Shown: one piece after another, positions 1 to 64,000 of the stretch
Layout: every line of letters begins with the position of its first letter
How positions within the stretch are numbered: position 1 is the stretch's first letter
DNA from: Oopsacas minuta
Lineage: Eukaryota; Animalia; Porifera
Assembly (NCBI GenBank): GCA_024704765.1
Contig: JAKMXF010000343.1
Coordinates: 62,001-126,000 of the forward strand
Direction of reading: 5' to 3'
DNA: 64,000 nt
Program-made: the position numbers and the translations under genes
The notes under the pieces: generated by a model
Databases searched by the model: none
Seen by the model: only the letters and a program-made list of their open reading frames with translations
Told to the model about the DNA's origin: nothing

Positions 1-123
1 ACCATTGATGTAACACAAAATGATACTAGAAATATCTTTTCAACTGCTAACTAGGAGTAATCGTATCCAGAGTTAGTCTGTGGATTATTTGTTTGTTTGT
101 TGTTATTTACTCCCTCCCTGCAG

Positions 124-345
124 CTAAAGGTAATGTCACAACAACTCAGACTTCTCTCAAAAGCCTTCAGTACCTACTACTCCGGCTGCTACACATCAAT
201 AGAACCGATCTTAGACGCTATGGAACAGAATATGGACGATATGAAACATGCTCGAAATCAATCCCAAATGAGTTTAGCTATTTGGCTGGACACAGTTAAT
301 AGGAAAACTTCATCCAACAACATAGAAGATACAAACTCAGTCTAA
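124..345 (+). CDS. Last exon of an arfaptin-like (AH/BAR domain) protein; gene begins left of the window
   Basis: After a (GTTT)-rich intron ending ctgcag, the frame reads LKVMSQQLRLLSKAFSTYYSG...AIWLD. This resembles the arfaptin C-terminal [20 protein letters not shown]...SWLE pattern as recalled. Confidence 0.55.
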   Translation, partial: LKVMSQQLRLLSKAFSTYYSGCYTSIEPILDAMEQNMDDMKHARNQSQMSLAIWLDTVNRKTSSNNIEDTNSV

Positions 346-1001
346 CCAATCTCTTCCTTCTATAATATGTAAGGTGTAGTCTAGTTTGATGTACCCCTGA
401 ATTTCCAAATTTCACATAACTTTATTGATATAAGTTTGTTGTTATGTTTTCTTTCTGTAAGTAAAGAATGTTAGGGATTTGTTTAGGACAATTTTTGCTT
501 GATAAGCAACTTGTGGAATTGTTGAATCCAAAGTATACAGTGAATTCATCTACAGGACGTAGTACCGATGAAAATGAGAATATTATTACTAATATACTTG
601 GGGTATAGAATTGCATCAATTAGGGATTCATAATAATAATAAGTATCGTTGCTATGGGCAAGATATACAGGAATGTGCAATATAAGGAGAGGAGAAGAAT
701 TAAGATTGAACTCATGGATGAGATAGAACCGTTCTATCAATTCCCATTTTTATACCTTAAAATTTTTACAACTTTTTGGAGTGTGTCAGTTACAAATATT
801 CTTGTTTATATTCTGTATTTAGAAAATTCTACATACTTTTGATGTGTGTTGTTATTTGTTGTCAAATTTGTTTGTTGTTACACTGAGTTAATCAGATCAT
901 GTCAATTATGACAAAATATCGGTGTGTTTATTGATGTCAAGTTGAGAAGTTTTTTGGATAAAAAGGATGAAAAATGGCAGAACTAAACAAATAAACAAAT
1001 A

Positions 1002-1859
1002 ATGGCGTCACAATTCTACCCTACCAAACCGGTGTTCTTTTCTCTGACAGAATCCTATAAAGTGTCAGAGAGCCACTTCACACCTCGGCTTGACGAATAC
1101 TTCTCAGAGAGATTACGTCATCTGTTGGGGATAGAGACAGCTACACTTGTCCGTAGTGACTACATGGATCTGCAACCAGAACTAAGTCCAGAAGCGAGAC
1201 AAACCCTCTTGAATTGGATCATGAAGGTACACTTTGCTTACCAGTTGTCCCCACAGACTCTCTTCTTATCTGTTCGTCTTCTAGACCGCTTCTTGTCGGT
1301 GGAACAAGTCCAAGTGGAGGAGGTACAGCTGTTGGGAATGTCATGTCTCTTGATTGCCTCTAAGATGGAGGATACTCTCCCTCTCTCCACTCGTGATCTG
1401 TGTCTCTGTGTGGGTGACTACTGCTCAGTTAATGACATCATAATAGCAGAGAGGAACATCCTCTGTGTCCTGGACTACACGACAACTCTACCTTCCTCAC
1501 TCAGCTTCTACGAGATGATGATACAAACCCTCTCTCCTGCCACAAACACAAACTTGTATTTCCTAGCTAGATACTTTCTAGAACTTCTGATCTACGATCA
1601 GACAGGAGCTCTCTCGATTCGTCCGTCTCTCCAAGCAGCGGCCTGCGTGTCTCGTGCTGTGGAGATGACACAGTCGAACGGAGAGAACTGGTGTCCCTCT
1701 GTCTCGTTTGGAGTAACGCCAGAAGAAGTACTCGTGTGTAAGGAACATTTATTGACTGTCTACATGACTGCTATGACTACTAAGAATCACCCAGTTAGAC
1801 TTAAATTCTCCTCTAGTGCTTATCAAGGTATAGCTCTATCTCTTTCTTATACAGTTTAA
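1002..1859 (+). CDS. Intronless cyclin (A/B-type cyclin box, 285 aa)
   Basis: Cyclin N-box: LSPEARQTLLNWIMKVH...LSPQTLFLSVRLLDRFLS...QLLGMSCLLIASKMED, followed by a C-terminal cyclin fold. Single ORF, ATG to TAA. Confidence 0.85.
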   Translation: MASQFYPTKPVFFSLTESYKVSESHFTPRLDEYFSERLRHLLGIETATLVRSDYMDLQPELSPEARQTLLNWIMKVHFAYQLSPQTLFLSVRLLDRFLSVEQVQVEEVQLLGMSCLLIASKMEDTLPLSTRDLCLCVGDYCSVNDIIIAERNILCVLDYTTTLPSSLSFYEMMIQTLSPATNTNLYFLARYFLELLIYDQTGALSIRPSLQAAACVSRAVEMTQSNGENWCPSVSFGVTPEEVLVCKEHLLTVYMTAMTTKNHPVRLKFSSSAYQGIALSLSYTV

Positions 1860-1882
1860 TACACACACACACACGCACACAC
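1860..1882. repeat. (AC)n microsatellite just after the cyclin stop codon
   Basis: acacacacacacacgcacacac. Confidence 0.9.
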
Positions 1883-2041
1883 ATTTGTATAGTTTATTGT
1901 ACTGTGCATTATTTGTATATTTGTATTCACAATAATTATATATATTAACGAACATTAATTTATCATATTTTCACACTTTGCACGATTAGTTAATAACCAC
2001 ACAACAATCTAACACATTTTGACAAATAATTCTGAGTTAGC

Positions 2042-4277
2042 ATGAGCGATACTCAGTTAGAACACTCTCCTCTTCCTGAAGAAGAAATATCTAACCCTCC
2101 TGATAAGGAACAGGAACCAGATAAGGTCAATACGGAACCAATTGAGCCCTTACAAGACCTAGAACCTCCTCAACCAATCTCTGAACCAGACGAGTCTGTA
2201 ACTCCAAATGAGCAACATTCCATAGATGAGATACGGTTACCAAGGCCTACCCATTTAGCTACTAGTGTTACTACTCCAGATTCTCCAGGTCCTGTTGATA
2301 TTGCTACGACTACGAGTATACCGCAAACAGAAGTACCTGATGTTACAGGTATGAGAAAAATATACATTCCTTTCTCACTCTTTTCTCCACTCTGGTTGCT
2401 TTGATTGTTAGTATTACTTTCAATGATACAGCAAAGATCAGTTATTTCTATACTTTTGTATAATTCTAAATTCTAATAGATCCTGTTACCCCCGTTACCC
2501 CTGTGTCACAAGCTACACCAACGCTTCAACCAGAAGAAAAAGCCAGACAAGCTGAAAAGAAAGGATCTCTCCCCCGTATGGAGGACGTAGGAACACCGTC
2601 TCTTTTCGCAGAGCAAATAACTTCCGGTGTAACCTTTGAGATGTACTATCTAGGAACTACAAAACTAACAGCACCTTCATCACCAACTAAATCACAACAC
2701 TTACAATTGTGTCGTGAAGTTATGTCACGTATTAAAATGCCACCTGGAGAACCACAGCCATTGACACCTATTTCCGTTTTCATATCTACACGCACTCTAC
2801 AGCTGTTAGATCCTAGTACTGGTATAGCTATGATTAAGCATGCGTTACCTTCTATATCATATATTAGTGATATTAGAAATAATCTGGTTATCATGGCAAG
2901 AAATGGTGAACAGACGAATAATGGGTTTGTTTGTTGTTTGTTTGTTTGTTTGTTTGTTGTTTATTTATATTTATTCACATCTATTAGATCTGAGAACGGT
3001 AACGAAAGAGAAGAAGAGACAACAACAACAACAGACTCTCCCTCAACCAATCAAAACTCGTCTCTTGTGTGTCATTTATTAGAATCTCAGAACTCACATA
3101 ATGTAGCTGTCACGATGGGACACGCATTTAATGTAGCATACAGGTATTGTTTACACAATTAACTCCCATTATATCTAACACGGATATATCGTAATATAGA
3201 AGTTTCAAATTGTACAAATATATTATCAAACCGTCAAAGTAATGTATATTCCCCCCGATCATACCGAAGTAATTATCACGTTCCCTTAAGCTTCGATATA
3301 ACAGGAGTTTACTGTGTATTACAAAAAGTGTGATTAACAGCTGTTTTATTATTTCAGGAATTTAGTGTTTTGTACTTCTAAAAGAAATGTATACATCAAC
3401 AATTATTCTATTTATACTTTTCAGACAATTCCTTCGCTCCAGTGGAATCAATGAAGACCAGCTGGCAATAGCAGAATACACTACAGTACTGACAGCACAG
3501 AAAATGCCTACAGAACATCTGGAGAGCCTAACTAACAATGAAAAACAGCGACTGATTATATTGCCTAAGAAGCAAGGAGAGCCTATTGGTGTAATGCTGA
3601 TTGAGTCAGGTTGGGGGAGTATGTTACCTACTTGTGTAATCGGACATATGGCTAAATCAGGACCAGCTGCACTGTCCAATAAAGTCAATATAGGTAAGTT
3701 GAACTTTGAGGTTATTTTTCGAACCTGGGGTCCACAAGAGTATCCAGTCCATACGTAGATTACAGTGGAGTTCGCCAAATAGCAAGTTGTATTTTACAAG
3801 AATTTCCTTGGTATTACGCGAACTTGCTAATAGGGGAACACCACTGTACTACTGACTTCTCCTCCTACAGGTGATCACGTGATACGTTTGTGTGGACAGA
3901 GTTTAGTTGGAATGCCATTAGAGAAATGCATGGAGATAGCAAGGGCAGCTAGGAATTTAACAAAAGTCTCAATGGAACTAGCATCATGCAACCCAGTTGT
4001 TGAGGTCAATATCATCCGTCCGGATGTTAAATTCCCTCTCGGATTCACGGTACAGGACGGCGAAATCGTAAGTCTGAGTAGAGGTTCAATTTCTGATAGA
4101 AGCGGGGTACGAGTTGGTCACAAAATAATAGAAATAAACGGCCAAAGTACAATTAATATGAAACACAAGTCAATTGTAACACTTTTGCAGACATCAATCG
4201 GTGAATTGTTGCTTAAAACTATGCCGATAGCTCTGTACAAGTTAACACTGGGGCTAGAGCAACCTGTATATGTTTAA
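2042..4277 (+). CDS. APBA: X11/Mint/LIN-10 family adaptor (PTB + 2 PDZ); exons about 2042-2348, 2480-2924, 2988-3143, 3425-3693, 3871-4277
   Basis: PTB GVTFEMYYLGTTKL...SRIKMPPGEPQPLTPISVFIST...ISYISDIRNNLVIMAR; PDZ1 KKQGEPIGVMLIESGWGSMLPT; PDZ2 IRPDVKFPLGFTVQDGEIVSL; family C-terminus PVYV. Splice phases checked and consistent. Confidence 0.92.
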
Positions 4278-4840
4278 GATATTTGAATTCTTTTCTTATT
4301 CATTGCTTTATATGTATTTTATTGTTTGGCATACGTATAGTGTGCTGATTCGTAGCTATTATGTGTTTTCATACATAGATGTTGAAGCGCAATGGGGTAC
4401 GAACAGGGTAGAACAAGTGAGGGTGAATTTGGTACGATTCATTAACCAAGGTCTTAACTGGGTGTTCTGACGTCACCCAGATGGCGCTTTATTCCTGGGA
4501 TAAATAACAGAGTTCGCTATCTTTGAATTCTAAAATTCCTGAGCATTGGAATATTTATATTTAATACAGTATACTCTTGCACGTTAAGTAACGCAAAATT
4601 CCCGAAATTCACACAGTTCCTTGAATCAAAGCATTTGCATTACTTAATAGAATTGGCCGTTTCACTTTTACACTCCATAGGACATACTTACCAAATTCCA
4701 CGGATTTCCAAGTTTCCATCCATAAATAGCAATTTGAGGTTGTTATTTGGAGAAAAATGCACACAAATTTGCTTATTCCTTGGATATCTTGCAGGAGGAT
4801 TGACAAGTGTCTACCTTATTTCTAAAATTAGATATCTATA

Positions 4841-5095
4841 ATGTCTTCTATATGGGATTGGATACAGAATTTAGAAATAGACTTTCAAGGTCAAAAGAGA
4901 GCTGAATCCCTCTACCAGTATATTATGGTATTATTTGGTTTTGTTGGTATTTGTTGGGGATTTTATTGTCAACAATTCATACAAACATTCTATTTCCTGT
5001 CAGCTGGTTTTATATTATCATGTATATTAATTGTACCAGCCTGGCCAATGTATAGAACACATCCGTTAAATTGGAGGAAACCTAAGTTAACGTAA
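4841..5095 (+). CDS. SPCS1: Signal peptidase complex subunit 1 (Spc12), single exon
   Basis: IDFQGQKRAE...two TM helices...ILIVPAWPMYRTHPLNW matches the SPCS1 pattern DYKGQKLAE...LPPWPIYRRHPLKW. Confidence 0.9.
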   Translation: MSSIWDWIQNLEIDFQGQKRAESLYQYIMVLFGFVGICWGFYCQQFIQTFYFLSAGFILSCILIVPAWPMYRTHPLNWRKPKLT

Positions 5096-5510
5096 TTTGG
5101 TGTTCTTTAGGTGTTAGATTTATATATTCATATATTACAAATCCTTACATCAGATTAAATGATAATAAGAACATTCTTTGTAACTAATTGTGTCATATAA
5201 CGAAGAGGATACCTCTATGCTCCCGTGTTACTTCTTATAGTAGCCTGGTGTTTATTCACATTTTAGCACCCTGGACGGGGACGAACCATCCGTTTATCAA
5301 CCTGAAGAGTTCTTATCTAGTCCTTACAGTCGTATCGTTTATAAGAACGCCTTTGGGGTGGGAGTAGTAAAGTATGTTCTTATAGCCGGCAATAATTATA
5401 CAGGAATATATGAGAACTGTTTACCAGACGATGGTTCTTATATTCTGTATGTTCTTATACTGGTGTCTTATAAACGATATCCACTGTATTAAGCTTGTTA
5501 CTAGAGTAGA

Positions 5511-8500
5511 ATGAAGTTCCCAGACCTAACCAGGAGCCATGTAGACAGCCCAGATTTTAAGCGGGACCTTAAACAATTAGAGCGTGAGACAGACATTCTA
5601 CTCAACCACTCACACTCCATTATCAGTATTCTAGCTGAGAAGGCTGCTATAGCTCGTAGGGACATACAGCTAACTAAAATGTTAGTTACAGAGATACAGT
5701 GTATTGGTATTACACATATAGTGGATTTTGATGGCGAAGCTGATAGTAAAGATGATACAAGGCTCACTCAGGTAGAATGACACTATAGTGGAAATTTACA
5801 TAAACCGACACCCGTTGGGACATGAATATTTGGTCGGTTATGAATTGTCGGATTAAAAATCACTACTATTTATGGATTATCGGAAATATTTCTCTAATAG
5901 CAAGTTCGCGTATTAGCAAGGGAAATTCCTGTCTAAGTTTAATCACGAATTGCTAATAGAGGAAATTAGGGCGAATTTGAAAATCCTGCCCCAAGCCTGT
6001 CTCTGGGAATGCCAGACCCTACGACCTCCCCTGGGGGAAATATTATTCGTACGCACGAAACTCTTAGGGCTTAACGGAACGAGGATAATATCATTACATC
6101 ATAAATTATCAAAATTGTAATCTATCATAATCCTTTGTAATTACCCTCAGGGCTAACTATGCAGACATCTATGCTCTCTTATGCAACTATTATCCCTAGG
6201 AACGCATTTCAAAACGTATAGAATCATTCACAACAATATCAGCTCAGCTCTGTGAGAACCAAGAAATATTCAGTGAACAGATTGAAATAGGAATGATCCA
6301 GCCGTTAAAGTTATTCATAAACACTCAGTTAACACCTGTTACTAATATGAAAGAGGAATATCATACTGTTTGTAAGAGACTTAGTGCTTTGCAGGATAGA
6401 TTCTTTCAATTCAAACGTCACGAAATTTCACAGATGGGGGATATCAGCTATCAGCTGTTTGATATGAAAATTTATAAACATCAGGTGAATACCTATTAAC
6501 CAGTATTGTAACTAAGGAAGTTATGATATTATTTACGAGCTCTTTTCCAGTGTAATGGTGTTGTTTTGGAGGTGTAAAGTATTTTAAAAACTGTAAATAC
6601 ATTTGCTACATATATGTTTCAACTCTTTATATTTCTTTCTATAGTTCGTCTGTAAATATTTATCAAATCTTCACTCACTCCACACATGCAGACTAACTGC
6701 TTGCCTCGAGCTATTAACACAATACTTACTGACATCTAGTTCCTATCACAATCTATGCTCATCTCTACTAGCTACAAGTCAGGATAGTATTTCTATTCTA
6801 TACAGAGCTGGTCAGAATATTACCGCTATTATTCTGGATAAACAGAAAAATGTAGAGTTAGAATCTCAAAAGATTATTGGAGAGGTAATACAGTCTACTC
6901 CTGCTTATACCGAAGTCTGAACTTGTACAAATATGGTCCCAAACCGTCAAAGTAACAAATATTCATTGGTTATATCAAACTGATTATCATGGTCCATTGA
7001 GCTTCGATATAACAGGAGTTGACTGTATGTATTATTTGAAAACATTGAAGCGACTGATTTCGCGTCAACCCTATTGACGATATTTCATTAAAACCCGTAT
7101 TCCTTTAGGTAGCGCAAGATCTAGCTCTGTCTCTTTTATGCTTCCAGGTTAGTGACGTACACCTTCCCTACCCCACAGCCCTCGCTAACATCAAACGTCA
7201 CCTATCTATTAACAAGAAAAACCTTCCCCCAATTTCCCCAGAAATATTCAACTCATCTCCTCTCCTAAACCCGCAATTATTTGACAGTATTGACCCAAGC
7301 GAGGCCGCGAAGAAACTTTCAAAATGTGGATACTTGAATTGTGGCGGAACAAAGACCTTTAGTGTAACTTGGAAAAAGTTATATTTTTGGATTGAATCGA
7401 ATGGATTAATGCAACAAGACTCAAAATCAAACGAAACAAAACTCATTCTTAACTTAAAACTCAGTACTGTGAAATCTGTAGCAACCACAGAGGTAGATAG
7501 GAATTTCTGTTTTAAAGTAATCTCTCCTACTCTAACGCTATTACTACAAGGAGAAAGTACTAGAGATATTGAAGAATGGGTTAATGCAATTAGCTATGCT
7601 ATTGGACAGGCATTCAACTATCAAAGGTCTTCTACATTATCTAACGACTCCGTTAAGAGGAAATTTGATGACAGGTATGTTATAACTCCCGTCATATCTA
7701 AGCTCAAGACACCTTGATAATCAGTTTGATATAACTGATATAATATACGTTACTTTGACGGTTTGGGACCATATTTGTACGATTTGTATCTGGCACAATT
7801 TTCTCTAATTCATGCTTACTAAAGCTCTCTAAAAGACTTCCTGTATTCCAAGTTTCACATCTAACTAGCTTCAGGATGTTATTTAGGGAAAAAGTTGGTA
7901 TGCGAAAATGTGTGAATTCTAGAAATGTTACAATGTACATTTAAATTCAATTAACGAGATGAAATTATCATTTTCTCTTATCTATATATTTATAGAAGCA
8001 GTTCAGAAGCTCTACCTCAATCCCCTATCACTCCAGTTACAGGAATATCCACACAGACATTAGCTGAAATATACTCTATGCCAGGGAACGATAAATGCGT
8101 TGATTGCCTTCGCCGAGGACCAAAATGGGCCAGTATAAATCTTGGTGTTTTACTATGTATCGATTGCTCTGGACACCATAGAGGGCTAGGAGTACATTTA
8201 TCACAAATCAGGAGTCTAATTTTGGACTCAATAAAAGAGGAATGGCTATTCAATATTAGAGAAACTGGAAACACAAATTTTAATTCGGTTTATGAAGCTA
8301 ACTTGAGTGAAGAAAATAAAATATTATTGATTAGTGATGAGAAGAAATTGAAAGACTTTATTATTGACAAATATCAAAATTTGAAATTCTCAACTGAGAC
8401 GGAGAGGATTAGAATCACAGCTCAACGCGAGGTAACTAGACAAAGGCACTTAGAGAAATATTGTTCAGATAAGGAGTTCGATGTTACACAAGTGGATATT

Positions 8501-8704
8501 GAATATACTGACAGTGATAAAAACCTGGATCATAAAAAGTTCGATAAATTCGTCAATATTAACCGGAGCCCTTCTCCAAAATACCCTCTTGACTCATCTT
8601 TAACAAACTCTCCAAGTGGAGAGGGTCTTCGACAGAAAGTCCGCTCGGTTGGTGATACGATAGGTAGCACGATAGCAAGAATAGGAACTGGAAAGAAACA
8701 ATAA
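5511..8704 (+). CDS. ACAP/centaurin-beta-like ArfGAP (BAR-PH-ArfGAP), multi-exon; internal BAR exons only approximately placed
   Basis: N-terminal [13 protein letters not shown] (BAR start); PH domain KCGYLN...TWKKLYF...[11 protein letters not shown]...EEWVNAI (about 7320-7620); ArfGAP zinc finger CVDC...[31 protein letters not shown] (8078 onward). Confidence 0.8.
6891..7025. mobile_element. Tc1/mariner-like MITE, family A (representative complete copy)
   Basis: TA|CAGTCTACTCCTGCTTATACCGAAG ... CTTCGATATAACAGGAGTTGACTG|TA: imperfect TIRs flanked by TA. Related copies at about 3165, 7680, 10545, 26660, 35215, 36587, 37381, 42020, 46508, 49570, 51660, 52415 and 59100. Confidence 0.75.
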
Positions 8705-8955
8705 TACATTGCTAGAATTGTTTGTTATGAATACAATGGCTAACTTAATATTATTATTATTCAATTGTGAGCTTGTTATTTCTATAATAGTTTCATTAAC
8801 TAAAAGATTCCACACTTTTCTATTATCTACGTAATACAATGGAGCTTCGTTAATACGAATTTCTGTGTAAGACGAATAAATATTCCATAGCCTGGTCCGT
8901 GTGACGCTATTAAGCCGAGTTACTTTACATCAATTAGCATACACTTTATACAAGT

Positions 8956-10350
8956 ATGGACCTCTCCAAGGACCAATTAGAGAAACAATTACGAGAAACC
9001 AGTCGATCTGGAACAGTATCAGACATAACTAAACTCCTAGAAACGACAGACATAACTTCACAGGATTCTGAAGGTTTTACAGCTCTGCATTACGCTGCAG
9101 CTGGTAACAACATTCCTGTACTTAAGTTGTTGGTAGCTAAGGGAGCTAAGGTTAACTCTGTAAGCAAGAATGGATGTACTCCTTTATATGTAGCCAGTCA
9201 GTCAGGCTATATTGATACAGTTAATGAGCTAATTGGTAAATTACACAAGTTATTATACGAAAATGGTTTGAAATCTTCGCCCCAGCCTTGCCTCGGGCTA
9301 CGCAATATCCTGAGACCTCCTCTGCTATTGCTCCTAGCATATTTATTTATTTATTTTTGTTTAGAAAGTAAAGCTGATGTAGATATAACTACTAAATCCA
9401 CTAAACACACAGCTCTGCTAGTAGCTGCAGAATTTGGGTATAACTCTGTTATTAAGAAATTATTACTGAGTGGTGCCAATATACATCATAATATGAATAA
9501 AGGTAAACAACAACAAACAAATAAACAAACAAACTAACAAATAACAAACAAACAAACAATCTTTCTAGGATTCACAGCTCTACATATTTCAGCACAACAC
9601 GGTCAAACAGAGACGATACAACTTCTACTTCAAGAAGGCTGTAACATCAATTCGCAGACAGAATCTAAATGGACTCCTCTAATGGTTGCCATATGGAATG
9701 AGCAGTATCAGGCAGCTGAAGAGCTAAAGAACAACGGAGCTAATATACATCTTAAGAACCAAGCAGGCAATACCGTACTAGCTTTGGCTGCAGTTAAACA
9801 TACTCATCTAGTTAAGCTGTGTCTGAGTGCTGGTTGTGATGTAAATACACAGGAGTATGAGTTGAATTGGACACCTTTACATGTAGCTTCTGCTACTGGT
9901 AAACAGGTTTGTTTGTTTGTTTGTTTGTTGTTTGTTTGAATTTTCGATATACTTAGAGTGGAACCTGGTTAATATGAGCTCCAGATCAAGGGAACAAATT
10001 TATCCCGTCCGTTCGTATTAACGAGGCCACTGTAATCGCATATATCTCTCCAACATTTACACATTCCATTTCACCAGGATGTCGTCAAGACTCTCCTCAC
10101 CCACGCTGCTAACGTAAACATACCAGATCGTAGAGGAAACACACCACTCCACCTAGCAGCACATCAGGGCTACAGGAATGTAGTAGCTACACTATTTGAC
10201 GCAGGTGCTGATATATTCGCACTCAACGCTGGCAATTTAACTTGTCTCGATATAGCTAAAGAGAGAATGTATATAGAAATTGTCCGTGACCTTATAGCTA
10301 ATATTGAAAGAGTTAATTACAAACACGTAACTGGACATCCATGGTCCTAG
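8956..10350 (+). CDS. Ankyrin-repeat protein; exons 8956-9235, 9365-9502, 9569-9906, 10078-10350
   Basis: Repeated motifs GFTALHYAA, GCTPLYVAS, TALLVAA, GFTALHIS, WTPLMVA, WTPLHVAS, GNTPLHLAA. The spliced frame stays open to the TAG at 10350. Confidence 0.85.
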
Positions 10351-10715
10351 CTGACAGCTTTTATTGATTCTTACTGTTCACTTTTATTTGTAGTTGTTGA
10401 TATTTTGGAGTAAACACAGGTGTAGTAACTTATTTTCATAACCACATATTTATCTTTTGACTGGAAGATTTTCTGGTTATATGGAATGTTGGACTATATC
10501 CACTGTCTAGAACTTAAGCCGAGGGCGAATGGACGTCGCACATACCAACTTCCGTTTTATCTAACACGAATATATCCAAATCCCGCTTATATCAAAGTCT
10601 GAATTGTACAAATATGGTCCCAAACTGTCAAAGTAACATATCGATTATATCAGTAGACTCCGCTTATATATGTGCTATGCTATAATGATATATCTAACAA
10701 TATTCAGCTAGCACA

Positions 10716-13700
10716 ATGATGCAACTAGGTGGTGGTGGCGGTCAGATGTTGATTCTCAGTCAAAACATGAAATCAGAATCTGGTAAGAAAGTACAGCAGG
10801 GGAACATACACGCAGCTAAAACTATTGCTGACGTCATAAGGACTTGTCTCGGACCTAAGAGCATGCTTAAAATGCTGATGGATCCTATGGGAGGGATTGT
10901 TATGACGAATGATGGAAACGCTATTCTGAGAGAAATTCAGGTGTGAAGATTATTCATATGATTAATCTTGAGTTTAGTTCCATAATACAAATCTTATGAG
11001 GTAATTCCTGATACAAATCATATAGGTCCAGCATCCAGCAGCTAAATCAATGATTGAAATAAGTCGTACACAAGATGAAGAGGTCGGAGATGGCACAACC
11101 TCTGTAATAGTACTAGCTGGCGAGGTTATGACGCTAGCTGAACCATTCCTACAGAAGGGAATACATCCCACGGTAATAATATCCGGTTATAGACAAGCAT
11201 TAGAGGATCTGGTTACAGCTCTACGGGATAGGATCGCTATTACTGTAGACACTTCTGATACAGAGGCTCTTATTGGGTATATACAGTCTAGTGTACAGAC
11301 TAAGGTAATTGTATTTCCTATTTTGGAAAGTAGAACCATTTCCCATTTAAACTTCCCTCAGAGATGCCGCAATTGTCCAATGCACGAATAATGACAGGAC
11401 CCATATGCAACTGTATCTTACATGCAAATACCTGCAGAATAGCTGTAATCTGTGTGGCAGCTGTTTGTATGCACTAACTCGGAATACTATAAATAGAAAA
11501 TTTTATCCTATTTATAGATGGTGAAGAAATGGTCCCGACAGATATGTGAGATAGCTCTAGGCGCTGTCCAGACCGTATCGCTGGAGCAGAACGGACGGAA
11601 GGAGATTGATATCAAGAGGTACGCCCGTGTGGAGAAAATACCTGGGGGATCGATGGAGGACTCTAGAGTATTAGACGGTATTTTACTGAATAAGGATGTA
11701 GTACATCCCAGGATGAGAAGGAGAATTGAAAATCCTAGAATTGTTCTCTTAGACTGTAATCTGGAATACAAGAAGGTAAGTTTCATTTCATATATTATTA
11801 CGAATATGTTGGGTTATTGATAAAATCTATCTGGCAATTTATCAAGTATAGAATCGATTAAAATATGTCGTTTTCAGTATATTGAGTGCTCTAATGGTAT
11901 GGACGAGGAAGGGCCCCAAAAAAATCGTTTTCCGCTACACCCATGACCTGGCTCGCCTGTCTGTCCTCGCAGGCTTACGAAATCTAACTCCTTTAACATA
12001 CTACTAGCTAATAAATCTAATTCTAATTTATAATACTTATAAGCATTTAGAATGAGAAATGTATTCTCAATTCATTCGCTTTTTAGCAAAAGGAAATTCT
12101 TATAAAATACGAATTTATAGTTTGCAAGCGCCTGTGTATATTTATAACTTTGTAGGGAGAGAGTCAAACAAACATAGAAATGAACAAAGATGAAGATTTC
12201 ATTAAAATTCTCCAATTAGAAGAAGAATTCGTTAGGAGACAATGTGACGAGATAATAGCATTAAAACCAGATTTGGTTTTAACTGAAAAAGGTGTATCTG
12301 ATCTAGCACAACATTTCCTTGTCAAGAGTAATATTTCGTGTTTACGTCGTTTGAAGAAAACAGACAACAACCGCGTGGCTCGTGCTGTAGGTGCTAATAT
12401 AGTTAGTGATACAGCTGATTTGAAGGAGGAAGATGTGGGTCTAGGTTGTGGACTGTTTGAGATTAAAAAAATTGGAGATGAATATTTTAGTTATATCGTT
12501 GAGTGCAAAAACCCTAAGGCTTGCACTCTAATGCTGAGAGGTCCGAGTAAGGATATTTTGAATGAGATAGAGAGGAATCTACAAGATGCTATGCAGGTTA
12601 GTTTATTAGTTATATCAAAGTTAAATGGACAACAATAATTACTTTGATATAAGCGGGTATTTCACAATTTTTCCATTATCATATCACCGTTCGTATTAGC
12701 AAGGGTAAACCTGTATACATTTCTATAGTACTTTACTATTCCTATACCGGTAAGAGATTTTAGCTGTCTATATGCTATACTTCATAAAGGTTGACTAGGA
12801 ATATGAAATTGAAAGTGAGGTCGGATTTTTATTTATGCTAAATACCCGAACCCCACGGCATATTCGGGTTTATAAAGTATTGCGTGCTGTGTCACGAACC
12901 CTCTTAACAAAATGATTTGCCACACACTCTAATAACCAGATTCTAACACAAAATTTTCTGTTACTAAATACAGTCAAACTTGTCAATAATGGCCACTCAA
13001 GGAACTGCTTAAAAGTCGCCTTTATATAGTGTAGGTCGTTAATTAGGTTCCACTGTAGTTATTTCATAGGATCCATGAGATTTAGGAGGTCACCAGCTTC
13101 CTGTACCTGTAGAGTAAATGGTATTCCATTCTTTGTTCTCCTTCTTTCATCTTGAAGAAAGCTAATTGGTATTTCAGCTAGAACGAATTCAGAGGGATAT
13201 ATTATTTGAGAAATTCCTTTACGATCAGGCTGTAGTTTTACAACGGATGATGGGTAAACAAGAGGCTCGTTTATGTTTGTTTTATCAAATACTGTCAGTT
13301 TGAATCTACCCTCGAAAGGCCACTTGACAAGAGGAGATCTGATTTGGTCATACATCATAAAAATAGTTACAGAGATTGTTTTACAGTTTCTGTTTGGTTT
13401 AATTGATAGACTTATCTTCACAACAAACTTCAAATACAATTCAAAATTCATATTACAATTTTCCAAGTGTCTGGACAAGCCAGGGTTCATCTTCAACTGA
13501 TTGAAATCAATATTTATAGAATTACGTAGCACGACAGGATATGACAATTTCTCTATTCTCTCTTCCAGTTGTGCGTTTCTCTTTTCTATTTGTTCCATTC
13601 TACTGATAGCGAACGAGGTTTTATTTTCCAAATGTTGAAATTGGTTTGTTACTGTATGTCTCTCTAATTCACATCTTTTTACTTCCTGCATACAACCAAA

Positions 13701-16700
13701 CTTCCTATAAGGACACTCTACTATCGTATTAGGACAATCTGTGTCTAAATGTGCCTCTAGCAGTCTCCGTTTCAGATTAAACTTACAATCGTTCGGACAT
13801 GAAACAGGATATTCTATACACACGGTATTATGCTGGTCTATATCTCTATACATCATGACGGTATGGCAATGTTTACATTCTATTTTCCGTTTTCCTAAAC
13901 ATTCGTTATAGTTGTGGTTTTCCAATTCGCATCTCTTTAGTTTGACAATACAATTATTGCAATGAATTACAAATTCCTGACACAAATCGAGATGCCAATC
14001 GAAATCAGCTATTACACCATTCCATTTGCATCCGCGTGTTACTAGAGGGCACTTCACTCTCAATTCAAGTATTCTTTGCCTCGATTTCATCATCACCTGA
14101 GATGGTACTCCCTCCCCTACACATAGCTCACAAGCAGGAGTTTGTTCATTTCCTATCTGACAAGCATTACGCATAACTCCATGACATTCAGTGCAAACAT
14201 AGAATTCAACTTCAATCTCTGTCAATGCATTAACTAACAAATCTTGTTTGTAGCCACGAAACGTATTTTTACTAGTTTCTACCCATAACAGCTGTTCCTT
14301 AGAATCTACAGTGTTGTAGGTTTTCCTGGTAGCGTCCTCGTTTGAAACACCTTTTAATGCCATTATATTATTGAACAGAAGTAAGGACAAATTCTTATTT
14401 TATACACATATACAATACCTATAGAATCAATTAGAGTGGTTATCACTTCATTAACTAGTTTAATTTCAAACTAAGTAACATTACAAGCAATTAATATCAG
14501 ATTACAGATACATTAATATCCTCTCAATACTCTAAGGTTATGTAATATACTAAATTCTAACACAAATTGCTTCTGTTTACCGAATGGTTATTTAATTGAA
14601 TCCGTGATCAGGACGTCTTCAGCTTCCTGTATCTGTAGAGTAAATGGTATTCTCTTGTCATCCTTTGATATATATCTTTCTTCAAGACTGCATACAGGTA
14701 TTTTAGCTGCTAGAACGAGTTTAAATGGATATTTAGATTCCTTTTCTAATCCGATGCGATCTCTCTCGTATTCAGGCTGTAGTTTTACAATATCTGATTC
14801 GTAAACAAGAAGATTGTTTATGTTTGTTTGATCCAATATTGTCAGTTTGAATCTACCCTCAAAAGGCCATTTAGCAAGTGGAGATCTGTATTGGTCATAA
14901 TCCATGGTAATAATTACAGATATTGTTTCTTTTACAGATACTATTCCTTCTCCTGGCACTCTGGAAAAGTTCAGAGTTATTTTCAGAAATCTCCAATAAA
15001 TTTCAAAATTGTTTCTAAAAATGTTTAAAATAGGTCGACTGAAACTAGAGATTCTATCAACGATTTCAGTAATAAAACTACGTAACACGACAGGGTATGA
15101 CAATCTCTCTACTCTCTTCTCCAGTTCTGTGTTTCTTATCTCCATTTGTTCAATCCTACTTATACCGAAAAGTATAGTAGATTCTAAATGTTTAATTTGG
15201 TTAGTATCCTTATGCTCCTGTAACTCACATCTCTTTACTTCTTGCTTACAACCATACTTCCTATAAGGACACTCCACTATTGTATTAGGACAATCTGTAT
15301 TTACATGTGCCTCTAGTTGTTTCCGTTTTAATTTTAATTTACAGTTGTTCGGGCACAAAATCGAGTATTCTTTACATACATTATTATGCTTGTCTACATC
15401 TTTAAACACTATTACAGCTCGACAATGTGTACAGCTAATTTTCCGTTTCAAACACTCGTTATTGTTGTGGTTTTCCAATTCGCTTCTTTTTAGAATGACA
15501 TCACAATTATTGCATTGAATCACAAATTCCTGACACGAATTGAGATGACATTCTACATCAGCTATCTTACCATCCCATTTGCATCCTCGTGTTGCTAGAG
15601 GGCACTTCGCTCTCAATTCAAGTATTCTCTTCCTCGATTTCGTCATCATTTGAGAGGGCACTCCCTTCCTTACACATAGCTCACAAGCATAAGTTTGTTC
15701 CTTTCCTATCTGACAAGCATTACGCATAACTCCATGACATTCAGTGCAAACATAGAATTCAACTTCAATCTCTGTCAATGAATTAACTAACAAATCTTGT
15801 TTGTAACCACGAAACGTATTTTTACTAGTTTCTACCCATAACAGCTGTTCCTTAGAATCTACAGTATTGTAGGTTTTCCTGGTAGCGTCCTCGTTTGAAA
15901 CACCTTTTAATGCCATTATATTATTGAACAGAAGTAAGGACAAATTCTTATTTTATACACATATACAATACCTATAGAATCAATTAGAGTGGTTATCACT
16001 TCATTAACTAGTTTAATTTCAAACTAAGTAACATTACAAGCAATTAATATCAGATTACAGATACATTAATATCCTCTCAATACTCTAAGGTTATGTAATA
16101 TACTAAATTCTAACACAAATTGCTTCTGTTTACCGAATGGTTATTTAATTGAATCCGTGATCAGGACGTCTTCAGCTTCCTGTATCTGTAGAGTAAATGG
16201 TATTCTCTTGTCACCCTTTGATATATATCTTTCTTCAAGACTGCATACAGGTATTTCAGGTAGAACGAGTTTAAATGGATATTTAGATTCCTCTTCTAAT
16301 CCGATGCAATCTGGCTCGTATGCAGGCTGTAGTTTTACAATATCTGATTCGTAAACAAGAAAATTGTTTATGTTTGTTTGATCCAATATTGTCAGTTTGA
16401 ATCTACCCTCAAAAGGCCATTTAGCAAGTGGAGATCTGTATTGGTCATAATCCATGGTAATAGTTACAGATATTGTTTTCTCTCCTGGCATTCTGGAAAA
16501 TTCCAGAATTATTTTCAGAAATCTCCAATAAATTTTAAAATTGTTTCTAATAATGTTAAAAAATTGACCGAAAGTAGGGATTCTATTCCCAGCGATTTCA
16601 GTAATAAAACTACGTAACACGACAGGGTATGACAATCTCTCTACTCTCTTCTCCAGTTCTGTGTTTCTTATCTCCATTTGTTCAATCCTACTTATACCGA

Positions 16701-19700
16701 AAAGTATAGTAGATTCTAAATGTTTAATTTGGTTAGTATCCTTATGCTCCTGTAACTCACATCTCTTTACTTCTTGCTTACAACCATACTTCCTATAAGG
16801 ACACTCCACTATTGTATTAGGACAATCTGTATTTACATGTGCCTCTAGTTGTTTCCGTTTTAATTTTAATTTACAGTTGTTCGGGCACAAAATCGAGTAT
16901 TCTTTACATACATTATTATGCTTGTCTACATCTTTAAACACTATTACAGCTCGACAATGTGTACAGCTAATTTTCCGTTTCAAACACTCGTTATTGTTGT
17001 GGTTTTCCAATTCGCTTCTTTTTAGAATGACATCACAATTATTGCATTGAATCACAAATTCCTGACACGAATTGAGATGACATTCTACATCAGCTATCTT
17101 ACCATCCCATTTGCATCCTCGTGTTGCTAGAGGGCACTTCGCTCTCAATTCAAGTATTCTCTTCCTCGATTTCGTCATCATTTGAGAGGGCACTCCCTTC
17201 CTTACACATAGCTCACAAGCATAAGTTTGTTCCTTTCCTATCTGACAAGCATTACGCATAACTCCATGACATTCAGTGCAAACATAGAACTCAACTTCAA
17301 TCTCTGTCAATGAATTAACTAACAAATCTTGTTTGTAGCCACGAAACGTATTTTTACTAGTTTCTACCCATAACAGCTGTTTAATAGAATCTACAGTATT
17401 GTAGGTTTTCCTGACAGCGTCCTTTTGTAAATTTGTATAACTGTAATCGTTCGATACAATTTTCGACGCCATTCTATGGCTATTATAGAACAGATTAGAA
17501 GTCAAGACAGTAATATTCTAATACAGGACCAGGATGTATACAATACCTATTAGAGTTGTAAAACGTTAAACTATTTAATTTTCTAAATAATTAATATCAA
17601 ATTACAGAATAATATAGAATGGCCCTCAATGCTATCAAAAAGTAATATACTAAACATTCTGTCGTACAGGAACTGTTCTTGTTTTCTAAATAGCCTTCAT
17701 TGAATCCGTGATCAGGATATCTTCAGCTTCCTGTATCTGTAGAGTAAATTGAATTCCCTTATCTGTTCTGAATCTTTTTTCTAAAAGAAGTTTTCTGGAG
17801 ATTCTAGCTAGAACGAGTTTAGAAGGAACTTTATCTTCATATATTCCTTTGCGATCTGTTTTATTCTCAGGTTGTAGTTTTACGATATCTGATTCATAAA
17901 CAAGTGATTTGTCTTTGTTTTTATTATCCAATAGTGTTAACTTGAATCTACCCTCAAAAGGCCATTTAGCGAGTGGAGATCTGTGTTGGTCATAATCCAT
18001 GATAATAGTTACAGATACTGTCTGTTTCTTGATCAATCGTATGAAATATTGCAGTTATTTTATACAATTTACAACAAACAGTAAAAGTTATGCTATCATA
18101 CCAATGTATATGCTTATTCATAGTGGGTTCTTGTTTAAATTGTAAGAAATTATGGCGAATGACATTACGTAAGATAACGTGGTATGACCATCTCTCTACT
18201 ATTTTTGTGAATGCAATTATTCTCTCTTCCATTTGTTCCATCCTACTAATAGCGAACGAGGTTTTAGATTCCAAATGTTGAATTTGGTTTGTTACTGTAT
18301 GTCTCTCTAATTCACATCTCTTTACTTCTTTCATACAGCCAAACTTCCTATAAGGACACTCCACTATTTTATTAGGACAATTTGTATCTATGTGTGAATT
18401 CAATTGTTTCCTTCTAATAGTCGTTTTACAGTTGTTCGAGCACACAATCAAGTATTCATCGCACACACCATAATGCTGATTTAGATCCTTAAAAATTATG
18501 ACAGCTTGACAATGTGTACAGTTGACATTTCTCTTCAAACATTCGTTCAAGTTGTGATTATCTACTTCCCTTCTCTTTAGTTTGACAACACAATTATTAC
18601 ATTGAACTACAAATTCCTCACATAAATTGAGGTGGCATTCTATCTCTGATATGAAACCATTCCACGTGCACCCTCGTGTTTCCATGGGACATATCGCTCT
18701 CAGTTCAAGTATTCTTTTCCTCGATTTCATCATCATTTGAGAGGGTACTCCCTCCCCTACACATAGCTCACAAGCAGGAGTTTGTTCATTTCCTAGCTGA
18801 CAAGCATTACGCATAACTCCATGACATTCAGTGCAAACATAGAATTCAACTTCAATCTCTGTCAATGAGTTAACTAACAAATCTTGTTTGTAACCACGAA
18901 ACGTATTTTTACTAGTTTCAATCCATAACAGCTGTTCAATAGTATCTACAGTGTTGTAGGTTTTCCTGGCAGTGTCCTTCTGAAAATTTATATAACTGTA
19001 ATCGTTCGAAACAACTTTTGATGCCATTCTGGAATAGAAACAAAAGTAATGACAATATTCTAATACTCGATATAAATAATACCTATAGTATCAATTAAAG
19101 TTGTAACACTATCTCCCTTAGAACGTGAGCTATTTCTCTTGTATTTTTCCCATGATTTCTTTCTTGAATTTTTCGAATTCATTTTTGAGATTTTTATTCT
19201 CTGTAACATGTTTCTTCAATTTCTCTTCTACAGCTTTCATTTCTTTTTTGCAACATGCCTTCTCATGAATCTCAACATAATTTTTCGTACATTCTAGATG
19301 TACAAGAATATTATTACTGTTGTGTACTGCTAATTCACAGCGTTTCATCCGCGCATTACAGCCAAACGGTTTATAGGTACATGATATAACTGTATTAGGA
19401 CAATCTGTATTGATATGATTCTGTAGCTCTTTTCCCTTGAAGGTCCCAGCGCATACATTTTGACACACAAGAGGGAATTCCTGACACTCTTTATAGTGTT
19501 TAGTTAAGTCTTTGAACTGTACAGTACCGTTACAATGCTCACACGTGACGTCACGATGTGTACAATCAAATTTCAAATGTTCCTCTAGCTCCAATCTCTG
19601 TAGAATCATTTGACAGCTGTTAGGACAGTTGACAACAAAGAATTCACATTCATCTAAATGTGAGGTTAAATTTCCCATGTCTCCTTTCCAAATACAGCCT

Positions 19701-22700
19701 CGTGTACACAGAGCACATTTAGCTGGTATATTAGGTACAGATTCTCTAGCTTGTTTCATAGGGATGTGTGTAGCATCTTTTGGTATACAGGTGAGACACA
19801 TAATATTCTGATCTTCTCCCACACTACAAGCTTCTCTACTCAATCCGTTACAACCTGTGCATAGTATGAATTTAGTTGCGAGAGGGTCTAAATTGTCATT
19901 GAGTAGCTCTTGCTTATAACCTCCGTATATTGAGTCTTTTAACTCCACTAACATTAGCTGATCCTTGCTGTCTACAGTGTTGAAAGATTTACCAGCTATT
20001 GTGAGAAGTGTGTGTTGTTTGTTGAGAAATGGATCTTGTTTCTATTTTATAGCTCACTTTTCGTGTAGGCTTACACTTGTTGTTGTACGACTTCACGTCG
20101 GAATTGTGGTGACGTAATGTTTGTATCTGAACGAATTGGTTTGCAATATGAATTATTACATATAGCACCCTCCAGTAAGTACGGACCAAAAACTTTGGGG
20201 CCAACCTGGCATGTGAGAAAATTTGACCTTCCAGGATCAGACATGCCCTAAGGTTCTGTCGGAACTCCATATATTCAACTTATACCCCAATGTAAGTTGA
20301 ATTATCACACACTCTTTTGAACGTTAGACATACTACAGCCAGACAGGCCGTATGCTAGACTCGTCGGCTCTTACTGTATTCAAAGTACACCCCATTGTAA
20401 GTTGAATTAATCTCTCCATTGCATAGTCATCCTACTTAATTAACTTAGTTAATATCCAACCAATATGACAAATATTAAATATCAAATTACAGAGACAAAT
20501 GTGTCTGCTCTATGCTAGGACAAGTATATATGAGAATAGGTATTGTATAGTAAGTATATCGGATAATGGCAGAAGCAGGAGGTAAATCTTTCAACACTGT
20601 AGACAGCAAGGATCAGCTAATGTTAGTGGAGTTAAAAGACTCAATATACGGAGGTTATAAGCAAGAGCTACTCAATGACAATTTAGACCCTCTCGCAACT
20701 AAATTCATACTATGCACAGGTTGTAACGGATTGAGTAGAGAAGCTTGTAGTGTGGGAGAAGATCAGAATATTATGTGTCTCACCTGTATACCAAAAGATG
20801 CTACACACATCCCTATGAAACAAGCTAGAGAATCTGTACCTAATATACCAGCTAAATGTGCTCTGTGTACACGAGGCTGTATTTGGAAAGGAGACATGGG
20901 AAATTTGACCTCACATTTAGATGAATGTGAATTCTTTGTTGTCAACTGTCCTAACAGCTGTCAAATGATTCTACAGAGATTGGAGCTAGAAGAACATTTG
21001 AAATCTGATTGTACACATCGTGACGTCACGTGTGAGCATTGTAACGGTACTGTACAGTTCAAAGACTTAACTAAACACTATAAAGAGTGTCAGGAATTCC
21101 CTCTTGTGTGTCAAAATGTATGCGGTGGGACCTTCAAGAGAAAAGAGCTACAGAATCATATCAATACAGATTGTCCTAATACAGTTATATCGTGTAGTTA
21201 TAAACTGTTTGGATGTAATGTAGAGATGAAACGCTGTGAACTTGCAGACCATAATAGCAATAATATACTTGTCCATCTAGACTGCACGAAAAGTTATGTA
21301 ACCGATAACCATACGCGTGTTGAAGGTAGTTTGAAACAATTGCAGGAAGAAAAAGTTGGTAGCAACCAAATGACGGAAGTACAGCAAAAAATCAAAGACA
21401 TAGAGGGTAAAATAACTGATCCGGTTACTATAAAAACTCTAACTGATAAGCTTAACAACCTCCAAACTGTGAATATAGTTAAGTTAGAGAAACAGTTAGC
21501 TGAATTAACCTCTAAGAAATGCGATTTATCACAGGTAACGAGCTTAGAAACCAGGTTAGCTGCGGCTGAAGCGAAGAACAAAACTATTGTTACTGAAAAT
21601 ACAACTCTCAAGACTGAGTTAGCTGCTTTTAAGAAGGGCATCTTAGCTAAAATACCTGCACCTGCAACCTAGCAACCAAATGTATACTATAATATTGTTG
21701 TGTTTGTGTTTGTTTACTATTGAATAACTTTAGGTATATTTTGATTGATGATCGAGATACAATAGACTCCGCTAAATAAGGTCACTTGGCCAGAAACATA
21801 ACCATGGAAATAGTATTTACCAGCTCTGGTATCGGCCAAACTGCCTTAAACTAGCGACGAACAATAATTTTCCCGTTTGTGGAAGTTTCACTGTATACGT
21901 TCCACACTTTGATTTACTTGTTGTTTATTGTATTTACATCATGAAGGTGACAAGAAATATTCTCCTCGAACCAATGATGGTTCCAGGAGGTGGCGCCTGT
22001 GAAATGGCACTCGCGAACATCCTCAATGAACAAGCAAAGAGCGTCACTGGCGTAGAACAATGGCCATATAAGGCAATAGCAAAATCTTTGGAAGTTATTC
22101 CACGTACTCTAATACAGAACTGTGGAGCTAATACAATAAGAACATTGACTACGTTAAGAGCTAAACACGCTACTAACCAGAATTCAAGCTGGGGGATAGA
22201 TGGAGAGAAGGGAGTGTTAGCTGATATGAGGGATATTTGTGTGTGGGATCCTCTGTCAGTTAAACTACAGGTATTGTATGATAAGTGTGAAATAGCGCAG
22301 TTTTAGATTAATCTTGTATATCAATAAGTATTTCGCCTTTTGAGAAGTTATAGCGGGAAATAACCTGAAAGTTGGCTACTATTATCCCATATTAAATGGG
22401 ATAATTTCGGGTACAGCTGCCCCCAAAAATTATGTGAGGATGGCTTACAGACAGGTGTAAAGTCCATGTGAAAAGATAAAAAAATATACCCAAAATATTT
22501 ATTAGCCACCCAAATATTCTCTGATACACTCTAATTGCGTGAATCATAGGTTTTGCTGGTTAGAAAATCACCAACATGTATTATATGACAGAAATATATT
22601 CTAGGTATACAAGACTGCAATAGAGACATCTATCCTATTGCTACGTATTGACGATATAGTCAGTGGAAGTAAGAAATCGTCAGGAGATGGAGGAGCAGGA

Positions 22701-22742
22701 GGAGGTCCTCAGCCAGGAGGTCCCGGACCCATGGAAGATTAG
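10716..22742 (+). CDS. CCT3: T-complex protein 1 subunit gamma; exons 10716-10940, 11026-11304, 11518-11775, 12156-12596, 21947-22270, 22605-22742
   Basis: [120 protein letters not shown]. The exon join across 12597-21946 is in frame. Confidence 0.95.
13059..14363 (-). CDS. TRAF-like protein copy 1 (half-RING, TRAF zinc fingers, coiled coil, MATH), nested antisense in the CCT3 intron
   Basis: Intronless ORF, first ATG at 14363 (MALKG). Shows CTEC..CELC, KCPLVTRGCKW, CPNDC...HLDTDCPNTIVECPYRKFGC, and MATH motif PLVKWPFEGRFKLTVFD. Confidence 0.85.
   Translation of the reverse strand: MALKGVSNEDATRKTYNTVDSKEQLLWVETSKNTFRGYKQDLLVNALTEIEVEFYVCTECHGVMRNACQIGNEQTPACELCVGEGVPSQVMMKSRQRILELRVKCPLVTRGCKWNGVIADFDWHLDLCQEFVIHCNNCIVKLKRCELENHNYNECLGKRKIECKHCHTVMMYRDIDQHNTVCIEYPVSCPNDCKFNLKRRLLEAHLDTDCPNTIVECPYRKFGCMQEVKRCELERHTVTNQFQHLENKTSFAISRMEQIEKRNAQLEERIEKLSYPVVLRNSINIDFNQLKMNPGLSRHLENCNMNFELYLKFVVKISLSIKPNRNCKTISVTIFMMYDQIRSPLVKWPFEGRFKLTVFDKTNINEPLVYPSSVVKLQPDRKGISQIIYPSEFVLAEIPISFLQDERRRTKNGIPFTLQVQEAGDLLNLMDPMK
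14588..15916 (-). CDS. TRAF-like protein copy 2, nested
   Basis: Same architecture as copy 1; ATG at 15916; MATH motif PLAKWPFEGRFKLTILDQ. Confidence 0.85.
   Translation of the reverse strand: MALKGVSNEDATRKTYNTVDSKEQLLWVETSKNTFRGYKQDLLVNSLTEIEVEFYVCTECHGVMRNACQIGKEQTYACELCVRKGVPSQMMTKSRKRILELRAKCPLATRGCKWDGKIADVECHLNSCQEFVIQCNNCDVILKRSELENHNNNECLKRKISCTHCRAVIVFKDVDKHNNVCKEYSILCPNNCKLKLKRKQLEAHVNTDCPNTIVECPYRKYGCKQEVKRCELQEHKDTNQIKHLESTILFGISRIEQMEIRNTELEKRVERLSYPVVLRSFITEIVDRISSFSRPILNIFRNNFEIYWRFLKITLNFSRVPGEGIVSVKETISVIITMDYDQYRSPLAKWPFEGRFKLTILDQTNINNLLVYESDIVKLQPEYERDRIGLEKESKYPFKLVLAAKIPVCSLEERYISKDDKRIPFTLQIQEAEDVLITDSIK
16141..17472 (-). CDS. TRAF-like protein copy 3, nested
   Basis: Same architecture; ATG at 17472 (MASKIVSND). 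The zinc-finger region is identical in protein to copy 2. Confidence 0.85.
   Translation of the reverse strand: MASKIVSNDYSYTNLQKDAVRKTYNTVDSIKQLLWVETSKNTFRGYKQDLLVNSLTEIEVEFYVCTECHGVMRNACQIGKEQTYACELCVRKGVPSQMMTKSRKRILELRAKCPLATRGCKWDGKIADVECHLNSCQEFVIQCNNCDVILKRSELENHNNNECLKRKISCTHCRAVIVFKDVDKHNNVCKEYSILCPNNCKLKLKRKQLEAHVNTDCPNTIVECPYRKYGCKQEVKRCELQEHKDTNQIKHLESTILFGISRIEQMEIRNTELEKRVERLSYPVVLRSFITEIAGNRIPTFGQFFNIIRNNFKIYWRFLKIILEFSRMPGEKTISVTITMDYDQYRSPLAKWPFEGRFKLTILDQTNINNFLVYESDIVKLQPAYEPDCIGLEEESKYPFKLVLPEIPVCSLEERYISKGDKRIPFTLQIQEAEDVLITDSIK
17686..19027 (-). pseudogene. TRAF-like copy 4 with a frameshift at the start of the MATH domain (pseudogene or sequence error)
   Basis: The 345-aa ORF (19027-17990) ends out of frame. 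The MATH C-terminus (TVSVTIIMDYDQHRSPLAKWPFEGRF) continues in another frame from about 18036. Confidence 0.7.
19130..19954 (-). CDS. TRAF-like copy 5 lacking MATH (half-RING, zinc fingers, short coiled coil); 5' end uncertain
   Basis: Near-identical to the 20566-21672 protein over the zinc-finger part. Homology extends upstream to about 19994, where an AG acceptor-like site lies. Confidence 0.7.
   Translation of the reverse strand: MLVELKDSIYGGYKQELLNDNLDPLATKFILCTGCNGLSREACSVGEDQNIMCLTCIPKDATHIPMKQARESVPNIPAKCALCTRGCIWKGDMGNLTSHLDECEFFVVNCPNSCQMILQRLELEEHLKFDCTHRDVTCEHCNGTVQFKDLTKHYKECQEFPLVCQNVCAGTFKGKELQNHINTDCPNTVISCTYKPFGCNARMKRCELAVHNSNNILVHLECTKNYVEIHEKACCKKEMKAVEEKLKKHVTENKNLKNEFEKFKKEIMGKIQEK
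20566..21672 (+). CDS. TRAF-like copy 6 lacking MATH (half-RING, zinc fingers, long coiled coil); sense-nested in the CCT3 intron
   Basis: MAEAGGKS...CTGCNGLSREAC...CLTC, KCALCTRGCIW, CPNSC, CEHC, CQNVC, CPNTVISCSYKLFGC, then a heptad-rich tail. Confidence 0.85.
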   Translation: MAEAGGKSFNTVDSKDQLMLVELKDSIYGGYKQELLNDNLDPLATKFILCTGCNGLSREACSVGEDQNIMCLTCIPKDATHIPMKQARESVPNIPAKCALCTRGCIWKGDMGNLTSHLDECEFFVVNCPNSCQMILQRLELEEHLKSDCTHRDVTCEHCNGTVQFKDLTKHYKECQEFPLVCQNVCGGTFKRKELQNHINTDCPNTVISCSYKLFGCNVEMKRCELADHNSNNILVHLDCTKSYVTDNHTRVEGSLKQLQEEKVGSNQMTEVQQKIKDIEGKITDPVTIKTLTDKLNNLQTVNIVKLEKQLAELTSKKCDLSQVTSLETRLAAAEAKNKTIVTENTTLKTELAAFKKGILAKIPAPAT

Positions 22743-23088
22743 ATATATCAGCTGTTTAGGAGAATTATCAGAATAGTTTATAGTTAAATTTAGAATTTTC
22801 TGATTATAGAATGGATTATCAAATTCCCTGTGTATTGACTTTACATGGACATTAGTTTCTGCAAAAATATGGCATGATTTGGCTAGGACTATTAACATTT
22901 GGCATGAACATTGCTGTGCTTTGGGCATGAACTTTTCAAGTCTGTAGGATGATCCTTGTGATCAAATCATCTGCCAACACTTAAATATCAGTAGTCAGCA
23001 CTCAGTACACAAAATACGGTATTCACATTCCAAATGACCATATTATTCACCATAAAATATTCTCACAACTATATATTAACTAGCTAAA

Positions 23089-26000
23089 ATGGATACAGCA
23101 CCTAAGACAGACATATCATCTCGCCTAGAGCGTATAAGAGCTAGGAGAGCTCAGCAAGTAGCTAGCGCAGCTCACAACACTTCCACTGGGTTTGAGAGAA
23201 GTCCTATATCTATCAATCCAACAGCTGAAATCAGGTAAATACTCTCTTAATAAGATTAAGGCTTACTAACGTATGTAACATAGAAATAATTTTTCAAATA
23301 CAGTCAGCTCCCGTTATATCTAAGCTCAAGGGACTGCGATGATTTCTTTGATTTAAAGTGGAGTTCGATACAACCAATGAACAATAATATGTTATTTTGA
23401 TGGGTTGGGACCATATTAATACAATTCACACTTCTATAAATACGGATATTACATATATCTATGATTGTAATTGTAGCTAATGCAGTTTGACGTATTGCAT
23501 ACACTCTTATATTTGTTAGAAATATTGAAACAGACAAAGCATCTCCACCCAGAGATTTCTCCCTCTCTGTAACAGGCCTGACATCTAATGACACTAATTC
23601 ACCCTCTACTACCAAGAGCAACCCTATCACTACAGATAAACTGACTAGCAGACTAGAGCTGATAAAGAAGAAAAGAAGTAGAGAGAATATTCATATGATA
23701 GATGAGCCTGAAGTTATAGAGCCAGGACATAAGAAGGAACAATCTAATGATACTGTAGATTCTGGCATTGGCACTACTGTACTACCTGCTAAGATAGATA
23801 ATGTGGGTATTTGTTTGTTTGTTTGTTTGTTTGTTTGTTTGTTTGTTTGTTTTATTCATTTGTTTATTGTTCGTTATACAGAAATTAGAAACAGTTCTAC
23901 CAAAGATTCCCTCACAACAATACAAAACAGAAGTCAAGCCCTCAGCTCCTATCTCTACACCTCCTAGGATACACAAGGTATCATTTGCACCTCCTGCACC
24001 AGAGATGTTCAGTCAGCAATCGGACAAACCAACTTCCTTACAAGTAATATATTATTATTGTACACAATCAGTACTATCTTTCAAGGGGTTTATTGCCCCA
24101 GACTCGACCCCTCCAACTAGAACATTTGGAAGTAGCAAAATATGTTCTTATATACAAATGCGGTGCTAGAGACGCCGAAAATGCTACCCGTTTCCCGTCT
24201 GTGAAGGTTACATTGTATAACCGGATTCGAATAGTATTTGTAGGCTTTATCAATCCATACAATGATTATTAACTACGTATACGTATCACCTGATTCACAT
24301 TTATTTATCAGGAAGAGGTATTAGCTGAGTTAGGTTTGACAGACATACCTCCTACTATACCAGATAGCTCTCCTCCTGCTACACCTATAGATCCTAATGA
24401 GGATAAGTTCAAGCTTGAGACTAGTCCTACAGCTGAATCTCACCCACAAGAGGTTTGTATTATACAAGTCTCTGGACCCAATAAACCAAATTTTAACACA
24501 TAATTTGAACACCTTGCTGTCGTTCATGGACCACCAGGGGTAGGTTGGGAACCGCTGGGCTAGGCTCTTTAATTTCTTTCAATCTACAGTGGAGTCTGCT
24601 AAATAGAGATACCGGGTAACCTTATCAAATTGTCGTCCAAAGTCTGCCGTATTTATTTGATACTTTTCCTATTACTATCAGATTAGTGAGAGTCATTATA
24701 AGGTTGAGCTATTTATAGGTTTCAAGAGAGACAGAGGCTGAGAAGAGATACAGTAGTGTATCAGTTGATAAATCTCCAGCATTCATGTTGATGAATCCTC
24801 GGAAACTTTCTCCGGTACGTAGTACTAGCTAATATAGAAATACACCAACGGACAGTGTTCGCATTAACCGGAGTAACATCAATTGAATATCCATTGTAGG
24901 GACCTGATTCTGTTCGTCCCGAAATTTGTATTAGCCTTGTTCATCTTAACGAAGTTACACTGTACAGTAGACACTTGTTAAAGCCAAATTTCCCGCTTAG
25001 CTGTTTCCTATCCAACTCCTTTATCTTGTTATACTTTACAGAAAAAATCCTCTCCAATCCGTACCTTAACGTCAACAGCTGATGGGACCGGAGTAACACC
25101 CCGTCAAACAGACCGTGATGAGACATACAGTGTGTCTCTAAGCCAGACTACTACAACAGGGCTATTAGACTGGGATGTTGAGAATGTTATAGACTGGTTA
25201 CATTTTATACAGCTACAGCATCTAGTTGCTATATTCAGGGATCGAGCAATCACGGGGGCCAAACTTAATAATATTACGCAGAAAGAGCTGCAGTTTATGG
25301 GTGTAGTTAGTTCTGAAGAACAACAGACTATTCTGCATGAAGTTAGTTATTAAGAGGAATAGTAGCCGGGGTATTTTTTCATATTTTAGCACCCTTGGAC
25401 GGAGGACATAATATATATGAATATATCTCCAACTCACCTAACGTTTTTCTGTGACGTTGAAAGAGTTATGTCCCAGTTTCCATAGTTACCTCGTTCGTAT
25501 TTAGTGCCTCAAAATCGTAGAGTTCATTGTAGATAAATTCAATTGATCTACTATGCTGTCAGCACAGATCATAATATTATATATTTATTTGTTTGTTTGT
25601 TTGTTTATAAACACCTTTACCCTGTAGGTGGCTGAACTCAGAATGTTGTGGCAAGTAGATTCAGAATCAGGATCTCAGCTGATGTTTGATGACATCACAG
25701 CTGGCCTAGCTAATATGTCTGTTAGGAGGAAAGATCTTGAGAAAGAACTTGATTCTCATGTAACTGAGGTAATATCAATATCAGCTGATTTTGCTGATTC
25801 GTATTTTCACACAAAGCTTCTTACAATATATATTGTATAGAGACTAAATAAACTAGAAGAGATCAAAAATGAACAAGATGACCGTATCAACACATCAATA
25901 ACTCTTCTTAAAGAAATACAGAATCCTTATCCACCAGATCCTCCTACAGATAAACCTCCAGAGATAGATATATCTACTATACCAATTGAAGAAGTAGTGG

Positions 26001-29000
26001 TAATTGAGGAAGATAGGAAGATGCTTTCTGAAGGCTTAGAGGATCTGGCTGAGCAGTCTCTTATCTCTGGGTCTAGTCATGATACAGAGGTTGATCCTGA
26101 TCAAATGAAACCAGTACAAGGTGTGAAAATATGTAACTATAGGCTAGGATCGGGAGAATTAGGAGGAGGAGCACAGTTTAAATGATTTACCCCCCCTCTT
26201 GACGCGAGGGCTCAAGAGCTGATAGATCAGTAGTTCCCAACCTTTCTCACACATGGACCCCCTCCCATAGACAAGTTGAGATCCTATGGACCTCAGGTTG
26301 GGACCCGCTGTATAGATAAATGCGATTGATTTCGAAATACGAAATTCCAAGATATACAAATTCTATCATACGTCTGTGTACTAAATATTTTACTAATCTC
26401 CAGAGGGACAGAATTCAAATCTTCAGGGACCAATTCGTCCCCCCACCATATTCAGAACTGACACCCCTTTAGAATCTACAGTTCCTTCTCTACCCAGTAA
26501 TCCTGAGAAATGGACACCTAGTGACATATGTCAGTGGTTGTCATCTCTGCCACTTTCCCAGTTCACGCCCTTGATACAGAACAATAGGATAGATGGGAAA
26601 CAGCTGATTTCTAGGGACTTTATTACGAATAAGGTACTTGATTGATAGACAATCATATACAGTGAACTTCCGTTATATCTAACACGGATATATCGTAATA
26701 CCCTCGCGTATATAGAAGTCTAAAATTGTACAAATGTGATCCCAAACTGTCAGAATGACATATATTCCATTGGTTATATCGAAGTAATTATCACGATCCC
26801 TTGAGCTTCGATATAACAGGAGAATATTCGTATAGGAATTTCTCCGGTTCTCTCCGACAGAGCAAGAACTCCTCCTCTCCTATCTTCAAGATCTATCCCC
26901 TACTCCTTCTACCAGTAACTCTATACCCTCTGACCCTCACTCCAGACAATCCAGCAGGGCCTATTCCGAGAGGGTAACCTCACCCCCTAGACCTATGAAA
27001 GAGACCAGATCAGCCTCAGATACTGGACTCTTGGACCACGTGGTTGAAACAGCTGGTAAAGAGAAGCAAGGAAAGAAAGGATTTTTCAGGAAGTTTATCC
27101 CAAAAAAGTTTAGCACAGAGAAGTTAGATAAAGGAGAATCCAATCTTGAAATATTTCCTAAATCTTGTTCTTCTTCAGGTTTGTTTGTTTGCCTGTTTGT
27201 TTATCTATTTGTTTATTATCGTATTTACATCTACAGAAGGAGAACTATCTAATATTCGCACTGCAAAGAAACTAGCAGGATTCTTCGGAGTAGAAGCACA
27301 ATCTCCAGCAATACAATCAATATTTCACGGTAGAGACAGTGAGGGACAGGGCTTACTCAGGATATACGTGTCTCACGTGTTACCAGATGCTACGTACAAA
27401 GCAGTATTAGTACATCCTAAAGATAATTGCTTACAGGTTAGAGTAATAGGGATATGCCATAAGGGAACGGTTCAAAACCTGAGGTCAACAGGATGTCCAC
27501 ATTGGTATTACGGCGGTGGACTGAAACAACTAATAGTTACTTACTTGACTATTAATTCATTGAGTCTATATTATTCTGCTTAACAACAGGTATTACGGCT
27601 TGTAATGCAGAAAGGCGGACTACAACGAGAAGATATAAACAGGTTCACCCTCATAGAGAGTTGTCCTTCCAACCCTCGTATTCCAGAGAAGGAACTCGGT
27701 CTCCATGAATACCCACTCATTATTCACATGAGACATTTAGACATGCCAGAACCTTTTACCTTTGAGCTAAGAACACGTCCATCAACTAGTCTACAGTTTG
27801 TTATTAATGTTCCTGATAAGGTTATTAACCATACATTGAGGATACAAATAGCTCCTGTTACTACTGCTAGAGAGTGTATAACATTATTCAAAGGGAGGTT
27901 TGTTATCTTATTAGTTATTATAAGAAATTAACGTTATGCTTTGAGTAACACGAATTGGTAGATATCGTGTTTCTTTATGTTACTTTTAGGATGTGGGAAG
28001 GTATTTGTATTATTTGATCCTTCGACATGACAGGAGTTGACTGTATTTAAGAAATACTTTCCTGGATTCTCACATTCTTTCCTCAATTTTAGGTAAACAC
28101 TCATATATCTATATTTCATCTTTTAATAGGATTCCCGAATTGAACGATCCCATCTTGAAACTAGTGGTAGAAGCTGAAAAGGAAAATGGGGAATTGACTC
28201 GATTACGGCCACATGATGCCCCTGTAATACTACAGTCTGATTGGGCAGTGAGAGGGGAACAAGTTTTATTTTCTATAAGCAGAGAAGCACCTGTTGCTAA
28301 TGAACAGAGGACAACACGTGAATTCCTAGATGAAATACAAGATTTACAGAGTGCAGTACAGAGCTATCATGTAGTAGAGCAGAAGTACACATCTCTACAG
28401 GAAGAACATCAACGATTATTACGTAAGAGTAGAGACAGTATGAATAGTGCTAGGGATATAAGCACTATTGATCAGCTACAGGAATTGGATCTCAAGTATC
28501 AGAATAAAGTCCAGTTGTGTAGAAATCAGGTAAATACAAATATTCTACAATAATCCAACACCAGTAGTCTGCCGGTTAGTACCATTTTACATCCTTAAAG
28601 CTCCATACCTTGTCACATCCAATAAAGATAGTAATATTTTCCAAAGCTCATCTTTTATTATATTATTAGAAAGATGAATTGAAAAAATTGAAATCTCGTA
28701 ATGAAGAATTACTCTCAAAACTAACATACATTAAATCAGATACAGAGGACATAGAATTCACTGGAGACACACAACTAACTCACATCAAACAAAAACTCAC
28801 TGAAAAGCGGAAAGATATTCTAATAAGTGATGACGTACAATCACTTACTGAGGAGAATATTTATCTTAAAGATGAGCTGAGAAAGAAACAGCTGATTTTA
28901 GAAGAACTAGAAGCTACTGGTAATAAAATGTCACCAAATGGAGTAGTTCTATACGAATTAGCCAGTGAACATCCTGACTATGCATTTGTTAGAGCACACC

Positions 29001-30090
29001 TTGATATTAATAAGACAGGGCCAGCTCTTGGTATTAGTATCGGTAAGAGGAATGAGCCTGGAACTTTTGTAATGAAGGTTAGTGCATATTTATAGAGTAG
29101 ACTCCGCTTAATAGAGTCATGGTTCATCAGGTTACTTGGACAGAAACAGAACAATAAAATAGTGTATAAATATTTGGCTGAATAGGAGGGAAAATGGCCT
29201 GATCAGGATGTCACCCTATTACCAGTGGAGTCTACTGTATTTGATTTTAAGCTTCAGACGATAACTGGACATAGACTTCCTTATTAGGAAATTTATTGAT
29301 ATTTTTCGAGAAATAACCTTTCTTAAATATCCACGACCTTACCTCTATTGAATATATATGATTGAATTACAGTGAATATCGGTTATAAGAACATGCAGGA
29401 TATAAGCAACATCCTCTAGGAAACTGTTCCCATATATTCCTCTATGTTTTAGAAATTTTAGATAAGTAACGAATCATATCTCTATCATCCTACGGGGCCT
29501 AGAATTTCTACGCCAATTTTAGGAACACAAGACGACACATGTGTACTTCAATTTTCTATTTCTTCTAGATAATCCCTGATTCAGTAGCGGATAAAGACGG
29601 CAGTTTAAGAATAGGAGACAGATTAATTGAAGTTAACGGAATAGATATTAGTCATACAGAACACTCTGCTATTGTTAAATTATTTAAAAGTCTAACCACA
29701 AGTGTGAAAATTGTTGTGGCGCGTAAAACCGAACGTGATCAGCTGGCACAACAAAAATTAACTCAAAAAATAGCGAGTTATGAAAACCTAAAGGAAAGAT
29801 ACGTTACACTTGAGGTTAAGATCGAAGAAATAGAAAAATTGCAGTCACAATTTTCAGAAAAAGAATCAGAAATTTCCGAATTAAAACGCCAACTGCAATC
29901 CAAACTAATTTTAGATGAAAACGAGAGATCAGCATTAGAAACGGAGTACGCTTATACCAGAGGCTACCTAGATCATGTCATCACAATACTTGAGACAGAA
30001 GCTCCACATATACTACAAAAACTCCCACAAGAATTTGACCCCATCCCAGGTTCTAGCGATGAGCCAACCAATGATGAGGAATGGTGTTAA
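23089..30090 (+). CDS. Large multi-exon scaffold: low-complexity N-terminus, SAM, SAM-like, RA, RA-like, coiled coil, PDZ, coiled coil/FIP-RBD-like C-terminus
   Basis: SAM: LLDWDVENVIDWLHFIQLQHLVAIFRDRAITGAKL (about 25160). SAM-like: KWTPSDICQWLSSLPLSQF..IDGKQL (about 26510). RA: GLLRIYVSHVLPDATYKAVLV...FTLIE..EKELGLHEYPL (27350-27730). PDZ: GPALGISIG...ADKDGSLRIGDRLIEVNG (29020-29720). Ends YLDHVITILETEAPHIL...EEWC. Confidence 0.7.
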
Positions 30091-30598
30091 AATATTATAA
30101 TTTGAATTTACTTATTTATAACTTCGTATAGACAGAGGTCTGTTATTATTAATATTCGAAAATATTTTTATTTATCTAATATTTTTGAGTTATTTGTATT
30201 TTGTTTAATGTTATATCGCAATATTGCCTTGTTTATTTCCTCTGGTTCCCACCCTGGGGTCTATGCACCTCAAAATATATTTTGCATTCAAAGCGTACAC
30301 AGAATGTTAAAATTGGTATAGGCGTCCATGGCTGGAAAAGGCTTGGAATTAGATTCACGAATTCGCATTATCTGGCGAAGGCGTAACTGTAAAGGTGTTT
30401 GAGGGGGCCTGGCGGAATTATTATATGCACGAAAACCAGGATTTTGTCTTCCCACCCAAAGCGCAACATCCCAGATTTCCAAAAATGGTCCATGCAAGCA
30501 CATATTACATCAACGATGGCCTATTTTTTCATTTAATAATTGCATAAAAACAGTAGACCACACTTAATTGCGTGTTAATAGTATAGATTTCTGCATAT

Positions 30599-32430
30599 AT
30601 GGCGACACAATTTGATACTTCAAATTCCAATTCAAATGAAAAGGGCTCCTCATTTACATCTCCAACAAGAAGTAGTAGAACTACCACCATTGATGACAAG
30701 AGTCCTATTTGGAATCATTTGTTTTTTGCTGAAAAATTTGTTCCAAGTTTCCAATCGGTTGCTTACCCTGACAATTTTGAACCATATTCACTGAATGATC
30801 TACTCAATCTTAACGAATTACATAAATGTGGCCTTGATGATGTAAAGGAGTGGCTTGTAGCCATTTTTTCGCAAAATATGCCAATGTTGAACGGAGATCT
30901 GTTTAGATATGATAGACAAATTCTAGCCTTTAAGATTAAGAATATTCCCAACATTCAACATTTCCTATTCAACTCTGGAATCGGGGCATGCGGGATACTG
31001 GGAAAATTTCTGACGCCCCGATTCTGGATTTCAGTGTGGTATTGTGTCAAAATCACCATTTTCCGTATATATGTAGTTCATATTATGTCATACTATTGTT
31101 TCGTATTGCTAGTCAAACTATAACGTTATAATATTTCATTCTGCTACATATTGCTTATCCTGAACACCTCTCTAAAGTGAAAATTTCACCTACGTAGCAT
31201 TTATATTGTTTTATTCGATAGTTATTGCGAAAATAAAAGTTTCCTGAGTTGATTTCAGTATTGATGCCCCGGTTGCGTAGGGGATTTAGTATTAGTACTA
31301 TGCAAGCTGAAAGAATTAGATTTTCAGGGTTTGCCCCGATTCGAGAGGTTTCACTGTAGTTACAACCTATAATGTACATACGAGTTCCCTTAGGTATTCG
31401 AATTCTGTTATTAAGTTTACATACTGTATACAAACTTAATCCAATATGAAGTATAGTAACTGAAGTCAACTTTAGTATGAGGAGAATTATATAAAATGGG
31501 AAATTCTTTTGGACTGATATAAAATAAGGATGACAGGTTGAGAGAGGTACCCGTATCTTGGAGGTCCGACTGTAAAACCGAACCCAATTGTAACAATTGT
31601 AAAGCTTTTGTCACTAAAATCAATCTCCAATGTAAAGATTTACAGTTTCATGTTGTTTTGTAGATCTTGGCAAAGAAGTATTGTAAAGTAGACGCCAAGT
31701 TGAGTACTTGGCGCTGTCACATTGAGTAAGGTTATTCTTATACAAAATTTAATATTTAATGTTATGGTTAACTAAATAAACAATATTTTATTCGTTTAAA
31801 GATGTTTTATGGTCTGCTAAAATATATGAAATATCAAATTCTCCAATTGTTTGTATCTAGATTCGTACTACTAATATATTCCTCGATTGACTTGTTACAA
31901 GTATTTGTATGGTTTAATATGCTTAATATATAAATACATATAACACACTAAATACTCTACTGAAATTCAAACAATCACAGAAATGTGGCCTTGATGATGT
32001 AAAGGTGTGGCTTGTGCAAACTCCTTCGCAAAATATGCGAGAGTTGAACCCCGATCTGATTATATGTGATGAATTCAGAATATATGCGATTGCCTTGTTC
32101 TGATGATTAATCAGTTCCGATACTTATCTCTTTATTCCGATATCCAATAATTATGGATGTTAAGCAAGTAATTTTCGTTCGGAGTAACAAAATACTTCAA
32201 CCAGTCACCAGAATCCAATCAAAAAAAAAAATCGGGGCCTTAACCCCGATTTTTTTTTTGATTGGATTCTAGCTGTACCTGGCACTGAGAGAACACGCTG
32301 GTGATGTACTCTTCAACCTTGCTGGTCAGCTGATGTTTAATTGCACACATGATGGCCTTGAAAGTTTGAAAACCAATTCTAAATACGCTGCTTCATCTAC
32401 TGTACTCGAGGTCCTACGCCATCGATTTGA
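30599..32430 (+). pseudogene. Disrupted, scrambled paralog of the nuclease-kinase gene
   Basis: 30599-30945 is similar to the N-terminus of 32717-34312, 31595-31690 to its middle and 32275-32430 to its C-terminus. 31960-32070 re-duplicates the N-terminal part. Upstream 30390-30600 resembles 32515-32717. Confidence 0.75.
32210..32270. repeat. Near-perfect palindrome/hairpin with a 6-nt loop
   Basis: agaatccaatc(a)11tcgggg-ccttaa-ccccga(t)10gattggattct. Confidence 0.9.
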
Positions 32431-32716
32431 ATTTTCAGCAACATCTCTTTTTCATTAGTCATTACTCTGATAATTTCTTAATTCAATCATTTACTATTGT
32501 GGTTATGCAATGGAGTTTGAGGGGGCCTGGCGGAATTATTATATGCACGAAAACCAGGATTTTGTCTTCCCATCCAAAGCACAACATCCCAGATTTCCAA
32601 AAATGGTCCATCCAAGCACATATCACACTAACGATTGCCTAATTTCTCATTTACTAATTGTATCAAGGCAGTAGACTACACTTAATTACGTTTTAATAGT
32701 TTAGTTTCCTACTTAG

Positions 32717-34312
32717 ATGGCAACAAAATTTCCTTCTTCAGACTCTGACTCCAAGGAAAAGGTTTCCTCAATTATATCTCCCACTTTGGGTAGTAGATGT
32801 TCTAGCATTGATGACAATAGCTCAATTTGGCAGCACTTTTTATTTGCTCAAACATTTGTCCCAAACCTCCGCTCGCTTTCTTATTCCAAATATTTGGATC
32901 ATTATTCACTGTTTGATCTCCTCGATCTTGATGAATCAGAGAAATGTCACCTTGATCATGTGAAGGACTGGCTTTTGGGCATTTTTCCGGATAATATGCC
33001 AGGTTTGAACAAAGATCTTATTAGTTGTGATCATCAAATACCAGCCTTCAATTATAAGACTAGCCCTAATATTAAACCATTTTATTACAATTTCAAGAAT
33101 CGACCAGATATATGCGTCAATTTTCATTACAAAAGTGTTGGCAGTATGCATAAGATTTATGAGGATATTGAATTTCCTGGTCTCCTCATAGAGGTAATGT
33201 CAGGTAAAAAGACGTTATCTCAAAACCTGTGTGATTGTCTGGTACTTATGATAGACCAATTCCGATTTGTATCCCTCTACTTCCAGATAACCAATATTTC
33301 TGGCTACTTGTTTCCCAAAGCCGACCACAAATGTAAGGCTTTGGTCACTAGAATCGATCTCCAATGGAAAGATTTACAATTTGATCTTAACTTTGTACAT
33401 CTTGGCAAAGAACAAGTCTCACAAGATGTCAAACAAGTACTCTCTGAACAGTGTTTTGGAGACAATCTTACATTGGTCAGTTCTCTTCCTCATTCAGCAT
33501 TTTTGAGGCTGTCTGATGCAGATTTAACTAACATCAGCAACCAGATTCAAAGTACATCAACACTTGAACAAATTTCTACTGGTTCTTCCATCATGTTCAG
33601 AAATAAAGAATTCTATTATAAGATTCTTCCCAATTATCAGCACGAAAGGGCTATATCTGGCATGTACATCTCATTCCTCGACTATCAAAGTTCAAATTCT
33701 GACTTGTTGAAATACTTTGTTCCTCCGAACCGCTTACTGAAGTTGGGTCCTGAAGCTAATATTCCATGTTATCGCTTTGAAAGGCAAACTTATGATCCTT
33801 TAAGCAGAAAGGAAGCGAAGAAATGTATCATAGATTTGATTTCACAATTAACTCATAGTCTTCAAGTTTTGCATGCTGAACTTTTCTTGGCACATCTTGA
33901 TGTGCGCCTACCAAATATATGTTTTGATGATGACGGCAATGCCCGTCTTATAGATTTCGACTTTTCACAATCAAGTAAATCTTCACGGATTTTTAGGAAG
34001 GAGTATCCATTTCTATACAATCCCCCCCGTAAGCGCACCAATGGTACTACTTGGACTTGTGGTGATCTTGATTTCAAACAATTGGGGGTGATGATTTTTT
34101 GCATTTACATTCCAGGCTATCACCAAACAACAGTCGAAGAAGAATCTGTCCGCGAGACATTGGACCTGAGTGGGAATGCTGGTGACGTACTCCTCAAATT
34201 TGCTCGTCAGCTGATCTTTAATTGTACACATAATGGAGTTGAAAGTTTGAAGTGCCATTCTAAATACGCAGCTTCATCAACTGTACTCGAGGTCCTGCAC
34301 AATCGAATTTAA
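32717..34312 (+). CDS. Intronless 531-aa protein: PD-(D/E)xK/Uma2-like nuclease-fold domain fused to a protein-kinase-like domain
   Basis: RPDICV...LLIEVMSG...MIDQFR (nuclease-fold pattern), then FYYKI, LAHLDVRLPNICFD (catalytic loop), RLIDFD and LDFKQLGVMI. Confidence 0.7.
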   Translation: MATKFPSSDSDSKEKVSSIISPTLGSRCSSIDDNSSIWQHFLFAQTFVPNLRSLSYSKYLDHYSLFDLLDLDESEKCHLDHVKDWLLGIFPDNMPGLNKDLISCDHQIPAFNYKTSPNIKPFYYNFKNRPDICVNFHYKSVGSMHKIYEDIEFPGLLIEVMSGKKTLSQNLCDCLVLMIDQFRFVSLYFQITNISGYLFPKADHKCKALVTRIDLQWKDLQFDLNFVHLGKEQVSQDVKQVLSEQCFGDNLTLVSSLPHSAFLRLSDADLTNISNQIQSTSTLEQISTGSSIMFRNKEFYYKILPNYQHERAISGMYISFLDYQSSNSDLLKYFVPPNRLLKLGPEANIPCYRFERQTYDPLSRKEAKKCIIDLISQLTHSLQVLHAELFLAHLDVRLPNICFDDDGNARLIDFDFSQSSKSSRIFRKEYPFLYNPPRKRTNGTTWTCGDLDFKQLGVMIFCIYIPGYHQTTVEEESVRETLDLSGNAGDVLLKFARQLIFNCTHNGVESLKCHSKYAASSTVLEVLHNRI

Positions 34313-35569
34313 TTTTCCACAGCTTCTCTTCTCTATAGTAATTCCTCTGGTGATTTGTGAGTTTCCTCACTATTTGTGAATTCAATCATATTCTATTGTT
34401 CTTGTGCTATTACTCGATTGTTTGTAGATTCTATGATGTATTTGATGAGTATTTTGCTCATTTTCATTATGACTTAATCCTTTACTGTGCCATAATATGG
34501 AGGTGTTGACTATGCAATAGTATAGTGGGTCCACGAATTTGTTCTCCTGAGGGGAACATAGGGAAGCAAAAGTGCATCTCCCACTGCTTAGAATTGTAAA
34601 CTATAATTTGGCCTTTTCGCTATCTAACCCTCAATACTTTTTACTCACACCCAAATACCAGAGATACATCTTGTATTGATCTCGGACTGTGACGTACCAA
34701 GAGCCTTTGGTATCCGGGGCGGATTATGATTTTGGCGTCCAACTAAACTCACAGAAGAACTCAAGCAGTCTGAACTGTATTGCACTAGAAGATGGTGGAT
34801 CATCCCCCCACTGGCCCCCTCCAAATCATACGCACTTAACTCTGATGATATATACTATACTTATTTATGTCATTCTAGGACGAACTCCTTCCCTAAGTGA
34901 AACATCCCCCAATTTCCAAAAAATACCCTATGTAAATACTTATTTCTCTAACTATGGGGTTTTTCCGTTTTCGTCACATTCGAGAATATATCCCACAAAT
35001 CTCCATATTCATGAGTTGTATATTCATATAATATATTTCCACAAACTCTAAAGTGATATAACTCTACAAACTAAATAACAAATAAGAGATATAGAATATA
35101 TTATGAAGTAATATTAATAATTATTACGCAGCAGTCTTTTCCATCTTTGTTGGTGTTATATGACAGAGCAAACAGCTAAAAACAAATACAAATAATTCCA
35201 TATTTTCAGAAATATGTACAATCACCTCCCGGTATATCGAAATTTCAAAGTGACATATATTTCCTCGGTAATATCGAAGCAATTATCGCCGTCCCTTGAG
35301 CTTCGATATAACAGTGGACTATAAATACACAGATATGCTAAAAAAGTGAAAGCAAAAATTGGGAGACTATTTGAGGCTTCACAAAAATTTTCAAAAATTC
35401 ACTTTCTGAGAGACCCCTTGGTGGACTACGGACGACAGTAAGGGTTCCACAAAATGTGTTAAATAGGTTAGGAACAGCTGTGCTAGGGATAGACCAAGCA
35501 CCCTTAGCGGTCATTTTCTCACAAATCATGTTCCCAATTACATCTCATTACAGGTCATTTTATGAGAAG

Positions 35570-36312
35570 TGACGAATCCATCTAAGAGAGGCCATGTATT
35601 ATTCAATACAACAGCACAACATATGTAGATTCCAGAATACATATATAACGCTGGGCTAGTTGTACCTGTATTTACTTTCCAGGATATTATTCCAGATTGA
35701 ATATGCCCTTATATGGTATATATTTACTCACATGTTTTCGATCCTTTATCTTTCTTGGTAACAGTCTCCTCCTTTATCTCCTTCCCTTCCTCAACGACCT
35801 CTGGGGCTGTAGGAGCTTCTTGTTTCGCTAAATCCGCATCAGCTGTTACAGCTTCTAGCTTTGGTGCTAAAAGATTGAAATATAAATATGAACCGTTAGT
35901 ACGAATTCCCGGATATAGCGAAGGATATTACTCCGGTTTTTACGAACTAGTTTTGGCCGTCTGTTGGTGTTCATATTAACGAGGTACACTGTATTTTGCC
36001 AATGTCCCGTTTTAACATTACTTCCATGGTAACAGTATTTCTAGATAATTTCCCTAGCTTTAACTGCCAAATCTATCGATTTCAATATTTCCCCTATTAC
36101 ACCCTAAAATATCCAGAGTAAACATATGCCACAAGCCCTGTAGATAAACTGTTTTGACAAAAATGATCCCCCTACAAACTGGCCCGTGGGGACCATTTTT
36201 GTCAGAGCAAAGCCCTAGTTATTTCCACACAATAACCTATCAATTACACATACATACCTTCAGGTTCAGCCTGTGCATCCTGTTGTTGTGGATTTTCAAT
36301 TTCGGACATTTT
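35570..36312 (-). CDS. Small acidic low-complexity protein, partial model
   Basis: Exon 1 MSEIENPQQQDAQAEPE|gtatgt and exon 2 APKLEAVTADADLAKQEAPTAPEVVEEGKEIKEETVTKKDKGSKT|gtgagt have clean splice sites. The 3' exon is uncertain. Confidence 0.35.
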
Positions 36313-36663
36313 CCAACGATAATTTTCCCAAAACACAAATGTATTTCTATATATATTCACTCAGCCTATAGCCCTATACAGTCACATATCCCCTGGCTTC
36401 ATTAATAATTAGAAATTACACAAAAGGCTTCGAATAGTAATCATCAGAGATTTGGTCTACATGCTAATGTCTTTACAAATTTCCAATATTTTACACAAAA
36501 GAATTTATCTGTCATTGTTTGACGGTATTTGATACTATTCTGCCATTATTCGTAGCATTTACATGCGAATACATAACTGTTACAGACAACTCCTGATATA
36601 TCGAAGCTCAAGGGACCGAGATACTTAGATATATCCGATGAAATTATGTTACTTTGATGGTCA

Positions 36664-36808
36664 TGTCATTAACTGAGCAGTAGTCCGACACACAGAGGCA
36701 CAGGTCACGAGTGGTGAGAGGGAGAGTATCCTTCATCTTGGATGGGATCAAGAAACACGACATTCCCAACAGCTGTACCTCCTCCAATTGGACTTGTTCC
36801 ACCCGACA
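36664..36808 (-). pseudogene. Inverted, degenerate fragment of the cyclin gene (parent about 1294-1438)
   Basis: The reverse complement reads tgtcgggtggaacaagtccaattggaggaggtacagctgttgggaatgtc...gatactctccctctcaccactcgtgacctgtgcctctgtgtg..gactactgctcagttaatgacat, which aligns by eye with the cyclin ORF. Confidence 0.85.
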
Positions 36809-37651
36809 CAACACATTGTTTATTAGATATTTATTTATTTTAATTCATTAATTTGGCCTCTCAAAACGTGACCAAAAAGTTCCATCACATCAATCTTGAT
36901 ATGAATAATATTCATTCACCGTTTATTGCATAATATTTGAAGCAATGCATAAATGAGCATAGAACATTTGTATGGGAATTACTATAGGAATATTTTCCTA
37001 TAATATATTCTGTAAATGTATGTAAGAGTGGCTAGCACTCTTTTCTTCTATTTTATTCTGAATATTCTCGTATATGTAGAGTGTGAAAATGTCCAAATTC
37101 ATGGAAATTGGTCATGAGCTGTTAATTTTGTGCATATATATGGACCAAAACTTACATGTTCCACGACCTCCTATATAGGGAGATACTCTATTACGTGCGT
37201 CCGTCCGTCCGTTCGAAAATATTCTGGAAAAAACTGATCGCGATATTCCATTCGATCACTGCTGTAAAATGATCAGCGACCATCCTCCGATGGGAACTAT
37301 ATGAATGTAATGTTAGGGATATCACATCTCTTGCAATTCCTGTTTCAGCCTTATAGTAAAACTTTACACTAATATCCATACAGTAACTCCTGTTAATCCA
37401 AGCTCAATGGATCGCTATGATTACTTCGATATGACCGATGGGGAATATATGTTACTTTAAAGGTTTGGGACCTTATTTGCACAATTTCACACTTCGATAT
37501 AACAGGCGTTTACTGTATTTCTACACTTATCAAGGTCAAACCGATTAATCACATTATAACACCTATTAATTGAGTATCACTCACCAGTTTATAGTATATT
37601 CATGTTCCCATTTTAGTAGAAGTGTCAGCTCCAGATTAAACCTGTAATGAG

Positions 37652-40600
37652 ATGATTGCAGTAACTACTGCTGGGCTGGTAGCAACGCAGGATTTACAGA
37701 GTATATTAGTCAAACTTGAAGCTGTTGACTCAGGTATTATGTTATTATTTGTGTTTACTGTAACATAGTGCAACCTCATTAATACGCATCTCAGTATAAG
37801 ACGAAAACATATTTACACAAATCCTGTCCCTACAGGGCTTATTCAATCGGATTAAGCGTTCCTAGAGTTTTGTCCAGACAGTGTAGATAAGTAACTAATG
37901 AATGAACTCCACAATCATTGATTCTCACATTTGTCCCCTGAAACTTTATCTATAAGCCTATTAGGGTATCATTTCTATTTATAGTAACACTAGCTGAAGT
38001 AGCACATAGAGAATACCAACAGGCTCATTACGATAACTCAGAGAAAATCTGTAATGAGTTATGGAGAAGAGAGCCTGATAATACTGGATGTCTATTGCTA
38101 CTATCTTCTATACATTTTCAATGTAAAAGATATGACAAGTGAGTATTTGTAATACAATGCTCTGGTTAATCGGGTCACTTAACCAGAACATGCAAATGTG
38201 AATATTGTATTTCTCACTCTTTTCTCAAAACTGATCATCAATTTTGTAATAATATCTAGATTTGAAAATTTTATTATTTTACCCACTTCAACTACACATT
38301 CAGAGGCGTCAGCTAAGGCATCTCAAAATACTGAGTAGTACAGTAAGTCTCAAACCTTTTCCCCCGCAGACCCCCTAGGTTCAATTTTCCACGGAGTTTG
38401 AGAACCACTGGAGTAGCGAACTGGCTAATTCTGTAATCGTTTAATATCACAAAATTATCCAATATTTCTAATCACATATTATCCTTGTCTCTGTTTATGT
38501 GTTTTCTTCTTAAGACAATAAATATAGAATCTCCCTTTCCTCTTCATCACGTAACAGCTATCGCATCTTTTCCTAATTGATGTCTTAACCTTCATTCCTC
38601 TTGTCTGTGTTACCATGGATACCAACCCGGTCTGTTGGAATGTTTGAGGTCTGATTGAGAGATTTATTAGTTGTCTTAGAATTGTAAGTGCAGACATTTC
38701 ACTTGGAGGTATATATTAGCTAATAATATGACTCTAAACTAGGAAAATATTCGCGGAATTCGTGATATTTGAAGGTGATTATTCATATTCTAACACCCTT
38801 GGACGGGGGACCTAATATATAATGACATACTACATACCATGAATCATAGCATTCTATACATGAATCTATTCACAACTCCCCTAACGTGCTTCTGTGACGT
38901 TGAAAGATAAGTTATGTCCCAGTTTCCATAGTTACCTCGTTGGTATTTTGGTTACACCCCTCAGTGAGGGCCATTATTCAGAGGGAAATTAAGAATGGTT
39001 CACTCACAAACTCGCTACATTAATAAGTGATTTAGTTATAACTTGTATAATATTAATTATAATAGTAACTGTTTTTGATGATGATTCTTATTCCTCAAAC
39101 AGTAAACATACATTCTCCCGTTCTTCCTAATCCTCCTACAGTATCTGCATTTCCTTCTAACTTTCCATAGCAAAGTAGCATTGATAGATCTCTGAGTTAT
39201 ATAAGGAGTTGGTAGAGATATTTGAGGAGTTATGAGTGAGGTTATGTGAGGTTGAATTGTCTGTGTGAAGTGAGAGAGAATGCGTAGAGAATTCCGCAAC
39301 ATTTTAGCTATATTTTGAAATTTTGTTATTTCACAAACAAATACGCCACGTCCCCCCCGTATGCTGTTACGTATTTAACCATGGATGGCGGATTAGTTTA
39401 TCTGCTTGGATGTTAGTCAAGGTCAGTTTGAGGGCACTTCGTTATAACGAGAGTGTACTGTAAATCCACCAGCCATGGTTAGATAGTTAATAAGTATATA
39501 GAGAACGAATTCTCCTATTATTATAAGTAAGTATTAAGAATATACGAATAAACGACACATACACTACATTCCTATTACTCATACTGTATAACCAGTAATC
39601 CTCCTCTTTTGATAATGTTTAACTGGTTCCATAAAACACATCATATAAAGTCTCCCTCGCTTCTTCATCTGTCTACAATGCCTACATTTCTTCCTCAATT
39701 GAGTCACAAGTCTCGGGGTTTTCTGCCTGACTTGAGTTATGTTGACTGTTGGGAATAGATTAGCGTTCGTTAGTGTAAGAATGGAATGTTGATTTATATT
39801 GTAGAGTTTCGTGAATAAGCTACGGAGCTGTGATGTCATTCTATTTGCTATTTGTTAACATAATACGTAAATAAATTGTGTACTTTCTCTTCCAGCCTGG
39901 ACTAGATTGAAGTTACCCTATTCGTACTTACAACCATTAAAATTTCCCCGGATTTCCAAGTTTACATCCGCCATGCATAAATAGCAATTTTTAGCAAATT
40001 GTTGGCAATATCCCAATTAAGCGAGGTCTACTCCACTTTTTTTTAATAGAAAAAGGTGTGAGAATATGATTAATCATTTAATAAAACCTACAAATAATTA
40101 TCACTCTCTAATACTAGCTAATTACCCTACAATCCGATTGAATAACATTTCCCTCCTGAATTATGAACCCCACTAGCTCGGGGGCTAGAAACACTCCACT
40201 CGTACCAAACTTTATTCTTCCCAACCCGTCTCCAGAAATTGACCAAAACCCTATCTGCATATTCCACATACAGGGGCTGTCGTATAGGGAAATACATAGG
40301 GAACCAACTGAACATCCCTATAGAGTACGTAGTAGGGTGTATGCTTATTGTAATGTCTTTGTATAGATTACTACTGAAGTATCCTACAAAACCATGGATA
40401 ACAGAGTTCTGTGAGAATTCAAACTGGAGTTGTGTGTAGCGTTCATTCGAATTTTGTTGTAAATTGGGGTGTGTGAATGTGAATAACGGTTTGCAGGGTG
40501 CGGGGAGATACACGTTATGAAGATAGACTACATATGGGGTCTCGTATGGCGCTTCTGCCGGTTTTGACGGGTCGACACAATTCGCAAGGGCGTTGTACAA

Positions 40601-43600
40601 CTTCGTACTTGAGACTGGGGCTAGAAATGATGTATAGCTTGTTGGTATACTAATCGCATCCGGTTTTAACAGGTGTTGAGCTCCGTCTAGGCATTCCGGA
40701 GAGAGTTCGTTGTCACCAAATGAGCCTAACAACTCACTAACTATTATATCGGCCAATTCAGGTGGTGTCCATAGCCGCATATCTGATGACACTATGGTTA
40801 CTAAGCTGTTCCATTCTTTAATATTGAGATTACGTAGTGTGATAATTGCATTAGGATTCTTCTCTACTGCGAATATTTTGACAGAAATCCCTAGATACAT
40901 ATATGGTTAAATGGAATGTATACATCTTAACTCCCCACTTACCTGTGGCTTTACTCGCACTGATTGTACCTTTTACAAGTGGCCCTCTACCAGCCCCAAC
41001 TACCATGACAACAACATCTTTGCCTTGGTATGTCTCCCTTTCTTTGATGTCTAATAAAGCTTGCTTCACTGCCTCTTCATACCGCACGTATTTAACTGGG
41101 TCTTTCTCAAACATTTCATAAGTCTGGGACTCTAAATTGTCTTGTAACGGTTGTAACGGACACTGTAGGAAATCCTCATAGCCTCTAGCGAATTCTCTAA
41201 CCGGTGATTCATTGTCTCGTATACTCCAGAGATGTTGTAAATACTGTATGTATGTAGTTATACCCATTAGTTTATTAACGTGATTCGTACCTGTTAAAAT
41301 GCCTTGACAGTTTAGTTTGAAGAGGGAATTTATGACAGATTGTGTGGATTTGTTCAGTACAGGAAATCCTTTCTGGTTAGAAGAGAATGATTCTGTAGAG
41401 ACTGAGTATGCCTTCACAGGTTCTCCTGTCCATCTGTCTATAACCATTGCTTCTACACATCGAGTGCCTAGTAAATACAAATAGCATAAGTAGAAAATTA
41501 CAAAATTACATTGTGTGCCGACAGCTTAGTCTATTCATTACATTTTTGTTTCCAGAAGGTGTACGTCATTTCCGAGTTCTATTGCATAGTCAAATGGTCT
41601 AGCTACTACAACCATGTCCTTAATTCCTATTCCTATGTCATCCACAACTCACCTATCTCTAATACTACAGATATCTTCTTATTACACCCACAGAGTGCGT
41701 AGAACTTCGTCCACCATTCCCAGGGGTCTTCTCTTCCTACCTCTTCAATATTGAATGAATATTCCTTATTTAACGGATAAGTCAGAGGTACTTTAACCCA
41801 TACATGCTGGTTAGTTTGCTGTAGATAAGCTACTAGACTACTGGATAGGTTCTCACAGTCACTACTATTAAGCTCCACAAGTACTGCTGGTATTGATAAG
41901 TGTGTTGCATAGCTTAGTTCTTCATAGAATGCCTTTTCATGTGATTCTCTTACCTAATGAAATTGAGCGATATTTACACCAAGGGGTCAAGGGTATTGAA
42001 TTGGCCCGATGCAAATCAGGGGCTTCGATATATCCGTGTTGGATATAACGGAGTTAACTGTTTACCAATTACCCCAAACACTCGTAACGCTCATAGCTCG
42101 ATCCGGCATTGCAAATATTGTTACCTTCTTGCTTGAATGTTCCAAATTAATCCAAGATGATATCTTCCCTACAATCAGCTGATTCCAGTCATTAGTAGAC
42201 AGAGTTAGGTCCGATCTACTCATCGGTTCCTCCCTTTTATCAGCTGTGTTATCACAAACACCTCCTCGTACATACCTAGGTCCCGCCATATTGACACATA
42301 TAAAATCGAAACCTTGACCAGCTGATTCACTAAGAGCATCGTAGAGATGAGATGTGTAGAAGTAATCTCTACCACAGGAGAACTTTGCTTCTCTTGACAT
42401 GGCTATACCCCAAGGGGAAATAATTGCAATGGATGCAGGTTATTAATACCCTTGGGAGTAGCAATACATCCGGTGTTCTTATAACCAGCATGATAATTAT
42501 TTCGGCAGGTCATAATATGTCTGAAAAGCCGTACGTCTTGCAAAAACCGGGACGGTTATGTAATTTATTACCCCGGAATTAACATACTATGACATTCCTA
42601 AGCAACGAATTGATCACCATGATGAATTATTAGTAATGTTTGCTACTAATGCAAGTGGCAGTATATAACGAGTACTACAGAGTAATCTCTATAAACTGGG
42701 AAAAGGGGTAGCATTTTCGGCGTCCCGACCCTGGCAACCTGTTTGTCCAGTTATATATATATCTCTATAGATCAGCATCATTCAGTAGTCTAGCTATCAA
42801 GAAGAATCCTGGATTAGCCGAAGCTTACTCTAATCTAGGAAACGTTTATAAGGAGAAATCTCAGCTGACAGAGGCGTTAGAATGTTACCATTATGCTGTC
42901 AGACTTAAACCTGAATTTGTGGACGGTTATATTAATCTAGCTGCTGCAATGGTAGCTGCTGGCGACCTGGAGCAGGCTGTACAGGCTTACATAATGGCTC
43001 TACAGTATAATCCTGTGAGTATAGATTGTGTATTCCAGGGATGTTTAACTCAAAACAAAAGCCAAATACAAATGCAAATACGAATACGAATCATATCATA
43101 ATATCAAATTAAATAATACTCTATAGGATTTATACTGCGTCAGAAGTGATTTGGGTAATCTGCTCAAAGCTCTAGGCCGTCTAGAAGATGCTAAGGTTTG
43201 TTACGTAAATACCCGACAATGGCTGTCCTCAATAATCCAATATATTTATATATCTTATGTGTATAGAGCTGTTATACTAAAGCTATAGAGACAAGACCAG
43301 ATTTTGCAGTAGCCTGGAGTAATCTGGGTTGTGTGTTTAATAGTCAGGCAGAAATATGGTTAGCTATATACCATTTTGAGAAGGTAAGAGTAAGCACAAG
43401 GGATTCGGATGCTTAGTATATTTAAGATATGAATTGTAAGACGATGTTCGCATATAACAAGAGTAACTTTCTATCAAATTCAGGAAACGGATCGCGTTTC
43501 TCGAATATAAAATACTCGTGTTATGTAATTTCAGGAGCCCTGGCGGACACCTTAATGACTAACCAATGTCTCTGAAGACTTTGGCAGGATACGACTATAA

Positions 43601-46600
43601 TATTAAAATAATTAATATCCTTACAGGCTGTACTAATCGATCCTACATTCTTGGATGCATACATTAACCTCGGTAATGTATTGAAGGAAGCAAGGATATT
43701 TGACAGGTATGTGTAATACAAGTAATGCTACTCCCAAGGATGTTCTTATAACCAGCATACACTGTACTTATAGGATGGTACTCATATATGTAATTTAACG
43801 GTGATATGTATTTCTGTGTAGAGCTGTTTCTGCTTATATACGAGCACTCAATCTCAGTCCTAACAACGCTATTGTACATGGAAATCTTGCTTGTGTATAC
43901 TTCGAACAAGGGTGAGTACAAGAATTGTATCAATTGAATGTTTGTAGGTTTATTACTTGCCAATTGTCTCGATTTTGGAAGGTGTGTTTGCATATATTAG
44001 CACCCACGGACGGGGACTACATACCGTGAATCATAGCATTCTATACGTAAATCTATCCACCAACTCCCCTACCTTACTTCTGTGACATTGAAAGTTACTT
44101 ACTAATGGTATTTTAGACATTTGGAGTTAGCAGTAGATACATACAGAAGAGCTATAACATTACAACCACACTTCCCAGATGCTTATTGTAACCTCGCTAA
44201 TGCACTCAAAGAACAAGGAAAGGTAAGAAATACAAAATCCGTACGAATAAAAATAATGATACAGTGTAACCTACACAAGCAGGGAATTTCTGTAAACGGA
44301 GTGACAATAGAGCAAATTCTAGCCCCCCCATGCATGCAAATGAGCCTACACAAGTGAGGTAGCATTTTTCGACGTCCCTGTACTAATGAACAAGGCCCGC
44401 AGAAACCATGAGCACATATAAGCTTAATATATCTCATTATATGTTCCATATAAAGCAGAAATATCCGATAAACTAATAAATAATCTATAATAATCACATA
44501 GGATATGTATCAGGCCATCTATTCATCTTAGCTAATATCTGCATCATTACTTCATCAGCCCCAGCCCCAATACTCAACAGACGGACATCTAAATACAGTC
44601 TACTCACTTCCACTTCATCCGTATACCCCATGCCTCCCCAATACTGTAGACAGCTGTCCGCTACCCTCCGTGACAACGGCCCTGCTTTGAGTTTAGCCAT
44701 GGTAGCAAGGCGTGTGACGTCATTTCCGGAAATATACTCTTTCGTCGCTCGATACACTAACGATCTCAGAGCTTCTATCTCCGTCTGTAATTCACACAAT
44801 TTAAACTGTACAACCTGATTGGCTAATATTGGCCTACCGAATGCCTTCCTTTGATTGCAGTAATCAGCTGTTTCTGATATAATACATTCCATTGCTTTTA
44901 GCACGTTTGTAGATCCCCATAATCTCTCCTCTTGGAACTGCATCATCTGGTAGTAAAATCCTTTCCCTCTCTCCCCTATGACATTAGCTTGAGGGACGAT
45001 TACGTCATCAAAATGTATTAGCGCTGTATCTGACGAGTTATTGCCTATTTTAGTTATTTTCTTTTCGATATGAATTCCTTTGGTGTTCATTGGTAGACAA
45101 ATGAGTGATTTATTCTTGTACGGGTTTTTCTCGCCAGGCTCTGTAATTGCTAGACAACACATCCAGTCAGCCTGTGTCCCACTTGTGATCCACATTTTGC
45201 CACCTGTAATCACGAAATCGCTTCCTTTCTCACGTGCGGTTGTTTTTATACCGGCTACATCCGATCCGGCCCCTGGCTCACTAACACCTATACAAGCCAC
45301 GTAATCGCCGCGTATACTCGGTTCAAGGAATTCCTTTTTCAACTGTTCGTTGCCATGTTTCGCCAAAGCTGGCGTTGCCATGTCTGTCTGAACACCAATC
45401 GCCATTGGGACCCCTCCATTTTTGACATTCCCTAGGGTCTCTGCGATGGCCACGGAGTATGAGAAATCGAGTCCCAAACCTCCATTTTCTGTCGGTTTGG
45501 TAACGCCCAATAACCCGTGATTACCGAGATTCTTGAAAACCTCTTTCGCAGGGAAAATCCCTTTCTTCTCCCATTCCTTTACAAAAGGGTTAATATCACG
45601 TTCTATAATTTTGTTTAGCATTTCACTCATTTGATGATGTTGTTCTGTATAGAAGCCAGGGGCTGGAGATAGAGAGGTGGAGTATAAATAAGTCTGTGTT
45701 CTTATGTTTGTTGTTAGTAGACGGCGGATTGGAGCGAGTCTTGATAGCATCTTATATTATTTTTACTAAATTGGTATAAAGAGTAGACTCCAATTAATTA
45801 ACAGGGTCACCAGCAAGGTTTTATCCAGGATTTCTGGACAGACACTCTTTTTGGACGGAAACAAATTGTTCATGTGCTAATATAAGTCTCACGGTCGGCA
45901 CTTTGTGTCCTTCATGGATGCTGACCCTGGACTCACCGGTTAATCGTTCCAATTGGCCATAAATACCCTATTAAGCAGAGCCTACTGTATTGTTAACAAA
46001 TGGTTTGTTTATTTTGCTAAACTTTACATTATCTGCATATGTATTGCCTGGAGCATAGACTATGACTGGAGTCATCAATGATATCAATTACTAATCAAAA
46101 GAATATTCTCAGAAATTAATTCAATACTCGTAATGGTACGAGCATGGGCAAGGGCTTCTAGATGAACTCGCAGAATGGTGCGAACGGATGTACGGTCGGA
46201 CCGAGTACGTATATCATATCCCTATGATACATTTTTAGGTACAAGAAGCGGAAGAATGTTACTTCACAGCTCTACGTATGTGTAACACACATGCAGACAG
46301 TCTTAACAACCTAGCTAACATTAAGAGGGAACAAGGAAGTATTGACCAAGCAATGACTCTATATCTAAGAGCTTTAGAGGTTTATCCAGAATTTGCTGCG
46401 GCACATTCGAATCTAGCTAGCATACTACAGATGCAAGGGAAGCTACAGGAAGCATTGCAGCACTACAAGGAAGCTATCAGGTAAGTATATCCCATAGGTA
46501 GGATATACAGTAAACTCCCGCTATATCGCAGCTTAAGGGACCGCGATAATTACTTCGATATAGCCGATGATACTGTTTGGGAACACAATTTGTACGATTT

Positions 46601-49600
46601 CAGACTTTGATATAAACGGGTATTTGGATATTTTAGGATTTGACCGTTAAACCCTTCCCTTATAGAATACATCCTGGATTTGCAGATGCATACTCTAATA
46701 TGGGTAATACACTGAAGGAGATGCTAGATACTCAGGGAGCTATTCAGTGCTATTTGAGAGCTATTCAGATTAATCCAGCATTTGCTGAGGGGCACTCTCA
46801 TCTAGCTTCTATATACAAGGTATTTGAGTAAACAAATATACAGGCAAACAAACAAACAAACAATTATCAACCATCAAATTACACACCTCAATAATTGCAT
46901 AATATCCTATAGGATACAGGTAATGTAATGGAAGCTATCAAAAGCTATAGAATGGCTCTCAAACTTAAATCAGAATTTCCTGACGCGTATTGTAATCTCG
47001 TGCACTGCCTACAGGTAAAACTAACTACGTAATACTTCAAGGAAAATATTAGGAGACATATTGATAGTATAGTGGAATCTCAAAATAGGGTCTTCTAGAA
47101 GTGGACAACCCTCTCTACAAATGACAACGGCCCTCTACCCAATATGCTCATTGTTCGAACGTCCCACTGTATTATCAGTATGAAAGTGCTACAAATAAAT
47201 TCACCTTCCGTATTTGTTTATTAGATTGTTTGCGACTGGACAGACTATGAAAACAGATTATCAAAGCTAACAGACATTGTAAAGGATCAAGTCAGTAAGA
47301 ATAGACTCCCATCTGTACATCCTCATCACTCTATGCTATATCCTCTTACTCATAATTTAAGGAAAGCTATAGCAGTTAGGCATGCTGCTCTATGTCAAGA
47401 GAAAGTACGTTTAATATATTGTGGATGCCGGTTATAAGGACACCCTTGGGAGTAGCAATACATGTTTTACCAGTCGAAATATTCCAGAGGATGGTGCTAT
47501 ATCCGGTGTTCTTACAACTGTATCTACTGGAGGTATTTAGCAACGTTCTACTCCCTTTAGATAGCGATACTACACAAACCAACTTACGCACACAACAGAG
47601 ACAAGAATACAGGTTCCAGACTGAGGATAGGTTATGTGTCTTCAGATTTCTGTAATCATCCTACTTCTCATTTAATGCAGAGTATACCTGGATTCCATAG
47701 CAGAGACAAATATGAGGTGAGTGATAGCTATTGGAGAATATGAGTTTGTGTGCTTCCTTCTAGATCCAACTTGTATCATAATTATATAGACAACACATAA
47801 AATAACATATACTACGTATTTCAACTGGAGGGACGCCAAAAATGCAATCCAATTCCCCGTCTGTGGAGGTTACACAGATATTTACTATTTTTGTAATTAG
47901 ATATTCTGCTATGCTCTTACTCCAGATGATAACACATCATTCCGTAAGAAAATACTTCAAGAATCCGAGCATTTTATAGACTTATCACAGGTATAGTATC
48001 TTAATACAGTGTATGCTGGTTATAAGAATAACACATATGGAGTAGCAATACATGTTCTTATAACCGGCATCCACTATTTAAAATATCAAGATTTAGTAAA
48101 GTAACGCTGGAAATTGATTAATTCTTGCCCCCATGGTACGAATCCTATCATGCCATCTGTTATTCATGATAATAATATCCAATCAGATTCCAGACAATGG
48201 AGACGCAGCAGATAAGATCTACAAGGATGGAATACAGATTCTCATAAACATGAATGGTTATACTAAAGGAGCAAGAAATGAAATATTTGCATTGAAACCT
48301 GCTCCAATACAGGTACAGTGTATCCTCCACAAACGGGACGCCGAAAAAGCTACGCCGTTTCTGGGGTTGATTTATATGGGACTAGGAATTCGCTGAATTA
48401 ATTTTTACTGGGTTCAGAAATTCAACAGGCCCCGTTTATATAAAATTCCCCTATATTGTGTAGGTAATGTGGTTAGGATATCCAGGTACTAGTGGAGCTA
48501 ATTACATGGATTATATAGTAACAGATAGTATAACATCTCCAGCAGATTTAACTGATCAGTATTCTGAGAAACTAGCTTACATGCCTAATACCTTCTTTGT
48601 AGGAGATCACAGGTGAGAACTTAGAAGTACAGTTCGAGTAATCGGACGCGATAAGTACTAAAAGTACAACAAAGGAAAGTGAATATTCGTTCCGCATGTT
48701 GACTTGGTCTTAACTCCCAGAGAATTGTGAGATTAAGGTCCCGAACACTCCGTTATAGCTAGAGTTTACAATAATGATTATTTGATAGATATCCTCCGTC
48801 CTAATTATACTTCTATAAAAGGCAATTAGATTAATATCTATAAATAAACATCCACATAGTCACAATCTGAAAATTCTTAATCCAATTAGACAACTGATTC
48901 AATAAGCTCATGTCTATGCATGTGATGTATCTTATGATCATACTTAATGAGAGAAATATTAGGTCTCATTGGTGATGGTGATAGAATTTGAAATGGGTTG
49001 GAGTTTGAGAAAATAGATTACACAAGTCAATTGGATATTAGAACACTGACGAAATTCATTAAAAGGGGGCTGTAATTTGTACTTCATATCCGTTCCGTAT
49101 TAATACCTGGCTTATCCCATGATTTCACGTCTTATCGAGGGGAAATTTTTGGAAATCCGGGAGTTTTGCTATATTTCTAATAATTTAGGTAATAACGTGA
49201 AATATGGCAAGGGGCTAGCAAATATGCGAGATACACTGTATTTCAAACAGTGTACAGACAGTCAAATTTAAATATCCCACACGTGGATACAGCTCTTGGC
49301 AACCAGTCCTGACAGATGGGATATATAAGCATACATTATAATCATGTTATATAATAGATACATGTTTCCACACTTGCTTCTGGAAGGTTCAGGCACTGAC
49401 CAGACAGAAGAGATTAAAGTAATAGACTCACAAGCTGGAGTTATTCAGATTAATAATAAAGTACACTGGCCAATGCATGTGTCTATTATACAGACTATGA
49501 TGCAGAATAGTAAGATACAAGCTGGAGTTATACAGGTATGTAAATGTAGAGATATCAATACTGGGGGTAACAATATAGTCAACTCCTGTTATATCTAAGC

Positions 49601-51324
49601 TTGAGGGACCGTGATAATTACTTCGATATACTCAATGAAATATATGTTACTTTGACGGTTTGGGACCATATTTGTATAATTTCACACTTCGATATATCCG
49701 TGTTTGATATAACGGGCTTAACTGAAGGCTACAAACGTTAAATTTGGTTTAAAACTTATAATATCTAAATGAAGTGATCATACATCTATGAGAAAAGGGA
49801 CAAATAAATGTGTCGATTCTCAGATTTTAGAGTTTAGCCAGTGGCATGTATACATTTATAACACCTATCTGAGACGGTATTTTGATTGTTCTAAAGCAGT
49901 CGAATCCAATTCTAACGAAATTCTATTTATTTTAGGGACAGACACAGACACTAATATTCGACCAAACAGTAACACCTACAATACCCAGATCTCTCCCTCT
50001 AACTCTCAGGTCTCAATATTCTCTGCCTGAGAAAGCTATAATATTCTGTAACTTCAATCAGCTGTATAAGATTGATCCACCAACACTAAAAGTAAGGATA
50101 CGAATATTATGCTGTGTAACCTAAGCAAACGGGAACTTCTGAAACAGAGTGAAAATAAATAGAGCGAATTCCTAGCCGCATACAAATGAGCCTCCACAAA
50201 TGGGGGAACAGGGTAGCATCCGTTTGTGGAGGTTACATTACATATGGGACCAAATATTCAAGATTCTCGCGCCTGAAATTTTCGCCAATTTTATACACAA
50301 TTATGTAACTTGACTGTATACGATAAAACCATTGAGTTAATTGAATTAATCTACAGAGCTGGGTTGACATAATGAAGAGAGTCCCTGACTCAGTTCTGTG
50401 GTTATTAAAGTTTCCAGTCGCCGGAGAGGCTAATGTATTACTAGCTGTACAACAGATGGATCTTGACCCTAGTAGGGTAATATTTAGCAATGTAGCGGCT
50501 AAAGAGGAACACGTTAGGAGAGGAAGGCTAGCGGATATCTGTCTAGACACACCTCTATGTAACGGACATACTACTAGCATGGATGTGTTATGGGCAGGTT
50601 AGTTCATTAATATGATAATTACAGTGGGAACCTCGTGAAATACCAAAACCAACGGATTTTGTGTCAATATTTATTCATTTATCTCGTATAATTCAGGTAC
50701 ACCAGTAATCACAATGAAGATGGAAACATTAGCATCCCGAGTAGCTTCTTCTCAGTTAACAACTTTAGGATTTCCAGAGCTAATAGCAAGTACTAGAGAT
50801 GAATATATTGATATAGCAGTACGATATGCTGCAGATCCTGTCATGTGAGTATACATATTTTCTAGTACAAGTTATATATGTTATAAAACAAAGTGTACGT
50901 GTGTGTCAGTGTGTTTTCTCAGAGATGCCGGGAGCGATTCGAACCAAATTTTGTGTGTAGACTAAGTAGTACTCAACCTTTTCAAATAAGAATTATTTTT
51001 CAAACGAACCATTTTTGGACGAGATATGTTAATTGCTTTGAAATTTCAAAAAAATCAAGGATACGAGGACAATTACCGTCGGGTGTGCTCTGAGGTCACG
51101 ACTTTTGAACTGCCACTTTTAAGTGGACTAGATGTTTATTTCAAATACTTCTGACAAATATTATTTTTCCCAGGCTAAAACAACTGAAAACTAGAATAAA
51201 AGCCGCAAGAATGACGTCACCATTATTTGACACACAACTCTATACAAAGAATTTAGAGAACCTCTACATGAAAATGTGGAAACGTTATGAAAATGGAGAA
51301 ACAGCTGATCATATCTTGAATTAA
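37652..51324 (+). CDS. OGT: O-GlcNAc transferase (TPR repeats + GT-B catalytic halves), many exons
   Basis: Exon 37985-38138 [11 protein letters not shown]...[23 protein letters not shown]; exon 42771 onward [13 protein letters not shown]; TPR exons to about 47010; [12 protein letters not shown]; [14 protein letters not shown]...[20 protein letters not shown]. Stop at 51324. The first exon (37652-37733) is less certain. Confidence 0.93.
38479..38697 (-). CDS. MRPL36: Mitochondrial ribosomal protein bL36m, canonical copy
   Basis: Presequence-like N-terminus, then [38 protein letters not shown] (bL36 signature with the C2-C-H zinc ribbon). Confidence 0.9.
38790..38950. repeat. Interspersed repeat family C
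   Basis: acacccttggacggggga...tgtgacgttgaaag..gttatgtcccagtttccatagttacctcgtt recurs at about 25385-25500, and partly at about 5265 and 44000. Confidence 0.6.
39057..39302 (-). CDS. Divergent bL36m paralog 2
   Basis: Basic presequence-like N-terminus + [32 protein letters not shown]; same CxxC-x12-C-x5-H spacing as copy 1. Confidence 0.75.
   Translation of the reverse strand: MLRNSLRILSHFTQTIQPHITSLITPQISLPTPYITQRSINATLLWKVRRKCRYCRRIRKNGRMYVYCLRNKNHHQKQLLL
39579..39839 (-). CDS. Divergent bL36m paralog 3
   Basis: Presequence-like N-terminus + [33 protein letters not shown]; CxxC-x12-C-x6-H. Confidence 0.7.
   Translation of the reverse strand: MTSQLRSLFTKLYNINQHSILTLTNANLFPTVNITQVRQKTPRLVTQLRKKCRHCRQMKKRGRLYMMCFMEPVKHYQKRRITGYTV
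40127..42400 (-). CDS. PRMT5: Protein arginine N-methyltransferase 5; exons 42400-42125, 41953-41653, 41467-40943, 40890-40127; nested in OGT intron 2
   Basis: [23 protein letters not shown]; [27 protein letters not shown]; [12 protein letters not shown]; AVEKNPNA; [24 protein letters not shown]; [11 protein letters not shown]. Confidence 0.95.
44494..45750 (-). CDS. Mitochondrial acyl-CoA dehydrogenase (418 aa, intronless), nested antisense in OGT intron 44223-46238
   Basis: Presequence-like N-terminus; [49 protein letters not shown]. Confidence 0.9.
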   Translation of the reverse strand: MLSRLAPIRRLLTTNIRTQTYLYSTSLSPAPGFYTEQHHQMSEMLNKIIERDINPFVKEWEKKGIFPAKEVFKNLGNHGLLGVTKPTENGGLGLDFSYSVAIAETLGNVKNGGVPMAIGVQTDMATPALAKHGNEQLKKEFLEPSIRGDYVACIGVSEPGAGSDVAGIKTTAREKGSDFVITGGKMWITSGTQADWMCCLAITEPGEKNPYKNKSLICLPMNTKGIHIEKKITKIGNNSSDTALIHFDDVIVPQANVIGERGKGFYYQMMQFQEERLWGSTNVLKAMECIISETADYCNQRKAFGRPILANQVVQFKLCELQTEIEALRSLVYRATKEYISGNDVTRLATMAKLKAGPLSRRVADSCLQYWGGMGYTDEVEVSRLYLDVRLLSIGAGADEVMMQILAKMNRWPDTYPM

Positions 51325-51905
51325 CGCCAGCAATTTCTAGCATGAAACTGACTAGTGTGTTACAAATCATTTTACCTCACACAATTTCCCCAATATTTTG
51401 TTAGCATATTTTAATGCATTATGTTCAAGTACGTATATTGTCAAGTGTTATGTGTTATGTGTTATGTGTTTGAAATGAATCAGTCTTAACTTATTACAAC
51501 ATAACGCTCGATTCGTAGATGTCTGATATTGTTTGTTGCCTACATGCATATGTCCAGTCTGGAGTGAATTTAACCACTAATTTTGCGGCAACTGGCAGGT
51601 GTGAGGGATTCAACTGCGTATACTCAAATTGATGGCGCCAGCGTCCAGCGGTCCTAAATAATCCCTTGAAACATACGTATGTTACTTTGATTTGTACCAT
51701 ATTTGTGCCATTTTCAGACTTGGATATAAGTGTGTGTATTTCGAATACCCCGTGTTCGATGTAACATACGTTCTGGTCTGGACACCCCCTGGATGAGATT
51801 ATTAGAGAATTAGTCTAAACAACTTTACAAGGAAATGACTTTTAAGAAAATAAAACAGTAATAGTGATTATTAAATAAGCAAATTATCAAATAACAAATA
51901 AATAA

Positions 51906-54900
51906 TTAGCTACTCTCATTCAATGGTAAGAAAGTCTGTGTATTCGTTTCATTGAAGGCGATTAAATTCAGTTTGGGAGCTCTCGGGCAGTTAATAATAG
52001 AATCGACGCTCATCGATTGACTTACTTGATATCTTGCTCTCATTTGTGGGACAGACAAGCGTTTTGAGACAGGTCTTTGTGGTAATTTACTGAATCGAAG
52101 AGTGACTAGGGAGGAATTTAACATTTTTTCAAGGTTAAATAAACATACATGTATATTCATATGTGTTAACCCAGTGGTCATTTCCTCACAAGGTTGTATG
52201 TGTATATCAGTTATTTCGCCATCTCCACAATGTGTAGATGCTGTATACTCCCAGCTATTCTCTGCAGAGTCTTCGCTTCTGTATACGACTAGATAGCCGC
52301 CTTTTGTTCCAAGGAATATGAAGTTTTGGCTGACAGCTATTCGAGTTATCTTTGAATCTTCTGTGTAGTCTAACTCAGTAGAGATGTTGCTATAAATGGA
52401 TTTATATCAAATATTGATACAGTCAACTCTCTTTAATTATTTTACATAAAACCGATGCTATATATCAGTTCTTTCTATATATCCGTGTTTGATATAACGG
52501 CAGTTGGCTGTTTTCTTCAGCATAAGACTAGAACTTCAGAACCACCAGAAGCCCATGAATAGGGGAGTAGCTAGCTGCCCATATAACACCCATGATAATG
52601 AACATATTCCACATATAATTACAGATTACTAATAGGAAATATATCTGATTATATTCTATTATGATTCATCTATCATATGCAGAACTAACGAATTAATTAT
52701 TACATATAACCCGAATTAAATTATAAATTTAGCATTGAATTAAATAACAAATTACCCTAGTGATGTTATATCTTACAAGGAATGTAAGGAAGTATGTAAT
52801 ACTAAGTTACATGGCAATTTTTGTGTGATAGGATCTCTATCAAGGAGGGTTTTGTGAAATGCTTTGGAAACGTAACGTCACTTTGAACAGCCCCTTAATG
52901 CCCCTCATATTATTTTATGCTAGCGGTTTCCATCTGGGGTCCATTGACCCCTTGGTGGTCCACATATGACAGCAGGAGGACAACGGTTGGAACTACCGGT
53001 ATTATGTCCTATTTAGATATAGCATAACTTACCATAGAGAAATACTGGTTTTCCGTAATAGGCTCTCAGAGTCCCATAGAATAACAAATGGAGCATGTGC
53101 AAATGAAGTCCAAACGCCAGCATCTGATTGGATAATACTGCTCACATAGCTGTTATGAGGTAATTGTGTGTCTATTCTTAGACTTTTATGATCTTTATAT
53201 CCGGTATCACTAGATATAAGATTGAGGTGTAATTATTAAATTGAAGCTTAGTACCTGGTAATTAGGTAGCATTCTCCAAGAGGGTGTGCAATATGATAAA
53301 TTAACTCAAAACAAAAAGGTGTGAAAATATGATTAATCACGAATATTTAAAGTTTGACATAAGGGAATGTTTAACAGGAATGTTCTAGAATTGTCACTCG
53401 ACACTCTTTGCCATATTAGGGTGATATCCTTTACAATGGTAAAGAACATGCTTATGTAGAATATACGTATATTCTTCATATGATGGTATTATGTTAATCT
53501 AAGGAATGTATTGTCTAACTACTGACATTATCAGCTATTCAATACCAGCTCAGGTATTAATCCTTACAAAACCATTTAGATATGACATAAATATGTAATT
53601 CTATTCTGATAGCTATTTTATAAGAAGACACAAAAATCACACTTTAGCTCATGAGATGCTATAGAGGTATTATCAATATTGACAGCTAATTAATTCATTG
53701 AGCCATAGCATATGATTGAGCTAATTTCTAAGAGAATAATTGTATTACAAATACGTATAAGTGGACACTGTATTTAATGCATTCACGTAAGAAATAATAC
53801 AGTCAAATCTCGTGATATTGAAATCTACTGGGATGATATAGGAGCACGAGAGTGCGAAGTAATCAACACATTTTGATTTAATACTCTAGGACATTGTTAG
53901 TTGGGAACTTGTTTCAGCTCCACCGCTCGCTTCTGATTTCGCTACCGCTAGAATATTGTCATTATTCCACCATTTACTCAATGTAATTCAGCTACAGGGT
54001 GTATAAACTAGCTAATAGAAGTCTAGCATGTTCTCATATCAAATTGCCCGCATGCTTAGATGGACTGAAACAAGTTTCTCATTAACAGAGGCCTTGTATA
54101 AGTGGAATAGGAAAGATATGTTTTCGTGGATTCCTGGATCTGCCCCTTGCGTATAAGGAAGAGTAAAAGCCGATAAAATCAATATAAATTATCTAGCTAA
54201 TGTTTGGGTAACTTCAGGGAATTTTGTTGCTCTGTTTTATTCCAGCACTCTGATTTGCAAGAACAACGGATGATATTACAAGCATTGACGCCAAAAGTGT
54301 GAAGCTCAGTGACTCAGTGAGGGGCATACCACTATACGTGTATATACCCATACTAGTCAATTAGACACCCCTGACCTTAGGGAACCCATGTTCCTTGTAT
54401 GTTTATCTAGAAATCCGTACAAGTATGCGATAAGATAAATTAGCACATAAATATGATCATTTTTCTCACCTCGGTTTGATAATCTTCATCTGTGTCGTGA
54501 GACCTACCCAGATGTAATCCGTCTGTTGTTGATAAGCCAGACAACGTATCTTGATATCTGACATTGGTTTCACGAGGTATATATATTTCTATGGGAATAG
54601 AATTGAGTAAGAATTCTATGAGGAATTATGTCAAAATACAGATTTTAATGGCTTGAATTAATTCGTTTTTAGGGAAAAATCAAATGAAGATACAGTGTAA
54701 TCTTCATAAACGGGGAACTTCTGGAAACGGAGTCAAAATATAAAGAGCCAATTCCTAGTTCTATACAAATGAACCTCCACTAATGGGGAATTTGACACAA
54801 CATGGAAACGAGGGTAGCATATTTCGGCCTCGCTGACAACCACGATTGTAGAGGCTATACTGTGTTTTTATTATCCATAGTCCATTAATGCTATTTGAAA

Positions 54901-55749
54901 ATACTCACATTTGCCCTTTCAAGCGGGTTAATCCCACCAGTAGGCCCAGCTGCCCCAGAGAACTCCAGCAAACAACCAGATTCCAATGCAACATACACGA
55001 ATCTAACCAAAGACTCATCTCCCTTATTGACCGATGGTTTCACTGGCTTGGTGCAAATAGCAGTAATAGGCCCAACTAGCTGAACAGTGCGATGTGATAG
55101 CACTATCATATCCTCGGGGAGGAGGGATAGGATGTGTAGGGAACCTGTATCTGTTCCTAGCCAGATCTGACTCTCTCCTAACAGACAACAGGCTGTGATC
55201 TAAAAATGGAATGAAATAAAATTAGTTGAATTAGCAAAAGATAGTCTGTGAAGTTATTATAATAGGTAAGTAAGTACACAAATATTTGCATAATCTTACC
55301 CTCGCATCAGTGATTAGCTCGAATTGTTTGAGATGAGTCTTTGGCAGAGGAATAGCAAACTGTTCTACATGAGGAGAATTAGCTGTTATATTACACAGTC
55401 CGATTCCTTCACAGTTTATACCGAAGAAAGAGTATTTTTCACTCTCTTCCGTTGTGTCCGCTCCTGACTCATAACTCGCTCCGAGACTGATCGATCTTGG
55501 AGACAGAGGTGTGAGAGAGAGAGGGGTAAAGAGATCCATAAGACTACTCGAGTTCGAGAAAGTCTCCGGTGATGAAAACGGAATACTTTCACGACCTTTG
55601 AAACATTTATTTCGAGAAGAAAATATCTCAATAGGTGGGAGAAGAATATTTGTAAAATTTGGCAGTTTTACCTCAGCCAAATCTTCAATAAATTGATTCT
55701 CTATTTTGTAATAAAACTTCCCAAACATTGTATAATTGTAATGGAACAA
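51906..55749 (-). CDS. Multi-exon protein with a WD40-like beta-propeller; start and some exons unresolved
   Basis: Exon peptides with GT-AG boundaries: ITACCLLGESQIWLGTDTGSLHIL, IRCLAYQQQTDYIWVG, GVWTSFAHAPFVILWDSE, ITRIAVSQNFIFLGTKGGYLVVY. Confidence 0.55.
54691..54863. mobile_element. TA-flanked MITE, family B (representative copy)
   Basis: tacagtgtaatcttcataaacggggaacttctggaaacggagt...gtagcatatttcggc...ctatactg. Similar sequence at about 44264, 50110 and 55968, and reversed at about 21860, 24170 and 47820. Confidence 0.6.
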
Positions 55750-57289
55750 AGTTCAATGTATTTATAAGTGAATTAGTATGTATAGCTATCTTATCAGGAA
55801 GTAACCCGTGACTTGAATAGCCATTGATATTCAACGGGCTCCCTTGATATATTATTGAGTAAGATTATTATAATTATATCACATTTGCATTGAGATGAAT
55901 ATATTGATTTCTCCATAAATTACTAATGAATTGATTACTTAGGGGAAAAAGTAATTACAGAACATAATACAGTGAAACCTAACGGGGAACTTCTGGAAAT
56001 GGAGTGATATATAGAGAGAGCGAATTCATACTCCCAATAAACCTCCACAAACGGGTAGCAGATTTCGGCGTTGCTGGCACCCTGTTGTGAAGGTTACACT
56101 CTACTATGAACTATCTTACAAATTCGATTGTTTGTTAATAATTATCACTTACGTTAGGTACATTTTATTCATATTCACAGTCGGTTAGTGCTACAAACTC
56201 GACAACTGGAAGATTCATAGCAGACCAATCCAGAAAAACAATTAATTAGCCAAAACATTACCCTAGTTACCAATACATACTGATGCTATGTCACAGGCCA
56301 CGGTCATCAAATAGCAAATCACCTGAAATATACAAATAATATTACTCATAGAGTATAAAGTTCACTAGCCATGTTAATATTTGTTGCAATAATGCTATCC
56401 ATGTATATTATATGGTATACTGAATCATGCAATATTACGCAAGGTTATAAATCAACCTCTGTATAATTAGTAGAATTTAGATTGCTTCTTGAAACCAGAG
56501 TTAAGATATCACACTTACAAACTGGACCGTTCAACGCTACGTAACGCTACAAGGGGAGAGGGTGGTATGCGAAGTGTAACAGTCCCAATCTTTTTGTATT
56601 ACAAAACGGTGAAAAAGCGTAACACAGGGAGGGGAGGGAGTCAAAATTTATGGAATTTTGCGTTACCTTACGTAACGTTTATGTCATTTAGCTGGGCATT
56701 GGTGTTTTAGTGGTGCCCCTAGCACTTTAGTATTTGTCTGGGCTTACCGAAAAGACGGACAATCCCATTAAATACCACGTTTTGGCAGGACATTGACGTA
56801 ACATAAACATATAGCTGAATGCCATGGCAAAACCATGGCATTGGGAAAAAGTATTAATATACGTAACAGTATACATTATAGTGGAACCTCGTTCATTCGA
56901 ATTTCCGGAGAAGACGAAATATTTACATGAAATCAAGCCCGGTATTATTACTCTGGTTACTTTGAACTCCGAATATAGCGAAGAAATATTGACTATTCGT
57001 TATTCATATTAACGAGGTTCCACTTATGAACTTTTCAAAATCAAATTCTGACAATTTCTCACTGACAACATATCGATTATTCCATTACTACAATTACACA
57101 ATGGGTGAAGCCTACTAACACCAGAATCACCCACCATTTATTTGTTAGAAAGCCCTGTATTTAATTATTAGGGAATAAGAACACGCGATATCAGAATGTG
57201 CTTTATTTCAATTTCATTCCGTAAATATGCGTAAAACATATTAAGATTCTAATTAATATATTAACTTTTGCTATTAGATTAGAAGAAAT

Positions 57290-58984
57290 ATGAACGACAA
57301 TTCAGAGTCAATATTTAAAAGCAAAAAGCTCAAAACGCCTGCAAAGCCTCAGTTCAATGTAATAATTGGATACTTTTATAACTTGAATTTTATTCTAGGG
57401 ACAGGGTTTCTTGGGATACCATTTACTTTCTATAACGCTGGGATTTTGCCGAGTTTATTGACGCTGACCCTCTTATCGGTTACAGGTTGTATTACTGCAC
57501 TATGGATGTTAGAAATCCTTGGACGAGCGAGGGTGTTGAATAAACTACGGGGTGGGACCTCGAAGGAAAATTTGATAAACGATAACTCAGATGATATCGT
57601 CGAGTACAACAGTAACATATATGTTATTTCTCAAAAACGGAAATTTGAAATGACTGAGTTGAGTGAAATTATGTTTGGCCTTGTTGGTAAAATTATTTTT
57701 GTGATTATTATGATCATATATTCTTGTTTGACACTTTGGAGTATGGCAGCTGTTGTTGGTACGTCTTGGTCAACGAACATTCCAATCAACACATCGGTTG
57801 TCATTGAATGTAACGCGACAGATTTCACGAAAACATATTTCCCCATAGAAACTCGTTGCTTCAATTTTTATAGAATTTGTGTGTCAGTTTTCGGTTTGGT
57901 TGTTACACTATTATCTCTTCTCGAATTGAATGAACAGAAATACATCCAAGCTGTATTTTCTATTCTAAGATTCGTAGCACTAACTTCAATCATAATTTTC
58001 TCTATTTTTATAATTATTCACAACATTTCTACTCCACACAATCCTTTACCACCTACACTACAAAACACGAATTCCACAAGCGTAGACCTGTTGCTTAGAT
58101 TTGATATCAAATGGTGGCTAGTGACGATACCTGTCTTGGTGTATGCACAGAATCTACATCAAGGTATTCCATCGCTGACGCACCCAGTTATGCCGAAGAG
58201 AAGATTAAAACCAATGCTAATCGCGACTTTTATCACTACCTGGAGTTTCTATACGATCCTAGGGATAGTCGTATCTTTCGCGTTTATGAGCTTAGTCAAC
58301 GAAAACGCTACATTAAACTGGGACTATTTTACACACGCTGCGAACAATATAGGCGTTAAGATTATTTCATACTTCATAATACTTTTCCCTTCACTTGACA
58401 TTATTTCTGCATACCCATTGGTTGTCACTACACTGGCGAATAATGTTTACCTAGTATTAATGCGACGGGATACGTCAGAATCGATTTTGAGTTGGAAAGA
58501 TCGGATCGGGAAACTTATATTCAGACTTTTTTTCGCGTTTATACCGTTACTCGGTGCGCTGTTCATTTCTAATTTAGTTACAGTTTTGAATTTCGCGGGG
58601 TTATTCGCTTTTATGATGTTATTCCTTTTACCAATAAGTTGCCAGTTTCAATCAAAACGACTCTGCAAAAAGGAGATTGAAGATTTTCGCGTCGACGATA
58701 TACAAACAATTTTCGAGCCGTTAGCAACTCGGCCAGAAAGCATCGGGACAGAAAGCCATTTTTCAGAACAAACCGTTTCTCCTGCAAGAGAATATTCACC
58801 TCTACGACAGAGAAGTGTGAAAAAATGTGCGCTAAAGGATATGTTACTAAATATAGAAGCAAAGACGCCATATTCCGGTTGGTACTCGAGTAATATCGTT
58901 GTTATTATTGTTAGTTTGGTTGCTGGTGTTTGTTTTGCATTGGCTGTTGGGAGTGTTATATATACTTTGATTGGGAAAGATTAA
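57290..58984 (+). CDS. TMEM104: TMEM104-like amino acid transporter (AAAP/Aa_trans family), intronless
   Basis: YFYNLNFILGTGFLGIPFTFYNAG, RKFEMTELSEIMFG, AYPLVVTTLANN; about 11 hydrophobic helices by eye. Confidence 0.75.
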   Translation: MNDNSESIFKSKKLKTPAKPQFNVIIGYFYNLNFILGTGFLGIPFTFYNAGILPSLLTLTLLSVTGCITALWMLEILGRARVLNKLRGGTSKENLINDNSDDIVEYNSNIYVISQKRKFEMTELSEIMFGLVGKIIFVIIMIIYSCLTLWSMAAVVGTSWSTNIPINTSVVIECNATDFTKTYFPIETRCFNFYRICVSVFGLVVTLLSLLELNEQKYIQAVFSILRFVALTSIIIFSIFIIIHNISTPHNPLPPTLQNTNSTSVDLLLRFDIKWWLVTIPVLVYAQNLHQGIPSLTHPVMPKRRLKPMLIATFITTWSFYTILGIVVSFAFMSLVNENATLNWDYFTHAANNIGVKIISYFIILFPSLDIISAYPLVVTTLANNVYLVLMRRDTSESILSWKDRIGKLIFRLFFAFIPLLGALFISNLVTVLNFAGLFAFMMLFLLPISCQFQSKRLCKKEIEDFRVDDIQTIFEPLATRPESIGTESHFSEQTVSPAREYSPLRQRSVKKCALKDMLLNIEAKTPYSGWYSSNIVVIIVSLVAGVCFALAVGSVIYTLIGKD

Positions 58985-59335
58985 TTGTATATGATACTAG
59001 TGAGAAATATTTCATATTTTGTTTACTTTGAATTTGTAAATAAATGTATTTATATGATATTATTAATTGTACCGGAAGAATGTATAAATTGTAAGATTTT
59101 GTACTCTCAACTCATGTTATACCGAAGCTCAAGGGGCCGCGATAATTACTTTGATAAAAGCGGAGTCGGTATAGCCGATGAATTGTATGTTACTTTGACT
59201 GTTTTGGATCATATTTGTATAATTTCAGACTTCCATATAATGGGAGTAGACTATTAATTGAATATTTGTATTATACTATTAATAATTAAATCTATTGCCT
59301 ATTAGCTGTAATTTTATTTGTATTGTTTAGTTCAA

Positions 59336-60988
59336 ATGTTTTGGGGTAAAATAAAAAGAGAGACAAAAGGGACAACTTCCTCCCGCGGGGGAGCGACAAG
59401 TGGGATAACTTCCTCCCGCGGGGGAGCGAGAACAGAAGCACTTCCCGCTCGCCGTGATAGAATAAGAAGTGTTAAAATTCTTAAGTCTGAGAAAGGAAGA
59501 GATCTGTGTCGAGTAAGAGGTGAGGGAGGAATATTTCTAGGTTTTAGGAAAGATATTCTAACTGAAAATTTGACAGAGAGAGACAATGTACTCCTAGTTT
59601 GTAAGCGTTGTCAAGGAATTATAAGAGAAGCCTGTCTATCGAGTACAGGGGAACAATTTTGTTCCTGTTGTACCAAGGGAGAGGAACAAACACACCCGAA
59701 TATATACGTGAGGGACACAGTTCTCTCACTCAAGTGCTCGTGTCCCTTGTTCCAACGGGGCTGTGAATGGCTAGGAACACTAGGTGAATGTGAGAACCAT
59801 CTTGATGTGTGTAGTCATGTGCATGAGAAATGTAAACTAGGATGTGATATAGTGTTACCACGTCATGAGCTATCTATACATGTCAGTGAAAAGTGCAAAC
59901 TTCGTGAAATACCTTGGGAGCATTGTCAGGCAGATTTCAAAGTTTGTGATATGCCGAATCATATAGAAAAGTGTCCAAAAATGCCACTTAAGTGTGAACT
60001 TAAATGTGGCAGAGTGATGTGTCGTATGGATATGGCACATCATCTAGAGAAAGAGTGTGGTCGTGTGGTAGAGAAATGCAAACTAGGATGTGGAATAAAA
60101 CTACGACGTGATGAACTCGATATCCATGTGAATGAAAAGTGTGTACAACGAATGATACCTTGTGAGTACTGTCACATAGATTTCAAAGCTTGTAAAATGA
60201 CAATTCATCTAGTAGAGTGTCCAAAAATGCCACTAAAATGTGAACTAGGATGTGGCACAGTGGTTTGCCGAAACAATATGGCACAACACATAGAGGAAGA
60301 ATGTGTTGAGAAGATGATAGAGTGTCCGTTTAGACAGTACAAGTGTGAAGTAGGACTAATCAAGAAGAAGGGACTCAATCAGCATTTGGAGGAGAAGAGG
60401 ACTGAACACACAGAATTGAAACTCAGTGCTATGGAAGAGATTGTTATGAAACAGAGTGAAAGAATTAATAATCAGAACGAAACGATTGAACAAATGTCTC
60501 AAGAAATGGAATCATTGAAAACAGAGGCAAAACCAAACAAATCTGAAATTTTGAAGCAAATTTCACCTAAAATCACAAATCTATACTGGAAAATAAAAAT
60601 GGAAGATATATTATATTTGAGTCGTGATCGCTATTCCTTTTTTCCCACACATGCACAAGAACAGTTCCAAGCTGGCAGATATGTCTTTATACTTCTGCTT
60701 GAGTACACTCGTGGAGATTATTTCGTGATTAAATTCTACCCTATGGATGGATTTGATTTTGATAAACTAACTCAGCCTTCCAAAGCAGTATTTATAACCT
60801 CCCTGATCTGTCATGACAACTCGAAATACATAAAAAAACTCGGAGCTAAATTGATTGAAGATCAGGAACAACGACATATTTCCACTCTTAACACAATTGC
60901 TACTTTCCGCTATTCTGATATTACAAAAGAATTTATCAAAGATAAATGCATTGGATTTGAAATATTTGTAAATATTTTTAAAACTTAG
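59336..60988 (+). CDS. TRAF-like protein (half-RING, many TRAF zinc fingers, coiled coil, degenerate MATH)
   Basis: CKRC..EAC..CSCC, KCSCPLFQRGCEWLG, repeated KCKLGC/CELKC units, VECPFRQYKC. First ATG at 59336. Confidence 0.85.
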   Translation: MFWGKIKRETKGTTSSRGGATSGITSSRGGARTEALPARRDRIRSVKILKSEKGRDLCRVRGEGGIFLGFRKDILTENLTERDNVLLVCKRCQGIIREACLSSTGEQFCSCCTKGEEQTHPNIYVRDTVLSLKCSCPLFQRGCEWLGTLGECENHLDVCSHVHEKCKLGCDIVLPRHELSIHVSEKCKLREIPWEHCQADFKVCDMPNHIEKCPKMPLKCELKCGRVMCRMDMAHHLEKECGRVVEKCKLGCGIKLRRDELDIHVNEKCVQRMIPCEYCHIDFKACKMTIHLVECPKMPLKCELGCGTVVCRNNMAQHIEEECVEKMIECPFRQYKCEVGLIKKKGLNQHLEEKRTEHTELKLSAMEEIVMKQSERINNQNETIEQMSQEMESLKTEAKPNKSEILKQISPKITNLYWKIKMEDILYLSRDRYSFFPTHAQEQFQAGRYVFILLLEYTRGDYFVIKFYPMDGFDFDKLTQPSKAVFITSLICHDNSKYIKKLGAKLIEDQEQRHISTLNTIATFRYSDITKEFIKDKCIGFEIFVNIFKT

Positions 60989-61199
60989 CTGACGTATAAT
61001 AATATTTTTGAATTTTATTCAATTGTTGTTTACTTGTGTTATGATTAGAGAGTTAATCAATAATTCAACGAATTTGTAGATCGTTTATGAAATAATGTTT
61101 TGTTGACAATATTATATATGTATAATGTTCTAACGCCTTCATTCTCCAATTAATGTTTCTAAATTATAAATCAATTCTCAGAGTAATGCACTAGAATAA

Positions 61200-62743
61200 A
61201 TGGCAGATAATAGTGGTGAATTATTGAGTCTGAGAAAGGAAGAGATCTGTGTCGAGTAAGAGGAGAGGGAGGAATATCTCTAGGTTTTAGGAAAGATATT
61301 CTAACTGAAAATTTGTCAAAGAGAGACAATGTACTCCTAGTTTGTACCCGTTGTCAAGGAATTCTAAGAGACGCATGTATATCGAGTAGCGGAGAACAAG
61401 TTTGTTTTTGTTGTAAGAAACTCCATTTAGGTATCAGAGAGGAACGAACCACTCAGAATGTACACGTGAGGGACACAGTCCTCTCACTCAAGTGTTCGTG
61501 CCCCTTGTATAAACGGGGCTGTGAATGGCTAGGAACACTAGGAGAATGTGAGAACCATCTTGATGTGTGTATTCATGTTCATGAGAACTGTAAATTAGGA
61601 TGTGATATAGTGTTACCACGTCATAAGCTATATATACATATGAGTGAACAGTGTCTATTTCGTAATATAACGTGTGAATACTGTCAGATAGATTTTCAAG
61701 TTTGTGAAATGCCAAGTCATCTGAGTAAGTGCGACAAATTTCCACTAACATGTGAACTCAAATGTGGCACAGTAGTGCATCGCGAGGATATGTCATGGCA
61801 TCTAGAGAAAGATTGCAGTCGCGTGCCAGAGAAATGCAAACTATGCTGTGCAATAGAGTTACCACGTGAAGAGCTCAATAAACATATGAACGAAAAGTGT
61901 GTGCAACGTAACCTACGATGTGAGCATTGTAAGAGAGATTTCAAAGTTTATGACATACCTAACCATCAGAAAGAGTGTCTGAAAATGCCACTGAAGTGTG
62001 AAGTGGGATGTAACTTACTTGTATGTCGTGAAGACATGGCACGACACATTGAGCAGGAGTGCGTAGAGAAGAAGGTAGAGTGTCCGTTTAGAAAATACAA
62101 GTGTGAAGTAGGACTAATCAAGAGGAAGGAACTCAATCAACATTTGAAGGAGAAGAGGACTGAACACACAGAATTGAAACTCAGTGCTATGGAAGAGATT
62201 ATTATGCAACAGAGCGAAATGAATTCTACACATAACGAAATAATAAGGAAACAGGGCGAATCGATTTCTAAACAGAAAGAAACTATTGAACGTATGTCCC
62301 AAGAGATAGATGCATTAAAAACAGAGGCTAACGATTTGAAGCAAGTTTCCCTTAATGCCACTAAACTACACTGGCGAATAAATGACGTACGAAAGATAAC
62401 GACTCCATTTTCTGTTTTCACACATCAAGAACAGTTTCATGCCGACGGATATAACATTATACTTAAGCATTATTACGCTACCAGAGATATTTTTGAGATT
62501 CAATTCCACCCACATGATGGTTGTAGCTATCCATCTTTCAAAGCATTATTTATAACCTCTCTGATTTGTCATAGCAATCCGAGAGGCACAAAGTTACTCG
62601 GGAGTGAATTATTTCAAGTGCATGAACCAATTTTTCATGGTTATAAGACAATTGGTAAATTCCAGAGATCTGTTATTACAGCAGAATTTATCAAAGATGG
62701 AGGCATTGACTTTGAAATAATTGTAGATTGGAAGTTCTTATAA
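61200..62743 (+). pseudogene. TRAF-like paralog with a 1-nt frameshift near the start
   Basis: The ATG at 61200 (MADNSGE) goes out of frame and stops at about 61259. The intact body (61313-62743) is in another frame. The paralog at 63359 has gaaattcttgag where this copy has gaattattgag. Confidence 0.65.
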
Positions 62744-62845
62744 TTTTACAAGTTGTTTACTTGTTGTTTATATCGTTGATTTCATGTTATGATGCTTTCA
62801 AACCCTTCAATTTTCAGTACAGCTTATATAGGATATACTCATATA

Positions 62846-63029
62846 CAGGGTTTCATCCAGATTTTCTGAACCATACGCCTAAAATGTTCGCCTTCATATT
62901 TACGCGCGCCTAGAGTATACATTTAGTATTACGGTATGGGGTCTTCCGCTAATTTTGACCCGCCTAGGTCTATTTTTGCGGAAATATATGCGCCTGTAGC
63001 CGCGTCGCATACGCCTGGATGAAACCCTG
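62846..63029. mobile_element. hAT-like MITE
   Basis: Perfect 15-bp TIR CAGGGTTTCATCCAG/CTGGATGAAACCCTG; 8-bp TSD ctcatata/gtcatata with one mismatch. Confidence 0.85.
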
Positions 63030-63358
63030 GTCATATAGGAAGTGCCTTAATGTGTCGGACGTTGTGCAAGTCAGTGTGACTTTCGGCCCACGATGCTGAA
63101 ATATAGTAGTCAAAGACCAGCGGTTCACAACCTTTTTACCCGTGGACCTGTCATTAGAAATTTTCGTGAATATTTTGGTCCCACCCTAGGACCAATATTC
63201 CATGGGAATCGGTCTCAACATTTGTAAGTGGTTTTCGGGTATGCAGAGTTGAGTCCGATTTAGAGGCTTTACTAATCTTATTTTCACACCTTTAGGCTTA
63301 CATTTCAAATGCCATTAATCTCTTATTATACCAACAAATTAGTCATGTAATAGAATAC

Positions 63359-64000
63359 ATGGCAGATAATAGTGTTGAAATTCTTGAGCCTGAGAAAGGA
63401 AGAGATCTGTGTCGAGTAAGAGGAGAGGGAGGAATATTTCTAGGTTTTAGGAAAGATATTCTAACTGAAAATTTGACACACAGAGAGAATACATTCCTGA
63501 GTTGTACCCGTTGTCAAGGAATATTAAGTGAGGTATGTGTATCGAGTACTGGGGAACAATTTTGTTCCTGTTGTACCAAGGGAGAGGAACAAACACACCC
63601 GAATATATATGTGAGGGATACAGTTCTCTCACTCAAGTGCTCGTGTCCCTTGTTCCAACGGGGCTGTGAATGGCTAGGAACACTAGGTGAATGTGAGAAC
63701 CATCTTGATGTGTGTAGTCATGTGCATGAGAAATGTAAACTAGGATGTGATATAGTGTTACCACGTCATGAGCTATCTATACATGTCAGTGAAAAGTGCA
63801 AACTTCGTGAAATACCTTGGGAGCATTGTCAGGCAGATTTCAAAGTTTGTGATATGCCGAATCATATAGAAAAGTGTCCAAAAATGCCACTTAAGTGTGA
63901 ACTTAAATGTGGCAGAGTGATGTGTCGTATGGATATGGCACATCATCTAGAGAAAGAGTGTGGTCGTGTGGTAGAGAAATGCAAACTAGGATGTGGAATA
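63359..64000 (+). CDS. TRAF-like paralog, 5' part (runs off the window)
   Basis: ATG GCA GAT AAT AGT GTT..., open to the window end. From about 63540 it matches 59640 onward essentially base for base. Confidence 0.85.
   Translation, partial: MADNSVEILEPEKGRDLCRVRGEGGIFLGFRKDILTENLTHRENTFLSCTRCQGILSEVCVSSTGEQFCSCCTKGEEQTHPNIYVRDTVLSLKCSCPLFQRGCEWLGTLGECENHLDVCSHVHEKCKLGCDIVLPRHELSIHVSEKCKLREIPWEHCQADFKVCDMPNHIEKCPKMPLKCELKCGRVMCRMDMAHHLEKECGRVVEKCKLGCGI

Follow-up and report, generated by a model that had tools for sequence, protein, structure and literature searches.

Two conserved and strongly remodeled bL36 paralogs beside a canonical bL36m gene in the glass sponge Oopsacas minuta

Ribosomal protein bL36 is among the smallest and most conserved of all ribosomal proteins and occupies a position close to the factor-binding region of the large subunit. 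In bacteria, this protein comes in two forms, bL36A and bL36B, which take turns in one ribosomal site. A deposited structure (PDB 6i7v) bears the entry name 'Ribosomal protein paralogs bL31 and bL36'. In yeast, as summarized in a secondary source, the mitochondrial protein bL36m affects the assembly competence of mitochondrial translation products (Prestele et al. 2009, via PMC3942809). A preprint on mitoribosomes across eukaryotes reports duplications of bL12m, bS18m, and others, and leaves bL36m duplication unmentioned (10.64898/2026.10.06.756942). A limited literature search found no earlier report of mitoribosome specialization based on bL36m paralogs in an animal, which is what the locus described here would represent if our interpretation is right.

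The window that we analyzed comprises 64,000 nucleotides of the O. minuta assembly (GCA_024704765.1, contig JAKMXF010000343.1, positions 62,001 to 126,000). Its list of open reading frames (ORFs) includes three that are intronless and lie on the minus strand: copy 1 at 38479-38697 (72 aa), which encodes a canonical mitochondrial ribosomal protein bL36m; copy 2 at 39057-39302 (81 aa), a divergent bL36 paralog; and copy 3 at 39579-39839 (86 aa), the most divergent of the three. A preliminary description of this DNA had reported three minus-strand bL36 ORFs within an intron of OGT and had guessed at a glass sponge; the ORFs are confirmed at these positions with L36 signatures present, and the assembly is indeed that of a hexactinellid. 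Exons of the neighboring genes were searched one at a time. The first coding exon of OGT, a TPR exon, lies just downstream of copy 1 on the opposite (plus) strand at 37966-38151, where tblastn with the exon-1 ORF from the syntenic locus (L006) of a second genome gave 79% identity (E 1.3e-32) and a weak TPR_19 match was also found. The next TPR exon follows on the plus strand at 42766-43101 (conserved block 42766-43024; ORF 42919-43101 with TPR matches), and GT41 exons are found further downstream in OGT at 48133 and 50372. On the same strand as the three copies, the upstream neighbor is PRMT5, whose last exon (40127-40900, minus strand; PF17286 at 189 bits, PF05185 at 115 bits) ends with a stop codon 288 nt ahead of the copy 3 start codon. 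Because TPR exons flank the cluster on both sides, exon homology is consistent with an OGT intron 1 spanning about 38152-42765 and containing, in antisense orientation, copies 1 to 3 and the whole PRMT5 gene, in agreement with the placement first proposed. Nesting of genes is ordinary in glass sponges.

Copy 1 matched the Pfam profile Ribosomal_L36 (PF00444; gathering cut-off 26.1 bits) over its full length, positions 1-38, at 55.8 bits, and its ortholog in the second genome scored 53.9 bits. On their own, copy 2 (23.7 bits; ortholog 24.3) and copy 3 (16.9 bits; ortholog 18.2) fell under the cut-off. The profile search proposed at the outset thus recovers copy 1 alone. However, a profile built from four sequences of copies 2 and 3 leads back to the bL36 family: a search of 1.84 billion representatives with it retrieved 58 proteins at E<=1e-3, with canonical bL36m at E 1e-7, and the 14 of these that were inspected were all of the canonical eukaryotic bL36m type. 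Against the PDB, all 27 matches of this profile were bL36 or bL36m chains (best 2.9e-7). The copies also recognize one another in pairwise BLASTP (E 2e-10 for copies 1 and 2, 1e-10 for copies 2 and 3, 4e-7 for copies 1 and 3), and in a six-frame scan of the 61.5-Mb assembly they were the sole PF00444 matches besides two of 16-17 bits. One of these two (16.1 bits) falls inside a 204-aa frame; the other (16.8 bits), which lies among unrelated ORFs elsewhere in the assembly, was set aside as a chance match. Together, the sequence scores support that copies 1, 2, and 3 are real bL36-family paralogs.

Among the 1.84 billion representatives, the joint profile found no protein of the copy 2 or copy 3 type elsewhere, and its sole close match was an O. 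minuta gene model, P0001, which is considered below. Exact look-up of the three copies in a collection of 15 billion proteins returned none of them, a word search of a 5.8-billion protein set found no protein sharing words with copy 3, and profiles of copies 2 and 3 together and of copy 3 alone found no relatives in JGI metagenomes.

The copies differ at the ends of the domain. We read their zinc ligands from sequence against the bL36 pattern C-x2-C-x12-C-x4/5-H. Copies 1 and 2 have the spacing C-x2-C-x12-C-x5-H, and copy 3 has C-x2-C-x12-C-x6-H, with an extra residue between the third cysteine and the histidine (CFMEPVKH) that is kept in its ortholog. The two nearly universal ends of L36, MKV(R/K) and (K/R)HKQRQG, are present in copy 1, whose 38-residue domain starts with MKVK and ends with HKQRQG, and are absent from copies 2 and 3. 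In copy 2, INATLLWK replaces the N-terminal MKVK (a 2-aa insertion) and NHHQKQLLL forms the C-terminus; the copy 3 domain starts with PRLVTQ and ends in HYQKRR, followed by a tail. Both paralogs retain H-x-Q-(K/R) and, more broadly, a basic core (R-K-K-C, K-x-G-R-x-Y-x-x-C, and H-x-Q-K). Sequence comparison therefore bears out the earlier account of a canonical first copy and of two others that keep all four zinc ligands and have rewritten ends. AlphaFold2 models of copies 2 and 3 reached a pLDDT of about 87 in their cores (residues ~50-70), and with both models the top ~40 Foldseek matches in the PDB were all L36 chains, including bL36m (TM on target 0.67-0.72, rmsd ~2 Å over 31-32 columns). 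The E value of these matches was only ~0.03 because the L36 domain is tiny. Both paralogs are thus predicted to adopt the L36 fold, a three-stranded sheet around the zinc site; this match and the sequence evidence are not separate lines of support, because the alignment given to AlphaFold2 is rich in L36 sequences.

Ahead of the domain, each protein carries an extension of the kind described previously as basic and presequence-like. That of copy 1 is 34 aa long, and in six of six proteins (each copy and its ortholog) 3-4 Arg/Lys occur within the first 34-41 residues, from which Asp and Glu are absent. The extensions contain many Ser, Thr, and Leu residues and present Q-x-R just ahead of the domain, as in other bL36m, and residues 3-15 of copy 3 are predicted by AlphaFold2 to form a helix. 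The N-termini of the three copies contain no hydrophobic core resembling that of a signal peptide. Mitochondrial import of copies 2 and 3 is inferred, as is RNA binding. Compared with eukaryotic bL36m (MRPL36 in mammals, Rtc6/Mrpl36 in yeast), copy 1 is a full match, with a putative presequence and a 38-residue zinc ribbon, and copies 2 and 3 resemble it in architecture, zinc ligands, basic core, and predicted fold. In contrast to that system, O. minuta has three tandem genes, two of which have neither the MKV(R/K) start nor the KQRQG end, with two additional N-terminal residues in copy 2 and one in the Cys3-His loop of copy 3.

All three copies are also present at the syntenic locus of the deeply diverged second genome (ENA ERZ25072730), in the same order as in O. 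minuta: PRMT5, copy 3, copy 2, copy 1, OGT exon 1. The ortholog of copy 1 (P0002) is 83% identical. That of copy 2 (L006:7255-7497) shows 57% identity, and all but one of its last 21 aligned residues (20 of 21) agree; that of copy 3 (L006:6584-6841) is 59% identical (E 2e-35), begins at the same position, and preserves CFMEPV(K/R)HYQK nearly unchanged. Within the replaced ends, one 13-residue stretch is the same in both genomes. In blastn comparisons between the genomes, coding cores align and intergenic DNA does not, and in the second genome a 2.2-kb array of 15-bp tandem repeats lies between the ORFs of copies 2 and 1. Since the three copies stand in the same order in both genomes, the duplications are, on this synteny, older than the split of the two species. 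Nei-Gojobori counts for this one pair of species gave a pN of 0.138 and pS of 0.631 for copy 1, 0.262 and 0.669 for copy 2, and 0.226 and 0.869 for copy 3, comparable to the neighboring PRMT5 exon (0.140 and 0.756). In the domain halves of the three copies, pN was 0.08-0.11. Omega for copy 2 was 0.19 (bootstrap 0.08-0.42), a rough value, as all omega values here are, because synonymous sites are saturated (pS 0.63-0.87). Because pN is low while synonymous sites are saturated, these counts indicate that all three copies are under purifying selection. They also uphold the preliminary view of old duplications with intact ORFs. The same view held that the copies show no obvious nucleotide similarity to one another, which is true of most of their length, but a 38-nt core (the GR-x-Y...C part) shows 74% identity across the three; nucleotides outside it do not align, and start-to-start spacing is 584 and 537 nt.

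Several other readings of the two divergent copies have to be weighed against these data. Both score under the Pfam cut-off and copy 3 is unannotated, as might be expected of decaying duplicates whose ORFs stay open by chance, but neutral evolution is contradicted by a pN well below pS (0.11 against 0.67-0.91 in the domains) and by the bootstrap, in which no computable replicate reached an omega of 1 (for copy 3, 82 of 1000 replicates were computable). Moreover, in a second genome with saturated synonymous sites and unalignable flanking DNA, both ORFs remain open, with an unchanged start and an almost unchanged stop, and we regard the pseudogene reading as next to negligible. Because all three copies are preserved in this distant genome, the altered ones are, as far as comparison can tell, working genes and not decayed copies. 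A different objection comes from the public annotation, which fuses copies 2 and 1 into the chimeric 120-aa model P0001 (residues 1-64 of copy 2 joined to copy 1 from residue 17 onward) and leaves out copy 3, which none of the public protein sets searched contains. If this annotation were right, copies 2 and 1 would be two exons of one gene and the cluster would not encode three proteins. P0001 is deposited for O. minuta in NCBI and UniRef, its minus-strand intron (38651-39111) has a GTATGT donor in copy 2 and a CAG acceptor in copy 1, and RNA-seq hints fed into the annotation pipeline. However, this splice would remove the third cysteine and the histidine of the copy 2 zinc ribbon, and the stretch lost is the most conserved of copy 2 (the nearly invariant last 21 aligned residues, within an 81% identical blastn block at 39185-39069). 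The GT and AG of the intron are forced by Met-Tyr and Ile-Arg codons, and the repeat array separates the two ORFs in the second genome. Predictors of the AUGUSTUS type are prone to merging short, closely spaced genes. We consider the intron probably a gene-prediction artifact and the single-gene model very unlikely. The locus, with its chimera and its missing copy 3, is an example of how easily short nested genes are missed in sponge annotations. Expression of the copies by trans-splicing or as an operon, an idea prompted by the spliced leaders of Aphrocallistes vastus, was also considered: an AG occurs 1-15 nt upstream of each ATG, which carries no weight as evidence in AT-rich DNA.

The remaining alternatives concern function. 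The preliminary description had allowed for cationic zinc peptides, and copies 2 and 3 are small and very basic, with 13-15 Lys/Arg in their last 42-48 residues. Yet a secreted or cytosolic peptide, for example an antimicrobial one, without a mitochondrial link is unsupported by N-termini that have no hydrophobic signal-peptide core and that share with copy 1 and eukaryotic bL36m the acid-free, Ser/Thr/Arg-rich extension with Q-x-R before the domain; we judge it extremely improbable. Neofunctionalization is a more serious contender. Copies 2 and 3 might be imported but act outside the bL36 pocket, at a new mitoribosome site, on another mitochondrial RNA, or as an assembly factor. The ends that are most conserved across life (MKVR..., ...HKQRQG) have been replaced in both, the new ends are in turn conserved from one genome to the other and could signify a different binding partner, and both species have kept all three lineages, which argues that none is redundant; the mammalian MRPS18 paralogs mL66 and mS40 provide a precedent (10.64898/2026.10.06.756942). 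Against this, the ends of E. coli bL36B are altered too, with an extension at the C-terminus, and the two bacterial types are nevertheless treated as alternative ribosome components (10.64898/2026.10.06.756942). Moreover, both sponge paralogs keep most of the rRNA-contacting surface, which is made up of the zinc site and the basic core, and no new partner can be named for either. We therefore hold this reading to be rather unlikely.

Our preferred reading is that the three copies constitute a nuclear gene family of hexactinellid sponges whose products are bL36-type zinc-ribbon proteins targeted to mitochondria. Copy 1 would serve as the usual bL36m in the large subunit of the mitoribosome, and copies 2 and 3 would have arisen by old tandem duplications and been retained by purifying selection as small rRNA-binding mitoribosome proteins, acting alongside copy 1 or replacing it. 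Mitoribosomes of mixed composition would result, on the model of bacterial bL36A and bL36B alternating in a single pocket. The parts of this proposal differ in strength. Sequence comparison establishes the homology, antiquity, and selective constraint of copies 2 and 3, and they are very probably functional conserved paralogs. That they occupy the same pocket as copy 1 we hold tentatively, at somewhat below an even chance. For the conserved hexactinellid three-gene bL36 family as a whole, with copies 2 and 3 mitoribosomal alongside or in place of copy 1, we see the case as evenly balanced, and it is the best explanation we have. A more far-reaching version, to which we give limited credence, is that bL36m gave rise in hexactinellids to two lineage-specific mitoribosomal proteins, which would serve new sites or define distinct mitoribosome populations near the GTPase-associated center. 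Mitochondrial +1 frameshifting had been put forward as a reason why mitoribosome specialization would be of special interest here. This link is weak: +1 frameshifts are reported to be absent from O. minuta mtDNA (PMC4520895), a species in which the three copies are nevertheless present, so that a strict connection looks unlikely. One canonical and two strongly remodeled copies kept for a very long time may nonetheless offer a natural experiment in mitoribosome heterogeneity, and three ~40-residue peptides make a small, tractable target for proteomics or cryo-EM.

Besides eukaryotic bL36m, two known systems resemble this cluster. In the mammalian MRPS18 family (bS18m, mS40, and mL66), a small bacterial-type protein has likewise given rise to three nuclear paralogs, all of them mitoribosomal (10.64898/2026.10.06.756942). 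The MRPS18 genes are dispersed and their products occupy three different known sites, whereas the bL36 copies are in tandem. O. minuta itself has several dispersed S18-family matches. The bacterial bL36A and bL36B (rpmJ/ykgO; C+ and C- types) are likewise L36 paralogs within one genome, one of which has altered ends and is extended at its C-terminus, and they add to ribosome heterogeneity (10.64898/2026.10.06.756942). In bacteria the pair works as a zinc-sparing switch, one member having lost its Cys ligands. In contrast, C-C-C-H is retained by all three sponge copies and by their orthologs, so the cluster does not follow a logic of zinc economy; they also lack the 4-residue c-type insertion, and thus all look p-type, like other bL36m.

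Three minus-strand ORFs, c1 (38479-38697, 72 aa), c2 (39057-39302, 81 aa) and c3 (39579-39839, 86 aa), share one architecture, in which a basic zinc-ribbon segment follows an N-terminal extension; the zinc ligands run C-x2-C-x12-C-x5-H in both c1 and c2, with c3 having C-x2-C-x12-C-x6-H. The preliminary description had placed three bL36-type zinc ribbons at 38479-39839 of a presumed glass sponge. The ribbons were borne out by the ORFs, their ligand spacing, PF00444 and BLASTP, and the host by the sole close database protein, P0001, a public protein model labelled Oopsacas minuta. G+C content of the window is ~36-38%; the published O. minuta genome has 365 scaffolds, ~61 Mb and 36% G+C (PMC10280926), or 61.46 Mb (PMC10282587).

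Against Pfam Ribosomal_L36 (PF00444, cut-off 26.1 bits), c1 scored 55.8 bits across all 38 model positions. When scored alone, c2 (23.7 bits) and c3 (16.9 bits) fell under the cut-off; their orthologs in L006, a 20-kb syntenic locus of a second, related genome (ENA ERZ25072730), scored 24.3 and 18.2. The L36 membership claimed earlier thus held at the Pfam threshold for c1 and not for c2 or c3 singly, though a profile built from c2, c3 and their two orthologs does match bL36: all 27 of its matches among PDB sequences were bL36 or bL36m chains (best 2.9e-7). Run against 1.84 billion representative proteins, this profile gave 58 matches at E<=1e-3, led by P0001; the 14 further matches examined were canonical eukaryotic bL36m-type proteins (best 1.1e-7) of the form (presequence)-MKVRSSVKK-C-x2-C...HKQRQG. 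In AlphaFold2 models of c2 and c3, core residues ~50-70 reached pLDDT ~87 and the N-termini were disordered or helical. Foldseek placed L36 chains in about the first 40 PDB ranks for both models (TM on target 0.67-0.72), human and yeast mitoribosomal bL36m leading; E values were no better than ~0.03, in keeping with a domain of 30 residues. Because an L36-rich alignment underlies both models, the fold match does not count as evidence separate from the sequence. No further c2-type or c3-type proteins were found in the searched protein libraries or two JGI metagenome scans, an absence that is weakly supported since short ORFs often go uncalled.

The copies resemble one another as proteins (BLASTP 2e-10 for c1 and c2, 4e-7 for c1 and c3, 1e-10 for c2 and c3, the last alignment extending back into the presequence). 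The earlier statement that they lack obvious nucleotide similarity was correct outside a 38-nt core, where no alignment among the copies is recognisable, but not within that core, which repeats at 74% identity with spacings of 584 and 537 nt. A six-frame PF00444 search of the entire assembly (61,460,524 bases, 365 contigs) recovered c1-c3 and, on other contigs, two matches of 16-17 bits; the one inspected sits amid unrelated ORFs. Among the other small mitoribosomal families checked in the genome, none showed a comparable tandem expansion: bL34 matched once, bL32 and bL33 once each and weakly, and bS18 at four dispersed places. One of these four (C41:81474-81620, plus strand, 58.4 bits to the Ribosomal_S18 family) contains an in-frame TGA, which may mark an intron boundary or reflect either a pseudogene or a sequencing error.

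A word search with c1 led to its ortholog P0002, a protein of 74 aa with 83% identity encoded on a contig of 1.96 Mb in the second genome. The L006 locus around it runs PRMT5 exons, c3 ortholog (6584-6841, 59% protein identity, E 2e-35), c2 ortholog (7255-7497, 57%, E 2e-31), a repeat array, c1 ortholog (10001-10225) and, on the opposite strand, OGT exon 1, with start positions matching in all three copies. By Nei-Gojobori counts between the two genomes, pN and pS were 0.138 and 0.631 for c1, 0.262 and 0.669 for c2, 0.226 and 0.869 for c3, and 0.140 and 0.756 for the PRMT5 last exon. The saturated synonymous sites mean that the two genomes are far diverged and that omega can be given only roughly: c1 had 0.11, c2 had 0.19 (bootstrap 0.08-0.42), and for c3 it was computable in only 82 of 1000 replicates, all 82 below 1. 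The L36-domain half had pN of 0.08-0.11 versus 0.2-0.4 for the presequence half, a difference that targeting sequences commonly show. Alignment by blastn was confined to the coding cores of the three copies, leaving spacer DNA unaligned. Together, ortholog conservation, pN far below saturated pS and unalignable spacers show that c1, c2 and c3 are all under purifying selection and that both duplications are older than the split of the two lineages. These results agree with the proposal of old duplications with intact ORFs, speak against neutral evolution of c2 and c3, and exclude a pseudogene reading.

Two further features were seen at these loci. The array between the c2 and c1 orthologs (L006:7689-9849, 2.2 kb, a 15-bp unit repeated ~144 times with 89% matches) had been called as a 770-aa protein, and is absent from the matching position of the window. 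Directly past the c3 stop, 14 nt (39565-39578, minus strand, GTAATAGGAATGTA) recur near-identically downstream of the L006 ortholog, despite stop codons at non-aligned positions; the stretch could represent an element of the 3' UTR or a relic of a longer frame.

Reading the host gene exon by exon from homology, we located OGT TPR exons on the plus strand at 37966-38151 (the first, 79% identical to the matching L006 ORF), 42919 and 44121, and Glyco_transf_41 exons at 48133 and 50372. Upstream of the cluster on the minus strand lies the PRMT5 last exon (40127-40900, PRMT5_C 189 bits), with further exons up to ~42400. The flanking TPR homology is consistent with the intronic location described previously and indicates that the L36 cluster and the entire PRMT5 gene lie antisense inside OGT intron 1. 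A later OGT intron holds an acyl-CoA dehydrogenase gene that itself lacks introns (44494-45750, minus, 418 aa), and OGT introns contain at least five nested antisense genes. Gene nesting is frequent in glass sponges, affecting about 12% of the genes of A. vastus (PMC10282587), and the cluster's location is therefore unremarkable. Elsewhere in the window, plus-strand ORFs at 30599-31123 (174 aa) and 32717-34312 (531 aa) have similar N-termini (MATQFDTSNSNSNEKGSSFTSPT... and MATKFPSSDSDSKEKVSSIISPT...) and could stem from a tandem duplication in which one copy is truncated or spliced.

The public record represents the cluster differently. P0001 (120 aa, 'Mitochondrial/chloroplast ribosomal protein L36 [Oopsacas minuta]') joins c2 residues 1-64 to c1 from residue 17 on, implying an intron at 39111-38651 (minus) with a GTATGT donor and CAG acceptor. 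This splice would delete half of the c2 zinc ribbon, a stretch that is better conserved than any other part of c2, and P0001 is therefore probably a gene-merging artefact of BRAKER/AUGUSTUS annotation. We did not find c3 in the public protein sets searched.

Aligned to canonical bL36m, c2 and c3 keep R-K-K-C, K-x-G-R-x-Y-x-x-C and H-x-Q-(K/R) and lack the MKV(R/K) start and KQRQG end. The c2 protein inserts two residues ahead of the first strand; c3 adds one residue between Cys3 and His and a C-terminal tail. These departures are conserved in both genomes and are therefore selected features, not decay. The extensions of all six proteins carry 3-4 Arg/Lys and no Asp/Glu, and end in Q-x-R directly ahead of the domain, as in fungal and plant bL36m, a composition that fits putative mitochondrial presequences.

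At this locus, then, selection has maintained three genes of the bL36 family, including one canonical copy; they form a lineage-specific, ancient animal bL36m family that is mis-annotated in the public record. The cross-species constraint supports the earlier interpretation of functional paralogs, and we infer that these proteins are imported into mitochondria and bind RNA. A suggested tie to +1 frameshifting was weakened: such frameshifting is documented in mitochondria of other hexactinellids (PMC2267718) and was not observed in the O. minuta mitochondrial genome (PMC4520895), and, because this species has all three copies under constraint, a strict functional link is unlikely.

Both c2 and c3 could bind new sites or partners, for which the MRPS18 paralogs mL66 and mS40 are a precedent. 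Since the core surface is retained in c2 and c3, we lean slightly towards their sharing the bL36 pocket, which they would occupy as alternatives to c1. The bacterial bL36A/bL36B pair (PDB 6i7v), whose members likewise differ at their ends, is a precedent for this second reading. That pair is zinc-sparing, whereas all three sponge copies keep their zinc ligands, and zinc sparing is therefore not the point in the sponge.
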